This document shows, one piece after another, positions 1 to 64,000 of a DNA stretch of 64,000 nucleotides. The notes under the pieces were generated by a model. That model was not told where the DNA came from. It did no database searches and saw nothing but the letters and a program-made list of their open reading frames with translations. Location of the stretch: the sequence record OP555982.1; one strand, written 5' to 3'. The stretch is from Escherichia phage vB_EcoM-UFV11. The position numbers and the translations under genes were made by a program. Position 1 is the stretch's first letter. The number at the start of each line of letters is the position of its first letter.

Positions 1-272
1 ATCCTAAAATTAGACCACCAATGTCTAAAGAACACAGAAATAATATCTCAAACGGGCTTAAAGCAATCGTTCTTGAAGAAACATCCTGCGAATTCTGCGG
101 AATGATAGGCAAGAAATGCGTTATCGCAGCGCATAGAAATTTCTGCAAGAAAAATCCAAATGGACGCAAGAAAACTGAAAAGACTGGTACTTGCGTCCAT
201 TGTGGTAAAGTTACCACTTTCGGAAATTTATCAAGATGGCATAATGATAACTGTAAATATAAACTTAGCTAA
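1..272 (+). CDS. 3' fragment of a plus-strand ORF (5' end outside window); Cys/His-rich tail with two CxxC...H...C repeats, possibly a nuclease/homing-endonuclease-like DNA-binding tail
   Basis: Frame is open from position 3; residues CEFCG..AAHRNFC and CVHCG..WHNDNC form two zinc-finger-like repeats; opposite orientation to all neighbours. Confidence 0.3.
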   Translation, partial: PKIRPPMSKEHRNNISNGLKAIVLEETSCEFCGMIGKKCVIAAHRNFCKKNPNGRKKTEKTGTCVHCGKVTTFGNLSRWHNDNCKYKLS

Positions 273-1953
273 TCTTAGCTAAACTAAATCTACCAACTTT
301 TTCCATCTGAATATGCTGACCATATTCTTGTGGGTCATGGTCTTTATGTGAAATTATGAAGAAGTTGGTATCCTTCAAACCATCTAAAATTTTAGCTACA
401 TTTTTAATACCTTCAGCATCAAATGCACCGTCATACACTTCATCAAGAAATAAACAACTTATTTTAACACCTGAAACTTTTTCAGCAATATCACGCCAAG
501 TAAATAAAAGAGCAATATCAATTCGCGCTTTTTCACCTTGACTGAATGAAGCATAACTAAAATCTTCACGACCACGGGATTTAATTGTCTCATTAAATTC
601 TTCATCTAATGTAAACACATAATCCGCTTCCATTATTTTAAGATAATGGTTAATCTGCTTATTAAATAATGGAATGTACTTTTTAATAATAGCACCTTTA
701 ATACCAGAATCTTTGAGCATATCAGTCAAAATTCCTCGGTGGTATTTTTCCATTACTAAATTAGTTTTTGTCTTAACAATTTTATCAAGTTCTTCTTGAA
801 GCAGTGCTATTTCATCAGCATGGTCAATAAACTCAGAAGATGCTTTTTCTATAGCCGCTTTAACCTTTTTAGCTTTATCTACTGCTGCGATCAGAGATTG
901 CTTTTTATTGCGAATATCATTTGCCAACGACTGCTGGGTTTTAATATTATCTCGGTATTCATCAACAAGAACTTTTAAATTATCACGATGTGTTGAAAGA
1001 TGTTCAAACGAATGCGTGCATTCAGAAACTTTATCTTTAATTTTAGAAACAACTTTATCACCGGAACTTAATTGTGACAAACAGGTTGGACATAATCCAC
1101 CTTCGTGATACATATTAATGACTTTATTATACGAGTCAATTTTTGATTTAATTAAAACTGCTTCTTGACCGATTTTATTAAATGCATCAGTCGGGTCTTC
1201 ATCTAAAACAATATTAACTAATCTTTCATTAGCTTCTTCTATTTCCGATTTTAGCGTTCTAGCTTCTTTTGCCAAATCATCATACATATTTTGAAGACGA
1301 GTAAGGTTGTCACCCGTTAATTTTTTCTGGCGTTCAACGTTATCATTATATATTTTAATTTGTTGGATAATACTATCTTTTTTAACATCAAGCACTTGGT
1401 TTTGTGAATTTAATTCACGTATTAGTGCTTTATTAAGCTTATCCATTTCAGCTAATGTTCCTACCTCGAGCAGGTCTTCCACAAGCTTTCTTCGCGCAGG
1501 GGTCGACAAACCCATGAAAGGGGTATACCCTGCTGTACCAAGGACAACAATCTGCTTGAAACTGGCATATGACATTCCGATAAGCTGTTCAAATTCTGCT
1601 TGGAAATCTTTACTGCTGGCAGATTCATTAAGACGTGTACCGTTAACGGTGATTTCGAAAACGTTTGGTTTTTGTCCTCTTTTGATATAATACTTTTTCT
1701 CATCATATTCCATCCACAGTTCAACTAAAAGTTCTTTCTTATTTGTGCTGTTTATTAATTGACCTTTCTTTACATCACGAAATGGCTTGCCAAAAAGCCC
1801 AAATGTGATGGCTTCTAACATAGTAGACTTACCACCGCCATTTCGTCCAGTAATAAGAGTTTTTTGAACCTTATCTAATTGAATGTCAATAGGATTTCCA
1901 CCTACTGACATTATATTTTGATACCTAACTCGGTTTAGTTTAAAATTCTTCAC
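265..1953 (-). CDS. 46: recombination endonuclease ATPase subunit gp46 (Rad50/SbcC-like)
   Basis: 562-aa ORF; Walker A GRNGGGKST near N-terminus, long central coiled coil, C-terminal LFLDEV region; adjacent to gp47; length as T4 gp46. Confidence 0.9.
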   Translation of the reverse strand: MKNFKLNRVRYQNIMSVGGNPIDIQLDKVQKTLITGRNGGGKSTMLEAITFGLFGKPFRDVKKGQLINSTNKKELLVELWMEYDEKKYYIKRGQKPNVFEITVNGTRLNESASSKDFQAEFEQLIGMSYASFKQIVVLGTAGYTPFMGLSTPARRKLVEDLLEVGTLAEMDKLNKALIRELNSQNQVLDVKKDSIIQQIKIYNDNVERQKKLTGDNLTRLQNMYDDLAKEARTLKSEIEEANERLVNIVLDEDPTDAFNKIGQEAVLIKSKIDSYNKVINMYHEGGLCPTCLSQLSSGDKVVSKIKDKVSECTHSFEHLSTHRDNLKVLVDEYRDNIKTQQSLANDIRNKKQSLIAAVDKAKKVKAAIEKASSEFIDHADEIALLQEELDKIVKTKTNLVMEKYHRGILTDMLKDSGIKGAIIKKYIPLFNKQINHYLKIMEADYVFTLDEEFNETIKSRGREDFSYASFSQGEKARIDIALLFTWRDIAEKVSGVKISCLFLDEVYDGAFDAEGIKNVAKILDGLKDTNFFIISHKDHDPQEYGQHIQMEKVGRFSLAKIS

Positions 1954-2213
1954 AAAAGATTCCTTTTAATGTATCTTTTAGACCATTCTATCATATCATC
2001 ATAATCTAAAAAGTATTCATCAAATTCAGCCATGCAAACAACACCTTGTGCTGCTTTTGATGTGATATAAATTATTCCAACATATCTAGAATCTTCTTCG
2101 GTATAATCAATATTTGCTATGAATTCATCATTAATGTCAAATGTCGAAAACTTCACAGTATGCATCCTTAATACAAGATACAGCCATATCTTGTAATGAT
2201 TTAGGTGTATCAT
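1950..2213 (-). CDS. small hypothetical protein between genes 46 and 47 (start uncertain)
   Basis: 87-codon ORF, stop overlaps gp46 start; overlaps next ORF in another frame so the true start is probably internal. Confidence 0.35.
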   Translation of the reverse strand: MIHLNHYKIWLYLVLRMHTVKFSTFDINDEFIANIDYTEEDSRYVGIIYITSKAAQGVVCMAEFDEYFLDYDDMIEWSKRYIKRNLL

Positions 2214-2400
2214 TATCTAAAATGTTGAAGTTAAAAGATACAGCCCAATCTGTACAGACCGTAACCTTTTTAATACAATTATCTTCAACCTCTAACGGTT
2301 CAAACCAATATTCAATAATTTCTTTATGCCCAATATCATCTTTTACTTCGCATTCAAAATGCTGACTCATCATAACATTTTTAAATTCATCAAAAGTCAT
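2137..2400 (-). CDS. small acidic hypothetical protein
   Basis: 87-aa ORF immediately downstream of gp47 with overlapping stop/start. Confidence 0.45.
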   Translation of the reverse strand: MTFDEFKNVMMSQHFECEVKDDIGHKEIIEYWFEPLEVEDNCIKKVTVCTDWAVSFNFNILDNDTPKSLQDMAVSCIKDAYCEVFDI

Positions 2401-3416
2401 TGTGTTGCCTCTACATATAGCTGGTTTGCATATTGAATAAGTGCTTCACGATCAGAATCAGTGATGTCTGGAATTGCATTAATGTATTCTTCCATCAACG
2501 TCTGAAGAGATTGAACTTCAACTTCTTCACTGTCATCTGACTCGACAGAGTTATCAATTTTTGACACAACTCGTAATGAATGCACAACTTTTTCTAGTTC
2601 AGATTCGAACTTCGTCAGATTTTTGTCTACTTCAGTTACTATAACACGTACTGATAGATTTGTAAAATCTTTATAGTCAATTTTTCCTTTAAATGGATAA
2701 TGAATTCTACGATGCCAGGTAGTATTGTTTGGAATAAATTCCATTCGTTCTGTTTCTGTATCAAACATCCAGAACCCACGAGGGTCATTCTCGTCACCTG
2801 CAGTTAGTGTCCATGGTGTCCCAATATATCTGACGTTAGCAGCCTCAGAGATAGTATGGAAGTGACCAGACCACACTTCTTTATAAGTCTTAAGGAAATC
2901 AGGTTCAAGACCATGAGATTTCATTCCTTTATAAAAATAAAATCCGTTCAGTTCCCAGTGACCGACGCAAAAAGAAGCAGATGAAGTTTTGATGTGCTCA
3001 AGAATTTCACCAGTATTTTCTTCACACATCCAAGGAATTAAATCAATTAAACATCCGTCAAAATCTACTGTAGTAGGCTTATCATATACTTTAACATTAG
3101 GATATTTAGCCAAAAGCTCAGTAGAAGCATTTGGATGCATTACATTTTTATAGTGGAGATCGTGATTTCCTACAATAGTATGTAGGGTAATACCAGCATC
3201 ATCAAGCATTTGAACTATTTCACGGGCAAACTCCATAGTTTTATGCGTGATCGCTTTTCGCACATCAAAAATATCACCGTATTGAATCCAAGTAGTAATT
3301 CCATTTTTCTTAGAATATTCTATCGCTTGCTTAATTCCATCAATTTGAATACCGCGAATCCACTCATCATCGGCTTTAACGCCTAAATGCCAATCACCTA
3401 AATTTAAAATTTTCAT
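2397..3416 (-). CDS. 47: recombination nuclease subunit gp47 (Mre11/SbcD-like phosphoesterase)
   Basis: 339 aa; calcineurin-like motifs GDWHLG, GDIFD, GNHD, GHxH; partner of gp46. Confidence 0.9.
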   Translation of the reverse strand: MKILNLGDWHLGVKADDEWIRGIQIDGIKQAIEYSKKNGITTWIQYGDIFDVRKAITHKTMEFAREIVQMLDDAGITLHTIVGNHDLHYKNVMHPNASTELLAKYPNVKVYDKPTTVDFDGCLIDLIPWMCEENTGEILEHIKTSSASFCVGHWELNGFYFYKGMKSHGLEPDFLKTYKEVWSGHFHTISEAANVRYIGTPWTLTAGDENDPRGFWMFDTETERMEFIPNNTTWHRRIHYPFKGKIDYKDFTNLSVRVIVTEVDKNLTKFESELEKVVHSLRVVSKIDNSVESDDSEEVEVQSLQTLMEEYINAIPDITDSDREALIQYANQLYVEATQ

Positions 3417-3568
3417 ATATCAAGAACCGTCATTGAAATGCAAAATAAAATTATTGAAATAAAACCATCTGGAGTACTAAAGAATCCAACCCAACACGCT
3501 CTAGTGAAAAGATAAAACGCGAGAAAAAGTATCACATATCCAAGAAATATCATTATATCAAACTCCAT
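3413..3568 (-). CDS. small hydrophobic membrane peptide (51 aa), 47.1-like position
   Basis: ATG at 3568..3566; stop TGA overlaps gp47 ATG (ATGA); translation MEFDIMIFLGYVILFLAFYLF...; below ORF-track cutoff. Confidence 0.4.
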   Translation of the reverse strand: MEFDIMIFLGYVILFLAFYLFTRACWVGFFSTPDGFISIILFCISMTVLDI

Positions 3569-3576
3569 ATAAAGCT

Positions 3577-3594
3577 AAAGGGCCGAAGCCCTTT
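3577..3594 (-). terminator. GC hairpin (GGGCUUCGGCCC on transcript, UUCG tetraloop) at 3' end of a-gt
   Basis: aaagggccgaagcccttt perfect inverted repeat overlapping a-gt stop; weak U-tract, may act as stabiliser/partial terminator. Confidence 0.45.
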
Positions 3595-4795
3595 ATTTTG
3601 TAATAATGTCAAACTGCTCTTTAAAGCAGAAGCTTGAATCTTGGTGCTGATACAAAAATTCATAAGCTTTTTCGCGTTCACGGTCATAAAGAGTTCGGTC
3701 AGATGACAGTTCTTTAATACGTTCAAATGTTGATTCCATGTCATTTTCATCAAACCAAATGATACCGCTATCATGCGAGGTCAAAGGAGTATTATCAACA
3801 CGGAATTTTAAATTTTCGCCTGTAGATTTCCAAAATACCGGAATTGTTCCACATGCACCAAGCTCGAGATGAGTATATTCTAAAGAACGTTGTAGATATT
3901 TTTTGTCCAACTTACTCAGCTGATAACCAAATCCGGATTTACTCATGCGTTCAAGCATTTCGCTATTTACATAACGGTCAAGAATTTGCGTTGGCAAATT
4001 AGGAGCAATTTTAATTTGGTCTACTTGATGAAGACGATAATACTCGTATGGAATTCCTTTTTCTTTAATAGGAATGAACGCTGGAGAACGTTCCAGACCT
4101 TCCATAATAGTACTTAGTCCTGCAGGTTTAAGATGTTTTTCATGAAAATCAAACATCTGATAAAAACCTTTCCACGTAGTAGTACGACCAATCCAACGAT
4201 TGATATTCATGTTAATTTCAGAAACATCTTTCCAGTAGGTTGATCGAACCTTTGCAATATCCATCGGAGGCTGAAAGTTATATACTGTCGGTGCTTCTTC
4301 AATATCATCAAACAGAGAAACTGTTTCAGGATACCATTCTTTCATCAGAACTTTATTAAAATCGCCATTATCAGAATGGCTAAAAATAACATCAGCTCGA
4401 CGAACAGTTTCTTCTAATCCCAAATTTCGACGCAAAGAAAGAGAAGAATGGTCATGTTGATAAACTACAACACGAACAGAAGGTTTAATGTTATCAATAA
4501 TTTTTTTATAGTTATTAATAGTGTCTTCTTCAACTGAAGTAGCAGGAACTGAATTGATAATTAGAATATCACAATCATTTACCAGCTTAAGTGTTTTATC
4601 GTATTCTTTTGCCAATAAAACCGGAATTGAAAATGATTTATAATCATGCGCGCAATTACGAGTAAATGATTTATCTTTAGCATAAACCAAAGTTACTTCA
4701 TGACCATTTTTAATAAACCAATCACGTTGCTCAAGAGAAAATTTAGTTACACCACAACCTTCAAGACCTCGAGCCATAAAAATACATACTTTCAT
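3593..4795 (-). CDS. a-gt: DNA alpha-glucosyltransferase
   Basis: 400 aa, length and sequence character of T4 Agt (hydroxymethylcytosine alpha-glucosyltransferase); position between 47 and 55. Confidence 0.85.
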   Translation of the reverse strand: MKVCIFMARGLEGCGVTKFSLEQRDWFIKNGHEVTLVYAKDKSFTRNCAHDYKSFSIPVLLAKEYDKTLKLVNDCDILIINSVPATSVEEDTINNYKKIIDNIKPSVRVVVYQHDHSSLSLRRNLGLEETVRRADVIFSHSDNGDFNKVLMKEWYPETVSLFDDIEEAPTVYNFQPPMDIAKVRSTYWKDVSEINMNINRWIGRTTTWKGFYQMFDFHEKHLKPAGLSTIMEGLERSPAFIPIKEKGIPYEYYRLHQVDQIKIAPNLPTQILDRYVNSEMLERMSKSGFGYQLSKLDKKYLQRSLEYTHLELGACGTIPVFWKSTGENLKFRVDNTPLTSHDSGIIWFDENDMESTFERIKELSSDRTLYDREREKAYEFLYQHQDSSFCFKEQFDIITK

Positions 4796-4862
4796 TTAAT
4801 ATCCTCTTTGTTTTGGTTTATTTTACCAAAAATTTATAAAGCAATATAGGAGCCGAAGCTCC

Positions 4863-5032
4863 TATCCGCATAATACACCATACAAAGGCTCATTAGAGCT
4901 TCTAAATTTTATGCGCTTATATGTTATAGTTCCTTCTGCTTTAGCTTTATCATGAGACTCTTTAAAGCGTCTCATCATTTCCTTTTTAGAGGAACGAATT
5001 TTATAATCTATTTCAGAAGTCTGGGTGTTCAT
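4863..5032 (-). CDS. small basic hypothetical protein (56 aa)
   Basis: ATG 3 nt after stop of upstream ORF (TGA AAG ATG); followed by hairpin ataggagccgaagctcctat at 4846-4865; below ORF-track cutoff. Confidence 0.3.
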
Positions 5033-5035
5033 CTT

Positions 5036-5242
5036 TCATAACTGCCACCATTTTTTGACTTGATAAGAATCAACCCACACTTTCATATTAGGGTCTGCTC
5101 TTACAATAGGAGGATTAACTTCTTTAATTGAACTATCATGGTATTCTTTTTCAGAAATTTTCACACAAAGATGACCATTCAAAGATTCAGTAAATCCTGC
5201 ATTAATTTTAAGACGCTTGAATTTTACGTGTGTAAGCATCAA
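5036..5242 (-). CDS. hypothetical protein (a-gt/55 intergenic cluster)
   Basis: 68-aa ORF in tight tandem array. Confidence 0.4.
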   Translation of the reverse strand: MMLTHVKFKRLKINAGFTESLNGHLCVKISEKEYHDSSIKEVNPPIVRADPNMKVWVDSYQVKKWWQL

Positions 5243-5525
5243 TCATATCCTCAATCTGCGATCTAGTAGTCTTCCAAAGAATACTAATGAGTTCATCGTT
5301 ATATGGCTGTTTTAGAATATCCCGACTTTTCTTGATAGCATATTCGTATTGAGCAAAATTATTATTTTCAGCTGCAATCTGAGCGTGCTTATAAAGACGA
5401 TTCAGTTCGCGTTTGTTTTTAGACAATAACTTATTTGCTTTTCTTTCTGCTTCAAGACGGTTCTTTTCTTCAATAGAAGAAATAAGCTTTTCCACTTCAT
5501 CATTAATTTCGGGTTTATCAGTCAT
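5208..5525 (-). CDS. hypothetical coiled-coil protein
   Basis: 105-aa ORF, lysine/glutamate-rich helical sequence. Confidence 0.5.
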   Translation of the reverse strand: MTDKPEINDEVEKLISSIEEKNRLEAERKANKLLSKNKRELNRLYKHAQIAAENNNFAQYEYAIKKSRDILKQPYNDELISILWKTTRSQIEDMIDAYTRKIQAS

Positions 5526-5526
5526 A

Positions 5527-5745
5527 TTATTTCTCTAATATAAAATAAAAATCATCATCTGTTAAATGATACCGATAGTTTAATTCTACACCATTAGATT
5601 TAAAAGCGGTATCATACGGATTTTCTGGATCAATATCAATGTCAAGAGCTAAAACTTCCCTGAGATACATTTTAAGTAAATAGGGAATAGCTTCAACTTC
5701 AGGTATTTCTTCCAAGAATCCGGAGAGGTTAATCGTTAGCCTCAT
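5527..5745 (-). CDS. hypothetical acidic protein
   Basis: 72-aa ORF; stop overlaps neighbouring gene start. Confidence 0.5.
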
Positions 5746-6286
5746 ATAAAAAATCCAAACTAGGAGAATCGTCTACAACACTTTTCTTTTCAGCCCCCGG
5801 TGTTCTATAGGTTGATTCTTCGTAATGCGTCATTTTATCGTAGATGTCTTGAATAAAAGTTTCATCTACTAACGCAACCATATCGTCGTCACGGCTGTCA
5901 TAGACATTGTGAACGAAGTAACTATATTTCTTTGCAACTTCCTTACGTTCTTTTTTAATACGTTGGACGAATGCATTAAAACAAGCTTGAGTTATATACG
6001 CATGTGGGTTTTTATATTTCGTTTCATCAAAATTATGAAGCCCCTTAATAGAAGCTTCTATACCATCTGCAATCATTTCTTGTTTCCAAGATTGGGTGTA
6101 TCCTGAAAAGTTGAAACGTTTAGATAAGCCTTCTGCAATAAGCATAATGGCTAATCCGATAGTATCATTCTGACGAACTACTTTATTTGGGTCTTTATTA
6201 TTTGCTAATTCTGTTTTCCAATCAATAATAGCTTGTAAAAGCTCTTTATTGTTTACGTAATTATATTTAGGCTTAGTTTCTGACAT
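5729..6286 (-). CDS. 55: late-transcription sigma factor gp55
   Basis: 185 aa from [17 protein letters not shown]...; matches T4 gp55 length and sequence as recalled. Confidence 0.9.
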
Positions 6287-6364
6287 TTTCACCTCTTAGC
6301 TCAATTCATAGATCTATTATATCATAATATTTGAAGATCTATCTTAAAGCATAGAGGATATCAG

Positions 6365-6634
6365 TTATCTAAGTAAACAGTATGCTTGGAACACTTTCTC
6401 CATCATCTTTTTAAATTCATGAATATCTATATAATGACTAGTTAGATCAGCATGATATAAAAAGTCTAAAAACTTTTCATGTGTACTAACATATTCGCTT
6501 TCATTTAATTCAGAAACATGGCTTTCCCAATATCCAACACCAGTCTTATTTGGGAAAAATGAAATTTTCATGTATTGGTCAACATAGAAAATGCCATAAT
6601 TTTCAATAGTAATAGAAATATTAATAAATTTCAT
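6365..6634 (-). CDS. hypothetical protein (55.x region)
   Basis: 89-aa ORF. Confidence 0.45.
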   Translation of the reverse strand: MKFINISITIENYGIFYVDQYMKISFFPNKTGVGYWESHVSELNESEYVSTHEKFLDFLYHADLTSHYIDIHEFKKMMEKVFQAYCLLR

Positions 6635-6846
6635 ACATTCATCAACTTAGCCGCTTCAAGAGCTGCATCTAGTGAATCAAATTGGTCAACATATTCAATC
6701 AATTCGCCGTAATTAGCGTATAACCACCATTGACTGAATTCATATTCAAGGATAAATCCATTTCCCTCAATTTGAGTTAAACCATTGCCGTTTGTATTTA
6801 CTTCATATCCGGCAAGACGCAAATCGTTAATAAGAGCTTCGTTCAT
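6631..6846 (-). CDS. hypothetical acidic protein (55.x region)
   Basis: 71-aa ORF, overlapping stop/start with neighbours. Confidence 0.5.
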   Translation of the reverse strand: MNEALINDLRLAGYEVNTNGNGLTQIEGNGFILEYEFSQWWLYANYGELIEYVDQFDSLDAALEAAKLMNV

Positions 6847-6848
6847 AA

Positions 6849-7175
6849 TTATACCTTAGTAATTTTCAGGTCTGCAAATTTTTTCTTGCGTTGATTTTTC
6901 ATGCGACGAATAGTTTTATCGGAAATTTCATGCTTTTGATAAGCTTTAGATTCTACACCGAAAGCTTTAACATCAAATTCTGACAAGATATATTGAACCA
7001 ACAATTCGCGGATAGTGTTGCGTCCAATCTTCTGATCATTCTGTTTCATCGTCTGATGAAGCTCTTTTTCCCATTTATCCAAAATTTGAGGAGTTACAAT
7101 ATCGCCTTTTTCTAACAAAGAAACTACTTTATCATATGCGTAAGAATTGATGGCGTTTTTAATTTGAATAGTCAT
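6849..7175 (-). CDS. hypothetical basic protein (55.x region)
   Basis: 108-aa ORF. Confidence 0.5.
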   Translation of the reverse strand: MTIQIKNAINSYAYDKVVSLLEKGDIVTPQILDKWEKELHQTMKQNDQKIGRNTIRELLVQYILSEFDVKAFGVESKAYQKHEISDKTIRRMKNQRKKKFADLKITKV

Positions 7176-7214
7176 ACATTATCCTCAATTGCATTAAAAT
7201 TTTATTATCCAAAA

Positions 7215-7230
7215 AAGGGCCGAAGCCCTT
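7215..7230 (-). terminator. intrinsic terminator hairpin with UUCG tetraloop
   Basis: aagggccgaagccctt followed on the minus strand by UUUUGG; overlaps stop of ORF 7229-7429. Confidence 0.6.
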
Positions 7231-7429
7231 AGCTAAACTTTTTGGCACCCTTCCAGCCTTCGTACATCATTGCGGCTGATATTAATATTGCTCCTGAGCA
7301 ACTTGAATATTTGTGATTCCAAAACCAGTTTAGAAAAACTTCGTCATCAATACCTTGGGCTATCATATTTTCAAAGAACTGACGACGAGATTCGGCAATT
7401 CGTTGCGATAATTTAGATTCAGGATTCAT
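7229..7429 (-). CDS. hypothetical protein
   Basis: 66-aa ORF. Confidence 0.45.
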   Translation of the reverse strand: MNPESKLSQRIAESRRQFFENMIAQGIDDEVFLNWFWNHKYSSCSGAILISAAMMYEGWKGAKKFS

Positions 7430-7645
7430 TTAAATTTTCCAGTTACCATTTTCATCAATAAATTTAATCCAGTCATTTACTGACCACTTAGTTGTATCAC
7501 CTTTTGGAGTAACATTTAAAGTATATAACCCCTGCTTAAAAAGCATTCGTTTGATATTCATATTTTCCTCAGCTGTAACGATAACACTCGTTTGATTTAC
7601 GTTTAGCAACTCGTTGAGAAGTATTATAATCAAAATCATCGTCAA
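7430..7645 (-). CDS. small hypothetical protein (start probably internal, about 7561)
   Basis: ORF overlaps upstream gene; internal Met MNIKRMLF gives a non-overlapping 43-aa product. Confidence 0.35.
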   Translation of the reverse strand: MTMILIIILLNELLNVNQTSVIVTAEENMNIKRMLFKQGLYTLNVTPKGDTTKWSVNDWIKFIDENGNWKI

Positions 7646-7862
7646 TGTAAACTGATTTTTTCAACTTTCTTACTTCACCACGCAGTTGACGATTTAACTC
7701 ATCTTTAACTTCTGAATCAATACCTTTCATTCTACGCCATTTATCTGAGCGAAAAATGTTTTCAACCATATCTTTATGACTTACACCATCAGGAGCTTTA
7801 CGCTTTCCGAAATAGTCATAATCACGTACTTTTAAATCTCTACGACGATACGTTTTACCCAT
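7569..7862 (-). CDS. Arg/Lys-rich hypothetical protein
   Basis: ATG MGKTYRRRDLKV... overlaps stop of upstream micro-ORF (ATGGGTAA); the ORF track's longer GTG extension is probably not used. Confidence 0.5.
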   Translation of the reverse strand: MGKTYRRRDLKVRDYDYFGKRKAPDGVSHKDMVENIFRSDKWRRMKGIDSEVKDELNRQLRGEVRKLKKSVYIDDDFDYNTSQRVAKRKSNECYRYS

Positions 7863-8031
7863 GGAGTTTAATTTCCTTAGCAACTGAACTAAATACAGCA
7901 CGGTCACAAATCATACGTTTGTTCCATTTAATCACGGTATAATGAACATCTAAATCATCGACTGCTGTGACAATAACGATATGTCCGTTAACACGATAGT
8001 ACTGGTCAATTTTAATCTCTTTATCAACCAT
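7855..8031 (-). CDS. small hypothetical protein (58 aa)
   Basis: GAGGA Shine-Dalgarno 7 nt before ATG; first gene downstream of early promoter 8062-8091; below ORF-track cutoff. Confidence 0.4.
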   Translation of the reverse strand: MVDKEIKIDQYYRVNGHIVIVTAVDDLDVHYTVIKWNKRMICDRAVFSSVAKEIKLHG

Positions 8032-8061
8032 ATCAATTCCTCAAAGGTAATTCATATGTTA

Positions 8062-8091
8062 ATAATACCACGGTTTGAACTTGTTGTAAAC
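8062..8091 (-). promoter_or_regulatory. T4-type early promoter (GTTTAC -35, 18-nt spacer, TATTAT -10)
   Basis: minus-strand GTTTAC at 8091..8086 and TATTAT at 8067..8062. Confidence 0.55.
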
Positions 8092-8171
8092 AACTTTGTG
8101 AAAAATATTTTATGGAATGATAAGAAAGGAACGATAGCTTACAATGGTAATATACAGAATGTGAGAAAGAA

Positions 8172-8186
8172 GGGCCCAGAGGGCCC
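8172..8186 (-). terminator. GGGCCC-AGA-GGGCCC hairpin terminator downstream of nrdH
   Basis: perfect 6-bp GC stem followed on the minus strand by a U-rich tract. Confidence 0.55.
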
Positions 8187-8189
8187 GTC

Positions 8190-8513
8190 TTAGTCTTCTA
8201 TGATATCTCTATCATATCCAAGTGAAATGAGAGTTTCTTTGAAGTGTTTAATGTTCTTTTGTCTAGAATCATTAATGAAAATGACAGGATACCGAATATT
8301 AAGAGATGTGAATCCGGCGCGTTTGGCAAGAGATACAATCAGTGGACGATCATACTCAATCTTACCATTATTAGTAAGAACTTTATAGAAAGTAAAAGGA
8401 GCATTGAGCTCCTTTAGAAGTTTTGTAACTGATTGACATCCAGGACAACGACCTACTTCATCTGGAATTCCATAGACTTCAATCTTATTCTTTAAGTTCG
8501 AGTTTTGTTCCAC
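8190..8513 (-). CDS. nrdH: NrdH-like glutaredoxin (start codon uncertain)
   Basis: conserved part KIEVYGIPDEVGRCPGCQS... with CPGC redox site; ORF-track N-terminal extension overlaps upstream gene; GTG at 8513 or non-canonical start near 8483. Confidence 0.7.
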   Translation of the reverse strand: MEQNSNLKNKIEVYGIPDEVGRCPGCQSVTKLLKELNAPFTFYKVLTNNGKIEYDRPLIVSLAKRAGFTSLNIRYPVIFINDSRQKNIKHFKETLISLGYDRDIIED

Positions 8514-8796
8514 GAGAAATAATTCCTTGGTAAGCCCAATAAGGAGGATTAACAGAATCCTCACCAGAGTTTTCTTCAGGAAAATAAACCTGGATAACGA
8601 AGCCGGATTCATCAAAGGTGAAATAAGTAGTAGGCAGTTCACCTAACAAATCGGCACGAGCATTAATTTCTTCGAGGTCTTGTTCACGTCCAACCCAGAA
8701 GCTTGGGTTCAGACTACATTCATAGAAATAATAGTCATTACCGAACATATCAAAACCATTCCAACTCTCTACTACATACCGCTCAAAACTAATCAT
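8485..8796 (-). CDS. hypothetical protein
   Basis: 103-aa ORF. Confidence 0.5.
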   Translation of the reverse strand: MISFERYVVESWNGFDMFGNDYYFYECSLNPSFWVGREQDLEEINARADLLGELPTTYFTFDESGFVIQVYFPEENSGEDSVNPPYWAYQGIISRGTKLELKE

Positions 8797-8798
8797 AA

Positions 8799-9014
8799 TT
8801 AAGCCTTTTTATCAAGAACAGCATTCAGCTTGTTAGTAATTTTATCCAGACGCTCATTGAACTCACTAGAAGATAAGCCCTTTTCTGGAGAAATTAAACT
8901 AATAACGAAAAATACAACAATAAAAGGAATAAGGAAAATAGCTCCAACTGCCATAAACAGAAAGAATGTTACAGTTGTAAGAAAATCAGCTAAACCTTTA
9001 CGAAATTTATACAT
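8799..9014 (-). CDS. small membrane protein
   Basis: 71 aa with long hydrophobic segment FLTTVTFFLFMAVGAIFLIPFIVVFFVISLI. Confidence 0.5.
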   Translation of the reverse strand: MYKFRKGLADFLTTVTFFLFMAVGAIFLIPFIVVFFVISLISPEKGLSSSEFNERLDKITNKLNAVLDKKA

Positions 9015-9129
9015 ATTTTACCCTTAATTGATTAACCAAGCATTGATAAACACTAAACTATATTGGGAATAAAATTCTGGACCAAAATGAAAAATCATAT
9101 CATTTATAGTATCCATAATGTAATTCAAT

Positions 9130-9600
9130 TTAATCATGTTTCCACACCCCATCGGTATTTGACCAAAGTCGCTGATTATCTGATCCTCGCCACAGCTTTT
9201 TAGTCGGAAGATTTTTCTCATACTTCCCATCAATAATAACATCAACATATTTAAGCATTTCTAGTTGTTTAATATCTTCAAACTTATATCCTGTCCACAA
9301 CCAAATGCTTTTATTAGGATAAAGATTTTTAATAGTTTGAACCACAGAGTGAATCACGTCTCTGTTATCAGGATAGAGAGGGTCACCTCCAGTTATAGTT
9401 AATCCTTCTATATAATCATTATTCAAACATTCAATTAATTGTTCTAGTGTTTCACCAGTGAATGGAACGCCATTTCTAGCATTCCATGTTGATTTATTAT
9501 AACACCCTTCACATTTATGCAAACAACCTGTAACGAAAAGAACGACCCTGCATCCAGGGCCATTCACAAAATCACAGGGATAAAATCTATCGTAATTCAT
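9130..9600 (-). CDS. nrdG: anaerobic ribonucleotide reductase activating protein (radical SAM)
   Basis: 156 aa; CxxxCxxC cluster motif in GCLHKCEGCYN. Confidence 0.9.
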   Translation of the reverse strand: MNYDRFYPCDFVNGPGCRVVLFVTGCLHKCEGCYNKSTWNARNGVPFTGETLEQLIECLNNDYIEGLTITGGDPLYPDNRDVIHSVVQTIKNLYPNKSIWLWTGYKFEDIKQLEMLKYVDVIIDGKYEKNLPTKKLWRGSDNQRLWSNTDGVWKHD

Positions 9601-11414
9601 TGGTGTTTAACCCTATGCATGATTTCTTTATTTTTGCCGAGATTAAATCCGCGTTCGTTCGGATTTCCCAAATAACCACATGTTCTTCTTATTGTGTTCA
9701 TCTTTTTAGGATCAGTTTCTCCACAAATAGAACAAACAAATCCGTTTTCAGTAGGAGTCATTTCATGGGTACTTCCACATGTAAAACATTTATCTACTGG
9801 CATATTAACACCAAAATAATCTAAATGTTGTGCAGCATAATCCCATACGGCCTCAAGACCCTTTAAGTTATTTTTCATATCAGGAAGTTCAACATAAGAA
9901 ATGTGGCCGCCTGTCGCAATGAAATGATATGGTGCTTCGCGAGAAATCTTTTCAAACGGAGTAATATTTTCTTCTACTGAAACATGGAAACTGTTAGTGT
10001 ACCAACCTTTATCGGTAACATCCTTTACACTTCCATATTTTTCGGTATCAAGTTTACAGAAGCGATAACAAAGGTTTTCAGCAGGAGTAGAATACAAACT
10101 AAAAGCAAACCCAGTTCTTTCAGTCCACTGTTTAAGACGAGCATTCATTTTAGTTAAAATTTCCTGTCCAATATCACGACCGACAAGAATATTCAATTCG
10201 TGAATACCAATGTATCCTAGAGACACTGAACTTCTGCCATTTTTAAATAACTCAATTATATCGTCATCAGGTTTAAGACGAACCCCGAATGCACCTTCTT
10301 GATAAAGAATAGGAGCAACAGTCGCTTTAACTCCTTTTAAGGAACTAATTCTACACATCAAAGCTTCAAAACATAAATCCATTCGTTCATTGAATAATTC
10401 AACAAATTTCTGTTCATTGAACTGTGTTCCAATATAAGAATCTAATGCGATACGAGGAAGATTCAGTGTTACAACACCGAGATTATTACGTCCATCAAGA
10501 ATTTCATTGCCAGTCGAATCTTTCCATACGCTCAAGAAACTACGACAACCCATTGGAGAAACAGGAATAGATGAGCCGGTGATAGCTTTATTGTTCTTAG
10601 CCGAAATAATATCAGGATACATTCTTTTGCTTGCGCACTCTAGAGCAAGCTGTTTAATATCATAGTTCGGATCGTCTTTATAAAGATTAACACCTTCTTC
10701 AACGAACATAACAAGCTTAGGGAAAATAGGAGTTATCCCATCACGACCAAGACCTTTAATACGATTTTTCAGAATTGCTTTCTGAATCATTCGTTCAGTC
10801 CAGTCAGTTCCTGTACCAAATGTAATTGTTACAAAAGGTGTTTGTCCGTTTGAGCTAAAGAGAGTATTTACTTCATATTCATAAGCTTGGAATGCATCGT
10901 ATACATCTTTTTCTGTTTTAGATTGAGCATAATTCAACGCATCAGCGATTTGCCATTTTTCTGCATCCTCAATATGTTTTGCATAGGTGCGTTTAACATA
11001 AGGAGAAAGTACTTTATCTACATTAGCAAAAGTCGTTCCGCCGTATTGATGGGAAGCAACCTGTGCAGTAATTTGTGCCATAATTGCAGTAGCAACACCG
11101 ATTGATTTAGGAGTTTCAATCTGTGCATTACCAAGCTTAAATCCGTTCTCAAGCATTCCTTTTAAATCTACTAAACAACAATTAGTAAATGGAAGAGCAG
11201 GGGAATAATCAATATCGTGGAAATGAATAATTCCGCTTTCATGCGCTTTCATAATAAAAGACGGGACCATATTTTTGGCAATGTGTTTAGACACAATACC
11301 AGCCATAAGGTCCCGTTGAGTTGGAAAAACACGAGAATCTTTATTAGCATTCTCGTTTAAAAGGTCTTTATTAGTTTTATGAATCAATCCTTCAATTTCT
11401 TTTTCAATTGTCAT
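9597..11414 (-). CDS. nrdD: anaerobic ribonucleoside-triphosphate reductase (glycyl radical enzyme), uninterrupted
   Basis: 605 aa; C-terminal glycyl-radical motif RRTCGYLG and Zn-ribbon CFTCGS...CSICG; continuous ORF (no intron). Confidence 0.95.
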   Translation of the reverse strand: MTIEKEIEGLIHKTNKDLLNENANKDSRVFPTQRDLMAGIVSKHIAKNMVPSFIMKAHESGIIHFHDIDYSPALPFTNCCLVDLKGMLENGFKLGNAQIETPKSIGVATAIMAQITAQVASHQYGGTTFANVDKVLSPYVKRTYAKHIEDAEKWQIADALNYAQSKTEKDVYDAFQAYEYEVNTLFSSNGQTPFVTITFGTGTDWTERMIQKAILKNRIKGLGRDGITPIFPKLVMFVEEGVNLYKDDPNYDIKQLALECASKRMYPDIISAKNNKAITGSSIPVSPMGCRSFLSVWKDSTGNEILDGRNNLGVVTLNLPRIALDSYIGTQFNEQKFVELFNERMDLCFEALMCRISSLKGVKATVAPILYQEGAFGVRLKPDDDIIELFKNGRSSVSLGYIGIHELNILVGRDIGQEILTKMNARLKQWTERTGFAFSLYSTPAENLCYRFCKLDTEKYGSVKDVTDKGWYTNSFHVSVEENITPFEKISREAPYHFIATGGHISYVELPDMKNNLKGLEAVWDYAAQHLDYFGVNMPVDKCFTCGSTHEMTPTENGFVCSICGETDPKKMNTIRRTCGYLGNPNERGFNLGKNKEIMHRVKHQ

Positions 11415-11884
11415 TTTAAACTCTTTCTAAGCTGCTTCTTAAATGAAGCTATTAATTGTGTTTTAGTGTCAGATTCATTATATTCAAATCCTCTTTGAAG
11501 CATCTCGGCCATCATTTCCTCTTTTCCCAAACGAGAAAATTCCTTTGATTTATCTCCAACAAAGTTAGGGTGAATATTATTTTGGGTGTAATCGGATTTT
11601 AAATAAGTAAGTAAATTTTCTAACCATTCAAGATAATCAACACCTTGTCCCTTTAAGCCAGAACGATTAAATTTATGCTTCATTTGACCTTCTGCGGCAT
11701 TACAGAGATTACAAAGCAATCCACGCACCTTTCCTGCTTTCGGTCCATTTAATTCATGGTCATGGTCGAGGTGATTAGCTTGAACATCAGGATTTAGTTC
11801 TCGTTGGCAAATTAAACATTTACCATTTTGTGCATCATAAAATTTCTGTTTTTCTTCTTTGTATAATTTGCCAGTCAATAACAT
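11411..11884 (-). CDS. 49: endonuclease VII (Holliday junction resolvase)
   Basis: 157 aa, essentially the T4 gp49 sequence (MLLTGKLYKEEKQKFYDAQNGKCLICQREL...). Confidence 0.95.
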   Translation of the reverse strand: MLLTGKLYKEEKQKFYDAQNGKCLICQRELNPDVQANHLDHDHELNGPKAGKVRGLLCNLCNAAEGQMKHKFNRSGLKGQGVDYLEWLENLLTYLKSDYTQNNIHPNFVGDKSKEFSRLGKEEMMAEMLQRGFEYNESDTKTQLIASFKKQLRKSLK

Positions 11885-11925
11885 AATAAACCCTTACCTT
11901 AAATAGATAAGGGTATTTATTATTT

Positions 11926-12102
11926 TCAAGTATTGTAAAAGGCTCGATGCAATCGCTTATACTGCCGAATCATCTTTTTAGTAGGACGAGAATAAGTTCC
12001 TACACAAGTGGTCATATTAGGGTCGGTAGGACTTCCTTTAATAAAAAGTTTCCAAACCTTACCACCATTTAACTTTTCAGTATAAATCAATTCAGTTTTC
12101 AT
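11926..12102 (-). CDS. small basic hypothetical protein (58 aa)
   Basis: ATG overlaps stop of upstream ORF (TAATG); translation MKTELIYTEKLNGGKVWKLF...; below ORF-track cutoff. Confidence 0.35.
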   Translation of the reverse strand: MKTELIYTEKLNGGKVWKLFIKGSPTDPNMTTCVGTYSRPTKKMIRQYKRLHRAFYNT

Positions 12103-12566
12103 TAAAACGCTCGGTCAGAAAAAGATTTTTGGGTTTCAAGCCATTCAATATATTCTGCCGCAGCTTGCATCAAATTTCCTTCATAGCCATCGTTATTTTC
12201 TTGTGCAGCTAATTTAGCCAATGCGTATGAAATACGTTCACCTTGAAAATCAGCTTTAGGCTTCTGGACAACTTGATTAGTTCGCTCTACAACTTCTTCA
12301 ATTTCGCCATTTTCGACTGATTCAGTATTCCACAAGCACCAATACGTAATTGGCTTATCGTAGATGTTAATAATCTTTCCATCAGAAAGTTCAATTTCAA
12401 TAATTCCAGTGTCAGGCTCTATATCATCTTCACATTCTTTTGCAAGTTCACGAACTTTAAAGACAGTACCTGCACTAAGTTCCGGCCAGTAATTACATAG
12501 CCCTGTATCAGCACGATTAATTCTAAACCACTTATCTACTGTAATCATGTCCCATCTCCATATCAA
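12102..12566 (-). CDS. hypothetical acidic protein (occupies the pin/49.x position)
   Basis: 154-aa ORF. Confidence 0.5.
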   Translation of the reverse strand: MIWRWDMITVDKWFRINRADTGLCNYWPELSAGTVFKVRELAKECEDDIEPDTGIIEIELSDGKIINIYDKPITYWCLWNTESVENGEIEEVVERTNQVVQKPKADFQGERISYALAKLAAQENNDGYEGNLMQAAAEYIEWLETQKSFSDRAF

Positions 12567-12671
12567 TTAAGTCATTTATCGTTGGTTCATTATATACTGT
12601 TTCTTCATCAGTGTAAACCGGTTCTTCCGGCTCTGGCTCTACAGTTTCCCATCTAGCCGCCCACCAAGGTT

Positions 12672-12992
12672 TTATAGCGTAATCCATTCTCGTACTATCT
12701 GAGTTACTACACGTTCACGGGGCTCGACTAGTTCAACAGTCGGAACTGCATAATACCAGTCAGAATGATAGGAACCTGACCGAGATTCATTTACAGCCAC
12801 ATGTACATTATGTTTTGGACTAAAGTAAACACACTGACGATATTGGCATTTACCATCTTGCACCCAGTCTTCTATTTCGATAGGTTTAAGATAATCGGAA
12901 AAATCGAAATCATAGTTTTCCGAAAATGCATCATGGTCTTCAATGATTTCGCTCAGAACTGCATCAACATCTAATTTATTTTCAATAGTCAT
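12672..12992 (-). CDS. hypothetical protein
   Basis: 106-aa ORF. Confidence 0.5.
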   Translation of the reverse strand: MTIENKLDVDAVLSEIIEDHDAFSENYDFDFSDYLKPIEIEDWVQDGKCQYRQCVYFSPKHNVHVAVNESRSGSYHSDWYYAVPTVELVEPRERVVTQIVREWITL

Positions 12993-13175
12993 TTTTCACC
13001 AATTAATTTCGCAATTTATTAAGTTCTTCATCATCAATCCAGGATTCTAATCCTGATGGCAGGGCACATTCAATTTCCCAAAGAAGTTCTTCAATTTTCT
13101 GAAGACGATCTAGTTCTTCGGCTGGAATAGTAACCATTGACGGAGCTCGTGATACATTAATATCGTAAATCATAT

Positions 13176-13391
13176 TTACCCCAATTTAACCATACAATCG
13201 CCGTATTTCCACTTAGAAATAGACTTTTCACCATTAGAATAATAAACTTCGAGTTTAGCACGATTATTTTTAATTTGAATAACCTTTGCTGTCATCAAAG
13301 TTCCATACCCATAATAAACTGCAACTTCATCACCTACATATACCGCGCTTCCGCGGTAATCATGGATATAATCAGTTCCTTCGAGAATCAT
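13176..13391 (-). CDS. hypothetical protein
   Basis: 71-aa ORF; a further 55-aa coupled ORF follows at about 13006-13173. Confidence 0.5.
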   Translation of the reverse strand: MILEGTDYIHDYRGSAVYVGDEVAVYYGYGTLMTAKVIQIKNNRAKLEVYYSNGEKSISKWKYGDCMVKLG

Positions 13392-13651
13392 TTAAAGTAT
13401 TCTCGCAGTTGGTCAAATCCACCAATATGACTTCCATCAGGAGCAAATACCTGAGGCATTGTCAAGCCGATTTGAGTATCACGACTTAGTTTAGTCAGAA
13501 GCTCAGCGATTTTCTCATCATCAAAAACACCTTTTTCCGGCATAATGTTGATAAATTCAAACGGCTGTTTCTTCACGGTCAAAAGACGTTTTGCATTATC
13601 ACAATACACACATTTATGGATGTTGCTATCATAACCATATAATTTAAACAT
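13388..13651 (-). CDS. nrdC: thioredoxin/glutaredoxin for ribonucleotide reductase
   Basis: 87 aa; CVYC redox site; matches T4 NrdC nearly residue for residue as recalled. Confidence 0.9.
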   Translation of the reverse strand: MFKLYGYDSNIHKCVYCDNAKRLLTVKKQPFEFINIMPEKGVFDDEKIAELLTKLSRDTQIGLTMPQVFAPDGSHIGGFDQLREYFK

Positions 13652-13652
13652 A

Positions 13653-13931
13653 TTATTCCTTAATTCCTAGTACTTGTTTAAAAGTCTCGTCGTAATCAAG
13701 ACTTTGGCCCGTTTGTTCTTTATGTTTGTATATAATATCACTTACTTCTGATAGCATATTTTTATATGAACGAGTTAAAGCAGATTTAAGCACGCTGTAT
13801 CTATCAGGAAATTTACCGTGTTCATTATAATAAGCTATTGCTAATTCACGGACTGCCTTTTCAGCAGCCTCCATATATTCTTTACGCTTGGTCATTTTAA
13901 TCCAAAATATTATTAGGCATTGGTTGAACAC
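13653..13931 (-). CDS. hypothetical protein (nrdC.1-like; start possibly at 13895)
   Basis: 92-aa ORF overlapping upstream gene; internal Met avoids the overlap. Confidence 0.5.
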
Positions 13932-14286
13932 TCACAAGTTCTTTAAAGAACTCAGTAGAGTCAGGCAATTTAACCATTTCCGGAGCATGCTTACTGAATT
14001 TATGTTTACATTGACGGCATTTATATTCAAGCTCTGGTTTACGCCAGTTAATCAATTGAACTTGTTCAGTACCGCATTCAGGGCAATTAGGAACGTTTTT
14101 AGAAGCTCTTTCACGTCGTTCAACCATAGCCATAATAGCATCCCATGCTGGAGGTTTAAAATCTAAATCGTCGCAGCCGTGAATCTTTCCACGCATTTCC
14201 ATATCATCTTCCTCACCAGCCATAATAATTTTAATTAGACTAGAATTACTTGAAGCTGCAATGTCTTCTAATAAACGCTTTTTCAT
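13897..14286 (-). CDS. zinc-ribbon hypothetical protein
   Basis: 129 aa; CPECG...CRQCKHK four-cysteine ribbon. Confidence 0.55.
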
Positions 14287-15209
14287 TTCAATACCTCAAT
14301 AGCATTACGTAAACCATTTGCTTTTGCGTTAAGAGATTTTAACAATTTGGTGTGTTCTGCAATTTGGGCTTCAACTTCAATCAAACGGGCATTGAGATAT
14401 TCGCGTTCTTCTTTCATAGTATCATTCCCATGATTGGGTTTTGGTGCAGATTTAAATTCACTAGGGTCCTTTAACTTAATAACAAATTTAGTTTCAAACA
14501 GTGAAAGACCATAATTCGTATTATCATCAAAGGATTTAACTACATCCATATTAGATAATAACTCATGCAAATTATAAGACAAAGAACTAATAGTTTCATT
14601 GTGTTTATTAGCTTCGCGTGGTTTCATATACGGAAGATTTTTATATATCTCATGCGGAGCACAAATGATAATTGACAATTCAAATTGTCCATTCTGGGAC
14701 GATGGAGTGAATTTAGCCGTAACCCAGTCTTTTACATTCACATTAATAGTACGGTTATCACCATGACAAAACAATCTACGAGAATGCTTAAAAAGCATAT
14801 TCACGTTATTATTGAATTCGTGTGAAAATTCACTGGCAAATTTTTCTTTACTATCTTTAGAAAACCATTCTTCTAAATAAGTTCTTTTCACGTCGTTAAT
14901 AATATTAAATGTAACAACATTAGCATTTGATACATTAGTCTCAATGTAGCTTGGATACATAAATTTTTTAACATTATTAACAGCTATCACAGAAGATAGT
15001 AATCGGGAACGTTTGAACCACTCGAGCAAAGAACCAAGAGAATGTGAATACGCGTTTTGCGTATCTTTACAAATATGGTTTTCCCATCCAATATAGTCTA
15101 AAAAATCACGAAGAATATTATTGATTACTGCTCTGTGTCCTATCTGATAATTACGATGTTTAGTAATAAGACTGTCAAAATAATCAATATAATGTTTACG
15201 AGTTTTCAT
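14283..15209 (-). CDS. paralog-family protein A (N-terminal globular domain + C-terminal coiled coil)
   Basis: 308 aa; C-terminal ~45-aa heptad-like helix [42 protein letters not shown]. Confidence 0.6.
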   Translation of the reverse strand: MKTRKHYIDYFDSLITKHRNYQIGHRAVINNILRDFLDYIGWENHICKDTQNAYSHSLGSLLEWFKRSRLLSSVIAVNNVKKFMYPSYIETNVSNANVVTFNIINDVKRTYLEEWFSKDSKEKFASEFSHEFNNNVNMLFKHSRRLFCHGDNRTINVNVKDWVTAKFTPSSQNGQFELSIIICAPHEIYKNLPYMKPREANKHNETISSLSYNLHELLSNMDVVKSFDDNTNYGLSLFETKFVIKLKDPSEFKSAPKPNHGNDTMKEEREYLNARLIEVEAQIAEHTKLLKSLNAKANGLRNAIEVLK

Positions 15210-15263
15210 GTTCTTCTCACTTGGTTAATGATTTATACTCCGAGCCATCCTTGGCTTTAAATT

Positions 15264-16265
15264 TTACTTAATTAACTGTAAAGCTTGTTCAAGACGATCA
15301 AGACGATTAACGGATTCTTCCCAAATCTTTTTAGCCTTCTCATATTCTTTCTGTGCTTTATTAGAAATTTCTAGAGCTCCTTTATAAGCTTTTTCTAATG
15401 CAATAATTTCTGGACGAATTTCTACCGGTTCAGGCGAATCATCAAGATTATCCATTAGTTCCTCAAGGGTAGTTTCTTCTTTAGGGGTATTCACAATTTC
15501 TTCGCATTTTTGTTGGTAAATTTCTTTATCAGTCGGTGAATACGCACATTTCACTTCACGAAGACTAACTACAATTTTGTATCCTTCCCAACCACACATA
15601 TTCTTAAAAGGATATGTATGAATATTTTCTACTGTTTCCATACAAAGTAATGCAGTCTCTAACTGACGAGTTATAGTGCTAGCAATTGAGAAAAATTTAT
15701 TAATATTCTTTTGGTTAGCGTTTGGTGTAAAAAATCCATAATTCACAAAAATAGCTACTTTATTTTCGTCAAGCTCATATTCTTTTACGATAATCATATC
15801 AGAAGCCAAAGGATGAATTTGACGATAATCGCCATAACATAATTTAGAAGCTGATTTTAGAATTTGTCCTTTGAAAAGTCTGAAATTACTAATCCAACGA
15901 CGAGTAAAAATATTCTCAGGGTCTTCTTTATTATTAAGATGATAAGAATTAACATCACCGAACCAATTGTATCCTACTACATTTTTAGTTCGTTTAATTT
16001 CTTTCCCAAATTTACCAAGAATATCTCTGTTAACTAAATATGAAAGAAGACGAGACCCTTTAAAGGTTTCCTTAATATCATCTTTATCTGCACGACTAGA
16101 AATTTTATGAACTTCATGAATAAATTTGCTGGAAGAAACAATGCTTGCATCAGTATTATTGAGCCATTGATTGATAATAGAAATAACACTATTCTGACTA
16201 GACATAGGTTTAACTTTATCATCAATAACGCTATTGAATGATTTGATATATTCGTTGCGAGTCAT
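15264..16265 (-). CDS. paralog-family protein B (C-terminal coiled coil)
   Basis: 333 aa from MTRNEY; GAGGAG Shine-Dalgarno; ORF-track extension to 16295 reads through the promoter. Confidence 0.6.
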   Translation of the reverse strand: MTRNEYIKSFNSVIDDKVKPMSSQNSVISIINQWLNNTDASIVSSSKFIHEVHKISSRADKDDIKETFKGSRLLSYLVNRDILGKFGKEIKRTKNVVGYNWFGDVNSYHLNNKEDPENIFTRRWISNFRLFKGQILKSASKLCYGDYRQIHPLASDMIIVKEYELDENKVAIFVNYGFFTPNANQKNINKFFSIASTITRQLETALLCMETVENIHTYPFKNMCGWEGYKIVVSLREVKCAYSPTDKEIYQQKCEEIVNTPKEETTLEELMDNLDDSPEPVEIRPEIIALEKAYKGALEISNKAQKEYEKAKKIWEESVNRLDRLEQALQLIK

Positions 16266-16293
16266 ATTAATCTCCTCAGTAGAAAGTAAGAAC

Positions 16294-16323
16294 ATTATAC
16301 CACATCCTTGTGGCGAAGTAAAC
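16294..16323 (-). promoter_or_regulatory. T4-type early promoter (GTTTAC-N18-TATAAT)
   Basis: minus strand GTTTAC 16323..16318, TATAAT 16299..16294; palindromic spacer CCACAAGGATGTGG. Confidence 0.6.
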
Positions 16324-17342
16324 TAGTTTAGTGCATTTAGTGCATTGTTCAATTTAGAACGTTGCTTTGTCAGATTTTGAACCCTTGACTGAGCTTGTTC
16401 TAACACCTTTTCAGCTTCTAGCACTTCATTGGTCGCTTTAATGAGTTCAGCATCTACTGCCTTAAGAGACTTCTCAATCGCGTCAGCGTGCCATTTTTCT
16501 ACAGGTTTAAAATTTGAATTTTCAGTAGGAAGAAAATTCACTTTATTAAATTTCCATGCATCTTTATTACCTGAGCTATACATCCAAAATTTAGGATCGT
16601 TTGATGAGCAATTAGATAAATTTAAGTTATCTTGTACTTCCTGCTTTTTCTCTTGCGGGACTTCATCCTTTCTCAAAAAATCGTATTTAAATGAAACGAT
16701 CATATCAAGTTCATACGTTGTTGTATGTTCCCAATTTCGCTCAAAATGAGGTAAAATCTTAGACTGAACAGCGGCAACAACATCCATATACTTAAATGCT
16801 TCTGTCAACTGTGATTTAAGGCATTCACAAATTGAAAGAGAATTTTTTGTATTAGGCTTAAAGCTAATTCGTGCAGTTCTATTATTTTCTTTTAACGGTC
16901 TTACTTCCATCTGAAGAGTATAACCATCAAATTTCAGGTTCTTTAAGTTAATGTCAGAACCTTTTAATCGACTAGCAGTAGACAAAATTTGCTTTAATTG
17001 TTTACGGAATAAAGCAATAAATCTCCATTCAAGACGATAATGATTTGGATTAAAAAATCCTGTTGATAAATCAACCTTACTCTGACCAACGCCTTGAACA
17101 AATAGAGGATTTTTATAATCAATAGTTTTACAGAAATCGGTGAGCTGCTCACGAGCAGTCATTTGTGTAATATATCCCGCTTTACTAAAATGACGTAACC
17201 ATTCACTGCTATTCATATACTTAAAGTGAATGGAACTATTAACTCTATCAGGGTCTAAATTATTTTGGCACAAAAATGTCATAACATTACGGGTATAGCT
17301 AGCATTACGAACCATATCTTCAATTTGAGAACGAGTTTTCAT
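16323..17342 (-). CDS. paralog-family protein C (C-terminal coiled coil)
   Basis: 339 aa; starts MKTR like protein A; C-terminal helix KAVDAELIKATNEVLEAEKVLEQAQSRVQNL. Confidence 0.6.
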   Translation of the reverse strand: MKTRSQIEDMVRNASYTRNVMTFLCQNNLDPDRVNSSIHFKYMNSSEWLRHFSKAGYITQMTAREQLTDFCKTIDYKNPLFVQGVGQSKVDLSTGFFNPNHYRLEWRFIALFRKQLKQILSTASRLKGSDINLKNLKFDGYTLQMEVRPLKENNRTARISFKPNTKNSLSICECLKSQLTEAFKYMDVVAAVQSKILPHFERNWEHTTTYELDMIVSFKYDFLRKDEVPQEKKQEVQDNLNLSNCSSNDPKFWMYSSGNKDAWKFNKVNFLPTENSNFKPVEKWHADAIEKSLKAVDAELIKATNEVLEAEKVLEQAQSRVQNLTKQRSKLNNALNALN

Positions 17343-17350
17343 AGTGTTCC

Positions 17351-18259
17351 TTAAGATTTAAGTAAATCAACAATTTTAATTAATTTTTCACGCTCAGATT
17401 TAGCTTTACTACTCAATCCAGATAGTCTGAAAATTTCATCGTCATACTGTTGAATAGAAATATTTAGCTCTTCAATTTGCTTATTAAAATAATCAATTTG
17501 CTCAGAATGTTTTTCATTACTGCGAACTGGTATAGGGTTTGTAGGCAATTTAGTTGAACTAGATTCATCCGGGCGATAAATTAAAATACAACTTGAACCA
17601 ATTGGACATTTTGCACCAGATGAATATTCTAATGTTCCGGCTTCTTTTAAAACTTCAAAAGCTAAACAGAGATGATGCCCCATATTAACATAATCTGTAG
17701 AGCGAGCTCTGATGTAATAATCATCTCCGCGAATACTAAATTTAAAGCATTTAAGGTCTTCTGTATTATTGGTCTTAAAAATCATTTGTTTATCTAGACC
17801 TTTAGCTAATCGAGCGCCTAATGCTAATAATCGTCGTTGATTTTCCCACAAATCTGCGATCATTTGGTCAAATGATAATTTCGGCATTAGTCGACCATAA
17901 AGGTCATATCCTTTATTATAATTACGAAGGATTTCACTCGCGTTAATACGAGACAATGCTCCAATTTTATTAAGGGCTTTCATAATGCGATTAGATAAAC
18001 CCATTCCAGACCCGTTTGTTCGCTGCAAATGTTTTTCTAATCCAAATCCAATATCAACTTTAAACTTATCTAAAATTTCTGCATGAACATCTCTGTCAAT
18101 AACATTCAAATCCAAAGTTGGGTTAAATCTATGAAAAAATTTATCTGGCTCTCCACGACGAAGTACAGTCCATTCATTCATTTTTTTATTAACTAAAGAT
18201 TTAATTACTGTATTGACATTATTAATTACTACTGACATATTTTCCTCACTCAATTTCAA
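17351..18259 (-). CDS. paralog-family protein D (C-terminal coiled coil)
   Basis: 302 aa; C-terminal helix EQIDYFNKQIEELNISIQQYDDEIFRL. Confidence 0.6.
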   Translation of the reverse strand: MKLSEENMSVVINNVNTVIKSLVNKKMNEWTVLRRGEPDKFFHRFNPTLDLNVIDRDVHAEILDKFKVDIGFGLEKHLQRTNGSGMGLSNRIMKALNKIGALSRINASEILRNYNKGYDLYGRLMPKLSFDQMIADLWENQRRLLALGARLAKGLDKQMIFKTNNTEDLKCFKFSIRGDDYYIRARSTDYVNMGHHLCLAFEVLKEAGTLEYSSGAKCPIGSSCILIYRPDESSSTKLPTNPIPVRSNEKHSEQIDYFNKQIEELNISIQQYDDEIFRLSGLSSKAKSEREKLIKIVDLLKS

Positions 18260-18653
18260 TTTTACTAAATATACAGAATATGATGGAAAAGACTATATAA
18301 GCACCACAAACAGATTGAACTAATACCATTCCAAAGAACCAAACAATATTATCAAACCATGTCTGTTTTACGTCGAAAGGACGTAAACTTACAGTAATAT
18401 TATCACCTTTTTCTATTGAAGAATACATCTCTGGGGAAATATATTCACTAAATCTATAACCGTCTTTGAGTTCATATACAGCAATAAACGATAAACTAGA
18501 CCCCTTTCCTTGTGTTCCTGTAATAGTATTAACTACAGTAACATCATAATCTTTATAATGCATATAATCATTAATTGCGTAATAACCATATGCAACTACT
18601 ACACATAAACAACATATCAATAAATTCAATCTTTTAATTATCAACTGTTTCAT
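18246..18653 (-). CDS. membrane protein (2 predicted TM helices)
   Basis: 135 aa; hydrophobic segments LLICCLCVVVAYGYYAI and FFGMVLVQSVCGAYIVFSIIFCIF. Confidence 0.55.
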   Translation of the reverse strand: MKQLIIKRLNLLICCLCVVVAYGYYAINDYMHYKDYDVTVVNTITGTQGKGSSLSFIAVYELKDGYRFSEYISPEMYSSIEKGDNITVSLRPFDVKQTWFDNIVWFFGMVLVQSVCGAYIVFSIIFCIFSKIEIE

Positions 18654-18708
18654 AATAATCTCAATTAAAAGGGCTTAGAACCATTATACCATCCTTGGTA
18701 TAAAGCGG

Positions 18709-19236
18709 TTATGCGAGTACCGTCTTTAACCGTTCTTCAAACTTCCGAAGAGTATTCTGGCGTTCAGCTCTTTGCTTTTTGTAAGTTTCAATACGCTCTG
18801 AAATGAGAGTGTATCGTTCATTTACTGATTCTTTCATAAAATCAGGAATTTCACGAGAAGCTTTAATCTCGTCAAATTTATCAATAACAGCTTGCTCTTC
18901 AGCAATTAAGTTATCATACATCAAAATATCTTTCTTGATGAACTCAATATCTTCTTGAGTTACACGAGATAATTTAAATGCTTTATCCTTTTTGTACTGT
19001 TCGTTAGTATCACGAGACCAGTGTAATGTACGATTTTTATTCGTATTCTTATAAATTTCTACAATACCAATATCATCAATAATAACGATCCAATTCCAAC
19101 GGGATTTGTAAATTTGTCCTCCATCAACTGTGATTTCACCTCCGATTGAGATGTCATTAAAGAACTTGCTTTGTGCTTCTGATTTAAATTTACCATCGTT
19201 GTAATTTACCAAGTTGAAAATATCTTTAGCGTTCAT
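18709..19236 (-). CDS. hypothetical protein (175 aa)
   Basis: ATG MNAKDIF at 19236; ORF-track extension to 19296 is read-through of the promoter. Confidence 0.55.
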   Translation of the reverse strand: MNAKDIFNLVNYNDGKFKSEAQSKFFNDISIGGEITVDGGQIYKSRWNWIVIIDDIGIVEIYKNTNKNRTLHWSRDTNEQYKKDKAFKLSRVTQEDIEFIKKDILMYDNLIAEEQAVIDKFDEIKASREIPDFMKESVNERYTLISERIETYKKQRAERQNTLRKFEERLKTVLA

Positions 19237-19264
19237 TTTCTGTTCCTCCGTAGTTGATAGTTGT

Positions 19265-19294
19265 ATAGTACCACAGAGGAACAGTCTTGTAAAC
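19265..19294 (-). promoter_or_regulatory. T4-type early promoter (GTTTAC-N18-TACTAT)
   Basis: GTTTAC 19294..19289, TACTAT 19270..19265; conserved leader block caactatcaac downstream. Confidence 0.55.
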
Positions 19295-19296
19295 AA

Positions 19297-19611
19297 CTAA
19301 AAGAAACTTCTTTCACAATTTTTTCCACTGAACCACGCGCTCACTGCTTTCTTAGTCTCAGGAGCAGTGTTATCCATAAACCATTCAAAGGCAGCCTTTT
19401 TATGATTCTGGAGGGCTTCTCGGGCTTTAATCTGCTCACGGTCTATTAACACTAACATATGAGCCTTTCTTGTCACCATGGGCTTCTTATGATTTTTTGA
19501 ATATTCCCAATCATTTGTCCATCGCATCGTTGTTGCGAATTGAAGTACAGCTTCTTTAATTTTAGTTTCGTAAATTTCACGAGCCTTTGAGTATAACATT
19601 ACTACCTCCAT
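19297..19611 (-). CDS. hypothetical protein
   Basis: 104-aa ORF. Confidence 0.5.
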   Translation of the reverse strand: MEVVMLYSKAREIYETKIKEAVLQFATTMRWTNDWEYSKNHKKPMVTRKAHMLVLIDREQIKAREALQNHKKAAFEWFMDNTAPETKKAVSAWFSGKNCERSFF

Positions 19612-19700
19612 TTACCAGTTTAATTCTAGTCATCTTTTTGATGGCAGTCCATATAATCTATTTCTGAACTGCCTTTTTATCTTAGAAGGCCTCTTATGAA

Positions 19701-20669
19701 TTATTTCAGAAGAGTAACCTCAGCGATTTCTTCCCAACCGTTTTTGTCGGTCATAATAAAGTCAGCAAGATAAAGAGCAGTACGCAGTGAAACATTGCGT
19801 AAACGATTAACATTGACTTTCATCCATGATAATGCTTTATAAGTTTCTTCATCAGAAAGACCGCGCTTTTGCATCATGTCAGTTGAAAGAATAACATCTT
19901 CAACCCTGACCATAATTTCTTCATTAGTGTGAACACCCAAATCCAAATAAACTGAGCGGGACACTAATGCTTGTAAATGTGGAGCAAGTTTAGTACCACG
20001 GTCTAATTCGCGGTCAATGTCAACGTTTGTGATAAAAACAATCGTTCCTTTAAATTCAAACTCACGCTCAATGCCTTTTTCTTCTAAGTAAGAAGATGCA
20101 GTGCTCCAGCAGACTTTACGGGTCTCTCCAGTGTCCAGAGCAGCTTTCAGAAGATTAAGAATGTCCATATCAGAGAAAACATCCACATCATCAATCAAAA
20201 GGACAGAATTCTCTTCACGATTATTCCAAAGCTGCTCATAAAGACCAATACCAGAGATTTTACCATTAATGCTTTTATATTCAATGTATCCAATATCATT
20301 TGCTTTATTTAAAGCTTTATCTAAAGAATACGTTTTACCAATACCCGCCGCACCAGAGATAATTAATGAACGAATGTTTCCGTTAATAATACCATTCGTC
20401 ATCATTCCCATAACATTAAATCTTTTATTAATGCGGGTTTTCATATCTTCATATGATTCTTTAACTTCTTCAACTTTTACACCATCATATGAAATGTCTG
20501 ATTTGTAAACCCAAACACCGCGACGTTTACCGTCAATTTCAACAAAAACTTTACCATCTCCTTGTGCATCTACTGGGGCATTATCAGGGAACCACTCACC
20601 TAAGAGTTCAAAAGTTCCAGAGATTTCTTTGCCAAAGTAGATACCCTTATTGATAGTTACAGTTTTCAT
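19701..20669 (-). CDS. AAA+/P-loop ATPase
   Basis: 322 aa from MKTVTINKG; Walker A GAAGIGKT, Walker B VLLIDDVD, sensor-like FITN; own early promoter upstream. Confidence 0.65.
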   Translation of the reverse strand: MKTVTINKGIYFGKEISGTFELLGEWFPDNAPVDAQGDGKVFVEIDGKRRGVWVYKSDISYDGVKVEEVKESYEDMKTRINKRFNVMGMMTNGIINGNIRSLIISGAAGIGKTYSLDKALNKANDIGYIEYKSINGKISGIGLYEQLWNNREENSVLLIDDVDVFSDMDILNLLKAALDTGETRKVCWSTASSYLEEKGIEREFEFKGTIVFITNVDIDRELDRGTKLAPHLQALVSRSVYLDLGVHTNEEIMVRVEDVILSTDMMQKRGLSDEETYKALSWMKVNVNRLRNVSLRTALYLADFIMTDKNGWEEIAEVTLLK

Positions 20670-20703
20670 TTTATTCTCCAAATCCGTATCAGTTGATAGT
20701 TGT

Positions 20704-20733
20704 ATAGTACCATAAAGCTTTATGCTTGTAAAC
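20704..20733 (-). promoter_or_regulatory. T4-type early promoter (GTTTAC-N18-TACTAT)
   Basis: GTTTAC 20733..20728, TACTAT 20709..20704; drives the AAA+ gene. Confidence 0.55.
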
Positions 20734-20764
20734 TGTTTTGTGAAAAAATTTTTGAAATAAAAAA

Positions 20765-20782
20765 GGGAGCCCGAAGGCTCCC
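20765..20782 (-). terminator. intrinsic terminator (GGGAGCC-UUCG-GGCUCCC + U-tract)
   Basis: gggagcccgaaggctccc perfect 7-bp stem, followed on the minus strand by UUUUUUAUUU; 3 nt after the nucleotidyltransferase stop. Confidence 0.65.
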
Positions 20783-20784
20783 TA

Positions 20785-21798
20785 TCATTTATAATAACTT
20801 CGGTGGTTTTCAAGATAGACCTTCTCAAGGAAGTCATCCCAGAAACCCATGTCTACTTTTTGCTGCATACCGTTCTTAGAAGCTTCAGTAGATGCTGCTT
20901 CTACTTGATCGACCACATCTTCCAAAAACTCTTGAACTGTTTTAAATGGATGTTTACCCAACTTCACGTCGAGAATAAATGGAGCGTCTTGAAGTGGATA
21001 AACTAAGTCACCAGTTTTGTAAATTTCCAATAGTTGAAGTCCACCACGACAGGCATGGCTCAGAGCTTTCCAGTCAATACCTTCATTGGCTTCGGCCTTA
21101 CGAGCACGTTCACCATATTCAGCATCTAATTTGTTCAGTGACTGCTTAAGCTCAATAAGAGAAAGCGTTGTCTGATATTTACGACCCAACACAGTGTAGA
21201 ACGTTTGTGGGCCTGTTTTCTCATGATTATGGAACACCCATTCACAGAATTCGTTTTCTGGAAGACGATGCTTAATATCTTCAATTTTAGTGCGACGTTG
21301 TCCTTGTGTTCCATCTTCTCGGTAGACATTCCGTTGATCAGGAATTTGATTAACTACTTTCAACACATCACGTAATGCAGCCAAACGAGAACCCTTGACA
21401 CCGTATTTAGAAGCTTGCTTGCGAACATATCCTAAATAGGATTTCATGTTAGTCGTATAAAAACGAGAACGATTGTCTTGAATAAACTTCCACACATCAG
21501 GCAAATCAGATTTAACCACTAGTTCAGGTGGAGTGTGAAGCATATCCAATGCTACAGTTTCACCATCTGCTGCTAATTTAAAGAAATACTTAAGACTATA
21601 CAATTCGTGGTCAATATCATCTTTAGTGTTTTTAGATGATGTGTTGTTAGTGTTTTTACTCATGTGCTCTTTGACATTTCCAATAAGAATATCGCGAGCA
21701 GGAGGAACAAAGATTTCTTTAAAATCTACATCAGATTCTGGAGTAGAAGTTCCATAAAGATGACTACCAAAATAGCTTTTCATTACTGTTTTCATCAT
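20785..21798 (-). CDS. Pol-beta-superfamily nucleotidyltransferase with helical C-terminal domain
   Basis: 337 aa; N-terminal GSHLYGTSTPESDVDF (G[GS]-x9-13-DhD) plus downstream acidic strand VALDML; ATG overlaps stop of upstream TM gene (ATGA). Confidence 0.6.
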   Translation of the reverse strand: MMKTVMKSYFGSHLYGTSTPESDVDFKEIFVPPARDILIGNVKEHMSKNTNNTSSKNTKDDIDHELYSLKYFFKLAADGETVALDMLHTPPELVVKSDLPDVWKFIQDNRSRFYTTNMKSYLGYVRKQASKYGVKGSRLAALRDVLKVVNQIPDQRNVYREDGTQGQRRTKIEDIKHRLPENEFCEWVFHNHEKTGPQTFYTVLGRKYQTTLSLIELKQSLNKLDAEYGERARKAEANEGIDWKALSHACRGGLQLLEIYKTGDLVYPLQDAPFILDVKLGKHPFKTVQEFLEDVVDQVEAASTEASKNGMQQKVDMGFWDDFLEKVYLENHRSYYK

Positions 21799-22256
21799 TC
21801 AGCCTTATATTCAATAACAGGACATACTTTAGCTTTACGGGCTTTTAAAAATTCGACGATAATAGATTTCTTGGGTTGAATAGGAGGTAAACCTTTATAC
21901 GCCCTATCAATATTTTCTACATGTAAAGCATAATCCTTTTTCCATTTATAATCTTTATATTTTTCATGCAGTTGTGCAGGAATAACAAATGAACCAATAA
22001 TAAGTAAAACAAGCAAAATGGCAAGTATAAATGCCGATGGAATAAGAGTCCATAAACTACCAAAAATAAGCCATTTCTGTATGATTTCTGCGCAGATAAT
22101 AGTTAGACCTGCGAGTATAGTACATCCGAAAAAAGAAACGAAAAATGTAGGGATAACAATAGACCAAAAGTATGCACACAGTGTCTTAGGTCGTTTCCAT
22201 TCGTCGTTAAACAGTTTGAATAATTTATAGTGCCAAGAGTTTTCATTAATAATCAT
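21795..22256 (-). CDS. small integral membrane protein (about 3 TM helices)
   Basis: 153 aa; hydrophobic spans CAYFWSIVIPTFFVSFFGCTILAGLTIICAEII and LIFGSLWTLIPSAFILAILLVLLIIGSFVI; coupled to downstream NTase. Confidence 0.55.
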   Translation of the reverse strand: MIINENSWHYKLFKLFNDEWKRPKTLCAYFWSIVIPTFFVSFFGCTILAGLTIICAEIIQKWLIFGSLWTLIPSAFILAILLVLLIIGSFVIPAQLHEKYKDYKWKKDYALHVENIDRAYKGLPPIQPKKSIIVEFLKARKAKVCPVIEYKAE

Positions 22257-22258
22257 AA

Positions 22259-22780
22259 TTATCCTTTCATTGAAGGTGTAACAGTTGTTAAATACTTAAT
22301 CATAGCTTCAGCTTCTGATTTTGATAATGAAATTTCTCCATTGTTTTGACGAATAGAAATAAAATCCGGATGACGGTCACCACCAGCTTTTAAAACACAC
22401 ATATAAGTATCAGTTTCATCTTCAATATCTGAAATGATTGAAGCAGTTCCGCATGAATGTGGTTTTTGATAAATCAATACAGCTTTTCTTCCACCATTTG
22501 ACTGTTCATAGGCTTTTAATACATCAAACAAATCAGTTCTTTTATCAATAGCTAAAATGTTATTTTCATCTTCAATGTTAAATCCTTCGGATACTTCATA
22601 AAGTGTTACCCATAAATCACCGATGTCAATAACAGCATTTCCTTTTCCACGACTTTCAAGAATATGACAAATTTTCTTTATTTCGTCATAACTCATTTTA
22701 ATAATATCATCTCCTTGAATAAGGAAGATGTCATTTTTAAATTTAACGCGAATTAAACCGCTTTCACTAGAAATAAACAT
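22259..22780 (-). CDS. hypothetical protein, tandem paralog 2
   Basis: 173 aa; C-terminus ISLSKSEAEAMIKYLTTVTPSM aligns with paralog 1. Confidence 0.55.
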   Translation of the reverse strand: MFISSESGLIRVKFKNDIFLIQGDDIIKMSYDEIKKICHILESRGKGNAVIDIGDLWVTLYEVSEGFNIEDENNILAIDKRTDLFDVLKAYEQSNGGRKAVLIYQKPHSCGTASIISDIEDETDTYMCVLKAGGDRHPDFISIRQNNGEISLSKSEAEAMIKYLTTVTPSMKG

Positions 22781-22786
22781 ATTTCC

Positions 22787-23344
22787 TCACTTTGAAATCA
22801 TAGTTGGAATAACAGAATCAAGATAAGTTTTTAGTGCAATAGCTTCGTCTTTGTTTAATGTAATGATATGTGATCGAAAATCGTCAATTTGACGAATAGA
22901 TACTACATCTCCCTCTTCATAGCATTTTGAAACATTTAAAATAGTTTCATCATTCTGATTACAGGAGTTAGTAATAATAGCATTACATTTTTTAAACCAT
23001 TTTAAATTATGTTTTCTTTTAGTAGAATCATAAAAATATTTAATGTTAGTTATAAAATTATCCCAATTATTAATTGATAAGCACATTGACTCGCTTTTAA
23101 TATTAAATCCTGGGCATGAAGAATAAAAATGAATTTTATGCTCATCATTAATGCTTACAATTTTATCAGTGTAAGCATATTCAATTTGGGTTAAACGAAC
23201 AATTTCACTAGGCGTAAAATATAACATGTCGTCTTCTTGCGTCAAACGATACATGTTATTTACTTTTTCGATCGCTAATTCACCAAAAAGCACACTATCT
23301 TCTAATACTAATCGTTTCATATTGATTCTCTTCGACTCACTCAC
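22787..23344 (-). CDS. hypothetical protein, tandem paralog 1 (start GTG 23344 or ATG 23320)
   Basis: C-terminus ITLNKDEAIALKTYLDSVIPTM aligns with paralog 2; shared ISIRQ/VSIRQ motif. Confidence 0.55.
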   Translation of the reverse strand: MSESKRINMKRLVLEDSVLFGELAIEKVNNMYRLTQEDDMLYFTPSEIVRLTQIEYAYTDKIVSINDEHKIHFYSSCPGFNIKSESMCLSINNWDNFITNIKYFYDSTKRKHNLKWFKKCNAIITNSCNQNDETILNVSKCYEEGDVVSIRQIDDFRSHIITLNKDEAIALKTYLDSVIPTMISK

Positions 23345-23346
23345 AA

Positions 23347-23451
23347 TTACATACTCCTCTGAATCATATCAATAATGTTGTTCACCAGATTATAAGTAAA
23401 CATTGGGTAATTATATTGAATCATCACATACACAACAAACAAAACTTTCAT
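23347..23451 (-). CDS. hydrophobic micro-ORF (34 aa)
   Basis: AGGAGA Shine-Dalgarno then ATG; MKVLFVVYVMIQYNYPMFTYNLVNNIIDMIQRSM; first ORF after promoter 23480-23509. Confidence 0.3.
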   Translation of the reverse strand: MKVLFVVYVMIQYNYPMFTYNLVNNIIDMIQRSM

Positions 23452-23479
23452 TCTCTTCTCCTTGGCAGTTGACAAGATT

Positions 23480-23509
23480 ACTATACCATAACCTTGCCAA
23501 CTTGTAAAC
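23480..23509 (-). promoter_or_regulatory. T4-type early promoter (GTTTAC-N18-TATAGT)
   Basis: GTTTAC 23509..23504, TATAGT 23485..23480. Confidence 0.55.
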
Positions 23510-23511
23510 CA

Positions 23512-23784
23512 TTAAATGACGTTTTCAATAAAATTCTGAAGCTTTGTGTGAGCATCAACCATGATTTTCATTTCTTCTTTGGCGAAAGCTGTACCTCTTT
23601 CCCGAGAAGAACACTCATAGTCAGAAACTGCATTAGCATATTCTTCAATTAGTTTCATTAAAAACATCTGCTTTTCAGTTTTCATTATTCCACCTAATCC
23701 CCGAGAAGAACACTCATAGTCAGAAACTGCATTAGCATATTCTTCAATTAGTTTCATTAAAAACATCTGCTTTTCAGTTTTCAT
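23512..23784 (-). CDS. small hypothetical protein carrying an in-frame 33-codon N-terminal duplication
   Basis: MKTEKQMFLMKLIEEYANAVSDYECSSR occurs twice in the 90-aa translation; second Met at 23685 would give the unduplicated 57-aa product. Confidence 0.5.
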   Translation of the reverse strand: MKTEKQMFLMKLIEEYANAVSDYECSSRGLGGIMKTEKQMFLMKLIEEYANAVSDYECSSRERGTAFAKEEMKIMVDAHTKLQNFIENVI

Positions 23785-23798
23785 TATTCCACCTAATC
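23601..23798. repeat. perfect 99-bp tandem direct duplication (2 copies)
   Basis: 23601-23699 and 23700-23798 identical by direct reading; duplicates the ribosome-binding site, start codon and first 28 codons of ORF 23512-23784 plus the 3' end of the upstream ORF. Confidence 0.85.
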
Positions 23799-23968
23799 AT
23801 TTCAAGATATTGAACTAACTTAGCTTTAGATTTATCCAAATCCTTTTTAGCTGCTTCTATACCGTCGTATGAATATCCTTCACAATGCTCAACTGCTAAT
23901 TGATATGAATCTATTTCAACATCACGTGCTAATTTAATGATTTTTTCAAACTGTTCGTGTGTCAGCAT
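23774..23968 (-). CDS. small hypothetical protein
   Basis: 64-aa ORF; stop overlaps downstream start. Confidence 0.5.
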   Translation of the reverse strand: MLTHEQFEKIIKLARDVEIDSYQLAVEHCEGYSYDGIEAAKKDLDKSKAKLVQYLEMIRWNNEN

Positions 23969-23970
23969 AC

Positions 23971-24174
23971 TTAAACTCTCGTATTGTGATCGATAATTTC
24001 ATCAAGAAACATATCTAAAGCTTCCACAGCATTATCAACTTTAGCTTCAAGTTCATCAATACCTTTATTTGCAATGCCTGACGAAAACCAAGCAAAGTCG
24101 CTAAGTTCCTCATCTGCTTTACGAATTAAAGCTACCAATTCCTTAATTTTATCCGCTTGTTCGATACTAATCAT
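23971..24174 (-). CDS. small acidic hypothetical protein
   Basis: 67 aa from [13 protein letters not shown]; ATG overlaps upstream stop. Confidence 0.5.
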   Translation of the reverse strand: MISIEQADKIKELVALIRKADEELSDFAWFSSGIANKGIDELEAKVDNAVEALDMFLDEIIDHNTRV

Positions 24175-24362
24175 TATTCCACCACATATGAAAGAGAGAA
24201 TATTGCACATGCCATGTGAGTTGCAACTTCATCACACATATTATAACGTTTCTTAAGAAGTTCTACAAGTTTTTCACTAGTAACTTCATCCATGTTGACG
24301 AAAAAATCACCATTAATGATGACGTAGATATTTCCTTCTTGATTGAGTGCTTCAATTTTCAT
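24174..24362 (-). CDS. small hypothetical protein
   Basis: 62 aa from [10 protein letters not shown]; ORF-track extension reads through the promoter. Confidence 0.5.
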
Positions 24363-24390
24363 GATGTTCTCCTCTTTATCCGATAGTTGT

Positions 24391-24420
24391 ATAGTATAAC
24401 AGCTCAAACGGAAAGTAAAC
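24391..24420 (-). promoter_or_regulatory. T4-type early promoter (GTTTAC-N18-TACTAT)
   Basis: GTTTAC 24420..24415, TACTAT 24396..24391. Confidence 0.55.
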
Positions 24421-24435
24421 CGGTAAAATGAAAAA

Positions 24436-24453
24436 AGTCTCCCGAAGGAGACT
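24436..24453 (-). terminator. intrinsic terminator (AGUCUCC-UUCG-GGAGACU + U-tract)
   Basis: agtctcccgaaggagact inverted repeat followed on the minus strand by UUUUUCAUUUU. Confidence 0.6.
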
Positions 24454-24457
24454 AATG

Positions 24458-24844
24458 TTATTCGAGGGAAAGAAGATACTTACTCTGGTAAAACATCCCA
24501 GTAATATCATCTATCGTGCTTTGGATGGCTGGAGGCATTTCTTTATAAATGCTGTTAGATTGGTCTAGTATGCGATCAATCATTTTAATTGTGTCGGTAG
24601 GAAGTTTACTGGCATCTGGAATTGAAGGCGTGTATTTTCTACCAGAATACCCCAAATATTGCTCACCAAATTTATCAATCAAATCTGGCAACTCGGAAAA
24701 AATAAAATCGTATGCTTTGTGTCTAGCATAACTTTTAGTTTCAAAATGTGCAGAATGAAAATAAGCTTGTGCAGCCATTAATAAACCTAAGTATTCATCT
24801 GCCTTTGAAGGTTTTCCACTTTGTGAAAAGTCGCTGAATTTCAT
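24458..24844 (-). CDS. hypothetical protein (rI.-1 position)
   Basis: 128-aa ORF directly downstream of rI. Confidence 0.55.
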
Positions 24845-25134
24845 TCAGTCTCCAATTTAATGTTCATAATTCTAGCGTATGATTGTGCCATCTCCGCGCC
24901 TCGTTCTATACATTCAAAATCAGAAGAGCACGGGTCATTTTTATAGGTCGTTCTCATAAAACTATAGAATTGTTCAGACGATTCTACGCTTTTATTTTCA
25001 AAAAGTGTATAAACGTGCCTAATACCAGATTCCATAAATTTATCAAAATGAGGATCGACATTCGCTTCAATTGATGGAGATAAAACAAATGACAATCCTA
25101 GCATGGCAAAAAGTGCCGTTGCTTTTAAGGCCAT
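24841..25134 (-). CDS. rI: lysis-inhibition regulator rI (periplasmic antiholin)
   Basis: 97 aa; signal/anchor MALKATALFAMLGLSFVLSPSIEA; matches T4 RI as recalled. Confidence 0.85.
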   Translation of the reverse strand: MALKATALFAMLGLSFVLSPSIEANVDPHFDKFMESGIRHVYTLFENKSVESSEQFYSFMRTTYKNDPCSSDFECIERGAEMAQSYARIMNIKLETE

Positions 25135-25146
25135 AAAGGCCTCCTA

Positions 25147-25359
25147 TCATTTTTGTCCTGTATTTACTTTATGCCGATGCACGGCCTTAACTTTATCAAG
25201 GTATTTTTCAAAATTTCGCAATCTAGTATAGTCTGCCGGAGATTGGTTGAGTGATACTTCTCGACGCAAAGCTGAAATGATATTTCCAACTTCCCTACGA
25301 ATTTCATCTAATTGAAGCACAGTAAGATTGCGAAGTTGCTTTTCAGTTAATTGTAGCAT
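25147..25359 (-). CDS. hypothetical protein (rI.1 position)
   Basis: 70-aa ORF; late promoter immediately upstream. Confidence 0.5.
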
Positions 25360-25384
25360 ATATACCCCTTTAGTTAGATAAACC

Positions 25385-25392
25385 TATTTATA
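25385..25392 (-). promoter_or_regulatory. T4 late promoter TATAAATA
   Basis: exact TATAAATA on minus strand about 25 nt upstream of the ORF starting at 25359. Confidence 0.5.
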
Positions 25393-25401
25393 ACTTTTGC
25401 A

Positions 25402-25983
25402 CTAACCGAGCTTTTTAGTTAATTCATTCCAATGTTTTCTACACAAAGAAACATAAATTTCATCACCAATACAGATTTGATTACCTTCTTTAACTGGTGT
25501 TCCATCTTCCATTAATCGAGCTGTCATAATCGCTTTTTTACCGCAATGACAAACTGCCTTTAGTTCAATAAGTTTATCTGCAATCGCTAAAAGTTCTTTA
25601 GAACCTTCAAACAATTTTCCAGCGAAATCAGTCCTTAATCCATAAGCCATAACAGGAACATTATATGTATCAACAATTCGACTTAATTGATGCACCTGTT
25701 CAGTTTTTAAAAACTGAGCTTCATCTACAAATACGCAATGAATATCTTTTTGTGCTTCAGCCCATTTATAGAACTCGAAAATATCCATATCATCTGTAAT
25801 AATATTCGCTTCCTGTTTAATTCCAATGCGAGAAACAACTTCACAGACAGAATCGCGAGTATCAATAGCAGGCTTAAGAACTAATACACTCATTCCACGT
25901 TCTTTATAATTATGTGCAGCAGTCAAAAGAGAAGCAGATTTTCCAGCATTCATTGCTGCATAAGTAAAAATTAAACTCGCCAT
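25402..25983 (-). CDS. tk: thymidine kinase
   Basis: 193 aa; P-loop NAGKSAS, Zn-binding cysteines near C-terminus. Confidence 0.9.
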   Translation of the reverse strand: MASLIFTYAAMNAGKSASLLTAAHNYKERGMSVLVLKPAIDTRDSVCEVVSRIGIKQEANIITDDMDIFEFYKWAEAQKDIHCVFVDEAQFLKTEQVHQLSRIVDTYNVPVMAYGLRTDFAGKLFEGSKELLAIADKLIELKAVCHCGKKAIMTARLMEDGTPVKEGNQICIGDEIYVSLCRKHWNELTKKLG

Positions 25984-25992
25984 ATCACCTTC

Positions 25993-26178
25993 TTAAAGCG
26001 TATTCACATAAGCTATTAATTCATTTTCTTTCTTATCAAACCGATCAGCAAATTCTTCCTGCTGCTCGGGAGATAGCGGGCCGTATTCATCATAAAAGGT
26101 GTTTGCTTCTATATGCTCATCTAGAAGTTCATGGATAAGCTCAAACAATTTATCTTTTTGTTCTTTGCTTAGACTCAT
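25993..26178 (-). CDS. small acidic hypothetical protein
   Basis: 61-aa ORF. Confidence 0.45.
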   Translation of the reverse strand: MSLSKEQKDKLFELIHELLDEHIEANTFYDEYGPLSPEQQEEFADRFDKKENELIAYVNTL

Positions 26179-26344
26179 ATATTAATTTCCAGGAGTTTTA
26201 AAATAATTCGCTTTTGCTTAAATATTTCCATAGTTAAATGACCAGTATCTTTTTGACCGATTCCAATGGCAAAACCTTTATTAACAGCGAGTTCAATTAA
26301 ATTATCAAGCTCACGTAACACTTCGTATTGTAACTCAAAACTAT

Positions 26345-26572
26345 TCATTTTGGTTTACCTTCTTTAACGAAATCAGGATAAGGGTAAAATCCTGAATAAA
26401 ATCCTTCACCTTTATGATTGATGCATCCTTTATTAGAACAATAGCACCAATAATCGAAATCACAAGCCATTTCATCGTTGCATAAAGCAAAAACAACCGG
26501 CCACTTACACTTTTCACAGTGGGCATTTTTAAGAATACTAGTTTGGCTCATAACCATGTAACCTTTAAGCAA
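26345..26572 (-). CDS. cysteine-rich small protein
   Basis: about 70 aa with multiple Cys/His (CEKCKW..CNDEMACDFDYWCYCSNKGC). Confidence 0.45.
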   Translation of the reverse strand: MLKGYMVMSQTSILKNAHCEKCKWPVVFALCNDEMACDFDYWCYCSNKGCINHKGEGFYSGFYPYPDFVKEGKPK

Positions 26573-26760
26573 TATTCTTCTACATGTTGTTTACGACCTT
26601 TCTTATCAATAAAGGTATATTCAACGAATGTTCCAATGTAGTCTTTATCTACATCATGTGGACTATTAATTGGACATTTAGTACGGCAAATGCGTTCCCA
26701 TTGACGAATAATTTCCACTTTGTTTTTAGGATCAAACGGATGTGGGTAATGTACTTTCAT
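26548..26760 (-). CDS. hypothetical protein
   Basis: 70-aa ORF. Confidence 0.45.
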   Translation of the reverse strand: MKVHYPHPFDPKNKVEIIRQWERICRTKCPINSPHDVDKDYIGTFVEYTFIDKKGRKQHVEEYCLKVTWL

Positions 26761-27211
26761 AATCCACCACTATTAAATCAATATCAGGAGTAAACATGTC
26801 GATTAATTTAGAAACCTTATCCCAATCGCCGCCAGCAATACCACAACCTATGCGTGGAATGTAAATTACTGGTTTAAACAAAAGGGTTTCTGCCTGTAGA
26901 TTTAATTCTATCATGCAGTTTACTAAAGCACCATAATCAAGATTAGGACCTGGTTCGTATTGCGTATACAAGTTATAACATATGCCAAAACCATTAGGTT
27001 TATGTTTAAAAACAATAGACATATCGCCTAATTTATCACGAGAACCGTACTCGGTAGTGGTTTTATCTATTTCTAAAATTTTGGGATAGGCTCTTGCTAA
27101 TTGACCAGCTACACCACTGCCCATTGTATGAAAACAATTGCACCCGTGCGCAATAATATTACCTTCAAGAAAGAGGGCGACAATATCGCCCTTGATATAT
27201 TTTACAATCAT
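26732..27211 (-). CDS. macro-domain-like protein (putative ADP-ribose binding/processing)
   Basis: 159 aa; N-terminal KGDI...NxxxxG...GSGVAGQL and C-terminal IGCGIAGGDW resemble the macro-domain glycine-rich loops. Confidence 0.5.
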   Translation of the reverse strand: MIVKYIKGDIVALFLEGNIIAHGCNCFHTMGSGVAGQLARAYPKILEIDKTTTEYGSRDKLGDMSIVFKHKPNGFGICYNLYTQYEPGPNLDYGALVNCMIELNLQAETLLFKPVIYIPRIGCGIAGGDWDKVSKLIDMFTPDIDLIVVDYESTLPTSV

Positions 27212-27555
27212 CTAGTACTCAATCCTCGATTATAAGAATCTACCAAACGGTCAACCATTGAATGACAAGCGGCTTTATCTTTCTCCTCCGCAACTGAACA
27301 TTCTAAGGTATTCCACTTTTTAGCATATCGTTTTAATAATGTATCGTTTTTGTATCTGCTTGATTTATCTCTTTCTCCGTCTTTATATGCATATATTAAT
27401 TTCTGCGCAAATTCAGCTTGGCATGCTTTATTTTTCCCACAATAATCTGCCGCAGTGCGGTTCACATACTCCCTAATTTCAGTATATGATGTATCTGCTG
27501 ACGCATAAGCAGAAAATGAAATTAATCCTATACATAAAACCAAAATTTTAGTCAT
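27208..27555 (-). CDS. secreted/periplasmic hypothetical protein
   Basis: 115 aa; N-terminal signal peptide MTKILVLCIGLISFSAYASA. Confidence 0.55.
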   Translation of the reverse strand: MTKILVLCIGLISFSAYASADTSYTEIREYVNRTAADYCGKNKACQAEFAQKLIYAYKDGERDKSSRYKNDTLLKRYAKKWNTLECSVAEEKDKAACHSMVDRLVDSYNRGLSTR

Positions 27556-28093
27556 TTACTATTTCCAAAAGTTTATTATTTTTAAGGTAGTTAGCCTTTT
27601 CTAGGACTTCAGAAGCATATTTAGAACCTGCTTTAACATTCCATCCCGAATTATAAGAGGATATTGCTTTTCTTATATCGCCCTTATGTATATTTAACCA
27701 ATAAGAAAGTTCAATGTACGCCCAGGAAGCTGAATTGGATCGTTTATTCAACATTCTTTTTATTTCAGCATCGGTCATATTATAACCAAGTTCCTTAACT
27801 CTTGCTCGCATAGTAGGCAAATAATTTTGGAACATTCCATAAGCGTGATGCTTTGGTTTAGATTTTAAATTAACTCCGCCAGAGCTTTCTTGCCATAAAA
27901 TAGCAGCCATTATATGACCTAATCCGCTCTTGTGGATATTTTTATGTGTTTTATATTTTCCATCCTTAGAAAACTGTTCCCCGAATTGATACGCGTAACG
28001 CATGTTATCGAGTTGGACATTACTGAAAGTATGCTCGGAGCTATGTGCCATCATTGAAATGGCCAATAGACCAGCGAGTAGTGCTTTTCTCAT
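27548..28093 (-). CDS. periplasmic lytic transglycosylase-like protein (SLT domain)
   Basis: 181 aa; signal peptide; SLT motifs ILWQESSG, YGMFQ, SYNSG. Confidence 0.7.
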   Translation of the reverse strand: MRKALLAGLLAISMMAHSSEHTFSNVQLDNMRYAYQFGEQFSKDGKYKTHKNIHKSGLGHIMAAILWQESSGGVNLKSKPKHHAYGMFQNYLPTMRARVKELGYNMTDAEIKRMLNKRSNSASWAYIELSYWLNIHKGDIRKAISSYNSGWNVKAGSKYASEVLEKANYLKNNKLLEIVND

Positions 28094-28100
28094 GCTTACC

Positions 28101-28562
28101 TCATTGAGTTTTAATTACTGCTTTAGAAGCCTTTCCTGGTAAACGACGACTGTTAATAATTGCCATCCTGCATTGAAGCGACGGGTCTTTGAACTTCGCA
28201 TTAGGTTTACAAACTGTAAATCCAAGCCAAAGATTTCCATCTGTGATTTCTAAACGTCCAGGACGATATTCAACCCCATCAATAAAATCCTCGTCAATGT
28301 CAGGACGCGGAGGCATACTCAGGAATTCATTAACTTCTAAAACATGGTCTTTTATTTTATGGAATAATTCAAAAACGTATGTCTCATCAATCTCCCGTTG
28401 AATTGCGCGATCAAGAAGATGTTGAGAATATTTTAGATGAAACGATGAGACCCCTGCTGCTTTTGATGCCTCACGAATCTCATTGTTAATTTGACGAAAC
28501 TCCGACTCAAAGTGACGACGAAGCTTATTTCGACGGATAAAAACTTCTGTGTTGATAGTCAT
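28101..28562 (-). CDS. regB: RegB site-specific endoribonuclease
   Basis: 153 aa; sequence and length as T4 RegB; early promoter upstream. Confidence 0.85.
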   Translation of the reverse strand: MTINTEVFIRRNKLRRHFESEFRQINNEIREASKAAGVSSFHLKYSQHLLDRAIQREIDETYVFELFHKIKDHVLEVNEFLSMPPRPDIDEDFIDGVEYRPGRLEITDGNLWLGFTVCKPNAKFKDPSLQCRMAIINSRRLPGKASKAVIKTQ

Positions 28563-28589
28563 GTTATTCTCCTCTTAACTGATAGAAAA

Positions 28590-28619
28590 ATTATACCACA
28601 GTCAAGAGGAAAAGTAAAC
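28590..28619 (-). promoter_or_regulatory. T4-type early promoter (GTTTAC-N18-TATAAT)
   Basis: GTTTAC 28619..28614, TATAAT 28595..28590. Confidence 0.6.
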
Positions 28620-28621
28620 AG

Positions 28622-28900
28622 TTATTCTTTAAATCTAATCAATTTATTCATAGACTTTGAAACTTCTGTACGAACCTCATGTAGATTTTTGAGTTGTTCA
28701 AGACGCTGCGTATAGTAAGCAATTTCATCTTCTTCGAGACAGTCCTGTGAATCTTCTTTAAGATAGCGTGCATAGTCCTGGAAAGCGTTACGGATTACTT
28801 CCTGGAAATCATCAAGACTTTGAATTTTCTTAGGAGCAGCAGATACACGACGAGGGGCAGTATAATACTCATAACCAAACCCTGCGCTTAATTGAGCCAT
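28622..28900 (-). CDS. hypothetical protein (vs.x region)
   Basis: internal ATG MAQLSAG overlaps upstream stop. Confidence 0.45.
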
Positions 28901-29166
28901 TAGTATTTTTCCTCTGGTTGGAACACAGCACGACAAGCCCACATACTGGCTTCTTTGAGTTTCGTTTTAGCAATAGTTAACTGATCGAGGCTTTCGGCGT
29001 AATTCTTCGCGAGTTCATCATCTTCACAGCTATCAAATGCTTCCCAAAATTCATCGTATAAAGCATCAAAGATAAGTCCTAAACGAACTTCAGCGTCTTT
29101 AATAGCATTTACTTTACCGATTTTTTCGTCGGTATGTGGCTTATAACCTTTAATATCTTCAATCAT
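28900..29166 (-). CDS. small helical hypothetical protein (88 aa); position compatible with T4 vs.4
   Basis: [45 protein letters not shown]...; start 4 nt after upstream stop. Confidence 0.45.
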
Positions 29167-29380
29167 ATTTGACTTCCTCACCAGTACATAAATCGTATTC
29201 AACTAAACGAATAGGTTCATGAATGCCATATCCCTGAACAGAAATTTCTGTCGTAGGATAAATTCCATCAATATCACCCATATTCCAGGCTTCGTTAAAT
29301 TGCTGTTCGCCTGAATTACTAAACCACTCGGCGAAAGCATTTAGCACATCTTTAGAACCTTCAATAATTATCTTTGCCAT
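29159..29380 (-). CDS. small acidic hypothetical protein
   Basis: 73-aa ORF, start overlaps upstream stop. Confidence 0.5.
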   Translation of the reverse strand: MAKIIIEGSKDVLNAFAEWFSNSGEQQFNEAWNMGDIDGIYPTTEISVQGYGIHEPIRLVEYDLCTGEEVKYD

Positions 29381-29742
29381 TACAAACTCTCGGTAAAGGT
29401 ACGAGCGATAACGTCGCGCTGCTGTTCCGGAGTCAGAGAGTTAAAGCGAACTGCATAACCGGATACACGGATGGTCAGCTGCGGATATTTTTCCGGATGC
29501 TTAACTGCATCTTCCAGAGTTTCACGACGCAGAACGTTAACGTTCAGGTGTTGACCACCTTCAATTTTAACTGTAGGCTGTTGCTCAATTTCAATTTCAC
29601 GGGCATGCAAACCGTAGAAAATTTCTGGGTCTACAAAAGAGTCCTCTTTAAAAGTTTTAGAGACAATAATTCGTGCTTGAATACCATCTTCAAAATAAAT
29701 AGTACCTTTATGCGTGCCTTCAAGAATTTGATATGCTTTCAT
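29380..29742 (-). CDS. autonomous glycyl-radical cofactor (GrcA/YfiD-like)
   Basis: 120 aa; C-terminal about 60 aa [59 protein letters not shown] matches E. coli GrcA as recalled; local GC near 50%. Confidence 0.8.
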
Positions 29743-29749
29743 ATAAACC

Positions 29750-30079
29750 TCAATTAGAAAATAAATTTATCCAAGATTGTTCTTTAATTAAAAATGGCTC
29801 AGAATCATATGCCATTAAACTCTGCGTGATTAGTCCTTTAAAAGGTCCATCAATAAATTCCATGGTAAAATATGGAATTTTATTCATTAGCCGTGCGTTA
29901 GGAGCAGTACATAAAACTCTGCATCCTTTGAATACGCCTTTTTGTAATTTGTATTGCTTAGGATAAAATTCGCTCAAGACGTTGTTATTTGCCAAAATTT
30001 CAAAATGATTCACCAATTTATTTTTAATAGTTTTTGGCGAAAAATAAAGATATTCGAAAAGTTGCGTGTCTGTCATCAT
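29750..30079 (-). CDS. hypothetical protein translationally coupled to upstream P-loop gene
   Basis: ATG ATG overlaps stop of the upstream ORF (CAATGATGACA); about 109 aa. Confidence 0.5.
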
Positions 30080-30615
30080 TGCATTCCGATTATGAAAAAC
30101 TGTGGACGAGTAATACCACCAATGCAACATTTAATATTACAGCAGCAGTGTACAGTTTCAATATGGACACTATAAATCTTATCCATATCAGGAGATTTGA
30201 CAGGTTCATCAATTATATACAAAATTCGCGAAAGCGATAAACCTCTGAACTTGCTTCCTTTATTACCAATAAAACTGCGCACAGAATCAGCAAATAAACG
30301 AAAACGTATATCATCATTAGAATAACGCGAAAATTCCTTTTTAATGTTATTTGAAGAAATTTTAGCGTAAGCTGAAGTATTAGAAAGAACAATAACTGTT
30401 CCGCCATCATACAACCAATTAGCGGCAAAATTAGTTACTGCAGTTGATTTACCGGATTGACGTCCACCATCTAGTCGAAGTGTGCAATACTGCTTAAGTA
30501 AGTCTTCAAATGGTGGGATATAATCGTTTTTACAAATTTCTTCTACTCTAGCGTCAGAATGGTGTGTAAAAGCATTCATCAGGGATAGATAAGGACCAGT
30601 TAAAAATGTTCTCAT
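30076..30615 (-). CDS. P-loop NTPase (small ATPase/kinase-like)
   Basis: about 179 aa from MRTFLTGPY; Walker A DGGRQSGKST, Walker B-like ILYIIDEP, C-terminal Cys cluster HCCCNIKCC. Confidence 0.55.
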   Translation of the reverse strand: MRTFLTGPYLSLMNAFTHHSDARVEEICKNDYIPPFEDLLKQYCTLRLDGGRQSGKSTAVTNFAANWLYDGGTVIVLSNTSAYAKISSNNIKKEFSRYSNDDIRFRLFADSVRSFIGNKGSKFRGLSLSRILYIIDEPVKSPDMDKIYSVHIETVHCCCNIKCCIGGITRPQFFIIGMQ

Positions 30616-30768
30616 TTTATTCTCTCTAAATTTGGGCCATTCCATGGCGCATGAATTGTCCATTTCTGTATTTACCCATTACCGCACTTGGGCTCGACCT
30701 TATTACAGGTTGGCGGGAATCCCTCACAGAATCATGAGGTCCAGCTTGTTCCCATATTTCTTATTTGC

Positions 30769-31242
30769 TTATTTGAATGATTTAACGTACTGAATAGAAC
30801 CTTTACTATTCACAAAGGCAATTTTACCATTTTTGTTATACATAGTAGCAGTACGTTGATAGCCATAAGTTTGTTTACCAGATTGATAACCAACTAATGC
30901 GAAATTATCTTCACCCATTTTATTCTGTTTAGCGCGAATGCGTTCATGACCATGTGCCATAAGAACCTTAGCATCACCAGTTGCAATGGACCGACGAGTT
31001 TTTTCATCTTCAACTGTATTAACAAAGTCGTCAAATGAATCAAATTTAGCATGAGATTTATTATACAGTTTTCCATCTACTGCATAATTATATCCTTGTA
31101 CATCCATCTCAACTTCTGTACCATCATCTAATACCGCAGTAATTTTCTGTCCTTTTTTAAATTTCAAAAGATCAGTAAAAGATTCAGCAATAATTTGAGA
31201 ATTAATAGCTGCTTCAGTAATAAATTCTTTATACGTTTTCAT
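30769..31242 (-). CDS. internal (head-packaged) protein with capsid-targeting leader
   Basis: 157 aa; N-terminus MKTYKEFITEA (T4 internal-protein leader, prohead-protease site after ITE). Confidence 0.65.
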   Translation of the reverse strand: MKTYKEFITEAAINSQIIAESFTDLLKFKKGQKITAVLDDGTEVEMDVQGYNYAVDGKLYNKSHAKFDSFDDFVNTVEDEKTRRSIATGDAKVLMAHGHERIRAKQNKMGEDNFALVGYQSGKQTYGYQRTATMYNKNGKIAFVNSKGSIQYVKSFK

Positions 31243-31258
31243 GTGTATCCTTTAATTT

Positions 31259-31576
31259 TTATTCTTTAGGGAAGTTTTTAGAATATGCATCATAAAGCTT
31301 ATTTCCAATACGGCGGAAAACTCTAGCCGCAAAACGATTTTCTGGGTTTTTAATCATGATTTGCATCATATAAGTACCCGCGTCAGAAAGAGCTTCTTCA
31401 TAGTACCCGTTAATTTCTTTAAGAGTCCTACGTTTACCACCAGGACCATCAACAGTGATTTTCCATTTACCTGTAGAAGTGCGACTTGGCGGTTCAACTT
31501 GTTCAATCCAGATATAACCGCCTTCTACACGCTGTCCTGCAACAGATTCTGCAATAAATTCTTTATACGTTTTCAT
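31259..31576 (-). CDS. internal (head-packaged) protein with capsid-targeting leader
   Basis: 105 aa; N-terminus MKTYKEFIAES. Confidence 0.65.
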   Translation of the reverse strand: MKTYKEFIAESVAGQRVEGGYIWIEQVEPPSRTSTGKWKITVDGPGGKRRTLKEINGYYEEALSDAGTYMMQIMIKNPENRFAARVFRRIGNKLYDAYSKNFPKE

Positions 31577-31613
31577 GTGTTTCCTTTAAATATTTTAATT
31601 AGTAACTGTGAAT

Positions 31614-31643
31614 ATACTATCACAGTTTTAGGAGAAAGTAAAC
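31614..31643 (-). promoter_or_regulatory. T4-type early promoter (GTTTAC-N18-TAGTAT)
   Basis: GTTTAC 31643..31638; -10-like TAGTAT 31619..31614. Confidence 0.45.
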
Positions 31644-31647
31644 AACT

Positions 31648-32616
<969 letters not shown>

Positions 32617-32635
<19 letters not shown>

Positions 32636-32958
32636 TCAGTGATAAAGTTATTTAAATTTTGAGTGTATTTCTTTTCATCAAAAATCTTTTGTTGTCTGCG
32701 TAGCCGCCATGGCATTTCAATGAACGTGTACCATATCCCAGATAATATTGCTGCTGTAAAAATATTAACAAGTATGGTTAAAAGAATCCAATCTCCTATT
32801 CTGTCCATTGGATTTTTTATAAAAAAGTAAAATACGAATGATGTCACAGGACCTATTAATACATCAGTAGGAATTAGCTGACGCTTTAGTTCATACTTCA
32901 CAGGTTCACTTGGAAGGTATAGTGATGGCTTTGACATATTCTCTACATTCCTTAACAA
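32617..32958 (-). CDS. membrane protein
   Basis: two hydrophobic helices (VTSFVFYFFI and WILLTILVNIFTAAILSGIWYTFI). Confidence 0.5.
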
Positions 32959-33511
32959 ATTTTTCTAATAATAAATCGCTTTCAAAATTGGGATTTTCCA
33001 CGAATTTATCAAAAAGATCATCAACAATAGTTAAGATATTCTTTTTACTAAGAATACACTTATTTTCATGCTTCGTTTCAGAATCAACTATAAGAGTAAA
33101 GAAATATTTCTTGCCCTGAAATTTTACAGTAGTATCAATATAGAATAAATTTGACTTTTGTAAATTACGTTTAAACCATGCATCACTTAAACTATAAACG
33201 CCAAGATAATCATAATCGTCGTTTAAATAACAGACCGTCCATTCAGGAGAAACAAAATCAGTAAATTCAACGTCAAAATCGCATGTTAATGAATGAATTG
33301 ATTCAATACTGTTAATAAGTATTCCAGGACGTATTAAAGACTTTTTACCTTTATAAAATCCAGAAAGACTTTCATCAGTTTCATATGAAGAACCCCAATA
33401 ATAATTACGTCCTTCTGCCATACGTTTAAGAGCATTTAATAATTGATCTGGAACATCAACCTGTCTTTGGAACTCTTCAAACATTGAATTGAAATCACTT
33501 TGCATTTTCAT
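32906..33511 (-). CDS. hypothetical protein
   Basis: 201-aa ORF. Confidence 0.55.
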   Translation of the reverse strand: MKMQSDFNSMFEEFQRQVDVPDQLLNALKRMAEGRNYYWGSSYETDESLSGFYKGKKSLIRPGILINSIESIHSLTCDFDVEFTDFVSPEWTVCYLNDDYDYLGVYSLSDAWFKRNLQKSNLFYIDTTVKFQGKKYFFTLIVDSETKHENKCILSKKNILTIVDDLFDKFVENPNFESDLLLEKFVKECREYVKAITIPSK

Positions 33512-33552
33512 TCCTACTTACTTCAAGTAATAGGGGCCGAAGCCCCTTATCA

Positions 33553-34146
33553 TTATTTCAGAGAATTAATATATTCCTGAACATCGGCAGAGGTAGTTTC
33601 AACCCCGGAAATATTACCGTTAAAGGTTTCAACTCGAGCAAGAGTATCTTCAATATCAACCTTAGTCAGTGCTGCAATTTCAACTACATCATCAGCAGTA
33701 CTAATTCCGAGGGCATTCGCGGCGCGAGTTTCACGGATATATTCCAATTTAACTGCAAGTTCTTGGCGAGCATCATCCAATTCAACTACTTTCTTGGCGA
33801 TTTCAATTCGCATTTCAGCATACCCATCAGCTTTAGTAGTTAACTGCTCAGCTGTTCGACGATATAGCAAGCCGAGTTTAGCATGCATTGTTACATCTTG
33901 ACCTTCGGAAAGAAGCTTGCGAATTTCACGCTCTTTTGATTCGGCCTGTCGATTCTTTTCGATAACAAGTTCACGAATACGTTTTTCTTCATTAATAGAT
34001 TTAACAGAAGCAGTTTTTAAATCTTTAATTTTATCAAGTAGTTTTGCTGCTGCAGCAGTATACTGTTCTTCAACAGATAGATTTTTAGCCATAGCAGAAC
34101 CAAGTTTAGTGCGAATAAACTCAACAATTTTCTTCAGTGTGTTCAT
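33553..34146 (-). CDS. coiled-coil protein, PspA/IM30-like by composition
   Basis: 197 aa, almost entirely helical heptad-like sequence; DTLARVETF segment resembles PspA. Confidence 0.45.
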
Positions 34147-34434
34147 AGTATTTCCTTAGGTTGATTAAGATTTAAAATCCGTGAGAGTATTATACTCCGG
34201 ATAGTTTGTAAACTATTTCAACATCGCCTTTTGCTGCTTTATAACCTTCAGCCCAAGATATAACCGAGTTTTTATCCGAAGATTCAAATTCTGGCATTGG
34301 GCTTTCGCCAATGTTCACGCAGTATGTTTCTTCATTTTCGTCAAACCAAATAATTAAAGTAGTCATTTATTTCTCCGTTTCTGTATTTGTTTTGATAAGT
34401 CTATAATAACACCGTCCTTGGTGTTTGTACACAA

Positions 34435-34710
34435 TTATTTCATATTATTGAAATATTCTTCTGCAATTTCGTCGTTATCATGGTAAACTTTAGAAGACAG
34501 TTTAACATAACCTTCAGCAGTGAACATGTTAATCACAACCTTTACAGTATACCACTGACCATCTTCATTACCCATTACTGCGTAAGTTTCAAACATCGGA
34601 TGATCAGGACCGATAACTTTAATATCATTCACTGTACGACCAAAATCTTCTGAAACACATTTCATAAAGAAGTTGAACAGTTCGCCGTAATTATCCATTT
34701 CATTCTCCAA
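34435..34710 (-). CDS. hypothetical acidic protein
   Basis: 91-aa ORF downstream of early promoter. Confidence 0.5.
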   Translation of the reverse strand: MENEMDNYGELFNFFMKCVSEDFGRTVNDIKVIGPDHPMFETYAVMGNEDGQWYTVKVVINMFTAEGYVKLSSKVYHDNDEIAEEYFNNMK

Positions 34711-34740
34711 GTTGTTTTCTGTATCAGTAGTTGATAGTTG

Positions 34741-34770
34741 TATAGTACCATAGAAGAACAGGGATGTAAA
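34741..34770 (-). promoter_or_regulatory. T4-type early promoter (GTTTAC-N18-TACTAT)
   Basis: GTTTAC 34770..34765, TACTAT 34746..34741. Confidence 0.55.
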
Positions 34771-34904
34771 CAGTTTTGTGAAAAATTTTTTAAAAAGTTT
34801 TGGGGAATTCTAGGGCAAGGAGGGGAAATTAAAGGATAGGATAATATATTATAAAGGGTAGAAACTAAATGATGCCTAGAGAGGCCTGGAAAGGCTTAGA
34901 TACC

Positions 34905-34932
34905 AAAAAGCCCCAACCTTTTGGTCGGGACT
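34905..34932 (-). terminator. intrinsic terminator (10-bp stem, AAAA loop, U-tract)
   Basis: minus-strand AGUCCCGACC-AAAA-GGUUGGGGCU then UUUUU; 8 nt after stop of the internal-protein-like gene. Confidence 0.7.
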
Positions 34933-34939
34933 AAGAATG

Positions 34940-35413
34940 TTATTTGATTTGTTTAGCAGACCAAATGCGGTCTTTAATAATTTTTTGGATGTCTTCAACA
35001 TACTCAAGAGAATGAGCATGTGGGTTATCTTTAAAGCTATGAGCACGAGCTAGCTTTTGGCCTTCAGTTTTGATTACTAAAAGCTCTTTAAGGATAGCTT
35101 CATATTTGGAGATAATTCCTTTAACGATATTTTTTTCTTGTGCGACTTTAGGATCTGCTTTAGGAGCAGGTTTACCCGAAGCCTTTGCAAAAGCAGCGCC
35201 AGTAGCAACTAAACTTTTCCAGGCCATACTAACTGCATTTCCCGTAAATCCTTCCGCTTTCATGTCGCGTGCGAACTGGAATCGTGATTCATCAGAAGCA
35301 TCTTTGTAAGAATATTTACCCGCTGCAATGGCTGCTTTTGCGACAGCTTGAATTTCGGTGCTAGATGCTTCATTTAACACCGCTTCATTTAAAAATTGAG
35401 TATATGATTTCAT
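34940..35413 (-). CDS. internal-protein-like gene with capsid-targeting leader, in its own late cassette
   Basis: 157 aa; N-terminus MKSYTQFLNEA (L-x-E cleavage context); Ala/Lys-rich; late promoter upstream and terminators on both sides. Confidence 0.6.
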   Translation of the reverse strand: MKSYTQFLNEAVLNEASSTEIQAVAKAAIAAGKYSYKDASDESRFQFARDMKAEGFTGNAVSMAWKSLVATGAAFAKASGKPAPKADPKVAQEKNIVKGIISKYEAILKELLVIKTEGQKLARAHSFKDNPHAHSLEYVEDIQKIIKDRIWSAKQIK

Positions 35414-35449
35414 CTTATTTCCTGTTTTAATTCGTGGATTTAATATACT

Positions 35450-35457
35450 TATTTATA
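35450..35457 (-). promoter_or_regulatory. T4 late promoter TATAAATA
   Basis: exact TATAAATA on minus strand about 36 nt upstream of the ATG at 35413. Confidence 0.6.
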
Positions 35458-35459
35458 CT

Positions 35460-35487
35460 AAAAAGCCCCAACCTTTTGGTCGGGGCT
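35460..35487 (-). terminator. intrinsic terminator, near-identical copy of 34905-34932
   Basis: AGCCCCGACC-AAAA-GGUUGGGGCU + U-tract on the minus strand; immediately followed by the late promoter. Confidence 0.7.
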
Positions 35488-35489
35488 AA

Positions 35490-35795
35490 GCCTTGCGGCA
35501 ACCTTGTCGGGGTTCCACCTGCTAAGGCAAGTGTTTGTACGAAACGCCGGGATTCGAACCCGGTTATTAAGCAGTTGACGCTACTCAATATTTTTAAAAG
35601 GCCATATCTCGACCATATCCGAACGTTCCGTCAAAAACGCTACTCGGCTTACGGCAAAGATATTTCCTCGAATCGATAATTCGGTGCGCCGTTTCTGCTG
35701 TGATAGTAAAGAGCCAGAACACAGTAAAACTGTGGGAGGAAACTATACTCCAGGGAACATCAGTCCGACGACTTACCGGTAGCGACCCGGTTTCT
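35490..35795 (-). ncRNA. structured non-coding region, candidate stable small RNA(s) (T4 species 1/2-like position)
   Basis: no ORF; GC-rich paired segments; contains tRNA-like T-arm CCGGG-UUCGAAU-CCCGG (35546-35562) without a full cloverleaf. Confidence 0.35.
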
Positions 35796-36145
35796 TAGTA
35801 TTCTTTTAAAGCATCAATTTGTTCACGGCGTTTACGCCATAAATCAATTGCTTCATAAGCAGATTCAGCATTTCGAATTAGCCGACATTTATATAAAGAC
35901 TTGTGATTTTGGTATTGCGTAGATAATGGAATTTTATCTAAAAGGTCTTTGCGTTCAAAGTATTCGTAACCATCTAAACCAAATGAACGATTTTTGAGAA
36001 ATTGCCAATGACCATATTCGTTTTCGACATAAACATAATCTGCATGCTGATAAAGCAAATTAATTACACGTTCAGAAATAACAGTATCATTATGATTAAA
36101 ATAGAATGTTAAATCATGAACTACTAAATAAACATTACCTTTCAT
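35795..36145 (-). CDS. hypothetical protein adjacent to tRNA cluster
   Basis: 116-aa ORF. Confidence 0.5.
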   Translation of the reverse strand: MKGNVYLVVHDLTFYFNHNDTVISERVINLLYQHADYVYVENEYGHWQFLKNRSFGLDGYEYFERKDLLDKIPLSTQYQNHKSLYKCRLIRNAESAYEAIDLWRKRREQIDALKEY

Positions 36146-36163
36146 ATTTTCCTCACTTATAAT

Positions 36164-36239
36164 TGGTCGAGGCAGTAGGGATCGAACCTACGACCCAGGA
36201 CTTAGAAGGTCCTTGCTCTTCCTTCTGAGCTATGCCCCG
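36164..36239 (-). tRNA. tRNA-Arg (anticodon UCU)
   Basis: manual cloverleaf: acceptor CGGGGCA/TGCCTCG, T-loop GGTTCGATCC, anticodon loop CUUCUAA, encoded CCA. Confidence 0.8.
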
Positions 36240-36243
36240 TAAT

Positions 36244-36319
36244 TGGGGTGACCGATGGGAGTCGAACCCATGACTACGAGAATCACAATCTCGAGTTCTA
36301 CCAACTGAACTACGGCCAC
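36244..36319 (-). tRNA. tRNA-His (anticodon GUG)
   Basis: acceptor GTGGCCG/CGGTCAC, T-loop GGTTCGACTCC, anticodon loop ATTGTGA, encoded CCA. Confidence 0.7.
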
Positions 36320-36433
36320 ATTAATACCTACTCCAACAATCATGATGTCTTCACACGAAATTAAGAGAAGAGTGATCAGTTCAACCCCTATAATCGCGTC
36401 AAGTAGATATTAATGTGACAGTTGTCACAAATT

Positions 36434-36508
36434 TGGCGGACGTGATAGGATTCGAACCTATAACCAATCGCTTAACAGGCGATCGCTCTGCCATTGAGCT
36501 ACACATCC
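36434..36508 (-). tRNA. tRNA-Asn (anticodon GUU)
   Basis: acceptor GGATGTG/CACGTCC, T-loop GGTTCGAATCC, anticodon loop CTGTTAA, encoded CCA. Confidence 0.75.
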
Positions 36509-36512
36509 AAAT

Positions 36513-36599
36513 TGGTGGGGAGTGATGGAGTCGAACCACCCGAGTCGCAATGACAATGAATTTACAGTCCACACCGCTACCTCTACGGGATAACTCCCC
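36513..36599 (-). tRNA. tRNA-Tyr (anticodon GUA), class II with long variable arm
   Basis: 87 nt; acceptor GGGGAGT/ACTCCCC, anticodon loop CTGTAAA, T-loop GGTTCGACTCC, encoded CCA; anticodon stem has G-U pairs. Confidence 0.6.
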
Positions 36600-36605
36600 T
36601 TAATT

Positions 36606-36680
36606 TGGTGGCCCTGGGTGGAATTGAACCACCATCTGGCGATTATGAGTCGCTTGCTTGAACCTTCCAGCTACAGGGCC
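36606..36680 (-). tRNA. tRNA with CAU anticodon (Met, or Ile if position 34 is modified)
   Basis: acceptor GGCCCTG/CAGGGCC, anticodon loop CTCATAA, T-loop GGTTCAATTCC, encoded CCA. Confidence 0.7.
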
Positions 36681-36681
36681 T

Positions 36682-36757
36682 TGGTGCTGATTGACGGAAT
36701 CGAACCGCCGACATCCTCATTACAAGTGAGGTGCTCTACCTACTGAGCTAAATCAGC
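36682..36757 (-). tRNA. tRNA-Thr (anticodon UGU)
   Basis: acceptor GCTGATT/AATCAGC, anticodon loop CTTGTAA, T-loop GGTTCGATTCC, encoded CCA. Confidence 0.8.
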
Positions 36758-36762
36758 AAAGC

Positions 36763-36852
36763 TGGCGGAGGCGATAGGATTTGAACCTATGAATCGCCGG
36801 AGCGACTGCCGGTTTTCAAGACCGGTGCATTAAACCACTCTGCCACGCCTCC
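36763..36852 (-). tRNA. tRNA-Ser (anticodon UGA), class II
   Basis: 90 nt; acceptor GGAGGCG/CGCCTCC, anticodon loop CTTGAAA, long variable arm, T-loop GGTTCAAATCC. Confidence 0.8.
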
Positions 36853-36854
36853 AG

Positions 36855-36928
36855 TCTCCATACAAGGATTTGAACCTTGGACCTCCTGATCCCAAATCAG
36901 GCGCTCTACCAAACTGAGCTACACGGAG
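36855..36928 (-). tRNA. tRNA-Pro (anticodon UGG)
   Basis: anticodon loop TTTGGGA, T-loop GGTTCAAATCC; CCA not encoded. Confidence 0.75.
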
Positions 36929-36938
36929 TAAATTAAAT

Positions 36939-37012
<74 letters not shown>

Positions 37013-37017
37013 AAATT

Positions 37018-37104
37018 TGGTGCGAGAAGTGGGACTCGAACCCACAAGGAAATCATTCCGCAGCATTTTAAGTGCTGTGCCTTTACCAATTTGACCATTC
37101 TCGC
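37018..37104 (-). tRNA. tRNA-Leu (anticodon UAA), class II
   Basis: 87 nt; acceptor GCGAGAA/TTCTCGC, anticodon loop CTTAAAA, long variable arm, T-loop GGTTCGAGTCC. Confidence 0.8.
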
Positions 37105-37105
37105 G

Positions 37106-37178
37106 CTGGGAATAAAGGATTCGAACCTTTGCATCTAGCAGTCAAAGTGCTATGCCTTACCAACTTGGCTAATTCCCA
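37106..37178 (-). tRNA. tRNA-Gln (anticodon UUG)
   Basis: acceptor TGGGAAT/ATTCCCA, anticodon loop CTTTGAC, T-loop GGTTCGAATCC. Confidence 0.75.
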
Positions 37179-37264
37179 ATTATTAACAAAGGCTCTTTAG
37201 CAAGAACCCTTGATGATAGAGGGTATTAATCAGTGCGGTATGAGTTAATAATAACAAATAATTC

Positions 37265-37789
37265 TTAAAGCAAATTAAACATTTTAACAGTCGGCAAAAC
37301 AATTTCTTTTTCTATATAAGAGTATTTAACACTCTCAACTACACGCAAAAAATCATAATCATAATACTCAGAAGCACTGCCTAAAATATTAATAAGTCCT
37401 TCAAGCACTTTATTACCATTCACAAAGAATAAGTCAAATACACGTTCTTCGTCTTCTTCGGATTTATTACCAAGGTCAACTTCTATGTCAAAGACCTTTT
37501 TAATGAATTCTGGATAAAGTTGTTCTGAGAACAGTCCTTCAACCAAGTATTCATAAATAAAAAGCGATTGCTCGCTGAACAAGCCATTACCACAATAACG
37601 TTCAGCTTTAGTACTAGAATGTCTGCTTTTAAACTTCTTTAAAAGATATTGGAATTGTAAGATTTCATGCTCTTCTACGCCAAACAGTGTTTTAGTTTTA
37701 TAGTTGTCACCATCATTTTCCCAGGTAGTGACATCAATTACGTAACCCTGTGGAATTGTAGTACCTAAACAAATATTCATTTTCACCAC
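37265..37789 (-). CDS. hypothetical protein
   Basis: 174-aa ORF upstream of tRNA cluster. Confidence 0.55.
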   Translation of the reverse strand: MVKMNICLGTTIPQGYVIDVTTWENDGDNYKTKTLFGVEEHEILQFQYLLKKFKSRHSSTKAERYCGNGLFSEQSLFIYEYLVEGLFSEQLYPEFIKKVFDIEVDLGNKSEEDEERVFDLFFVNGNKVLEGLINILGSASEYYDYDFLRVVESVKYSYIEKEIVLPTVKMFNLL

Positions 37790-38073
37790 GCTGCATTAAT
37801 ATACGTTTTCTGAATGCATTCAAGACCTAAAGGATTCTTGAAAATATCATATTCAAGAGGACCTTTTTCTGTTTCAATAAAGAAATCAAAATTTACTGTA
37901 TTAAATTTACGGTCTTCCTTCACTAATTTAACTTGAGAAGATGAACGGTCAACATAAACCTTTTCAACTTCAAAACATGTTAAAACGCCATAATCATCAA
38001 TCAAGGCTTTAGCCGCGTCTTGATCATATTTATATCCATTTTCAATGGATGATACTTTCGCATAAAGAATCAT
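37783..38073 (-). CDS. hypothetical protein
   Basis: 96-aa ORF. Confidence 0.55.
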   Translation of the reverse strand: MILYAKVSSIENGYKYDQDAAKALIDDYGVLTCFEVEKVYVDRSSSQVKLVKEDRKFNTVNFDFFIETEKGPLEYDIFKNPLGLECIQKTYINAAW

Positions 38074-38075
38074 TA

Positions 38076-38480
38076 TTAACCTTTATCAACAATAGTATGT
38101 GTATGGGCATTTACGATTTGCCACCAGTCAAAACTATCGCCAAATCGTTTTGATTTATTGTCTTCAATAATTTGGCGTAATTCATCTTCTGTTTCAGCAT
38201 ACGCAATCAAATCATCATATCCACCGCAAGGATAGTAATTATCGCCTGCGAACAAAAGAAAATTTACTTTAGATGGGTCTACATAATAATGCTCTTTAGG
38301 ATATTTAGTTCCTTTCCAATCAGTTACTTCAACATAACGATAAGAAAATCCATTTTTACTTTCAACCCAACTCCACGCTTCAAAAGGAGTATTAAAAACT
38401 CTATCAGGTATTAAATTACCTTCAAAATGAGAAGGATTTGCATAATCCCCAGCATAAACATAATATTCGTTAATATTCAT
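38076..38480 (-). CDS. hypothetical protein
   Basis: 134-aa ORF, Tyr/Trp-rich. Confidence 0.55.
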   Translation of the reverse strand: MNINEYYVYAGDYANPSHFEGNLIPDRVFNTPFEAWSWVESKNGFSYRYVEVTDWKGTKYPKEHYYVDPSKVNFLLFAGDNYYPCGGYDDLIAYAETEDELRQIIEDNKSKRFGDSFDWWQIVNAHTHTIVDKG

Positions 38481-38666
38481 TTATTCACCTTTAGAAATTT
38501 TATCCATAACAATAGCGATTAAACCAATTAAAAATGCTACTACAAGTGAAAAAACATTTTCTGCTGTAGTCAATAATCCGCATATAAATCCAACAAACAT
38601 TGAAAAACTAAAAGCGGAAGCAGAAATTGCAATAGCAACATTTCGAATTAATTCACAACGTTTCAT
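38481..38666 (-). CDS. small membrane protein
   Basis: 61 aa, two hydrophobic helices; first gene after early promoter 38695-38724. Confidence 0.5.
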   Translation of the reverse strand: MKRCELIRNVAIAISASAFSFSMFVGFICGLLTTAENVFSLVVAFLIGLIAIVMDKISKGE

Positions 38667-38694
38667 TTTATTCTCCTCGGTAGTTGATAGGGTA

Positions 38695-38724
38695 ATAGTA
38701 TCACAACTAAAACCCTATGTAAAC
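38695..38724 (-). promoter_or_regulatory. T4-type early promoter (GTTTAC-N18-TACTAT)
   Basis: GTTTAC 38724..38719, TACTAT 38700..38695. Confidence 0.55.
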
Positions 38725-38742
38725 AACTTTGTGAAATATTTA

Positions 38743-39027
38743 TTACAAAAGATTTTTAGCAATAATTTTAAGCTGAGCTACTGAAATATGCTTGGCTTTA
38801 AACAAAGCAGTTTCTTCAGCAGGGGAGATAACGATTGTAGCACCATCTTTCTTAGCGGACCATCCATCACCCAGGTAAACAGTACCTTTGACTTCTTCGC
38901 CATCAACCAGGCTAATCATCGGTTTACCTTCACGTCCTTTGTTTGCTTTAATAACTTCAGAAGTAAGGGTCGCTTCAGTCAAAGTAGAAGCGTTAGTGGT
39001 TGAAGTGAATTCTTGATAAGTTTTCAT
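38743..39027 (-). CDS. internal protein at the ipI locus (capsid-targeting leader)
   Basis: 94 aa; N-terminus MKTYQEF; located between 57B and tRNA region as T4 ipI. Confidence 0.65.
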   Translation of the reverse strand: MKTYQEFTSTTNASTLTEATLTSEVIKANKGREGKPMISLVDGEEVKGTVYLGDGWSAKKDGATIVISPAEETALFKAKHISVAQLKIIAKNLL

Positions 39028-39057
39028 TTTATTTTCCTAATTAATTTTGATGAGGTA

Positions 39058-39087
39058 ATAGTATCACTACCTCATCAGCATGTAAAC
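39058..39087 (-). promoter_or_regulatory. T4-type early promoter (GTTTAC-N18-TACTAT) flanked by a 10-bp inverted repeat
   Basis: GTTTAC 39087..39082, TACTAT 39063..39058; tgatgaggta / tacctcatca inverted repeat brackets the -10. Confidence 0.5.
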
Positions 39088-39099
39088 AACTTTGTGAAA

Positions 39100-39796
<697 letters not shown>

Positions 39797-39797
<1 letters not shown>

Positions 39798-40510
39798 TAT
39801 AGTACCTTTAGTGTATTTTTAATTTTAGAAAAAAGTTCTTCAAGAGAACCATCGTTTGTAATTACTAAATCGCCATCACGAATTGGCAATCCAGCTTCTG
39901 TAATATGTGTATCATTGGATTTTTGACCAGGACGAACTACATGAATTACTGTAGCACCCATCGCCCTAGCCGCATCCATTTCATGATCTTGACGAGTATC
40001 AGGAACGATATAATAATCATAACCTGAGTTAAATTTATCAAGATAATCTAAAGCAAATAATTTTACCCAATACATGCGGTCGAAGTTATTAACAATCAAA
40101 TCCGTACCTAGGGCTTGCATCAGACGACGGACTGACCATTGATCTTCAATATTATTTATAACGTCAGCAATCTTGTTAAATGCTACGAAATTAACTGCGT
40201 CATCAAAAACAAACACACCTTTAATTGGGCTTTTACCATTAAGATAGCAAAATGCTTGTTCCATAATCGTGATTACTTCTAATTTAGTCAGATTTAAATT
40301 AGTCTCACGATCATAGTCAATTCCTTCAAACTCTTTACGAGTTAAGCAAGGATAGCCAGTGTTTGCTGCAAATACACCCCATGCATAAGCCAATGCATCC
40401 TTAATAGGACCAGCAAGTTGGTATTTAACTGCAGAATAATTGCTCATGATAAAATCAGCAGTAGTATCTTTTCCACTACGCTTTACACCACTTAAAAAGA
40501 TTAGTTTCAT
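39797..40510 (-). CDS. 1: deoxynucleoside monophosphate kinase gp1
   Basis: 237 aa from MKLIFLSGVKRSGKDT (P-loop); ORF-track TTG extension probably not used. Confidence 0.85.
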
Positions 40511-40559
40511 GTGTTTCTCCTCAAATTTAATTAAGATTATAACACACAAAACTGAAGCA

Positions 40560-41087
40560 TTAAACTTCTGCTATAATTTTTCCATCTTTTTCTACTTGAA
40601 AATAGGTGTAAGGAATCGTTGCAGTACATACTAAAGCCGGGTCTGAATCTTCCGTATAGCTAAATTCTACTTCAGATAGGTCAGAAACCCAAGGCTTATA
40701 AAAATTTATTGACATCACGATTTCAGTTTTGCTATTATCTAAGATGTAAAGCGTAATGTACTCAGGACCTGTTTTTTGGGCAGTATTTTCACCTGTAAGA
40801 TAGTTGCTAGTTCCTAGCATCCATTCATACATTCCTATCCATGACTTAAGTTCTTCATCAACTATAAATCTCACAATGAGTGGATCATACTCAAATGTAA
40901 CACCTGGACGTTGTGCTCGGCCCAGTCCAAACGGCCCAGTCACGGTATCAGTAACAGGTATCCTAATTCCCGGAATAGGAACTGACTGAGCATTTAAAGT
41001 AAAAGCAGATGTAGTATTACTATGCGGTATTGATACTACAAAGTTAGTTGTATTTGCTTGGTTAAAAATTTGTTGTAGTGCTTGCGA
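40560..41087 (-). CDS. 3: tail completion / tail tube terminator gp3
   Basis: about 175 aa from MSQALQQIF; gene order 1-3-2-4. Confidence 0.8.
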   Translation of the reverse strand, partial: SQALQQIFNQANTTNFVVSIPHSNTTSAFTLNAQSVPIPGIRIPVTDTVTGPFGLGRAQRPGVTFEYDPLIVRFIVDEELKSWIGMYEWMLGTSNYLTGENTAQKTGPEYITLYILDNSKTEIVMSINFYKPWVSDLSEVEFSYTEDSDPALVCTATIPYTYFQVEKDGKIIAEV

Positions 41088-41196
41088 CATATATTCCTCA
41101 TAATGCTTCATAAATGTTGGTGGTATAATGGGTCTAAGTCCCTTCCATTCAATTCCAATTAGAACAAACAATAGAAAAGAATGGAAGATAATAGAA

Positions 41197-42021
41197 TTAA
41201 ATATTTGACCAGACTTTGTTTGCAGAGAAACGTTTTCCTTTTGAAACGAACTGCTGAAGTGGCATCAACACAACGTTCGCCCAGTCTTTCGGGGCGATTT
41301 CAACAAGGCTACCCATAATATTACCGGGTATATATGCCTTAATCATTTGGTCTGCACCCCTAAATCCTTTCACTTGACTCCAATCAATTTTTAATTTCGT
41401 TTTATTAGTAATAGTAGGTGTATTTGAGTATTGCTTTAAAAGCTCTTCTAGAAATTGCTGACGAGCTTTAGGTGGAATATAGTGCAAGTTTAATCCGTAC
41501 ATTAAATTATGCTTACCTAAACCAAGGTAAATTATCAAAGGAAATTTATCCCAGTAAGGAAGAGTTTCCTTGTGTTTAGCATCATAAGCAAAAGCATATA
41601 TTCGTCCCGGCTGCGGGCGAACAACTTTATGTCCTTTTACTTGCTTAATAGTTTCAGCAAACCATTTTCTGGTTTTATTATTAATTGCTGCGCCTTCATT
41701 ACGAATTTTATCACGCAATGTTTGTCTGAATGAATTTATCATAAGCAGTTGTCTTTCTTGCTTATTGAGCTTATTCATTGGTTTTGATTCAAGCTTTTGA
41801 ATCTTTTCAGCTGTTTTAATTCCTGAAGCATATTTTGACATTGCCGAAGTAAACGTAGAGTATTTGATTCCTCTTTCTTCAGCAAATTGTTTTCCTGTCA
41901 TTCCTTTTGCTTTGGCCTTTTTATATTCAAGACCTATTTGAATCCATTTCTTTTCGTTTAATGATTGCTTAACCTTTGGAACTTGGGGAGTGCTTTCATT
42001 AATTATTTGAAAAATAGCCAT
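41197..42021 (-). CDS. 2: DNA end-protector protein gp2
   Basis: 274 aa, length and order as T4 gp2. Confidence 0.85.
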
Positions 42022-42473
42022 TATGCCCCCTTAAAGCCAAGAGCTCGTAATCCATCTTCTGTTAGAATTCTAAATTTTATTCCACGCTTTTCAGCTAAAG
42101 CTTGCGCTGCTTTCCATTTGTCAGTGTTCACAGACCAGGTATAAATTTCATTCATAAATCTTTTCTTCGCTGCGGTTGTTAGATGTGCTGGTTTAACTGG
42201 TGGTTGTGTTTCTTTTTTAGGCTTTATTTCAATAAAAAATTCTTGTCCAGAAGAATCTTTCATCCAAATATCCATGAAGTATCTACGTTTTTTCCCTTCG
42301 GCATTACAAAAATAAGGAATTACTGCTGTTTCACTACCCCATGCAATAATTTCTGGATTTTTATCTAACCATTCAAAAAAGAATTTTTCCCAATTTGATC
42401 TATACGTAATTTTTTTAGGGTCACCTCTATACTTTGATATATTTTTAGGAACCCATTTTCCAGAATATGCCAT
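42021..42473 (-). CDS. 4: head completion protein gp4
   Basis: 150 aa; TAATG coupling with gene 2; late promoter upstream. Confidence 0.85.
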
Positions 42474-42484
42474 TGGATTCTCCT

Positions 42485-42492
42485 TATAAATA
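42485..42492 (+). promoter_or_regulatory. T4 late promoter TATAAATA for gene 53
   Basis: exact TATAAATA 29 nt upstream of the gene 53 ATG, followed by AGGAGG. Confidence 0.65.
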
Positions 42493-42499
42493 GATAATA

Positions 42500-42507
42500 T
42501 ATTTATA
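42500..42507 (-). promoter_or_regulatory. T4 late promoter TATAAATA for genes 4-2-3 (divergent from the gene 53 promoter)
   Basis: exact TATAAATA on minus strand about 27 nt upstream of the gene 4 ATG. Confidence 0.65.
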
Positions 42508-42520
42508 AACAGGAGGGCCC

Positions 42521-43111
42521 ATGCTCTTTACATTTTTTGATCCGATTGAATATGCGGCCAAAACGGTGAATAAAAACGCGCCGACTATTCCTATGACAGA
42601 TATTTTTAGAAACTATAAAGACTATTTCAAACGTGCTCTTGCGGGATACCGCTTACGTACTTATTATATTAAAGGTTCACCTCGTCCCGAAGAATTAGCA
42701 AATACTATATATGGAAATCCACAGTTGTATTGGGTTTTATTGATGTGTAATGATAATTATGATCCATATTATGGATGGATTACTTCACAAGAAGCTGCTT
42801 ATCAAGCATCTATACAAAAATACAAAAACGTAGGTGGAGACCAAATAGTATATCATGTAAATGAGAACGGTGAAAAATTTTATAATTTAGTATCATACGA
42901 TGATAATCCATATGTTTGGTATGACAAAGGTGATAAAGCTAGAAAATATCCTCAATATGAAGGAGCACTTGCTGCTGTTAATACGTATGAAGCTGCTGTT
43001 CTTGAAAATGAAAAACTTCGTCAAATAAAAATAATAGCAAAATCAGACATCAATTCATTTATGAACGACCTTATACGTATAATGGAGAAATCTTATGGAA
43101 ATGATAAGTAA
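42521..43111 (+). CDS. 53: baseplate wedge protein gp53
   Basis: 196 aa; first gene of the plus-strand late block. Confidence 0.85.
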   Translation: MLFTFFDPIEYAAKTVNKNAPTIPMTDIFRNYKDYFKRALAGYRLRTYYIKGSPRPEELANTIYGNPQLYWVLLMCNDNYDPYYGWITSQEAAYQASIQKYKNVGGDQIVYHVNENGEKFYNLVSYDDNPYVWYDKGDKARKYPQYEGALAAVNTYEAAVLENEKLRQIKIIAKSDINSFMNDLIRIMEKSYGNDK

Positions 43112-44822
43112 TAACCTTAATTGGTTTGTTGGTGTTGTTGAAGATAGAATGGACCCATTAAAATTAGGTCGTGTTCGTGTTCGTGTGGTTGGTCTGCATC
43201 CACCACAAAGAGCACAAGGTGATGTAATGGGTATTCCAACTGAAAAATTGCCATGGATGTCAGTTATTCAGCCTATAACTTCGGCAGCTATGTCTGGAAT
43301 TGGAGGTTCCGTTACTGGACCGGTAGAAGGAACTAGAGTTTATGGTCATTTTTTGGACAAATGGAAAACTAATGGAATTGTTCTTGGCACGTATGGTGGA
43401 ATAGTTCGCGAAAAACCGAATAGACTTGAAGGATTTTCTGACCCGACTGGGCAATATCCTAGACGTTTAGGAAATGATACTAACGTACTAAACCAAGGCG
43501 GAGAAGTAGGATATGATTCGTCTTCTAACATTATCCAAGATAGTAACTTAGACACTGCAATAAATCCTGATGATAGACCACTATCAGAGATTCCAACTGA
43601 TGATAATCCAAATATGTCAATGGCTGAAATGCTTCGCCGTGATGAAGGATTAAGACTAAAAGTTTATTGGGATACCGAAGGATATCCGACAATTGGTATT
43701 GGTCATCTTATCATGAAGCAGCCAGTTCGTGATATGGCTCAAATTAATAAAGTTTTATCGAAACAAGTTGGTCGTGAAATTACTGGAAACCCAGGTTCTA
43801 TTACAATGGAAGAAGCGGTAACTTTATTTGAACGCGATTTGGCTGATATGCAACGTGACATTAAATCACATTCTAAAGTAGGACCAGTCTGGCAAGCTGT
43901 CAACCGTTCTCGTCAAATGGCATTAGAAAATATGGCATTTCAGATGGGTGTTGGCGGTGTAGCTAAATTTAACACAATGTTAACTGCTATGTTAGCAGGA
44001 GATTGGGAAAAAGCATATAAAGCTGGTCGTGATTCATTGTGGTATCAACAAACAAAAGGCCGTGCATCCCGTGTTACCATGATTATTCTTACGGGGAATT
44101 TGGAATCATATGGTGTTGAAGTGAAAACTCCAGCTAGGTCTTTGTCGGCAATGGCTGCTACTGTGGCGAAGTCTTCTGATCCAGCTGACCCTCCTATTCC
44201 AAATGACTCAAGAATTTTATTCAAAGAACCAGTTTCTTCATATAAAGGCGAATATCCTTATGTGCATACAATGGAAACTGAAAGTGGACATATTCAGGAA
44301 TTTGATGATACCCCTGGGCAAGAACGATATAGATTAGTTCATCCAACTGGAACTTATGAAGAAGTATCACCGTCAGGGAGAAGAACAAGAAAAACTGTTG
44401 ATAATTTGTATGATATAACCAACGCTGATGGTAATTTTTTGGTAGCCGGTGATAAAAAGACTAACGTCGGTGGTTCAGAAATTTATTATAACATGGATAA
44501 TCGTCTTCACCAAATAGATGGAAGCAATACAATATTTGTACGTGGCGATGAAACTAAGACGGTTGAAGGTAATGGAACTATCCTAGTTAAAGGTAATGTT
44601 ACTATTGTAGTTGAAGGTAATGCTGACATTACAGTTAAAGGAGATGCTACTACGTTAGTTGAAGGTAATCAAACTAATACAGTAAATGGAAATCTTTCTT
44701 GGAAAGTTGCTGGGACAGTTGATTGGGACGTTGGTGGTGATTGGACAGAAAAAATGGCATCTATGAGTTCTATTTCATCTGGTCAATACACAATTGATGG
44801 ATCGAGGATTGACATTGGCTAA
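43095..44822 (+). CDS. 5: baseplate hub/central spike protein gp5 with lysozyme domain
   Basis: 575 aa; internal lysozyme domain MAEMLRRDEGLRLKVYWDTEGYPTIGIGHL; C-terminal VxGxxxxx beta-helix repeats. Confidence 0.9.
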   Translation: MEMISNNLNWFVGVVEDRMDPLKLGRVRVRVVGLHPPQRAQGDVMGIPTEKLPWMSVIQPITSAAMSGIGGSVTGPVEGTRVYGHFLDKWKTNGIVLGTYGGIVREKPNRLEGFSDPTGQYPRRLGNDTNVLNQGGEVGYDSSSNIIQDSNLDTAINPDDRPLSEIPTDDNPNMSMAEMLRRDEGLRLKVYWDTEGYPTIGIGHLIMKQPVRDMAQINKVLSKQVGREITGNPGSITMEEAVTLFERDLADMQRDIKSHSKVGPVWQAVNRSRQMALENMAFQMGVGGVAKFNTMLTAMLAGDWEKAYKAGRDSLWYQQTKGRASRVTMIILTGNLESYGVEVKTPARSLSAMAATVAKSSDPADPPIPNDSRILFKEPVSSYKGEYPYVHTMETESGHIQEFDDTPGQERYRLVHPTGTYEEVSPSGRRTRKTVDNLYDITNADGNFLVAGDKKTNVGGSEIYYNMDNRLHQIDGSNTIFVRGDETKTVEGNGTILVKGNVTIVVEGNADITVKGDATTLVEGNQTNTVNGNLSWKVAGTVDWDVGGDWTEKMASMSSISSGQYTIDGSRIDIG

Positions 44823-44832
44823 TATACTTCCA

Positions 44833-45351
44833 ATGAGCGCTGATTTAGGAGAATCCATGGAAGGTTCTTCTATCGACGTCACCTTTACCGCTCAATTAGA
44901 AACAGGTGAAACGTTAGTATCTATAAATATAACTAGTTACGAAGAAACTCCTGGGGTTTTAGTAGAAGAAAGTCGCTTATATGGAACATATGAATCTGTA
45001 TTTGGTTTCGGAAATGACGCGTTGAAATATCGTTTAGGTGATGAATTTAAAACTGCTGCTTCATGGGAAGAACTTCCTACTGATTCTGACACCCAGTTGT
45101 ATTTGTGGAAAGCTCCTCAAAATCTCCAGAAGACATTCACTTACGAAGTAACATTAATATATGACTACCAAGAACAAAGTGAATCTGGAGGTTCTGGCAG
45201 TAATTCTAGGTCATCTTCTGATACTACTGAACCGACAGATCCTCCTGCTCCGGTAAGAAAAACTCTAGTTAAAAATTATACTAAAACTATAGTTGGAAAT
45301 TGGAGTCGTTGGGCTAATAAATTAAGAAGCTATGTGTATGAGAGGTCATAG
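44833..45351 (+). CDS. hypothetical baseplate-region protein (5.1-like)
   Basis: ATG MSADLGE just after the gp5 stop; ORF-track start at 44794 overlaps gp5. Confidence 0.55.
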   Translation: MSADLGESMEGSSIDVTFTAQLETGETLVSINITSYEETPGVLVEESRLYGTYESVFGFGNDALKYRLGDEFKTAASWEELPTDSDTQLYLWKAPQNLQKTFTYEVTLIYDYQEQSESGGSGSNSRSSSDTTEPTDPPAPVRKTLVKNYTKTIVGNWSRWANKLRSYVYERS

Positions 45352-45645
45352 ATGTCAGGATTAAGTTATGATAAATGTGTTACTGCTGGTCATGAAGCAT
45401 GGCCTCCAACAGTTGTGAATGCTACACAAAGTAAAGTATTCACTGGAGGAATTGCTGTTCTAATAGCAGGCGATCCAATTACAGAACATACAGAAATCAA
45501 AAAGCCATATGAAACACATGGCGGAGTGACACAACCTAGAACTTCTAAGGTATATGTCACAGGAAAGAAAGCTGTTCAAATGGCTGATCCAATATCATGC
45601 GGTGATACTGTGGCTCAGGCATCATCTAAAGTATTCATTAAATAG
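45352..45645 (+). CDS. 5.4: spike-tip protein gp5.4 (PAAR-like)
   Basis: 97 aa; length and position as T4 gp5.4. Confidence 0.8.
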
Positions 45646-45653
45646 GATTTAAA

Positions 45654-47636
45654 ATGGCAAATACCCCTGTAAATTATCAATTAACAAGAACAGCAAATGC
45701 TATTCCCGAGATATTCGTCGGGGGTACGTTTGCTGAAATAAAACAAAACCTCATTGAATGGCTTAATGGCCAAAATGAATTTTTGGATTACGATTTTGAA
45801 GGCTCAAGATTAAACGTTCTGTGCGACCTTTTAGCTTATAATACATTGTACATTCAGCAGTTTGGTAATGCTGCTGTGTATGAAAGCTTTATGCGTACTG
45901 CTAACTTACGAAGTTCAGTTGTTCAGGCTGCACAAGATAATGGATATTTACCTACTTCAAAATCCGCTGCACAGACCGAAATTATGTTAACGTGTACAGA
46001 TGCATTGAATAGAAATTACATTACTATTCCTCGCGGTACTCGCTTTTTAGCATATGCAAAGGATACTTCTGTTAATCCATATAACTTCGTTTCTACCGAA
46101 GACGTTATTGCTATTCGTGATAAAAATAACCAATATTTTCCACGATTAAAATTAGCCCAGGGACGTATAGTAAGAACTGAAATCATTTATGATAAATTAA
46201 CACCTATTATCATTTATGACAAAAACATAGATAGAAACCAAGTTAAACTATACGTTGATGGAGCAGAATGGATTAACTGGACAAGAAAGTCAATGGTTCA
46301 TGCTGGTTCTACATCAACAATTTACTACATGCGTGAAACTATTGATGGAAACACTGAATTCTATTTTGGCGAAGGTGAAATTTCTGTTAATGCGGCAGAA
46401 GGAGCTCTAACTGCTAACTATATTGGAGGTCTTAAACCTACCCAGAACTCTACTATTGTTATTGAGTACATCAGTACTAACGGTGCAGATGCGAATGGTG
46501 CAGTCGGATTTTCATACGCAGATACATTAACAAATATAACTGTCATCAATATTAACGAAAATCCAAATGATGACCCAGATTTTGTTGGGGCAGATGGCGG
46601 TGGCGATCCAGAAGATATTGAGCGTATTCGCGAATTGGGTACTATTAAACGCGAAACCCAGCAACGCTGCGTAACTGCGACCGACTATGATACATTCGTC
46701 TCAGAAAGATTCGGTTCTATTATTCAAGCTGTTCAGACTTTCACTGATTCTACTAAACCTGGTTATGCATTTATTGCTGCTAAACCTAAATCAGGACTAT
46801 ATTTAACTACTGTGCAACGTGAAGATATTAAAAATTATCTCAAAGACTATAATTTAGCGCCTATTACACCGTCAATTATTTCTCCTAATTATCTTTTTAT
46901 TAAGACTAATTTAAAAGTCACATATGCTTTAAATAAACTACAAGAATCCGAACAGTGGCTTGAAGGTCAAATAATTGATAAAATTGATCGCTATTATACC
47001 GAAGATGTAGAAATTTTTAACTCATCTTTTGCCAAGTCTAAGATGTTAACTTACGTAGATGATGCAGATCATTCTATCATTGGTTCATCAGCGACTATTC
47101 AAATTGTTCGTGAAGTACAAAACTTCTATAAAACGCCTGAAGCAGGTATTAAATACAATAATCAAATAAAAGATCGTTCTATGGAATCTAATACGTTTTC
47201 ATTTAATTCTGGACGAAAGGTTGTAAATCCTGATACCGGTTTAGAAGAAGATGTATTATATGACGTTCGTATAGTATCAACAGACCGAGATTCTAAAGGA
47301 ATTGGTAAAGTTATTATTGGTCCATTTGCTTCTGGCGATGTTACAGAAAATGAAAACATTCAGCCGTATACAGGCAACGATTTTAACAAATTAGCAAATT
47401 CTGATGGACGCGACAAATACTATGTTATCGGTGAAATAAATTATCCAGCTGACATGATTTATTGGAATATCGCTAAAATTAATTTAACATCTGAAAAATT
47501 TGAAGTTCAGACTATTGAATTATATTCTGACCCAACCGATGATGTTATCTTTACTCGCGATGGTTCACTGATTGTATTTGAAAATGACTTACGTCCACAA
47601 TACTTAACTATCGATTTGGAGCCTATATCACAATGA
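45654..47636 (+). CDS. 6: baseplate wedge protein gp6
   Basis: 660 aa. Confidence 0.9.
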   Translation: MANTPVNYQLTRTANAIPEIFVGGTFAEIKQNLIEWLNGQNEFLDYDFEGSRLNVLCDLLAYNTLYIQQFGNAAVYESFMRTANLRSSVVQAAQDNGYLPTSKSAAQTEIMLTCTDALNRNYITIPRGTRFLAYAKDTSVNPYNFVSTEDVIAIRDKNNQYFPRLKLAQGRIVRTEIIYDKLTPIIIYDKNIDRNQVKLYVDGAEWINWTRKSMVHAGSTSTIYYMRETIDGNTEFYFGEGEISVNAAEGALTANYIGGLKPTQNSTIVIEYISTNGADANGAVGFSYADTLTNITVININENPNDDPDFVGADGGGDPEDIERIRELGTIKRETQQRCVTATDYDTFVSERFGSIIQAVQTFTDSTKPGYAFIAAKPKSGLYLTTVQREDIKNYLKDYNLAPITPSIISPNYLFIKTNLKVTYALNKLQESEQWLEGQIIDKIDRYYTEDVEIFNSSFAKSKMLTYVDDADHSIIGSSATIQIVREVQNFYKTPEAGIKYNNQIKDRSMESNTFSFNSGRKVVNPDTGLEEDVLYDVRIVSTDRDSKGIGKVIIGPFASGDVTENENIQPYTGNDFNKLANSDGRDKYYVIGEINYPADMIYWNIAKINLTSEKFEVQTIELYSDPTDDVIFTRDGSLIVFENDLRPQYLTIDLEPISQ

Positions 47637-50600
47637 CAGTAAAAGCACCTTCAGTCACTAGTCTCAGAATTTCCAAGTTATCCGCTAATCAGGTGCAAGT
47701 ACGCTGGGATGACGTTGGTGCTAATTTCTACTATTTTGTAGAAATCGCTGAGACAAAATCAAACTCGGGAAAAAATCTCCCGAGTAATCAATATCGTTGG
47801 ATTAATTTAGGATATACAGCAAATAATAGTTTCTTTTTTGATGATGCTGATCCATTGACATCATATGTTATTAGAGTAGCTACAGCTGCGCAAGATTTTG
47901 AGCAGTCTGATTGGATTTATACCGAAGAGTTTGAAACTTTTGCTACAAATGCTTATACATTTCAAAACATGATTGAAATGCAATTAGCCAATAAATTCAT
48001 TCAGGAAAAATTTACTCTTAATAATTCTGATTATGTTAATTTCAATAATGACACAATAATGGCTGCGTTGATGAATGAATCATTTCAGTTCAGCCCATCG
48101 TATGCTGATGTCTCATCAATCAGTAATTTTATTATTGGTGAAAATGAGTATCATGAAATACAAGGTTCTATTCAGCAAGTATGTAAGGATATTAACCGAG
48201 TTTATTTGATGGAATCAGAAGGAATTCTATATCTTTTTGAGCGCTATCAACCTGTAGTTAAAGTATCCAATGATAAAGGACAAACCTGGAAAGCTGTAAA
48301 GCTCTTCAATGACCGTGTAGGATATCCTTTATCTAAGACTGTATATTACCAATCTGCAAACACAACATACGTTCTAGGATATGATAAGATTTTCTATGGC
48401 CGTAAATCGACTGACGTTAGATGGTCAGCAGATGATGTCAGATTCAGTTCGCAGGATATAACATTTGCTAAATTAGGAGACCAACTTCATTTAGGATTCG
48501 ATGTTGAAATCTTCGCTACTTATGCGACTTTACCAGCGAATGTATATCGTATAGCTGAAGCCATCACTTGTACGGATGATTATATCTATGTTGTTGCCAG
48601 AGATAAAGTTAGATATATAAAAACGAGTAATGCACCTATAGATTCTGACCCGTTATCACCAACATACTCGGAAAGACTTTTTGAACCTGATACAATGACT
48701 ATAACTGGAAATCCTAAAGCTGTATGCTATAAAATGGATTCTATCGGTGATAAAGTTTTTGCTCTTATTATTGGTGAAGTTGAAACATTAAATGCTAATC
48801 CTAGAACATCAAAAATAATTGATTCTGCTGATAAAGGAATATATGTTTTAAATCACGACACAAAAACGTGGAAAAGAGTTTTTGGCAACACCGAAGAAGA
48901 AAGAAGACGTATTCAACCTGGATACGCAAACATGTCAACTGATGGTAAATTAGTTTCTCTGTCTTCGAGTAATTTTAAATTTTTAAGTGATAACATTGTT
49001 AATGACCCTGAAACTGCTGTAAAATACCAGTTAATCGATGCTGTTAAATATGAATTTCCTCGCGAATGGTTAGCTGATAAACATTATCATATGATGGCGT
49101 TTATAGCGGATGAAAAATCTGATTGGGAGACTTTTACTCCTCAACCGATGAAATACTACGCAGAACCGTTCTTTAATTGGTCTAAAAAATCTAACACTCG
49201 TTGTTGGATAAACAACTCTGATAAAGCTGTTGTAGTTTATGCAGATTTGAAATACACCAAAGTTATTGAAAATATTCCAGAAACGTCACCAGATAGATTA
49301 GTACATGAATACTGGGATGATGGCGATTGCACTATAGTAATGCCAAATGTTAAATTCACTGGATTTAAAAAATACGCATCAGGAATGCTTTTTTATAAAT
49401 CTTCTGGTGAAATAATTTCTTATTATGATTTTAACTATCGTGTGAGAGATACAGTAGAAATTATTTGGAAGCCGACTGAAGTATTTTTAAAAGCATTTTT
49501 ACAAAACCAAGAGCGTGAAACTCCTTGGTCACCAGAAGAAGAACGTGGATTAGCTGACCCTGATTTAAGACCATTAATTGGCACAATGATGCCTGATTCT
49601 TATTTGTTACAAGATTCTAATTTTGAGGCATTTTGTGAAGCATATATTCAATATCTTTCTGACGGATATGGAACTCAGTATAACAATTTACGAAATTTAA
49701 TTCGTAACCAATATCCACGAGAAGAGCATGCGTGGGAATATTTATGGTCAGAAATATATAAAAGAAACATTTATTTAAATGCTGACAAACGCGATGCTGT
49801 TGCAAGATTTTTTGAATCACGTAGCTATGATTTTTATTCTACTAAAGGAATTGAAGCATCATATAAATTTCTTTTTAAAGTTCTTTATAATGAAGAAGTT
49901 GAAATTGAAATTGAATCGGGAGCAGGTACTGAATATGATGTAATCATTCAATCTGATTCTCTTACAGAAGATTTAGTAGGACAAACTATCTATACTGCAA
50001 CTGGAAGATGTAATGTTACTTATATAGAAAGAAGTTATTCTAACGGTAAATTGCAATGGACCGTGACTATACATAATCTTTTGGGGCGGTTAATAGCAGG
50101 ACAAGAAGTTAAAGCAGAAAGACTTCCGGGCTTTGAAGGCGAAATTATTCGTGGGGTTAAAGGAAAAGATTTGCTTCAAAATAATATAGACTATATTAAT
50201 AGAAGTAGATCATATTATGTAATGAAAATTAAATCCAATTTACCTTCTTCCCGCTGGAAATCTGACGTTATTCGTTTTGTTCACCCAGTAGGATTTGGAT
50301 TTATAGCAATCACGCTTTTAACTATGTTTATTAATGTCGGTTTAACTCTTAAACACACAGAGACAATAATTAATAAATATAAAAACTACAAATGGGATTC
50401 TGGATTACCTACTGAATACGCAGACCGTGTAGCTAAATTGACTCCTACCGGTGAAATTGAACATGATTCAGTAACGGGTGAAGCAATTTATGAACCTGGT
50501 CCAATGTCCGGTATAGAATATCCTCTTCCTGGCGACTATAATACCGAAAATAATAATTCAGTATTTCAAGGTCAATTGCCGTCTGAACGACGTAAATTAA

Positions 50601-50731
50601 TGAGTCCTTTATTTGATGCATCTGGAACAACATTTGCACAATTTAGAGATTTAGTTAATAAACGTCTAAAAGATAATATAGGAAATCCAAGAGACCCTGA
50701 AAATCCAACACAGGTTAAAATAGATGAATGA
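47633..50731 (+). CDS. 7: baseplate wedge protein gp7
   Basis: 1032 aa. Confidence 0.9.
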   Translation: MTVKAPSVTSLRISKLSANQVQVRWDDVGANFYYFVEIAETKSNSGKNLPSNQYRWINLGYTANNSFFFDDADPLTSYVIRVATAAQDFEQSDWIYTEEFETFATNAYTFQNMIEMQLANKFIQEKFTLNNSDYVNFNNDTIMAALMNESFQFSPSYADVSSISNFIIGENEYHEIQGSIQQVCKDINRVYLMESEGILYLFERYQPVVKVSNDKGQTWKAVKLFNDRVGYPLSKTVYYQSANTTYVLGYDKIFYGRKSTDVRWSADDVRFSSQDITFAKLGDQLHLGFDVEIFATYATLPANVYRIAEAITCTDDYIYVVARDKVRYIKTSNAPIDSDPLSPTYSERLFEPDTMTITGNPKAVCYKMDSIGDKVFALIIGEVETLNANPRTSKIIDSADKGIYVLNHDTKTWKRVFGNTEEERRRIQPGYANMSTDGKLVSLSSSNFKFLSDNIVNDPETAVKYQLIDAVKYEFPREWLADKHYHMMAFIADEKSDWETFTPQPMKYYAEPFFNWSKKSNTRCWINNSDKAVVVYADLKYTKVIENIPETSPDRLVHEYWDDGDCTIVMPNVKFTGFKKYASGMLFYKSSGEIISYYDFNYRVRDTVEIIWKPTEVFLKAFLQNQERETPWSPEEERGLADPDLRPLIGTMMPDSYLLQDSNFEAFCEAYIQYLSDGYGTQYNNLRNLIRNQYPREEHAWEYLWSEIYKRNIYLNADKRDAVARFFESRSYDFYSTKGIEASYKFLFKVLYNEEVEIEIESGAGTEYDVIIQSDSLTEDLVGQTIYTATGRCNVTYIERSYSNGKLQWTVTIHNLLGRLIAGQEVKAERLPGFEGEIIRGVKGKDLLQNNIDYINRSRSYYVMKIKSNLPSSRWKSDVIRFVHPVGFGFIAITLLTMFINVGLTLKHTETIINKYKNYKWDSGLPTEYADRVAKLTPTGEIEHDSVTGEAIYEPGPMSGIEYPLPGDYNTENNNSVFQGQLPSERRKLMSPLFDASGTTFAQFRDLVNKRLKDNIGNPRDPENPTQVKIDE

Positions 50732-51728
50732 TTCAAGTGTTATCTATCGTGCGATAGTTACTTCAAAATTTAGAACAGAAAAAATGTTGAATTTTTATAA
50801 TTCAATTGGAAGTGGTCCGGATAAAAACACTATCTTTATCACATTTGGAAGATCAGAACCGTGGTCATCAAATGAAAATGAGGTGGGCTTTGCCCCACCT
50901 TATCCTACCGATTCTGTATTAGGTGTAACTGACATGTGGACTCATATGATGGGAACAGTAAAAGTTCTTCCATCAATGCTTGATGCTGTTATTCCTCGCA
51001 GAGATTGGGGAGATACTAGATATCCGGATCCATACACATTTAGAATTAATGATATTGTAGTGTGCAACTCAGCTCCTTACAACGCTACTGAATCAGGCGC
51101 AGGCTGGTTAGTATATCGTTGTTTAGATGTTCCTGATACCGGAATGTGTTCAATAGCATCTTTAACTAATAAGGATGAATGTCTTAAATTAGGTGGAAAA
51201 TGGACTCCTTCTGCTAGGTCAATGACTCCTCCTGAAGGCCGAGGAGATGCTGAAGGAACAATTGAACCTGGCGATGGATATGTATGGGAATATCTTTTTG
51301 AGATTCCGCCTGATGTATCTATAAATAGATGCACGAATGAGTATATTGTAGTTCCTTGGCCTGAGGAATTAAAAGAAGACCCGACTAGATGGGGGTATGA
51401 AGATAATCTCACTTGGCAGCAAGATGATTTTGGATTAATTTACCGTGTTAAGGCAAATACTATCCGTTTTAAAGCATATTTAGATTCAGTTTATTTTCCT
51501 GAAGCTGCATTGCCGGGAAATAAAGGATTTAGACAAATATCAATAATTACGAATCCTCTTGAAGCTAAAGCTCATCCAAATGACCCAAATGTTAAAGCTG
51601 AAAAGGATTATTATGATCCGGAAGATTTAATGAGGCATTCGGGCGAAATGATTTATATGGAAAATAGGCCACCTATTATTATGGCAATGGATCAGACAGA
51701 AGAAATCAATATTCTGTTTACATTTTAA
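50724..51728 (+). CDS. 8: baseplate wedge protein gp8
   Basis: 334 aa. Confidence 0.9.
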   Translation: MNDSSVIYRAIVTSKFRTEKMLNFYNSIGSGPDKNTIFITFGRSEPWSSNENEVGFAPPYPTDSVLGVTDMWTHMMGTVKVLPSMLDAVIPRRDWGDTRYPDPYTFRINDIVVCNSAPYNATESGAGWLVYRCLDVPDTGMCSIASLTNKDECLKLGGKWTPSARSMTPPEGRGDAEGTIEPGDGYVWEYLFEIPPDVSINRCTNEYIVVPWPEELKEDPTRWGYEDNLTWQQDDFGLIYRVKANTIRFKAYLDSVYFPEAALPGNKGFRQISIITNPLEAKAHPNDPNVKAEKDYYDPEDLMRHSGEMIYMENRPPIIMAMDQTEEINILFTF

Positions 51729-51733
51729 ATTAA

Positions 51734-51757
51734 GGGAGCCCATGGGCTCCCTTTTTC
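51734..51757 (+). terminator. intrinsic terminator after gene 8
   Basis: gggagcccatgggctccc perfect stem followed by TTTTT. Confidence 0.65.
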
Positions 51758-51759
51758 TT

Positions 51760-51767
51760 TATAAATA
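51760..51767 (+). promoter_or_regulatory. T4 late promoter TATAAATA for gene 9
   Basis: exact TATAAATA 25 nt upstream of the gene 9 ATG. Confidence 0.65.
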
Positions 51768-51791
51768 CTATAAACTCATAAGGAAACCGCT

Positions 51792-52658
51792 ATGTTCATT
51801 CAAGAACCAAAGAAATTGATTGATACCGGCGAAATTGGTAACGCTTCTACTGGTGATATCTTATTCGACGGTGGTAATAAAATTAATAGTGATTTTAACG
51901 CAATTTATAACGCGTTTGGCGATCAACGTAAAATGGCAGTAGCAAATGGCACTGGAGCAGATGGTCAAATTATCCATGCTACTGGATATTATCAAAAACA
52001 CTCTATTGCAGAGTATGCAACTCCAGTAAAAGTTGGCACTAGGCATGATATTGATACCTCTACTGTAGGTGTTAAAGTTATCATTGAAAGAGGCGAACTT
52101 GGCGACTGCGTTGAATTTATTAACTCAAATGGATCAATATCAGTTACTAATCCTTTAACGATTCAAGCTATTGATTCAATTAAAGGCGTTTCAGGTAATT
52201 TAGTAGTAACTAGTCCATATAGTAAAGTTACCTTACGTTGTATTTCATCTGATAATTCTACGTCGGTTTGGAATTATTCTATTGAAAGTATGTTTGGTCA
52301 AAAGGAATCACCTGCTGAAGGTACATGGAATATTTCTACATCTGGATCAGTTGACATTCCACTATTTCATCGCACTGAATACAATATGGCTAAATTGCTA
52401 GTTACGTGCCAATCAGTAGATGGAAGAAAAATTAAAACAGCAGAAATAAATATTCTTGTGGATACTGTTAATTCAGAAGTTATTTCTTCTGAGTATGCTG
52501 TCATGCGAGTTGGAAATGAAACAGAAGAAGACGAAATCGCTAATATTGCATTTAGTATTAAAGAAAATTACGTAACGGCGACTATAAGTTCTTCAACTGT
52601 CGGTATGAGAGCAGCAGTTAAAGTTATCGCTACGCAGAAAATCGGGGTGGCTCAATAA
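51792..52658 (+). CDS. 9: baseplate protein gp9 (long tail fibre socket)
   Basis: 288 aa. Confidence 0.9.
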   Translation: MFIQEPKKLIDTGEIGNASTGDILFDGGNKINSDFNAIYNAFGDQRKMAVANGTGADGQIIHATGYYQKHSIAEYATPVKVGTRHDIDTSTVGVKVIIERGELGDCVEFINSNGSISVTNPLTIQAIDSIKGVSGNLVVTSPYSKVTLRCISSDNSTSVWNYSIESMFGQKESPAEGTWNISTSGSVDIPLFHRTEYNMAKLLVTCQSVDGRKIKTAEINILVDTVNSEVISSEYAVMRVGNETEEDEIANIAFSIKENYVTATISSSTVGMRAAVKVIATQKIGVAQ

Positions 52659-54463
52659 TGAAACAAAATATTAATATCGGTAATGTTGTAGATGATGGTA
52701 CCGGTGACTACCTGCGTAAAGGTGGTATAAAAATAAATGAAAACTTTGATGAGCTTTATTATGAACTCGGTGATGGTAATGTTCCATATTCAGCCGGTGC
52801 CTGGAAAACTTATAATGCTTCATCTGGGCAAACATTAAAAGCTGAATGGGGAAAATCATACGCTATTAATACTTCGTCTGGAAGAGTAACACTGCAACTT
52901 CCTAAAGGAACTGTTAATGATTATAATAAAGTAATTAGAGCTAGGGATGTATTTGCAACATGGAATGTTAATCCAGTTACTTTAGTAGCCTCTTCTGGTG
53001 ATACTATCAAAGGATCATCGTCATCGGTTGAAATTAACGTTCAATTTAGTGATTTAGAGCTAGTTTATTGCGCTCCGGGTCGTTGGGAATATGTCAAAAA
53101 TAAACAAATTGACAAAATTATTAGTTCAGACATTAGCAATGTAGCTCGTAAAGAATTTTTAGTCGAAGTTCAAGGACAAACAGACTTTTTAGATATTTTC
53201 CGTGGAACTAGTTATAATGTTAATAACATCAGAGTAAAACACCGCGGTAACGAATTGTATTACGGCGATGTTTTTAGCGAAAACAGTGACTTTGGCTCTC
53301 CAGGGGAAAATGAAGGAGAATTGGTTCCTCTTGATGGATTTAATATTAGATTAAGACAGCCTTGTAATATTGGTGACACTGTTCAAATTGAAACATTTAT
53401 GGATGGTGTATCGCAGTGGAGAAGTTCATACACAAGACGTCAAATAAAAGTATTAGATTCAAAATTAACATCAAAAACTTCTTTGGAAGGAAGTATTTAC
53501 GTTACTGATTTATCGACAATGAAATCAATTCCATTCTCCGCATTTGGATTAATTCCAGGAGAACCTATTAATCCTAATTCTCTTGAAGTTCGTTTTAATG
53601 GAATTTTACAACAACAAGCTGGAACAGCAGGATATCCTCTGTTTTTATGTGAAGGCGCTAATTCAGATACACAAGAAGGATGTATATCTCTTGGTGGTGA
53701 ATGGAAAGAATCAAACACAGATTATTCTATAGAATATGAAGATGGAAAACCGATCAGTCTTTTATTTGATAGAAAATTTGAATCAGGTGATATAATCGTT
53801 ATAACATGGTTCAATAATGATTTAGGAACTCTTTTGGAAAAAGATGACATTATTGAATTAACTGATGAACGCTATGTTAGCAAAGGATCATCTACTGAAG
53901 TTACTGGTGATGTAGCCTTAACTGATTTTGATAAAATCGGTTGGCCAAATGTTGAAAAAGTTGATTCTTATACTAGAACATATAATTCAATATCATCTAT
54001 TTTCGATAGCATTTATCCCATTGGTTCAATTTATGAAAATGCTATAAACCCAAATAATCCGGTGACTTATATGGGATTTGGTTCATGGAAATTATTTGGT
54101 AAAGGACAAGTTTTAGTAGGATGGAATGATGATGTTACGGATCCAAACTTTGCATTAAATAACAATGATTTAGATTCTAGCGGAAATCCTTCGCATACTG
54201 CCGGTGGAACAGTTGGAACAACATCAGTGACACTTGAGAACGCAAATCTTCCTGCGACTAAAACTGATGAAAAAGTTTTAATTGAAGATGAAAACGGATC
54301 AGTTATTATTGGAGGTTGCCAATATGACCCAGATGAAACTGGTCCTATATATACAAAATATCGTGAAGACTACGCAACAACAAACTCTTCACATACTCCT
54401 CCTGCTAATATTAGTAATATTCAACCGTCTATTACTGTATACCGTTGGATAAGGATTGCATAA
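52658..54463 (+). CDS. 10: baseplate wedge protein gp10
   Basis: 601 aa. Confidence 0.9.
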
Positions 54464-55122
54464 TGAGTTTACTTAATAATAAAGCGGGAGTTATTTCCCG
54501 CTTAGCAGATTTTCTTGGTTTTAGAACTAAGAAAAATGATATTTCGGTTATGAATAATCAGCCGGTAGGTGCTGTAACAATTTCACAAATAGCAAAAGGT
54601 TTTTATGACCCAAATGTAGAATCTGCTATCAATGATGTTAGAAATATGGCAGAGCAACAGGTTGGAGCTGTATTAGTTAATATAAGTGGCGTATCTCCTA
54701 CCGGCGTGCAGCAAACAGACTATTGGTCATTTGAAGGAACTGTTACTGATACTTCAGCCAAACCAGGTGACCCAGTTATTGTTAATATGTTTGGCATTCC
54801 TGTTAAAGCTACTAATGGAATGACTTCAATCGAATTTACCAGTGCCGTTAGAACAGCTCTGCAGGAAATGGTTGCAAAATTTATTGCAATTGATTCATTT
54901 GAAGACCATCCTACCATAGGAAATAAAATACAAGTTAAGTATTTAGATAACCAAGAACATATCTTAGAACAATACTCTGATAAAGGAATTACTTTCAAAC
55001 AGGAAATAATTTCTCCTTCTAAACCTGGGTATGGAACTTGGCAATTATTAGGTGCGCAAACTGTTACGCTAGATAGTCACACCCAACCTACAGTATTTTA
55101 TTATTTTGAGAGAATAGCATGA
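54463..55122 (+). CDS. 11: baseplate protein gp11 (short tail fibre attachment)
   Basis: 219 aa from MSLLNNKAG; TAATG coupling to gene 10. Confidence 0.85.
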
Positions 55123-56669
55123 GTAACAATACATATCAGCACGTATCAAATGAATCAAAATACGTTAAATTCGATCCTGCAGGATCGAATTTTCCTGACA
55201 CTGTCACGACAGTGCAGTCAGCATTATCAAAAATAAGTAATATCGGCGTAAATGGTATTCCTGATGCAACTATGGAAGTTAAAGGAATAGCAATGATTGC
55301 ATCGGAGCAAGAGGTTTTAGATGGAACTAATAATTCTAAAATCGTTACACCAGCTACATTAGCAACAAGATTATTGTATCCAAATGCTACTGAAACTAAA
55401 TATGGATTAACGCGCTATTCAACAAATGAAGAAACTTTAGAAGGCTCAGATAATAATTCATCAATAACGCCGCAAAAACTGAAATACCATACTGACGATG
55501 TATTCCAAAATAGGTATTCATCTGAATCATCAAATGGAGTTATTAAAATATCATCTACTCCTGCGGCTTTGGCTGGTATAGATGATACTACGGCGATGAC
55601 TCCGTTGAAAACCCAAAAACTCGCAATAAAATTAATTTCGCAAATAGCTCCTTCAGAAGACACAGCATCAGAATCTGTTAGAGGTGTAGTTCAGTTATCA
55701 ACTGTCGCTCAAACTCGTCAAGGAACTCTCCGCGAAGGATATGCAATTTCTCCGTATACCTTTATGAATTCTGTTGCAACACAAGAATATAAGGGTGTTA
55801 TACGTTTAGGAACACAATCAGAAATTAACAGTAATTTGGGAGATGTTGCAGTAACAGGTGAAACATTAAATGGTCGAGGAGCTACCGGTTCTATGCGTGG
55901 GGTAGTAAAATTAACGACGCAAGCCGGTATTGCCCCTGAAGGTGATAGCTCTGGAGCATTAGCATGGAACGCAGATGTAATTAATACTCGCGGTGGACAA
56001 ACTATTAATGGTTCTTTAAATTTAGATCATTTAACAGCAAATGGAATTTGGTCGCGCGGCGGAATGTGGAAAAATGGCGATCAACCTGTTGCCACTGAAA
56101 GATATGCGTCCGAAAGGGTTCCAGTTGGAACTATTATGATGTTTGCTGGAGATTCAGCTCCTCCTGGTTGGATTATGTGTCATGGTGGAACCGTGTCAGG
56201 AGATCAATATCCTGATTATAGAAACACAGTTGGAACGAGATTTGGTGGCGATTGGAATAATCCTGGCATTCCTGATATGCGAGGTCTTTTCGTCAGAGGA
56301 GCTGGTACTGGTGGTCATATTTTAAATCAACGAGGGCAAGATGGTTACGGGAAGGATAGACTTGGTGTAGGATGTGACGGAATGCATGTTGGCGGTGTTC
56401 AAGCACAACAGATGTCATACCATAAACATGCTGGTGGTTGGGGAGAATACCAAAGACATGAAGCTCCATTTGGCGCGTCCGTTTATCAAGGATATCTTGG
56501 AACTGGAAAACATGCCGACTGGGATAATGCTTCATACTTCACTAATGATGGATTTGAATTAGGTGGACCGAGAGATGCCCTTGGTACACTTAATCGTGAA
56601 GGATTAATTGGTTATGAAACTAGACCATGGAATATATCATTAAACTATATTATTAAAATTCATTACTAA
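55119..56669 (+). CDS. 12: short tail fibre protein gp12
   Basis: 516 aa; repetitive N-terminal shaft; Zn-binding HxH-containing C-terminal knob. Confidence 0.9.
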
Positions 56670-56678
56670 GGATTACAA

Positions 56679-58136
56679 ATGATTGAATTAAAAGATTTAC
56701 CTTTTGTTGATAGCGTTCCTGACGAAGGTCAGGAGCGTATTTCATGGATTAAAAATGGTGAAGAAATACTAGGAGCTAGTACTAAGTATGGAAACGATGG
56801 ATCAATGAATAGACCAACTGTGTCCGTATTTAAAAATGTTGAGGTTCTTGATGAAAATATAGGAATTCTTAAAACTGCCGTTGAAACATCACAGGAAGAT
56901 ATTAAAACAATTCAAGGCATTTTGGATGTATCTGGAGATATCGAAGCACTATCACAGATTAGCGTTAATAAAAATGACATATCAAATTTAAAGACGCTTA
57001 CGAATGAACACACTGATATATTAAATGGTACAAATGCCACTGTTGACCGCATTCTTTCTGATATAGGTCCATTTAATGAACACGCAAATTCAGTTTATAG
57101 AACAGTTCGAAATGATTTGTTATGGATTAAAAGAGAATTAGGGCAATATGCTGGACAAGATATTAATGGTCTTCCTGTTGTAGGAAATAGCAGCACGGGT
57201 ATGAAGCACCGTATCATTAATAATACAGATGCTATAACTTCCCAAGGAATACGTCTAAGTGATTTGGAAGAAAAATTTATTGAATCTGATGTAGGTTCAC
57301 TGACAATTGAAGTTGGAAATCTTAGACAAGAACTTGGACAAAGACCATCTTCATTTAGTGAAAGCATATATTCACGTGTGCATAATTTAGATCAATCGCA
57401 GATTAATCTTAGTTCCGAAATTAAATCTATCAAAACTTCTATTGGATATCCAGGAAATACTTCAATAATCACAGATGTCAATGTCAATAGTCAAGAAATT
57501 TCAGCTTTAAATGATGAACTAAATAAAAGTGGCGGCGTTAAACAGCGATTAACTGTTATTGAAACATCGATTGGTTCAGATGATATTCCTTCTAGTATTA
57601 AAGGTCAAATTAAAGATAATACAACTTCTATTGAATCTTTAAATGGAATTGTAGGTGAAAACACCTCGTCCGGTTTAAGAGCTAACGTTTCATGGCTAAA
57701 TCAGATAGTTGGAACTGATTCTAGCGGAGGTCAACCTTCTCCTCCGGGGTCTCTTTTAAATAGAGTTTCAACAGTTGAAACCTCTGTTAATAGACTTAAC
57801 AATGATGTTCAAAACTTACAGGTTGAAATTGGTAATAACAATTCCGGAATTAAAGGGCAAGTTGTAACACTAAATAAATTAGTAAATGGAACAAATCCGA
57901 ATGGTTCAACTGTCGAAGAACGCGGATTGACTAATTCAATAAAAGCTAATGAGACTAACATTTCTTCAATTAATCAAGAGATTCGTAGTATTAAAGGTAA
58001 TGTGTCCTCATTACAGAGGGATGTCCAGACTTTACAAGAAGCTGGTTATATTCCTGAAGCTCCAAAAGATGGTCAAGCTTACGTTCGTAAAGACGGCGAA
58101 TGGGTATTGCTTTCTACCTTTTTATCACCAGCATAA
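56679..58136 (+). CDS. wac: fibritin (whisker antigen control protein)
   Basis: 485 aa coiled coil ending in foldon [27 protein letters not shown]. Confidence 0.95.
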
Positions 58137-58140
58137 CATG

Positions 58141-58154
58141 GGGCCGCAAGGCCC
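58141..58154 (+). terminator. GC hairpin with GNRA loop after wac (weak terminator/stabiliser)
   Basis: gggcc-gcaa-ggccc; no strong T-tract. Confidence 0.4.
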
Positions 58155-58167
58155 TAAAGGATTTTAA

Positions 58168-59869
<1,702 letters not shown>

Positions 59870-59910
59870 TAAATATTATAAACTAATTAAAGCCCAGATT
59901 AGGAGAAATC

Positions 59911-63051
<3,141 letters not shown>

Positions 63052-63079
63052 TATTAAAGCATATTAAAGAGGATTAAAA

Positions 63080-64000
63080 ATGACTTTATTATCTCCGGGC
63101 ATTGAGCTCAAAGAAACTACGGTTCAAAGCACCGTGGTTAATAACTCTACTGGTACAGCAGCTTTGGCCGGTAAATTCCAGTGGGGTCCTGCTTTTCAGA
63201 TTAAACAGGTTACAAATGAAGTAGATTTAGTTAATACTTTTGGTCAACCAACCGCTGAAACTGCTGACTATTTTATGTCTGCGATGAATTTCTTGCAGTA
63301 CGGAAATGACTTACGAGTAGTTCGTGCTGTTGATAGAGATACCGCTAAAAACTCATCTCCGATTGCTGGTAATATTGAATACACAATTTCTACCCCAGGT
63401 AGTAACTATGCAGTTGGAGATAAAATCACGGTCAAATATGTTTCAGATGATATTGAAACTGAAGGTAAAATTACTGAAGTAGACGCAGATGGAAAAATTA
63501 AGAAAATTAATATTCCTACTGCAAAAATTATCGCTAAAGCAAAAGAAGTCGGTGAATATCCAACACTAGGTTCTAACTGGACTGCAGAAATTTCTTCATC
63601 TTCTTCCGGTTTAGCTGCAGTAATAACTCTTGGAAAAATTATTACTGATTCCGGTATTTTATTAGCTGAAATCGAGAGCGCTGAAACTGCTATGACAGCA
63701 GTTGATTTTCAGGCAAATCTTGAAAAATATGGAATTCCAGGAGTAGTAGCTCTCTATCCAGGCGAATTAGGCGATAAAATTGAAATTGAAATCGTATCTA
63801 AAGCTGACTATGCGAAAGGCGCTTCTGCATTACTCCCAATTTATCCAGGTGGTGGTACTCGTGCATCTACTGCTAAAGCGGTGTTTGGATATGGACCACA
63901 AACTGATTCACAGTACGCTATTATAGTTCGTCGAAATGATGCTATTGTTCAAAGCGTTGTTCTTTCAACTAAGCGTGGTGAAAAAGATATTTACGATAGT
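63080..64000 (+). CDS. 18: tail sheath protein gp18 (5' part, runs past window end)
   Basis: MTLLSPGIELKETTVQSTVVNNSTGTAALAGKFQWGPAFQIKQVTNEVDLVNTFGQP... open to the end of the window. Confidence 0.9.
   Translation, partial: MTLLSPGIELKETTVQSTVVNNSTGTAALAGKFQWGPAFQIKQVTNEVDLVNTFGQPTAETADYFMSAMNFLQYGNDLRVVRAVDRDTAKNSSPIAGNIEYTISTPGSNYAVGDKITVKYVSDDIETEGKITEVDADGKIKKINIPTAKIIAKAKEVGEYPTLGSNWTAEISSSSSGLAAVITLGKIITDSGILLAEIESAETAMTAVDFQANLEKYGIPGVVALYPGELGDKIEIEIVSKADYAKGASALLPIYPGGGTRASTAKAVFGYGPQTDSQYAIIVRRNDAIVQSVVLSTKRGEKDIYDS

What the first reader, a model, noticed from the sequence alone, without database searches (positions are those of the whole stretch)
30769..31576. Two internal-protein genes with conserved capsid-targeting leaders but divergent bodies (ipII/ipIII locus)
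Seen: adjacent 157-aa and 105-aa ORFs both start MKTYKEFI(T/A)E and then diverge completely; a third leader-bearing gene lies at the ipI locus (38743-39027). The internal-protein loci in T-even phages are swappable cassettes; the bodies here do not match T4 IPII/IPIII as far as I recall, so they may encode different injected effectors.
Basis: partly seen in the sequence, partly recalled or inferred. Interest (0 to 1): 0.4.

Follow-up and report, generated by a model that had tools for sequence, protein, structure and literature searches.

The report
Known T-even internal proteins Ip10, Ip4
These two neighbouring genes are the already catalogued injected "internal proteins" Ip10 and Ip4 of T4-like phages: they share only the short capsid-packaging tag with T4's IPII and IPIII, and their targets in the host are still unknown.

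Summary
On the minus strand, 31259-31576 (105 aa) and 30769-31242 (157 aa) both begin MKTYKEFI(A/T)E and share nothing else, by BLASTP or by profile-profile comparison. Neither body resembles T4 IPII or IPIII. A third tagged gene at 38743-39027 is a true IPI, 91% identical to T4's.

The genes are not new. The window is 100% identical to Escherichia phage vB_EcoM-UFV09 over the 1.1 kb searched. The 157-aa protein is Ip4/IpIV: 99.4% identical to phage T2 IpIV, 98% to phage K3 Ip4, a member of Pfam DUF7412, and present in 470 phage records. The 105-aa protein is Ip10: 98% identical to PP01 Ip10 and present in 189 records.

Compared with T4, a 786-bp ip10+ip4 segment replaces denV+ipII+ipIII. One breakpoint lies at the end of the tag codons, which fits the cassette model published in 1994.

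Predicted structures are confident but match no solved or viral fold apart from K3 Ip4 itself.

The most likely mechanism is inferred, not shown. The tag directs packaging, the prohead protease removes it, and the protein is injected with the DNA to block a modification-dependent restriction enzyme. All four characterised relatives do this. However, ip4-ip10 gave no reproducible inhibition of the GmrSD variants tested in 2025.

Verdict: real, correctly read, already known.

The parts
31259..31576 (-). ip10 gene: 105-aa internal-protein precursor. The predicted mature Ip10* is 95 aa with pI 9.6.
   Evidence: ORF. It is 98.1% identical to PP01 'Ip10 internal head protein' and occurs in 189 phage records. 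It matches phrog_3966 at 1.4e-33 and has no Pfam family. The AF2 model has pLDDT 83.6 with a beta-beta-beta-alpha-beta-beta body from about residue 21.
31547..31576 (-). Leader (capsid-targeting sequence) of Ip10: codons 1-10, MKTYKEFIAE, ending in an IxE protease motif.
   Evidence: T4 IPII/IPIII have MKTYQEFIAE, annotated as a 10-residue signal peptide in record X04567.1. DNA homology to T4 ipIII resumes at window 31544, which is the end of this leader.
30769..31242 (-). ip4 (ipIV) gene: 157-aa internal-protein precursor. The predicted mature form is 147 aa if cut after E10, or 137 aa if cut after E20, with pI about 9.1-9.3.
   Evidence: ORF. It matches Pfam DUF7412 at 317.8 bits (cut-off 27) and phrog_3155 'internal virion protein' at 1.6e-101. 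It is 99.4% identical to T2 ipIV and occurs in 470 records. It is 98% identical to K3 Ip4, UniProt Q38388. The AF2 model has pLDDT 77.3.
31183..31242 (-). Ip4 leader region. Codons 1-10 are MKTYKEFITE (ItE site). Codons 11-20 end in a second, family-invariant Glu in an (I/L/M)xE context (IIAE|S).
   Evidence: E10 and E20 are invariant in the 14-sequence alignment, and the residue three positions before E20 is I, L or M in every member. Residues 6-20 have pLDDT below 50, and the confidently predicted body begins after about residue 25. Motif scan.
30758..31543 (.). The cassette: 786 bp with no DNA homology to T4. It replaces T4's 1,440-bp denV + ipII + ipIII-body segment.
   Evidence: blastn of window against T4. 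Homology covers 29300-30757 (95.5%) and 31544-32700 (93.9%). Between them, only the 45-nt leader stretch matches.
38743..39027 (-). ipI gene (94 aa) at the second internal-protein locus, between 57B and trna.4.
   Evidence: Pfam IPI_T4 at 1.3e-51. 91% identical to T4 IPI, with the LTE|A cleavage context conserved.
31648..32142 (-). Gene e (T4-type lysozyme, 164 aa): conserved upstream anchor of the locus.
32156..32176 (-). Two exact T4 late-promoter motifs (TATAAATA) just upstream of e. They are the nearest late-type promoters on the ip strand.
   Evidence: 32156-32163 and 32169-32176, minus strand. There is no exact TATAAATA between e and ip10 or between ip10 and ip4. The motif count in the whole window is not above chance (12 found, 10.65 expected), so position is the only argument.
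30076..30663 (-). vs.8 homologue: conserved downstream anchor of the locus.
   Evidence: tblastn with T4 Vs.8 gives 89% identity over residues 26-219. It matches phrog_1488.

Best explanation
The two ORFs are the internal-protein genes ip10 and ip4 (ipIV) of a T2/PP01-like Tequatrovirus.

Proposed mechanism:
1. The genes are expressed late with the lysozyme gene.
2. Each precursor is carried into the assembling prohead core by its 10-residue N-terminal capsid-targeting sequence, MKTYKEFI(A/T)E.
3. The prohead protease gp21 cuts after the Glu of the (I/L)xE motif. For Ip4 it probably cuts again after the invariant E20.
4. The small basic mature proteins stay with the packaged DNA and are injected with it.
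5. In the cell they most likely act as stoichiometric inhibitors of a first-response host nuclease. The best guess is a modification-dependent (type IV) restriction enzyme that attacks glucosyl-hydroxymethylcytosine DNA.

Shown here: gene identity, the leader and its cleavage motifs, basic charge, locus position, cassette breakpoints, orphan folds, and restriction of both families to T4-like phages.

Inferred by analogy: packaging, cleavage, injection and the anti-restriction target.
For: - Identity: 99.4% to T2 ipIV, Pfam DUF7412 at 317.8 bits, 98% to K3 Ip4. 98% to PP01 Ip10.
- Leader and IxE sites. The T4 IPII/IPIII record annotates exactly this 10-residue stretch as the removed signal peptide.
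- Charge: mature forms have pI 9.1-9.6 and net charge about +4 to +5, like T4 IPII*.
- Position: same locus as T4 ipIII/ipII, with one breakpoint at the leader.
- Substrate: the phage encodes alpha-glucosyltransferase (91% to T4), so its DNA should be a type IV restriction substrate.
- Precedent: T4 Ip1, Ip2 and Ip3 each inhibit a different GmrSD enzyme and share only the leader (PMC12373910). Another leader-bearing protein, Bas37_0260, inhibits McrBC (bioRxiv 10.1101/2025.11.20.689424). The leader suffices to package foreign proteins (PMC3012670).
- Fold: both bodies are predicted to be compact single domains without enzyme-like fold matches, as expected for binding inhibitors.
Against: - No direct evidence of virion incorporation of Ip4 or Ip10 was found in the held literature.
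- ip4-ip10 showed no reproducible inhibition when tested against the GmrSD variants of that study (PMC12373910, Supplementary Fig. 9). A GmrSD target is therefore unproven, and part of that space has been excluded.
- There is no exact late-promoter motif directly upstream of either gene.
Confidence: 0.8

Rival explanations
1. Ip4 and/or Ip10 are injected counter-defence or host-takeover effectors, but their target is not a type IV restriction enzyme. Candidates include another nuclease-based or abortive-infection system, or a host process.
For: ip4-ip10 gave no reproducible inhibition of the tested GmrSD variants (PMC12373910). Ip4 homologues at 61-71% identity occur in Klebsiella, Salmonella, Serratia and Raoultella T4-like phages, so the target must be widespread across Enterobacteriaceae. 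The neighbourhood carries other anti-defence genes, such as the Acb2 homologue at 28900-29166.
Against: All four leader-bearing proteins with known function inhibit type IV restriction. The 15 GmrSD groups tested cover only part of a very diverse family. Other type IV families were not in that panel.
Confidence: 0.25
2. They are generic basic head-filling proteins. Their main role would be to neutralise DNA charge and aid packaging or ejection, with no specific host target.
For: Mature forms are basic, with pI 9.1-9.6. NMR work found lysines of T4 internal proteins contacting DNA phosphates, and about 1000 internal-protein molecules are embedded in T4 DNA (PMC3012670).
Against: A generic role would not explain complete replacement of the bodies while the leader is kept. 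It would not explain loci with no ip gene at all, as at the e locus of Bas37. It also fails to explain why the equally basic T4 IPI, IPII and IPIII each have a specific target. Ip4 has many invariant non-basic residues across genera, which suggests a specific interaction surface.
Confidence: 0.12
3. The leaders are recombination relics and the proteins are not packaged. They would be ordinary cytoplasmic accessory proteins.
For: No virion proteomics was found for these two proteins.
Against: The leader, including the Glu cleavage site, is conserved at protein level even in homologues only 50-70% identical from other genera. This indicates selection on the peptide rather than mere DNA homology. 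The leader alone targets foreign proteins to the capsid (PMC3012670).
Confidence: 0.03

Closest known systems
Ip4 / IpIV of phages K3 and T2 (UniProt Q38388; T2 gene ipIV; Pfam DUF7412, PHROG 3155)
   Same: Essentially the same protein: 99.4% identity to T2 IpIV and 98% to K3 Ip4, full length, at the same locus downstream of e.
   Different: One residue in the leader differs: K5 here against Q5 in P0001 and in T2 ipIV. In T2 it stands alone at the locus, whereas here ip10 precedes it.
Ip10 of PP01, SP18 and VR20/VR25 (PHROG 3966)
   Same: 98% identical to PP01 Ip10 and about 70% to the SP18 and VR Ip10 proteins. The position is the same, immediately after e, or after denV in some phages.
   Different: Nothing substantive. 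Some records mislabel it 'IpII' (Sf25), although it is unrelated to T4 IPII.
T4 IPII and IPIII (inhibitors of GmrSD-ECOR21 and GmrSD-ECOR17)
   Same: Same locus, same 10-residue leader with an IxE site, similar size range and similar basic charge. Packaging and injection are presumed to follow the same route.
   Different: There is no body similarity by BLASTP or alignment. The targets of Ip4 and Ip10 are unknown. ip4-ip10 showed no reproducible inhibition of the GmrSD variants tested.
T4 IPI* (GmrSD-CT596 inhibitor; solved NMR structure) and Bas37_0260 (McrBC inhibitor)
   Same: Both are leader-bearing, protease-processed, injected small proteins encoded at the other ip locus. The window carries its own IPI, 91% identical to T4's. 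Like IPI, Ip4 may lose a longer propeptide of about 20 residues.
   Different: Sequences are unrelated. IPI* does not appear among the top structural matches of either model.

Membership tests
T-even internal proteins (capsid-targeted, gp21-processed, injected) | N-terminal capsid-targeting sequence resembling MKTYQEFIAE | tested here: met
   The leaders are MKTYKEFIAE and MKTYKEFITE, 9/10 and 8/10 identical to the T4 IPII/IPIII leader.
T-even internal proteins (capsid-targeted, gp21-processed, injected) | Prohead-protease cleavage motif (L/I)-x-E at the end of the leader | tested here: met
   IAE|S in Ip10; ITE|A plus the invariant IAE|S at E20 in Ip4. Actual cleavage was not observed.
T-even internal proteins (capsid-targeted, gp21-processed, injected) | Encoded at one of the two polymorphic ip loci (e to denV/vs.8, or 57B to trna.4) | tested here: met
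   The genes lie between e and vs.8, replacing T4 ipIII/ipII/denV.
T-even internal proteins (capsid-targeted, gp21-processed, injected) | Physically present in the virion head and injected with the DNA | not testable with these tools
   This needs virion mass spectrometry or injection assays. No such data for Ip4 or Ip10 were found in the held papers.
T-even internal proteins (capsid-targeted, gp21-processed, injected) | Late-gene expression | tested here: inconclusive
   Two exact TATAAATA motifs lie upstream of e on the same strand, with none directly upstream of ip10 or ip4. The e-ip10 hairpin is not better than shuffles, z = -1.6.
Ip4 / DUF7412 (PF24183) | Full-length match to the family profile above the curated cut-off | tested here: met
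   317.8 bits against a cut-off of 27, covering residues 1-157 of a 158-position profile.
Ip10 (PHROG 3966) | Full-length match to the family and to named Ip10 proteins | tested here: met
   phrog_3966 at 1.4e-33 over residues 1-105. 98% identity to PP01 Ip10 and 70% to SP18 Ip10.
T4 IPII / IPIII | Sequence similarity of the mature body | tested here: not met
   BLASTP aligns only the first 13-14 residues.
Type IV restriction (GmrSD/McrBC) inhibitors | Relief of restriction by a specific modification-dependent nuclease | not testable with these tools
   Published tests of ip4-ip10 against the study's GmrSD variants found no reproducible inhibition (PMC12373910). Other type IV families are untested.

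The most novel reading that the evidence does not exclude
Ip4 and/or Ip10 neutralise a defence outside the GmrSD subtypes already tested. This could be another family of glucosyl-hmC-dependent nucleases, or a non-restriction system. Their orphan folds would then represent new inhibitor architectures. Ip4 is more frequent in sequenced phages than T4 IPIII (470 against 261 records) and is conserved across phages of several enterobacterial genera. Its target would therefore be a common, still unrecognised barrier to T4-like phages.
Probability: 0.3. Interest if true: 0.45.

Novelty: already known. Interest (0 to 1): 0.15.

Why it matters
The biology is of current interest. Internal proteins are injected anti-restriction weapons, and their repertoire helps set the host range of T4-like phages, which matters for therapeutic use. 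Ip4 and Ip10 are among the commonest members without a known target.

This window adds nothing to what public records already hold. The genes are identical or nearly identical to named genes in hundreds of genomes. The cassette principle was published in 1994 and functionally extended in 2022-2025.

Tried and rejected
2. NCBIfam gave only sub-threshold noise.
3. The exhaustive HMM search with the Ip10 profile returned three giant proteins (E from 1e-9 to 2e-30). Pfam shows they are repeat proteins (FAZ1 coiled-coil repeats, TIG repeats) that accumulate many tiny matches, so they are artefacts.
5. The afdb50 fold library was unavailable.
6. Rfam hits in the region (a eukaryotic lncRNA and a snoRNA model, E=0.1-0.7) are noise.
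7. I suspected that the GC-rich stretch downstream of ip4 (30664-30757) was a structured element. It is simply homologous to the 5' part of T4 vs.8.
8. Ip10's representative protein was listed with a longest contig of 489 kb, which hinted at a bacterial context. The four loci returned by the look-up are all roughly 167-169-kb T4-like phage genomes; the 489-kb contig itself was not among them.
9. Repoila et al. 1994 is not held in the library, so the original naming rests on database names and on citations in PMC12373910 and PMC3012670.
10. Bas37 was considered as a possible source of fitness data for ip4/ip10. Its e locus has no ip genes.

Full report
**Observation.** Two ORFs lie on the minus strand, 16 nt apart, directly downstream of a T4-type lysozyme gene e at 31648-32142.
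- 31259-31576 encodes 105 aa beginning MKTYKEFIAESVAG.
- 30769-31242 encodes 157 aa beginning MKTYKEFITEAAIN.

The two proteins align only at the N-terminus. BLASTP gives a single segment over residues 1-17. Profile-profile comparison of the two families aligns 13 columns. At the DNA level the shared stretch runs from the Shine-Dalgarno region through codon 8, with 36 of 37 nt identical. A six-frame scan of the 64-kb window for the leader pattern finds exactly three ORFs: these two and 38743-39027.

**What the window is.** The 1.1-kb region is 100% identical to Escherichia phage vB_EcoM-UFV09 and three sibling isolates (Tequatrovirus). It is 95-97% identical to PP01, EC121, Sf25 and many others. 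The window also encodes an alpha-glucosyltransferase 91% identical to T4's (3596-4795, minus strand). The phage is therefore expected to have glucosyl-hydroxymethylcytosine DNA.

**Identity of the two genes.**
- The 157-aa protein is a full-length member of Pfam DUF7412 (317.8 bits against a cut-off of 27) and of PHROG 3155, 'internal virion protein'. It is 99.4% identical to the annotated ipIV gene of phage T2 and to Ip4/IpIV of AR1, PST and ime09. It occurs in 470 phage records, including Klebsiella, Salmonella, Raoultella and Serratia T4-like phages at 61-71% identity. The only significant match in the viral structure library is UniProt Q38388, 'Ip4 [Enterobacteria phage K3]', at 98% identity.
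- The 105-aa protein is 98% identical to 'Ip10 internal head protein' of PP01 and about 70% identical to Ip10 of SP18, VR20 and VR25. It has roughly 50% relatives in Enterobacter and Cronobacter T4-like phages and occurs in 189 records. It has no Pfam family and matches PHROG 3966.
- For comparison, T4 IPIII and IPII are found in 261 and 198 records. Ip4 is thus more common in sequenced phages than either T4 protein.
- The third leader-bearing ORF is a true IPI: Pfam IPI_T4 at 1.3e-51 and 91% identity to T4 IPI.

**Relation to T4 IPII/IPIII and the cassette structure.**
- T4 has the order e - ipIII - ipII - denV - vs.8. The window has e - ip10 - ip4 - vs.8.
- BLASTP of Ip4 against IPIII, and of Ip10 against IPII, aligns only residues 1-13 or 1-14.
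- blastn of window against T4 shows homology over 29300-30757 (95.5%) and 31544-32700 (93.9%). The 786 bp in between replace 1,440 bp of T4 comprising denV, ipII and the ipIII body.
- The right-hand breakpoint falls at the end of the leader codons of the first ip gene. This is what recombination within the conserved leader would produce.
- Other arrangements at the same site:
  - T2: e-ipIV-vs.8.
  - JLBYU22 and several metagenomic or genomic contigs: e-denV-ip10-ip4-vs.8.
  - A Klebsiella phage: e-ip4-like-ipII-like-vs.8.
  - An Enterobacter Kanagawavirus: e-(91-aa ip)-denV-ip10-like-vs.8.
  - Bas37: e-denV-vs.8 with no ip gene.
- This is the 'genomic polymorphism' of ip loci attributed to Repoila et al. 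1994, as cited in PMC3012670 and PMC12373910. I could not read the 1994 paper itself.

**Anatomy of the proteins.**
- Both leaders end in an I-x-E motif, the context cut by the T4 prohead protease. This rests on established knowledge of gp21. The T4 record X04567.1 annotates residues -10 to -1 of IPII and IPIII as the removed signal peptide.
- In Ip4, a second Glu at position 20 is invariant across 14 family members. The residue three positions before it is always I, L or M. AlphaFold gives pLDDT below 50 for residues 6-20. Ip4 may therefore lose 20 residues, as IPI loses 18-19. This is an inference.
- Other (L/I/M)xE matches (Ip10 LKE54, Ip4 MGE111) are not conserved in the families. LKE54 lies within predicted strand 49-56.
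- The mature forms are basic, with pI 9.1-9.6 and net charge about +4 to +5, similar to IPII*.

**Structure and remote homology.**
- The AF2 models are reasonably confident. Ip4 has mean pLDDT 77.3 and pTM 0.72: an N-terminal helix, a beta-hairpin region, three short helices and a C-terminal beta-sheet. Ip10 has pLDDT 83.6 and pTM 0.75, with a beta-beta-beta-alpha-beta-beta body.
- Sequence-profile searches of the PDB find nothing below E=0.5.
- An exhaustive HMM search with the Ip10 profile over 1.84 billion cluster representatives recovers only two phage clusters, plus three repeat-protein artefacts.
- Both bodies are therefore orphan folds confined to T4-like phages.

**Mechanism.** The following is established for the class, not for these two proteins.
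- The leader is sufficient to target even foreign proteins into the T4 head.
- About 1000 internal-protein molecules per head are embedded in the DNA and injected with it (PMC3012670).
- IPI inhibits GmrSD of strain CT596. IPIII is needed to infect ECOR17 and still works when expressed without its leader in the host (PMC9391042).
- Ip2 and Ip3 each inhibit a distinct GmrSD variant, with no cross-protection (PMC12373910).
- A further leader-bearing protein at the ipI locus of phage Bas37 inhibits McrBC (bioRxiv 10.1101/2025.11.20.689424).

By analogy, Ip10 and Ip4 are most likely packaged, processed and injected inhibitors of modification-dependent restriction. The caveat is direct. The 2025 study tested ip4-ip10 against its GmrSD variants, and apparent interactions were not reproducible.

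I put about 0.9 on 'packaged, processed, injected internal proteins'. I put about 0.5 on 'type IV restriction inhibitor' specifically. Alternatives are another defence target (0.25) or a generic DNA-associated role (0.12). Expression is probably driven from the two exact late-promoter motifs upstream of e, but this is weakly supported.

**Verdict.** The finding is already known: the genes are named, widespread and under active study, and only their targets remain open. Interest is low for this window. A modest residual interest attaches to the unknown target of a very common injected protein.

Noticed in passing
window 30664-30768 and the whole window: denV (endonuclease V, UV repair) is absent. 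In T4 it lies between ipII and vs.8, and tblastn with T4 DenV finds nothing anywhere in the 64 kb. Close relatives (JLBYU22, slur phages) carry denV between e and ip10 instead, so denV behaves as another mobile cassette at this locus.
   Followed up: partly
window 30626-30727 (-) and 30076-30663 (-): The vs.8 homologue is split relative to T4. T4 Vs.8 residues 1-32 match one frame (30632-30727, 94% identity) and residues 26-219 match another (30079-30663, 89%). This implies a frameshift near codon 30. The functional start is probably an internal Met, as annotated in PP01.
   Followed up: partly
window 28900-29166 (-): The vs.4 homologue matches Pfam Acb2_Tad1_hairpin (E=9.4e-20), the anti-CBASS/anti-Thoeris sponge family. 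The e-to-regB stretch thus clusters several counter-defence genes near the ip cassette.
   Followed up: partly
window 29380-29742 (-): The vs.6 homologue is a 120-aa autonomous glycyl-radical cofactor (GrcA/YfiD-like; Pfam Gly_radical 2.5e-18), as in T4.
   Followed up: no
window 38743-39027 (-): The IPI leader here is MKTYQEF..., whereas T4 IPI has MKTFKEF.... The propeptide is one residue shorter (18 against 19 residues before the LTE/ITE|A site). The mature 76-residue body differs from T4 at 3 positions.
   Followed up: partly
window 3596-4795 (-): The alpha-glucosyltransferase is only 91% identical to T4's. The flanking gp47 and gp55 are 99-100% identical, so the DNA-modification gene diverges faster than its neighbours.
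   Followed up: no
L003 (Shigella phage Sf25) 2657-3464, and other records: Public annotations of this gene pair are inconsistent. Sf25 and SH7 label Ip4/Ip10 as 'IpIII/IpII' although the bodies are unrelated. Many records, including UFV09, call them hypothetical proteins.
   Followed up: yes

What the first reader, a model, noticed from the sequence alone, without database searches (positions are those of the whole stretch)
34905..35487. Extra internal-protein-like gene in a late cassette bounded by twin terminators
Seen: near-identical terminators (AGCCCCGACC-AAAA-GGUUGGGGCU + U-tract) at 34905-34932 and 35460-35487 flank one gene. An exact TATAAATA late promoter sits directly after the upstream terminator, and the 157-aa product begins MKSYTQFLNEA, the signature of T4 capsid-targeting leaders (MKTYQEF...E, cut by the prohead protease). 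Established knowledge: T4 internal proteins are packaged and injected with the DNA, and IPI counteracts a host restriction system. Inference: this is an additional injected protein, insulated as a mobile-looking late cassette in an otherwise early region between e and the tRNAs. It is a plausible anti-restriction or anti-defence candidate.
Basis: partly seen in the sequence, partly recalled or inferred. Interest (0 to 1): 0.55.

Follow-up and report, generated by a model that had tools for sequence, protein, structure and literature searches.

The report
Unnamed packaged head protein gene cassette
This T4-like phage carries a small self-contained late gene, missing from the model phages T2, T4 and T6, whose product has the address tag that sends proteins into the phage head for injection with the DNA; it is an uncharacterised member of a well-known class and a reasonable untested anti-defence candidate.

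Summary
On the minus strand there is a terminator hairpin (35487..35460), an exact TATAAATA (35457..35450), a Shine-Dalgarno site, a 157-codon ORF (35413..34940) and a second terminator with one mismatch (34932..34905). The two terminators lie inside a 36-nt direct repeat spaced 555 nt apart.

The product keeps every residue shown to matter in the T4 IPIII capsid-targeting sequence: Y4, F7, L8 and E10. It has two L-x-E prohead-protease sites. The mature protein is basic (pI about 9.5), like the T4 internal proteins, and is under strong purifying selection.

Its 98%-identical orthologue (Gp140 of Yersinia phage fD1) is listed as particle-associated in a published virion LC-MS/MS table.

The gene is not a recent insertion. 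The same layout occurs in Tequatrovirus, Mosigvirus, Jiaodavirus and metagenomic relatives. T4, T2 and T6 lack it and keep exactly one repeat copy, which fits loss by recombination between the terminators. A second tagged gene (187 aa, same PHROG) can replace it or sit beside it.

All 100 database records listed call it hypothetical. Cleavage, injection and any anti-defence target remain untested. Verdict: a new member of a known kind, of moderate interest.

The parts
35538..35676 (-). rnaC (species 1 stable RNA) homologue, the last gene of the tRNA/stable-RNA transcription unit. Context only.
   Evidence: 98.6% identical to T4 rnaC over 139 nt.
35460..35487 (-). Upstream intrinsic terminator (hairpin plus U-tract), copy 1 of the twin. 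It is the terminator that follows rnaC in T4.
   Evidence: -19.5 kcal/mol. The T4 record X03016.1 annotates 'pot. terminator' at the homologous single copy.
35455..35490 (.). 36-nt direct repeat, copy 1 (terminator plus short flanks).
35450..35457 (-). T4-type late promoter octamer TATAAATA.
   Evidence: An ATAAATA core lies 29-36 nt before the ATG in six lineages.
35418..35423 (-). Shine-Dalgarno sequence AGGAAA, 4 nt before the ATG.
   Evidence: Read from the sequence.
34940..35413 (-). 157-codon gene ('A') for a CTS-bearing internal-protein-like product of family phrog_2280. The stop codon is at 34940-34942.
   Evidence: (phrog_2280, 3e-60); dN/dS 0.06-0.09; no Pfam, NCBIfam or PADLOC hit.
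35384..35413 (-). Capsid-targeting sequence, residues 1-10 (MKSYTQFLNE), ending in the L-N-E cleavage motif.
   Evidence: Y4, F7, L8 and E10 match the residues mapped in IPIII (PMC9026906). Leaders are compared.
35369..35383 (-). Residues 11-15 (AVLNE), a second L-N-E prohead-protease motif.
   Evidence: Read from the sequence. pLDDT is below 50 here, suggesting a flexible propeptide.
35189..35368 (-). N-terminal domain, residues 16-75. A compact three-helix domain that is the most conserved part of the family (AGKYSYKD...RFQF...AWKS).
35129..35188 (-). Lys/Pro/Ala-rich linker, residues 76-95.
   Evidence: pLDDT dips to about 55. Composition.
34943..35128 (-). C-terminal helical hairpin, residues 96-157. 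It is replaced by a different helical domain in Klebsiella and Yersinia phage homologues.
34905..34932 (-). Downstream intrinsic terminator, copy 2 of the twin (one mismatch, C to T in the stem, giving a G-U pair).
   Evidence: -16.8 kcal/mol.
34900..34935 (.). 36-nt direct repeat, copy 2.
34742..34770 (-). Early-type sigma-70 promoter (TTTACA-17-TACTAT with TG) of the next gene, e.8 (34435..34698). This marks the return to early transcription.
   Evidence: The e.8 ORF is identical in T4-like relatives.

Best explanation
The locus is an autonomous late transcription unit that encodes a fourth internal head protein of this phage, from an unnamed family (phrog_2280).

Proposed steps:
- Transcripts of the tRNA/rnaC unit stop at the first hairpin.
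- Late RNA polymerase starts at TATAAATA and makes a monocistronic mRNA of about 0.5 kb, which ends at the second hairpin.
- The 10-residue N-terminal capsid-targeting sequence takes the protein into the prohead scaffolding core.
- The gp21 prohead protease cuts after Glu10 (L-N-E/A) and possibly after Glu15. This leaves a basic helical protein of 142-147 aa that stays with the DNA and is injected with it.

Once in the host it most likely acts at the first moments of infection. It could inhibit a nuclease-type defence, as T4 Ip1, Ip2 and Ip3 do with distinct GmrSD type IV restriction enzymes, or it could act as a DNA-associated protector.

Presence or absence of the unit among relatives arises by homologous recombination between the two 36-nt terminator repeats. 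T4, T2 and T6 are the deleted state.

Shown here: the anatomy, the leader conservation, the selection, the synteny and the exact indel boundaries. Shown in the literature: virion association of the orthologue. Inferred: late transcription, cleavage, injection and function.
For: - Anatomy and statistics.
- Leader: Y4 and F7 (targeting) and position 8 and E10 (processing) are the residues mapped in T4 IPIII (PMC9026906). The gp21 motif is L/I-x-E (same paper).
- Every family member from 1.84 billion representatives (13 hits) starts with a comparable leader plus an L-x-E.
- The mature pI is 9.5-9.6, against 9.0-9.65 for T4 IPI*, IPII and IPIII.
- dN/dS is 0.06 (versus HP3) and 0.09 (versus the Mosigvirus orthologue).
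- Proteomics: fD1 g140, 154/157 identical, is marked PPAP in Table S3 of PMC8309999, while its neighbours g138 and g139 are not.
- Indel: T4, T6 and T2 have one terminator copy, with the rnaC flank on one side and the GGTATCTA flank on the other.
- All four states exist: empty, A, B and A+B.
- Synteny: a terminator, a late-promoter-like ATAAATA, the CTS gene and a terminator follow the tRNA or stable-RNA genes in Mosigvirus, Jiaodavirus and metagenomic contigs.
- Functional precedent: Ip1, Ip2 and Ip3 each block one GmrSD variant. Five further GmrSD systems active against T-even phages had no inhibitor identified among the ten ip genes tested (PMC12373910).
Against: - No direct evidence of cleavage or injection.
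- The fD1 virion preparation also contained many non-structural phage proteins (137 phage proteins and 672 host proteins). Particle association there therefore proves expression more than packaging.
- TATAAATA alone is not above chance in this window.
- The family is broadly conserved and under strong purifying selection. That is less typical of arms-race anti-defence genes than of proteins with a general role.
- No sequence or fold similarity to Ip1-3 or to any known anti-defence protein.
Confidence: 0.7

Rival explanations
1. The protein is packaged through its leader but has no specific defence target. It would be a general DNA-associated head protein that helps charge neutralisation or DNA packing, or coats and protects the entering DNA end non-specifically.
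For: - It is basic (pI 9.5), with a Lys/Pro/Ala-rich linker.
- It is conserved at one position across three genera with dN/dS below 0.1. This differs from the hypervariable ip1-locus proteins.
Against: - It is dispensable: T2, T4 and T6 lack it at this locus.
- Ip2 and Ip3, long thought to be generic basic head proteins, turned out to be specific GmrSD inhibitors (PMC12373910).
Confidence: 0.2
2. It is a late cytoplasmic protein that is not packaged, and the N-terminal resemblance to the capsid-targeting sequence has no function.
For: Cleavage and packaging have not been shown directly. The only proteomic evidence comes from a preparation that also held clearly non-structural proteins.
Against: - The chance of the leader pattern is about 5e-8 per start.
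- The leader is kept in all family members, even where the rest of the protein is 24-30% identical.
- The alternative gene B at the same slot also has a leader.
- Late-only expression matches prohead assembly.
Confidence: 0.06
3. The 555-bp unit is a recently acquired mobile cassette (moron-like, or a late-gene analogue of PeSL mini-circles) that inserted into the rnaC terminator of this phage lineage.
For: - It is bounded by 36-nt direct repeats.
- Presence or absence falls exactly at the repeat.
- Four occupancy states exist among close relatives.
- Recombination between repeated regulatory stem-loops, and circular intermediates, are documented in RB49 and phi1 (PMC2839356).
Against: - The same gene sits at the same position in Mosigvirus, Jiaodavirus and distant metagenomic T4-like contigs, with diverged terminators.
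- It is the majority state among the records found: A in 511 records, against an estimated 80-90 with the empty junction.
- The terminator sequence occurs nowhere else in the window.
Confidence: 0.04

Closest known systems
T4 internal proteins IPI, IPII, IPIII (Ip1-3) and the named variants Ip4-Ip10 of other T-even phages
   Same: - N-terminal capsid-targeting leader MK(T/S)Y.(E/Q)F(I/L).E with an L/I-x-E gp21 site.
- A small, basic, non-essential protein.
- Polymorphic presence among relatives.
- Encoded as a single-gene unit flanked by repeated regulatory elements.
- The window itself carries Ip1 (90.5% identical to T4 IPI; PF11634) and the T2 IpIV orthologue (99.4%).
   Different: - No similarity to any of them beyond the leader; no Pfam family.
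- It lies at a third locus (e.8-rnaC), not the ipI or ipII/ipIII loci.
- It is driven only by a late promoter. Ip1 and the 105-aa CTS gene (31259..31576), the two whose upstream regions show one, are preceded by early-type promoters.
- It is conserved across genera rather than hypervariable.
- It is unnamed in all 100 GenBank records listed, including records that use Ip names elsewhere.
PeSL mobile regulatory cassettes of RB49/phi1 (Arbiol et al. 2010, PMC2839356)
   Same: A single non-essential ORF is bracketed by repeated stem-loop regulatory elements. The related genomes differ by exactly the ORF plus one repeat copy, and the unit is transcriptionally insulated.
   Different: PeSLs combine a sigma-70 early promoter with the stem-loop. 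Here the repeat is a terminator hairpin alone, and the promoter, present once, is a late TATAAATA. No mini-circles were tested. PeSL-like early promoter/stem-loop repeats do flank the Ip1 gene of this window (54-nt repeat).
Cassette B of relatives (187 aa, RB14ncORF136c; L009 978-1541)
   Same: Same slot after the rnaC terminator, same type of leader (MKTYAEFLTE/A), same PHROG (phrog_2280, 1.4e-53), basic (pI 9.5) and annotated hypothetical.
   Different: Pairwise similarity to A is limited to the leader, with a weak profile match in the C-terminal helices. Its promoter-like element is AATAAATA and its downstream terminator is different. It occurs in 165 records, against 511 for A.

Membership tests
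T-even internal (CTS-bearing, injected) head proteins | N-terminal capsid-targeting sequence with the residues needed for targeting (positions 4 and 7 of IPIII) | tested here: met
   Y4 and F7 are present. F7 is invariant, and position 4 is aromatic (Y or F) in nearly all members. The criterion comes from PMC9026906.
T-even internal (CTS-bearing, injected) head proteins | gp21 prohead-protease site L/I-x-E at the end of the leader | tested here: met
   L8-N9-E10/A11 and L13-N14-E15/A16. The motif is from PMC9026906. This is presence of the motif only.
T-even internal (CTS-bearing, injected) head proteins | Expressed when proheads assemble | tested here: inconclusive
   An exact TATAAATA lies 36 nt before the ATG, and an ATAAATA core lies 29-36 nt before it in six lineages. 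The octamer is not above chance in the window, and there are no transcript data.
T-even internal (CTS-bearing, injected) head proteins | Physically present in virions | tested here: inconclusive
   The orthologue fD1 Gp140 is listed as PPAP by LC-MS/MS (PMC8309999 Table S3). That preparation also held many non-structural proteins.
T-even internal (CTS-bearing, injected) head proteins | Leader removed in the mature virion | not testable with these tools
   This needs semi-tryptic re-analysis of PXD026812 or N-terminal sequencing.
T-even internal (CTS-bearing, injected) head proteins | Injected into the host with the DNA | not testable with these tools
   No data.
T-even internal (CTS-bearing, injected) head proteins | Non-essential and polymorphic among relatives | tested here: met
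   Absent from the locus in T4, T2 and T6. Four occupancy states are seen.
Ip-type inhibitors of GmrSD type IV restriction enzymes | Relieves restriction by a specific GmrSD variant | not testable with these tools
   The precedent exists only for Ip1-3 (PMC12373910). The sequences of this family were not found in that paper's supplementary files.
Pfam IPI_T4 (PF11634) / DUF7412 (IpIV) | Sequence match to the family model | tested here: not met
   No Pfam hit below E = 0.1. The window's Ip1 and IpIV orthologues do match these models.
PeSL regulatory cassettes | Repeat unit containing a sigma-70 early promoter plus a stem-loop | tested here: not met
   The repeat is a terminator hairpin only, and no -35/-10 pair lies within it. 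The promoter is of late type and is not repeated.
PeSL regulatory cassettes | Genomes differ by the ORF plus one repeat copy | tested here: met
   Compared with the window, T4, T6 and T2 lack the ORF and keep one repeat copy.

The most novel reading that the evidence does not exclude
phrog_2280 proteins may be an ancient class of injected effector conserved across genera. On this reading the confident three-helix N-domain, kept from Tequatrovirus to distant metagenomic T4-like phages, engages a conserved host factor or the phage DNA itself. The swappable C-terminal helical domains (type A, the Klebsiella/Yersinia type, and type B) would tune specificity. The e.8-rnaC slot would then be a third, overlooked ip locus. 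It escaped study because T2, T4 and T6 all lost it. It could hold the missing inhibitors of the GmrSD subtypes that restrict T-even phages and for which no inhibitor has been identified.
Probability: 0.2. Interest if true: 0.6.

Novelty: new member of a known kind. Interest (0 to 1): 0.4.

Why it matters
Internal proteins are the first phage proteins to meet the host. The three in T4 are now known to each disarm one variant of the GmrSD type IV restriction family, and several anti-T-even GmrSD variants still have no known inhibitor (PMC12373910).

This gene family carries the same address tag and is found in 511 sequenced T4-like phage records. It was never studied, apparently because the three laboratory T-even phages lack it.

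It is therefore an easy addition to anti-defence screens: express the mature form in trans and look for rescue of T2, T4 or T6. It is also a natural test of how far the capsid-targeting sequence can diverge.

The exact repeat-bounded deletion in T4, T2 and T6 is a clean example of how regulatory hairpins act as recombination sites in these genomes.

Tried and rejected
- Pfam, NCBIfam and PADLOC gave nothing for the protein. PHROGs gave only an 'unknown function' family.
- A profile search of PDB sequences gave only noise, with E above 0.04.
- The exhaustive profile search of 1.84 billion representatives found 13 proteins, and no bacterial homologue appeared among them.
- Scanning IMG/VR for the terminator gave only 5 loci and added little.
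- A short 'empty junction' query meant to count genomes without the cassette failed as a clean count, because BLAST joined the two pieces in carrier genomes. The figure of 80-90 empty genomes is only an extrapolation from the sampled rows.
- Literature searches by locus tag found nothing. The Repoila 1994 paper that defines Ip4-10 is not held, so I could not compare with those sequences directly. I rely instead on GenBank records that use those names.
- The fPS-2 paper has no proteome.
- A motif after the terminators (TTTNGGTATCTA) is not repeated elsewhere in the window.
- I mis-specified the first protein reference as 34940-35410, which dropped Met1. As a result, residue numbers in alignments A2 and A3 and in model meca627fe3c9f are offset by -1, and the exact-sequence cluster look-up for A failed.

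Full report
**Identity of the window.**
The region is 100% identical to Escherichia phage vB_EcoM-UFV09 and 95-99% identical to several hundred Tequatrovirus genomes. Gene order around it matches T4: e, nudE, e.2-e.8, then rnaC/rnaD, the tRNA cluster, trna.2-4, ipI and 57B. All of these genes, including the finding, are on the minus strand.

**Checking the observation.**
Reading 5' to 3' on the minus strand:
- rnaC lies at 35676..35538, 98.6% identical to T4.
- A hairpin AGCCCCGACC-AAAA-GGTTGGGGCT followed by TTTTT lies at 35487..35460.
- TATAAATA lies at 35457..35450.
- AGGAAA lies at 35423..35418.
- An ATG at 35413 opens a 157-codon ORF that ends at 34940.
- A second hairpin lies at 34932..34905 and differs by one base.

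The terminator sequence occurs only at these two places in 64 kb, even with three mismatches allowed, and never in 100 shuffles. Both hairpins fold far better than shuffled controls: -19.5 and -16.8 kcal/mol. The shared sequence extends to a 36-nt direct repeat with a spacing of 555 nt.

One caution applies. TATAAATA on its own is not over-represented in this AT-rich window (12 found, 10.65 +/- 3.55 in shuffles). The promoter assignment therefore rests on its placement and its conservation, not on the match.

**Is it a real gene, and is the leader meaningful?**
Comparing the gene with the HP3 orthologue gives dN/dS 0.06. Comparing it with a Mosigvirus orthologue gives 0.09. The ORF is therefore a protein under purifying selection.

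The product begins MKSYTQFLNE/AVLNE/A. In T4 IPIII the first ten residues (MKTYQEFIAE) are sufficient for packaging. Mutational work placed targeting mainly at residues 4 and 7 and processing at residues 8 and 10, and gp21 cuts after L/I-x-E (review PMC9026906). The candidate has Y4, F7, L8 and E10, plus a second L-N-E five residues later.

The pattern K-[ST]-[YF]-x-[EQ]-F-[ILV]-x-E at residues 2-10 has a chance probability of 5e-8 per start. It is found in three of the 434 candidate starts in the window: the candidate and two ORFs at the ipII/ipIII locus. Counting the Ip1 orthologue, the phage has four leader-bearing genes:
- 30769..31242, which is T2 IpIV at 99.4% identity.
- 31259..31576.
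- The candidate.
- 38743..39027, which is Ip1 at 90.5% identity to T4 (PF11634).

Beyond the leader, the candidate is unrelated to any of the others. The mature protein would be basic (pI 9.5-9.6), like T4 IPI*, IPII and IPIII at 9.0-9.65.

**The family.**
There is no Pfam, NCBIfam or PADLOC match. PHROGs places it in phrog_2280, 'unknown function'. tblastn finds it in 511 phage records. All 60 rows sampled, and the 40 listed, call it hypothetical (for example RB32ORF132c and ar1_137).

An exhaustive profile search of 1.84 billion representative proteins returns only 13 proteins, and none looks like a bacterial homologue. Every full-length member starts with a comparable leader and an L-x-E:
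- MKTYNEFLMTE
- MKSYAEFLTE
- MLEYSEFLKE
- MKFKEFLAE
- MLKFNEFLAE
- MINFSDFLNE
- MKSFSSFLNE
- MISFNEFVDGNLITE

This holds even where the rest of the protein is only 24-30% identical. That conservation is the strongest sequence argument that the leader is functional.

The body of the protein has three parts:
- A conserved N-domain of about 60 residues.
- A Lys/Pro/Ala-rich linker.
- A C-terminal helical hairpin. Klebsiella and Yersinia phage homologues have a different helical domain in its place.

**Published virion evidence.**
Yersinia phage fD1 (HE956711) has the same gene at the same place. It is g140, 154 of 157 residues identical. [quoted passage not shown] Its neighbours g138 and g139 (e.8) are not marked.

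That preparation also yielded thymidine kinase, DenV, NudE and 672 host proteins. The result therefore proves translation and is consistent with packaging, but it does not prove packaging. The raw data (PXD026812) could settle both packaging and the cleavage site.

**Comparison with relatives: what the 'cassette' is.**
T4, T6 and T2 have no such gene between e.8 and rnaC. Each has one copy of the terminator, with the rnaC flank on one side and the GGTATCTA... flank on the other. Compared with the window, they lack exactly the ORF plus one repeat copy.

Other relatives show a second gene at the same slot. 'B' is 187 aa with the leader MKTYAEFLTE/A. It occurs alone (G3F10, HY03) or in tandem after A (HP3; and OE5505, where both are frameshifted). 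B occurs in 165 records. It also falls in phrog_2280, although its direct similarity to A is limited to the leader plus a weak profile match in the C-terminal helices.

Four occupancy states therefore exist, and all the boundaries of the A unit lie in the terminator repeat.

The arrangement is old:
- In Mosigvirus Shf125875 the orthologue (77% identical) follows rnaC. It sits between two similar, diverged hairpins, with AATAAATA upstream.
- In Jiaodavirus phiKp_22 it follows the tRNAs. A different hairpin is immediately followed by TATAAATA.
- Metagenomic contigs with 29-48% identical homologues show a tRNA-like RNA, a hairpin, C/GATAAATA, the gene and another hairpin.

The gene is therefore best read as ancestral in Tevenvirinae and lost in some lineages, including all three classical T-even phages. 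The loss would occur by recombination between the flanking repeats. This is the same logic as the PeSL-mediated deletions documented for RB49 and phi1 (PMC2839356). It is 'extra' only from a T4-centred view.

**Transcription context.**
The downstream gene e.8 has an early-type promoter. Ip1 and the 105-aa CTS gene are also preceded by early-type promoters with internal stem-loops. The Ip1 gene is flanked by a 54-nt direct repeat of such an element, which resembles a PeSL. The candidate is the only leader-bearing gene here that has a late octamer and no early promoter.

**Mechanism and function.**
I commit to the following chain: late expression, CTS-directed entry into the prohead core, removal of the leader by gp21, residence with the DNA, and injection. 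My confidence is about 0.7 for the packaging chain.

For function, the precedent is strong. Ip1, Ip2 and Ip3 share nothing but the leader, and each blocks one GmrSD type IV enzyme. Ip4-10 had no target among the systems tested, and five anti-T-even GmrSD systems remain without a known inhibitor (PMC12373910; PMC9391042). An anti-defence role is therefore the leading guess, at roughly 0.45, and a GmrSD-type target at roughly 0.3.

Three features keep a general DNA-associated role alive, at about 0.2: the breadth of conservation, the strong purifying selection and the basic, possibly HTH-like architecture. Nothing in the available tools can separate these two roles.

**Novelty.**
The class (polymorphic CTS-bearing internal proteins of T-even phages) and the recombination logic (repeated regulatory hairpins) are both established. 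What appears to be undescribed:
- This particular family.
- Its locus.
- The fact that T2, T4 and T6 are deletion alleles.
- The late-only, terminator-bracketed expression unit.

I could not read Repoila et al. 1994, so there is a residual chance that the family has an Ip number. GenBank records that use Ip names do not apply one to it, and its sequence is absent from the supplementary files of the 2025 Ip study.

Noticed in passing
window 31259..31576 (-): A 105-aa ORF with a canonical leader (MKTYKEFIAE/S) sits next to the IpIV orthologue (30769..31242), where T4 has ipII/ipIII. It belongs to phrog_3966, 'unknown function', and has no Pfam family. It is another unannotated internal-protein candidate.
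   Followed up: partly
window 38684-38737 and 39047-39100: The Ip1 gene (38743..39027) is flanked by a 54-nt direct repeat (81% identical, spacing 363). The repeat consists of an early-type promoter (GTTTACA...GATACTAT) with an internal stem-loop, so it resembles the PeSL cassettes described for RB49/phi1. A similar promoter and stem-loop precede the 105-aa leader-bearing ORF.
   Followed up: partly
L009 978-1541, L010 968-1531, L013 1438-2001: A second leader-bearing gene ('B', 187 aa, RB14ncORF136c) occupies the same e.8-rnaC slot in 165 phage records, either alone or in tandem after gene A. It is placed in the same PHROG as A, although only the leader is recognisably similar in pairwise comparison.
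   Followed up: partly
L008 (vB_EcoM_OE5505) 967-2089: In this record both A and B are interrupted by frameshifts. A has a frameshifted N-terminus and is annotated as 144 aa. B is split into 106-aa and 81-aa ORFs. These could be sequencing errors or decay of both genes.
   Followed up: no
window 35538..35676 (-); L002 5690-5783: The rnaC (species 1 RNA) homologue is annotated as 'tRNA-Lys(ttt)', 94 nt, in MK327946. ARAGORN and Rfam (gathering threshold) call no tRNA there in the window, so this is a likely mis-annotation of a tRNA-like stable RNA.
   Followed up: partly
window 35795..36145 (-): A 116-aa ORF with no Pfam match lies between the rnaD homologue (35683..35795, only 79% identical to T4) and tRNA-Arg. 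T4 has nothing there and instead carries segB after tRNA-Arg.
   Followed up: no
window 36164..37178 (-): The tRNA cluster has 11 genes (Arg, His, Asn, Tyr, Met, Thr, Ser, Pro, Gly, Leu, Gln), against 8 in T4. It gains His, Asn, Tyr and Met and lacks Ile, and there is no segB homing endonuclease gene.
   Followed up: no
whole window: The late-promoter octamer TATAAATA occurs 12 times, which is no more than in dinucleotide-preserving shuffles (10.65 +/- 3.55). A bare match is not evidence of a late promoter in this genome.
   Followed up: yes
L014 and L016 (metagenomic contigs), upstream and downstream of the homologue: In distant relatives both hairpins that flank the gene are followed by a similar short sequence (TTTCGGGGTATCTA / TTTCGGGTATCTAGGG), echoing the TTTTTGGTATCTAAGCC found after the downstream terminator here and in T4. 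The motif is not repeated elsewhere in the window. Its role is unknown.
   Followed up: partly

What the first reader, a model, noticed from the sequence alone, without database searches (positions are those of the whole stretch)
35490..35795. About 300-nt ORF-free structured region with an isolated tRNA-like T-arm
Seen: no coding potential; relatively GC-rich; minus-strand sequence contains CCGGG-UUCGAAU-CCCGG (a canonical T-stem-loop) without matching acceptor or anticodon stems, plus other paired segments. Established knowledge: T4 encodes two small stable RNAs (species 1 and 2) next to its tRNAs. Inference: these may be the counterparts, or a tRNA-like regulatory or processing element.
Basis: partly seen in the sequence, partly recalled or inferred. 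Interest (0 to 1): 0.4.

Follow-up and report, generated by a model that had tools for sequence, protein, structure and literature searches.

The report
T4 rnaC/rnaD stable RNA orthologues
This stretch holds this T4-like phage's copies of two long-known small stable RNAs of phage T4 (species 1/rnaC and species 2/rnaD), so it is not new, although comparison shows that rnaC is a tRNA look-alike locked by a loop-loop contact, which makes its unknown function easier to test.

Summary
Window 35455-35798 (minus strand) is the orthologue of the T4 rnaD (species 2) - rnaC (species 1) - terminator block, just downstream of the 11-gene tRNA cluster. rnaC (35539-35675) differs from T4 at 2 of 137 positions. 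rnaD (about 35683-35798) keeps the T4 ends but has a different central hairpin. The T arm is real (35547-35563; 0.03 expected by chance).

Thirty-two distinct homologues from at least nine T4-like lineages support a cloverleaf-like four-way junction (94.6% of cells paired, 27 pairs with changes on both sides). They also support a 6-bp kissing contact between the two non-tRNA arms (UUGACG/CGUCAA), with two independent compensatory variants.

No Rfam family, tRNA or tmRNA caller recognises it. No relative was found in bacterial genomes.

The function is still unknown in the literature I could search. My best reading is a non-decoding tRNA mimic matured by the tRNA-processing machinery. Already known; modest interest.

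The parts
35683..35798 (-). rnaD (T4 species 2 RNA) orthologue, about 116 nt. The 5' end is approximate, because here an ORF precedes it instead of tRNA-Arg.
   Evidence: Aligned to T4 rnaD as annotated in MT984581 and X03016. The 5' ~47 nt and 3' ~22 nt are identical to T4 and the centre differs.
35775..35791 (-). rnaD hairpin P1: 5 bp with the 7-nt loop GUCGCUA
   Evidence: RNAalifold on 12 variants. The closing pair is A-U, G-C or G.U.
35766..35772 (-). rnaD long-range helix P2, 5' strand GUCGUCG, predicted to pair with 35684-35691
   Evidence: Predicted in all variants. The sequence never varies, so covariation gives no test.
35684..35691 (-). rnaD helix P2, 3' strand CGGCGCAC, followed by the 3' tail C (CA in T4)
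   Evidence: X03016 ends species 2 RNA at ...GCGCACCA.
35705..35751 (-). rnaD hypervariable central hairpin
   Evidence: At least 5 sequence classes among otherwise near-identical Tequatrovirus loci. All fold as a hairpin, and several pairs show compensatory changes.
35676..35682 (-). Spacer GAAUUAU between rnaD and rnaC, removed in T4
   Evidence: Gap between the annotated RNAs. A similar AAUUAU / AAUAAU spacer separates tRNA-Trp or tRNA-Met from rnaC in other genera.
35539..35675 (-). rnaC (T4 species 1 RNA) orthologue, 137 nt, a tRNA-like four-way junction
   Evidence: My covariance model R1 scores it 156 bits, E about 1e-39, the only significant hit in the window. It is 135/137 identical to T4. 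The limits equal the X03016 annotation.
35669..35675 (-). rnaC acceptor stem, 5' strand CGAUUCG
   Evidence: Pairs with 35540-35546. Pair 3 is G-C in 19 sequences and A-U in 12. The two U.U positions are standard pairs in 3 of 32 sequences.
35599..35668 (-). rnaC arm H1, a long irregular hairpin in the D-arm position. It starts with a 3-bp stem AGG/CCU and carries an invariant GG at 35602-35603.
   Evidence: Helices 2-6 are 95-100% paired, and 12 of their 16 pairs show changes on both sides. The GG is invariant except in one lineage.
35629..35634 (-). H1 apical loop UUGACG, one side of the kissing contact
   Evidence: Pairs with 35575-35580. Paired in 99.5% of cells. Variants UUGAUG/CAUCAA and UUGGCG/CGCCAA are compensatory.
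35591..35598 (-). A/U-rich single-stranded linker UUUAAAAA between H1 and H2
   Evidence: Unpaired in the consensus structure. Several of the A positions are invariant.
35565..35590 (-). rnaC arm H2, a 10-bp hairpin in the anticodon-arm position, with the 6-nt loop CGUCAA at 35575-35580
   Evidence: 8 of 9 counted pairs show changes on both sides. The loop forms the other side of the kissing contact. X03016 already marked it as a 'pot. stem-loop structure'.
35547..35563 (-). rnaC T arm, CCGGG-UUCGAAU-CCCGG, directly abutting the acceptor 3' strand
   Evidence: It is 100% paired, and 2 pairs show compensatory changes.
35539..35546 (-). rnaC acceptor 3' strand CGUUUCG (35540-35546) plus an unpaired U at 35539 in the discriminator position. 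No CCA is encoded here; ACA follows.
   Evidence: The following triplet is CCA in Marfavirus and PM2, UCA in Tegunavirus and ACA elsewhere.
35488..35538 (-). Conserved 3' trailer with three small predicted hairpins (35516-35533, 35500-35514, 35490-35499)
   Evidence: Differs from T4 at one position over this stretch. Also kept in JS98, where it directly follows rnaD. Hairpins are from the fold.
35459..35487 (-). Intrinsic terminator: a 10-bp stem (35464-35487) followed by a U tract
   Evidence: Terminator scan. X03016 marks the same hairpin as 'pot. terminator'.

Best explanation
Identity (shown). The region encodes the orthologues of T4 rnaD (species 2 RNA) and rnaC (species 1 RNA), transcribed on the minus strand as the tail of the tRNA operon and ended by an intrinsic terminator.

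Structure (shown by covariation). rnaC is a tRNA-shaped RNA. It has a 7-bp acceptor stem, a canonical T arm abutting that stem, and one unpaired U in the discriminator position. The D arm is replaced by a long hairpin, H1. The anticodon arm is replaced by a 10-bp hairpin, H2. The 6-nt loop of H2 pairs completely with the apical loop of H1, so no anticodon is exposed.

Biogenesis (inferred from the anatomy, from the tRNA neighbours and from classical T4 work that I could not re-read). The acceptor/T minihelix makes rnaC a substrate for RNase P at its 5' end and for tRNA-type 3' trimming. This releases it from the precursor and makes it stable.

Function (inferred, about 0.35). rnaC does not decode. 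It most likely acts as a rigid tRNA mimic that occupies or recruits a protein recognising the acceptor/T-elbow face of tRNA, whether a host processing, repair or tRNA-directed defence factor or a phage factor.

rnaD is an independent module. It is a small RNA with conserved ends and a fast-evolving central hairpin. Its role is unknown.
For: Identity: (annotated rnaC | rnaD, species 1 and 2 RNA; 98-100% identity for rnaC in more than 680 phage records).

Structure. Of 32 distinct sequences, 94.6% of cells are paired against 83% in shuffles and 35-55% when the partners are slid. 27 pairs show changes on both sides, and 0 of 500 shuffles reach the observed values.

Kissing contact. Two compensatory variants occur in two separate lineages. 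One of them was found by a scan that did not constrain the loops.

tRNA context: rnaC sits between tRNA-Trp and tRNA-Gly, or directly after tRNA-Met, in other genera, separated by 5-10 nt spacers.

tRNA ancestry: U-CCA is encoded after the acceptor stem in Marfavirus and PM2.

Possible tRNA-like elbow: the invariant GG becomes CG only in the lineage whose T loop changes from UUCGAAU to UGCAUGC.

Transcript: RNAC was detected by Northern blot in T4 infection and classed as late (PMC9697503).

Independence of the two RNAs: JS98 keeps rnaD and the trailer but has no rnaC, and many genera have rnaC without rnaD.

Phage-specific: no relative in 185,579 bacterial and archaeal species genomes by pattern scan, and none in 5,426 complete E. 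coli genomes.
Against: No experiment or paper in reach assigns a function: 'biological roles are unknown' (PMC3014915; PMC9697503; PMC12685909).

The binding partner is pure inference.

The elbow contact rests on a single evolutionary event.

The T loop is not canonical in the Q7622 lineage, so T-loop recognition is not universally kept.

RNase P processing and the mature ends come from my memory of 1970s-80s T4 work and from database annotation, not from data seen here. The two T4 records disagree by 1-2 nt at each end.

rnaD alone folds no better than shuffled sequence in this window (z = -0.28).
Confidence: 0.85

Rival explanations
1. Cis-acting processing or stabilising element. The tRNA-like fold serves only as 'punctuation' that lets RNase P cut the polycistronic tRNA/ORF transcript, or protects its 3' end. 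The released RNA has no function in trans.
For: rnaC always lies in or at the end of a tRNA cluster. In this window rnaD directly follows an ORF whose stop codon overlaps it, and a terminator follows rnaC.
Against: Punctuation needs only an acceptor/T minihelix. Yet H1, H2, the kissing loops, the linker As and the overall length (136-140 nt) are conserved with compensatory changes across at least nine lineages and several different flanking contexts.
Confidence: 0.15
2. Trans-acting base-pairing small RNAs that regulate phage or host mRNAs.
For: The literature loosely calls them 'small regulatory RNAs'. The rnaD central hairpin varies like a specificity determinant. A convergent SNP in rnaD arose during adaptation of a T4-like phage to E. 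coli ECOR34 (PMC12685909).
Against: In rnaC nearly every conserved nucleotide is paired internally, and the only long single strand is an A/U-rich 8-mer. No target was sought or found here. No trans-acting regulatory RNA had been functionally characterised from T4 as of that 2010 review.
Confidence: 0.1
3. Aminoacylated tRNA-like RNA with a non-decoding role, tmRNA-like or an amino-acid donor.
For: Acceptor stem, T arm and discriminator are present, and CCA is encoded in two lineages. The host CCA-adding enzyme could supply CCA elsewhere.
Against: No tmRNA call by ARAGORN and no Rfam tmRNA match. There is no G3.U70 pair and no anticodon. The stem pairs C1-G72, G2-C71 and R3-Y70 with U73 fit no E. 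coli identity set that I know. Both T4 records end the mature RNA without CCA.
Confidence: 0.05
4. Decaying tRNA pseudogenes that happen to be stable, with no selected function.
For: tRNA ancestry is likely (T arm, acceptor stem, CCA remnants). rnaC was cleanly lost in JS98. From my memory, the T4 tRNA region is dispensable in laboratory strains.
Against: Covariation in every helix, including the parts that are not tRNA-like, shows purifying selection on the fold. So does the near-invariance of rnaC (at least 95% identity in 683 of the 750 matching records).
Confidence: 0.04
5. Small protein-coding genes, as many GenBank records annotate here ('hypothetical protein').
For: Mechanical ORFs of 24-81 aa overlap the region. 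CDS calls appear in many records.
Against: The ORFs do not survive in genera where rnaC is flanked by tRNAs a few nucleotides away. Substitutions follow base-pairing, not codons. The RNAs were sequenced and blotted as RNAs.
Confidence: 0.01

Closest known systems
Phage T4 rnaC (species 1 RNA) and rnaD (species 2 RNA)
   Same: Same locus, order and strand relative to the tRNA cluster. rnaC is 135/137 identical. The rnaD ends, the spacer, the trailer and the terminator are conserved.
   Different: The central hairpin of rnaD is a different sequence class. Here a 116-aa ORF (phrog_3355) separates tRNA-Arg from rnaD, whereas in T4 tRNA-Arg abuts rnaD.
Canonical tRNA (Rfam RF00005)
   Same: 7-bp acceptor stem, a 5-bp T stem with loop UUCGAAU directly abutting it, a discriminator nucleotide, CCA in some lineages, location inside tRNA operons, and probably RNase P processing.
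   Different: About 137 nt. No D arm or anticodon loop: a long hairpin and a 10-bp hairpin kiss each other instead. There is a tandem U.U in the acceptor stem. It is below every tRNA threshold.
tRNA-like domain of tmRNA
   Same: An acceptor/T minihelix joined to a large non-tRNA body that includes pseudoknot-type tertiary pairing. It does not decode through an anticodon.
   Different: No tag reading frame, no G3.U70, a different architecture, and not detected by ARAGORN or Rfam.
Bacterial Y RNA-like YrlA and other RNase P-processed tRNA mimics (mascRNA, plant-virus tRNA-like structures)
   Same: A non-coding RNA that copies the tRNA acceptor/T/elbow shape and borrows tRNA-processing enzymes.
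   Different: No Ro-binding stem. The only Rfam YrlA and mascRNA matches in this stretch lie on true tRNAs, not on rnaC. There is no sequence relationship.

Membership tests
T4 rnaC (species 1 RNA) | Sequence homology to the T4 RNA over its whole length | tested here: met
   135/137 identical. blastn gives 98.1% to X03016 over a 156-nt query that includes short flanks, with 'species 1 RNA' annotated under the match.
T4 rnaC (species 1 RNA) | Position at the 3' end of the tRNA operon, followed by the conserved trailer and terminator | tested here: met
T4 rnaC (species 1 RNA) | Accumulates as a stable, processed ~140-nt RNA | not testable with these tools
   Shown for T4 itself by Northern blot (PMC9697503). 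Not measured for this phage.
T4 rnaD (species 2 RNA) | Sequence homology to the T4 RNA | tested here: met
   The 5' ~47 nt and 3' ~22 nt are identical. The central ~47 nt belong to a different class that is also found in other Tequatrovirus loci.
tRNA (RF00005) | Scores above the Rfam gathering threshold or is called by ARAGORN | tested here: not met
   No tRNA hit over 35539-35675. The best match is tRNA-Sec at 16.6 bits against a threshold of 47. ARAGORN calls on homologues give inconsistent 95-96-nt 'tRNA-Met' or 'tRNA-Phe'.
tRNA (RF00005) | Acceptor stem and T arm with the canonical geometry | tested here: met
tRNA (RF00005) | Anticodon stem of 5 bp with a free 7-nt loop, and a D arm | tested here: not met
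   The stem has 10 bp. The loop has 6 nt and is fully engaged in the kissing helix. The D arm is replaced by a 70-nt hairpin.
tmRNA | Detected by ARAGORN or Rfam; has a tag reading frame; has G3.U70 | tested here: not met
   Pair 3-70 is A-U or G-C, with one G.U among 32 sequences.
YrlA / Y RNA-like | Rfam RF02553 match with a Ro-binding stem | tested here: not met
   The only weak YrlA match (17.7 bits against a threshold of 69) lies on tRNA-Arg/His, not on rnaC.

The most novel reading that the evidence does not exclude
rnaC is a dedicated tRNA decoy or adaptor. It is a tRNA-derived RNA whose anticodon and D regions were rebuilt into a kissing-loop-locked body, conserved in at least nine Tevenvirinae lineages. 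It would bind and neutralise, or redirect, a host tRNA-directed enzyme such as a defence nuclease or a processing or repair factor. The hypervariable hairpin of rnaD would be under host-driven diversifying selection.
Probability: 0.2. Interest if true: 0.7.

Novelty: already known. Interest (0 to 1): 0.3.

Why it matters
The element itself is textbook T4 biology, so finding it in a T4-like genome is expected.

What matters is practical. rnaC and rnaD are left unannotated or mis-annotated in most phage records: 'hypothetical protein' CDS, 'tRNA-OTHER', or a 95-nt 'tRNA-Met'. Rfam has no family for them.

Their function has been open for about 50 years. The covariation-backed model built here gives concrete mutants and assays for that question. 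The model comprises an acceptor/T minihelix, a possible tRNA-like elbow, and a 6-bp kissing contact between the two rebuilt arms.

Tried and rejected
Rfam gave nothing for rnaC or rnaD, either at gathering thresholds on the whole window or at E up to 10 on 35300-36450.

ARAGORN found no tRNA or tmRNA here.

Pattern scans of GTDB species genomes and JGI metagenomes returned T4-like phage contigs plus chance hits in G+C-rich coding DNA. There was no bacterial homologue and no deeper lineage. A looser pattern on IMG/VR added only PM2 itself and two chance hits.

blastn against 5,426 complete E. coli genomes found no match.

Literature: three full-text searches found no functional study and no published kissing-loop model. 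One search was largely wasted on the ambiguous phrase 'species 1 and 2'. The Miller 2003 T4 genome review is not held. The large virus structured-RNA survey does not mention this RNA in its main text.

I considered and dropped a tRNA-like reading of rnaD. Its 3' end is ...GCGCACCA only in T4; other phages have ACCG, ACAG or ACCU. No 5' strand matches an acceptor stem.

I considered and dropped a 40-codon ORF that runs from rnaD into rnaC. It cannot exist where tRNAs flank rnaC.

I considered pairing GAAACG (the 3' part of rnaD) with CGUUUC, as in the minimum-free-energy fold. I rejected it in favour of the rnaC acceptor stem, which covaries and exists in phages that lack rnaD.

Full report
**What is there**

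The window is a T4-like (Tequatrovirus) genome segment. ARAGORN and Rfam find 11 and 10 tRNA genes respectively on the minus strand at 36164-37178. The finding lies just downstream on the same strand.

On the minus strand, CCGGG-UUCGAAU-CCCGG sits at 35547-35563. It is unique in the window, with 0.03 matches expected by chance. The region has 46% G+C against 32-41% in the neighbouring ORFs. It folds far better than shuffled sequence: z = -6.0 for 35455-35800 and z = -4.4 for rnaC alone. Only short mechanical ORFs overlap it.

**Identity**

blastn against 50,697 phage records finds the region in 813 of them. In T4 (MT984581) the match lies on the features rnaC | rnaD. The original T4 tRNA-region record X03016 annotates 'species 2 RNA', 'species 1 RNA', a 'pot. 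stem-loop structure' and a 'pot. terminator' at the aligned positions.

Pairwise alignment and my covariance model place the parts as follows:
- rnaD at about 35683-35798
- a 7-nt spacer at 35676-35682
- rnaC at 35539-35675 (156 bits, the only significant hit in the window)
- a conserved trailer at 35488-35538
- an intrinsic terminator at 35464-35487

rnaC differs from T4 at two positions, both inside helices (C-G against U.G, and U.G against U-A). rnaD keeps the T4 5' ~47 nt and 3' ~22 nt, but its central ~47 nt are unrelated in sequence.

**rnaC structure**

The 7 nt directly after the T stem (CGUUUCG) pair with the 5' end (CGAUUCG), leaving two U.U mismatches.

I collected homologues from three sources:
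- the phage collection
- IMG/VR
- metagenomes

This gave 32 distinct sequences from Tequatrovirus, Kanagawavirus, Karamvirus, Tegunavirus, Gelderlandvirus, the Klebsiella phage Marfa group, Moonvirus, Mosugukvirus and unclassified relatives.

RNAalifold predicts a cloverleaf-like four-way junction. It has four arms:
- an acceptor stem
- a long irregular hairpin, H1, in the D-arm position
- a 10-bp hairpin, H2, in the anticodon-arm position
- a T arm

Counting pairs on the model-based alignment gives these numbers:
- 94.6% of cells are paired, against 82.7% in column shuffles and 35-55% when the partners are slid
- 27 of 43 pairs show changes on both sides
- 0 of 500 shuffles reach the observed values

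In the acceptor stem, pair 3 alternates between G-C and A-U. The U.U positions become U-A/C-G in Tegunavirus and U-A/U-A in PM2. PM2 also changes pair 1 from C-G to A-U.

**Kissing contact**

The H1 apical loop (UUGACG, 35629-35634) is complementary to the entire H2 loop (CGUCAA, 35575-35580). All six pairs are kept in 31 of 32 sequences.

Two lineages carry compensatory double changes: UUGAUG/CAUCAA in Tegunavirus and UUGGCG/CGCCAA in the Marfa group. The Marfa-group sequences came from a scan that put no constraint on the loops. PM2 keeps four of the six pairs. Both hairpin stems covary on their own, so this is a loop-loop (pseudoknot-type) contact and not an alternative helix.

I found no description of this contact in the searchable literature. 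I could not read the 1970s-80s papers, so I do not claim priority.

**Hints of tRNA ancestry and shape**

After the unpaired U that follows the acceptor stem, the DNA reads CCA in the Marfa group and PM2, UCA in Tegunavirus and ACA elsewhere. This looks like a decayed encoded CCA.

An invariant GG lies just 5' of the 3' strand of the 3-bp stem that opens H1, where G18-G19 would sit in a tRNA. It becomes CG only in the Q7622 lineage. That is the one lineage whose T loop changes from UUCGAAU to UGCAUGC, which would turn G18.U55 into C18-G55 and keep G19-C56. This is one evolutionary event and is only suggestive.

**Genomic context**

In Karamvirus, Gelderlandvirus and several others, rnaC sits between tRNA-Trp and tRNA-Gly. 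In Tegunavirus, PM2 and locus L012, tRNA-Trp follows it. In Kanagawavirus Q7622 it directly follows tRNA-Met. Spacers are 5-10 nt, and the upstream spacer (AAUUAU-like) resembles the one after rnaD in T4.

JS98 (Dhakavirus) has tRNA-Arg, rnaD and the trailer but no rnaC. rnaD is joined directly to the trailer. rnaC and rnaD are therefore independent modules. rnaC behaves like one more 'gene' of the tRNA cluster.

No relative exists in the GTDB species genomes, where the pattern scan returned chance hits only. None exists in 5,426 complete E. coli genomes.

**rnaD**

Twelve variants share three features:
- a 5' hairpin of 5 bp with the loop GUCGCUA, whose closing pair is A-U, G-C or G.U
- an invariant long-range helix (GU-CGUCG with CGGCG-C-AC) that leaves a 1-2 nt 3' tail
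- a central hairpin that occurs in at least five sequence classes among otherwise near-identical phages

In this window rnaD alone is no more stable than shuffled sequence (z = -0.28). The ACCA end seen in T4 is not conserved (ACCG here), so I do not read rnaD as tRNA-like. A published evolution experiment found one convergent SNP in rnaD when a T4-like phage adapted to E. coli ECOR34 (PMC12685909). That hints at a host-dependent role.

**How it most likely works**

Shown: identity, fold, kissing contact, tRNA-cluster context, and the fact that the family is phage-specific.

Taken from annotation and my own knowledge of classical T4 work, not re-read here: both are stable processed RNAs cut from a dimeric precursor, with RNase P making the 5' end of species 1.

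Inferred: the acceptor/T minihelix is the handle for RNase P and 3' trimming and gives tRNA-like stability. With no free anticodon and no recognisable aminoacylation identity set, rnaC does not decode. The conserved, rigid, kissing-locked body argues for recognition by a protein.

I therefore favour a tRNA mimic that occupies or recruits a tRNA-binding factor (about 0.35). The rivals rank as follows:
- a pure processing or stability element (0.15)
- a base-pairing sRNA (0.1)
- an aminoacylated tmRNA-like RNA (0.05)
- a functionless pseudogene (0.04)
- coding ORFs (0.01)

Reviews and recent omics papers state that the roles are unknown.

**Verdict**

It is already known as a gene pair. The added value is a covariation-supported structural model and a distribution map. 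Interest is modest (0.3).

Noticed in passing
window 36320-36433 (-): The 114-nt spacer between tRNA-Asn and tRNA-His is structured (z = -3.7) and has no Rfam match. It is conserved upstream of tRNA-His in 376 phage records, including Klebsiella and Enterobacter T4-likes. Six lineages share a 14-bp closing helix, and 8 pairs across the predicted structure show compensatory changes. It may be another unannotated stable RNA or processing element.
   Followed up: partly
window 35795-36145 (-): A 116-aa ORF (phrog_3355, unknown function) is inserted exactly between tRNA-Arg and rnaD. Its stop codon overlaps the first conserved rnaD nucleotides (UAAGAAACC). In T4 and several other loci tRNA-Arg abuts rnaD with a 1-nt gap. 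So the rnaD 5' end must be made differently here, or rnaD acts as the 3' UTR of this ORF.
   Followed up: partly
window 34909-34932 and 35464-35487 (-): The rnaC terminator hairpin is duplicated, differing at one position. The two copies flank a 157-aa ORF (34940-35413, phrog_2280, unknown function) that is not annotated in the T4 stretch fetched for comparison. This looks like a gene cassette inserted together with its own copy of the terminator.
   Followed up: partly
L092 (JS98) 1250-1410 (-): JS98 keeps tRNA-Arg, rnaD and the trailer, but rnaC is cleanly absent. rnaD ...GGCGCACAG is joined to AACACUUGCC of the trailer, and the covariance model finds nothing.
   Followed up: yes
L004 1554-1648; L007 7816-7911; many GenBank records: ARAGORN and the depositors call the 3' two-thirds of rnaC a 95-96-nt 'tRNA-Met' or 'tRNA-Phe', with an inconsistent anticodon between close relatives. 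One record says 'tRNA-OTHER', and many place 'hypothetical protein' CDS over rnaC/rnaD. This is systematic mis-annotation.
   Followed up: partly
L003 1510-1647 (Q7622 lineage; also L008, L022, L024, L060): This is the only lineage with a non-canonical T loop (UGCAUGC). It is also the only one where the invariant GG of H1 is CG. That is consistent with a compensated tRNA-like elbow contact.
   Followed up: partly
L026-L028, about 70 nt upstream of rnaC: In the Klebsiella phage Marfa group, a ~72-nt segment lies between tRNA-Met and rnaC and ends in ...GGCCCACCCCA. This resembles a tRNA 3' end, but ARAGORN does not call it. It may be another degenerate tRNA-like unit.
   Followed up: no
window 35705-35751 (-) and homologous loci: The rnaD central hairpin falls into at least five unrelated or strongly diverged sequence classes among phages whose flanks are almost identical. 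Classes b-d carry a Shine-Dalgarno-like UAAGGA paired with a CCCUUAC-type strand.
   Followed up: partly
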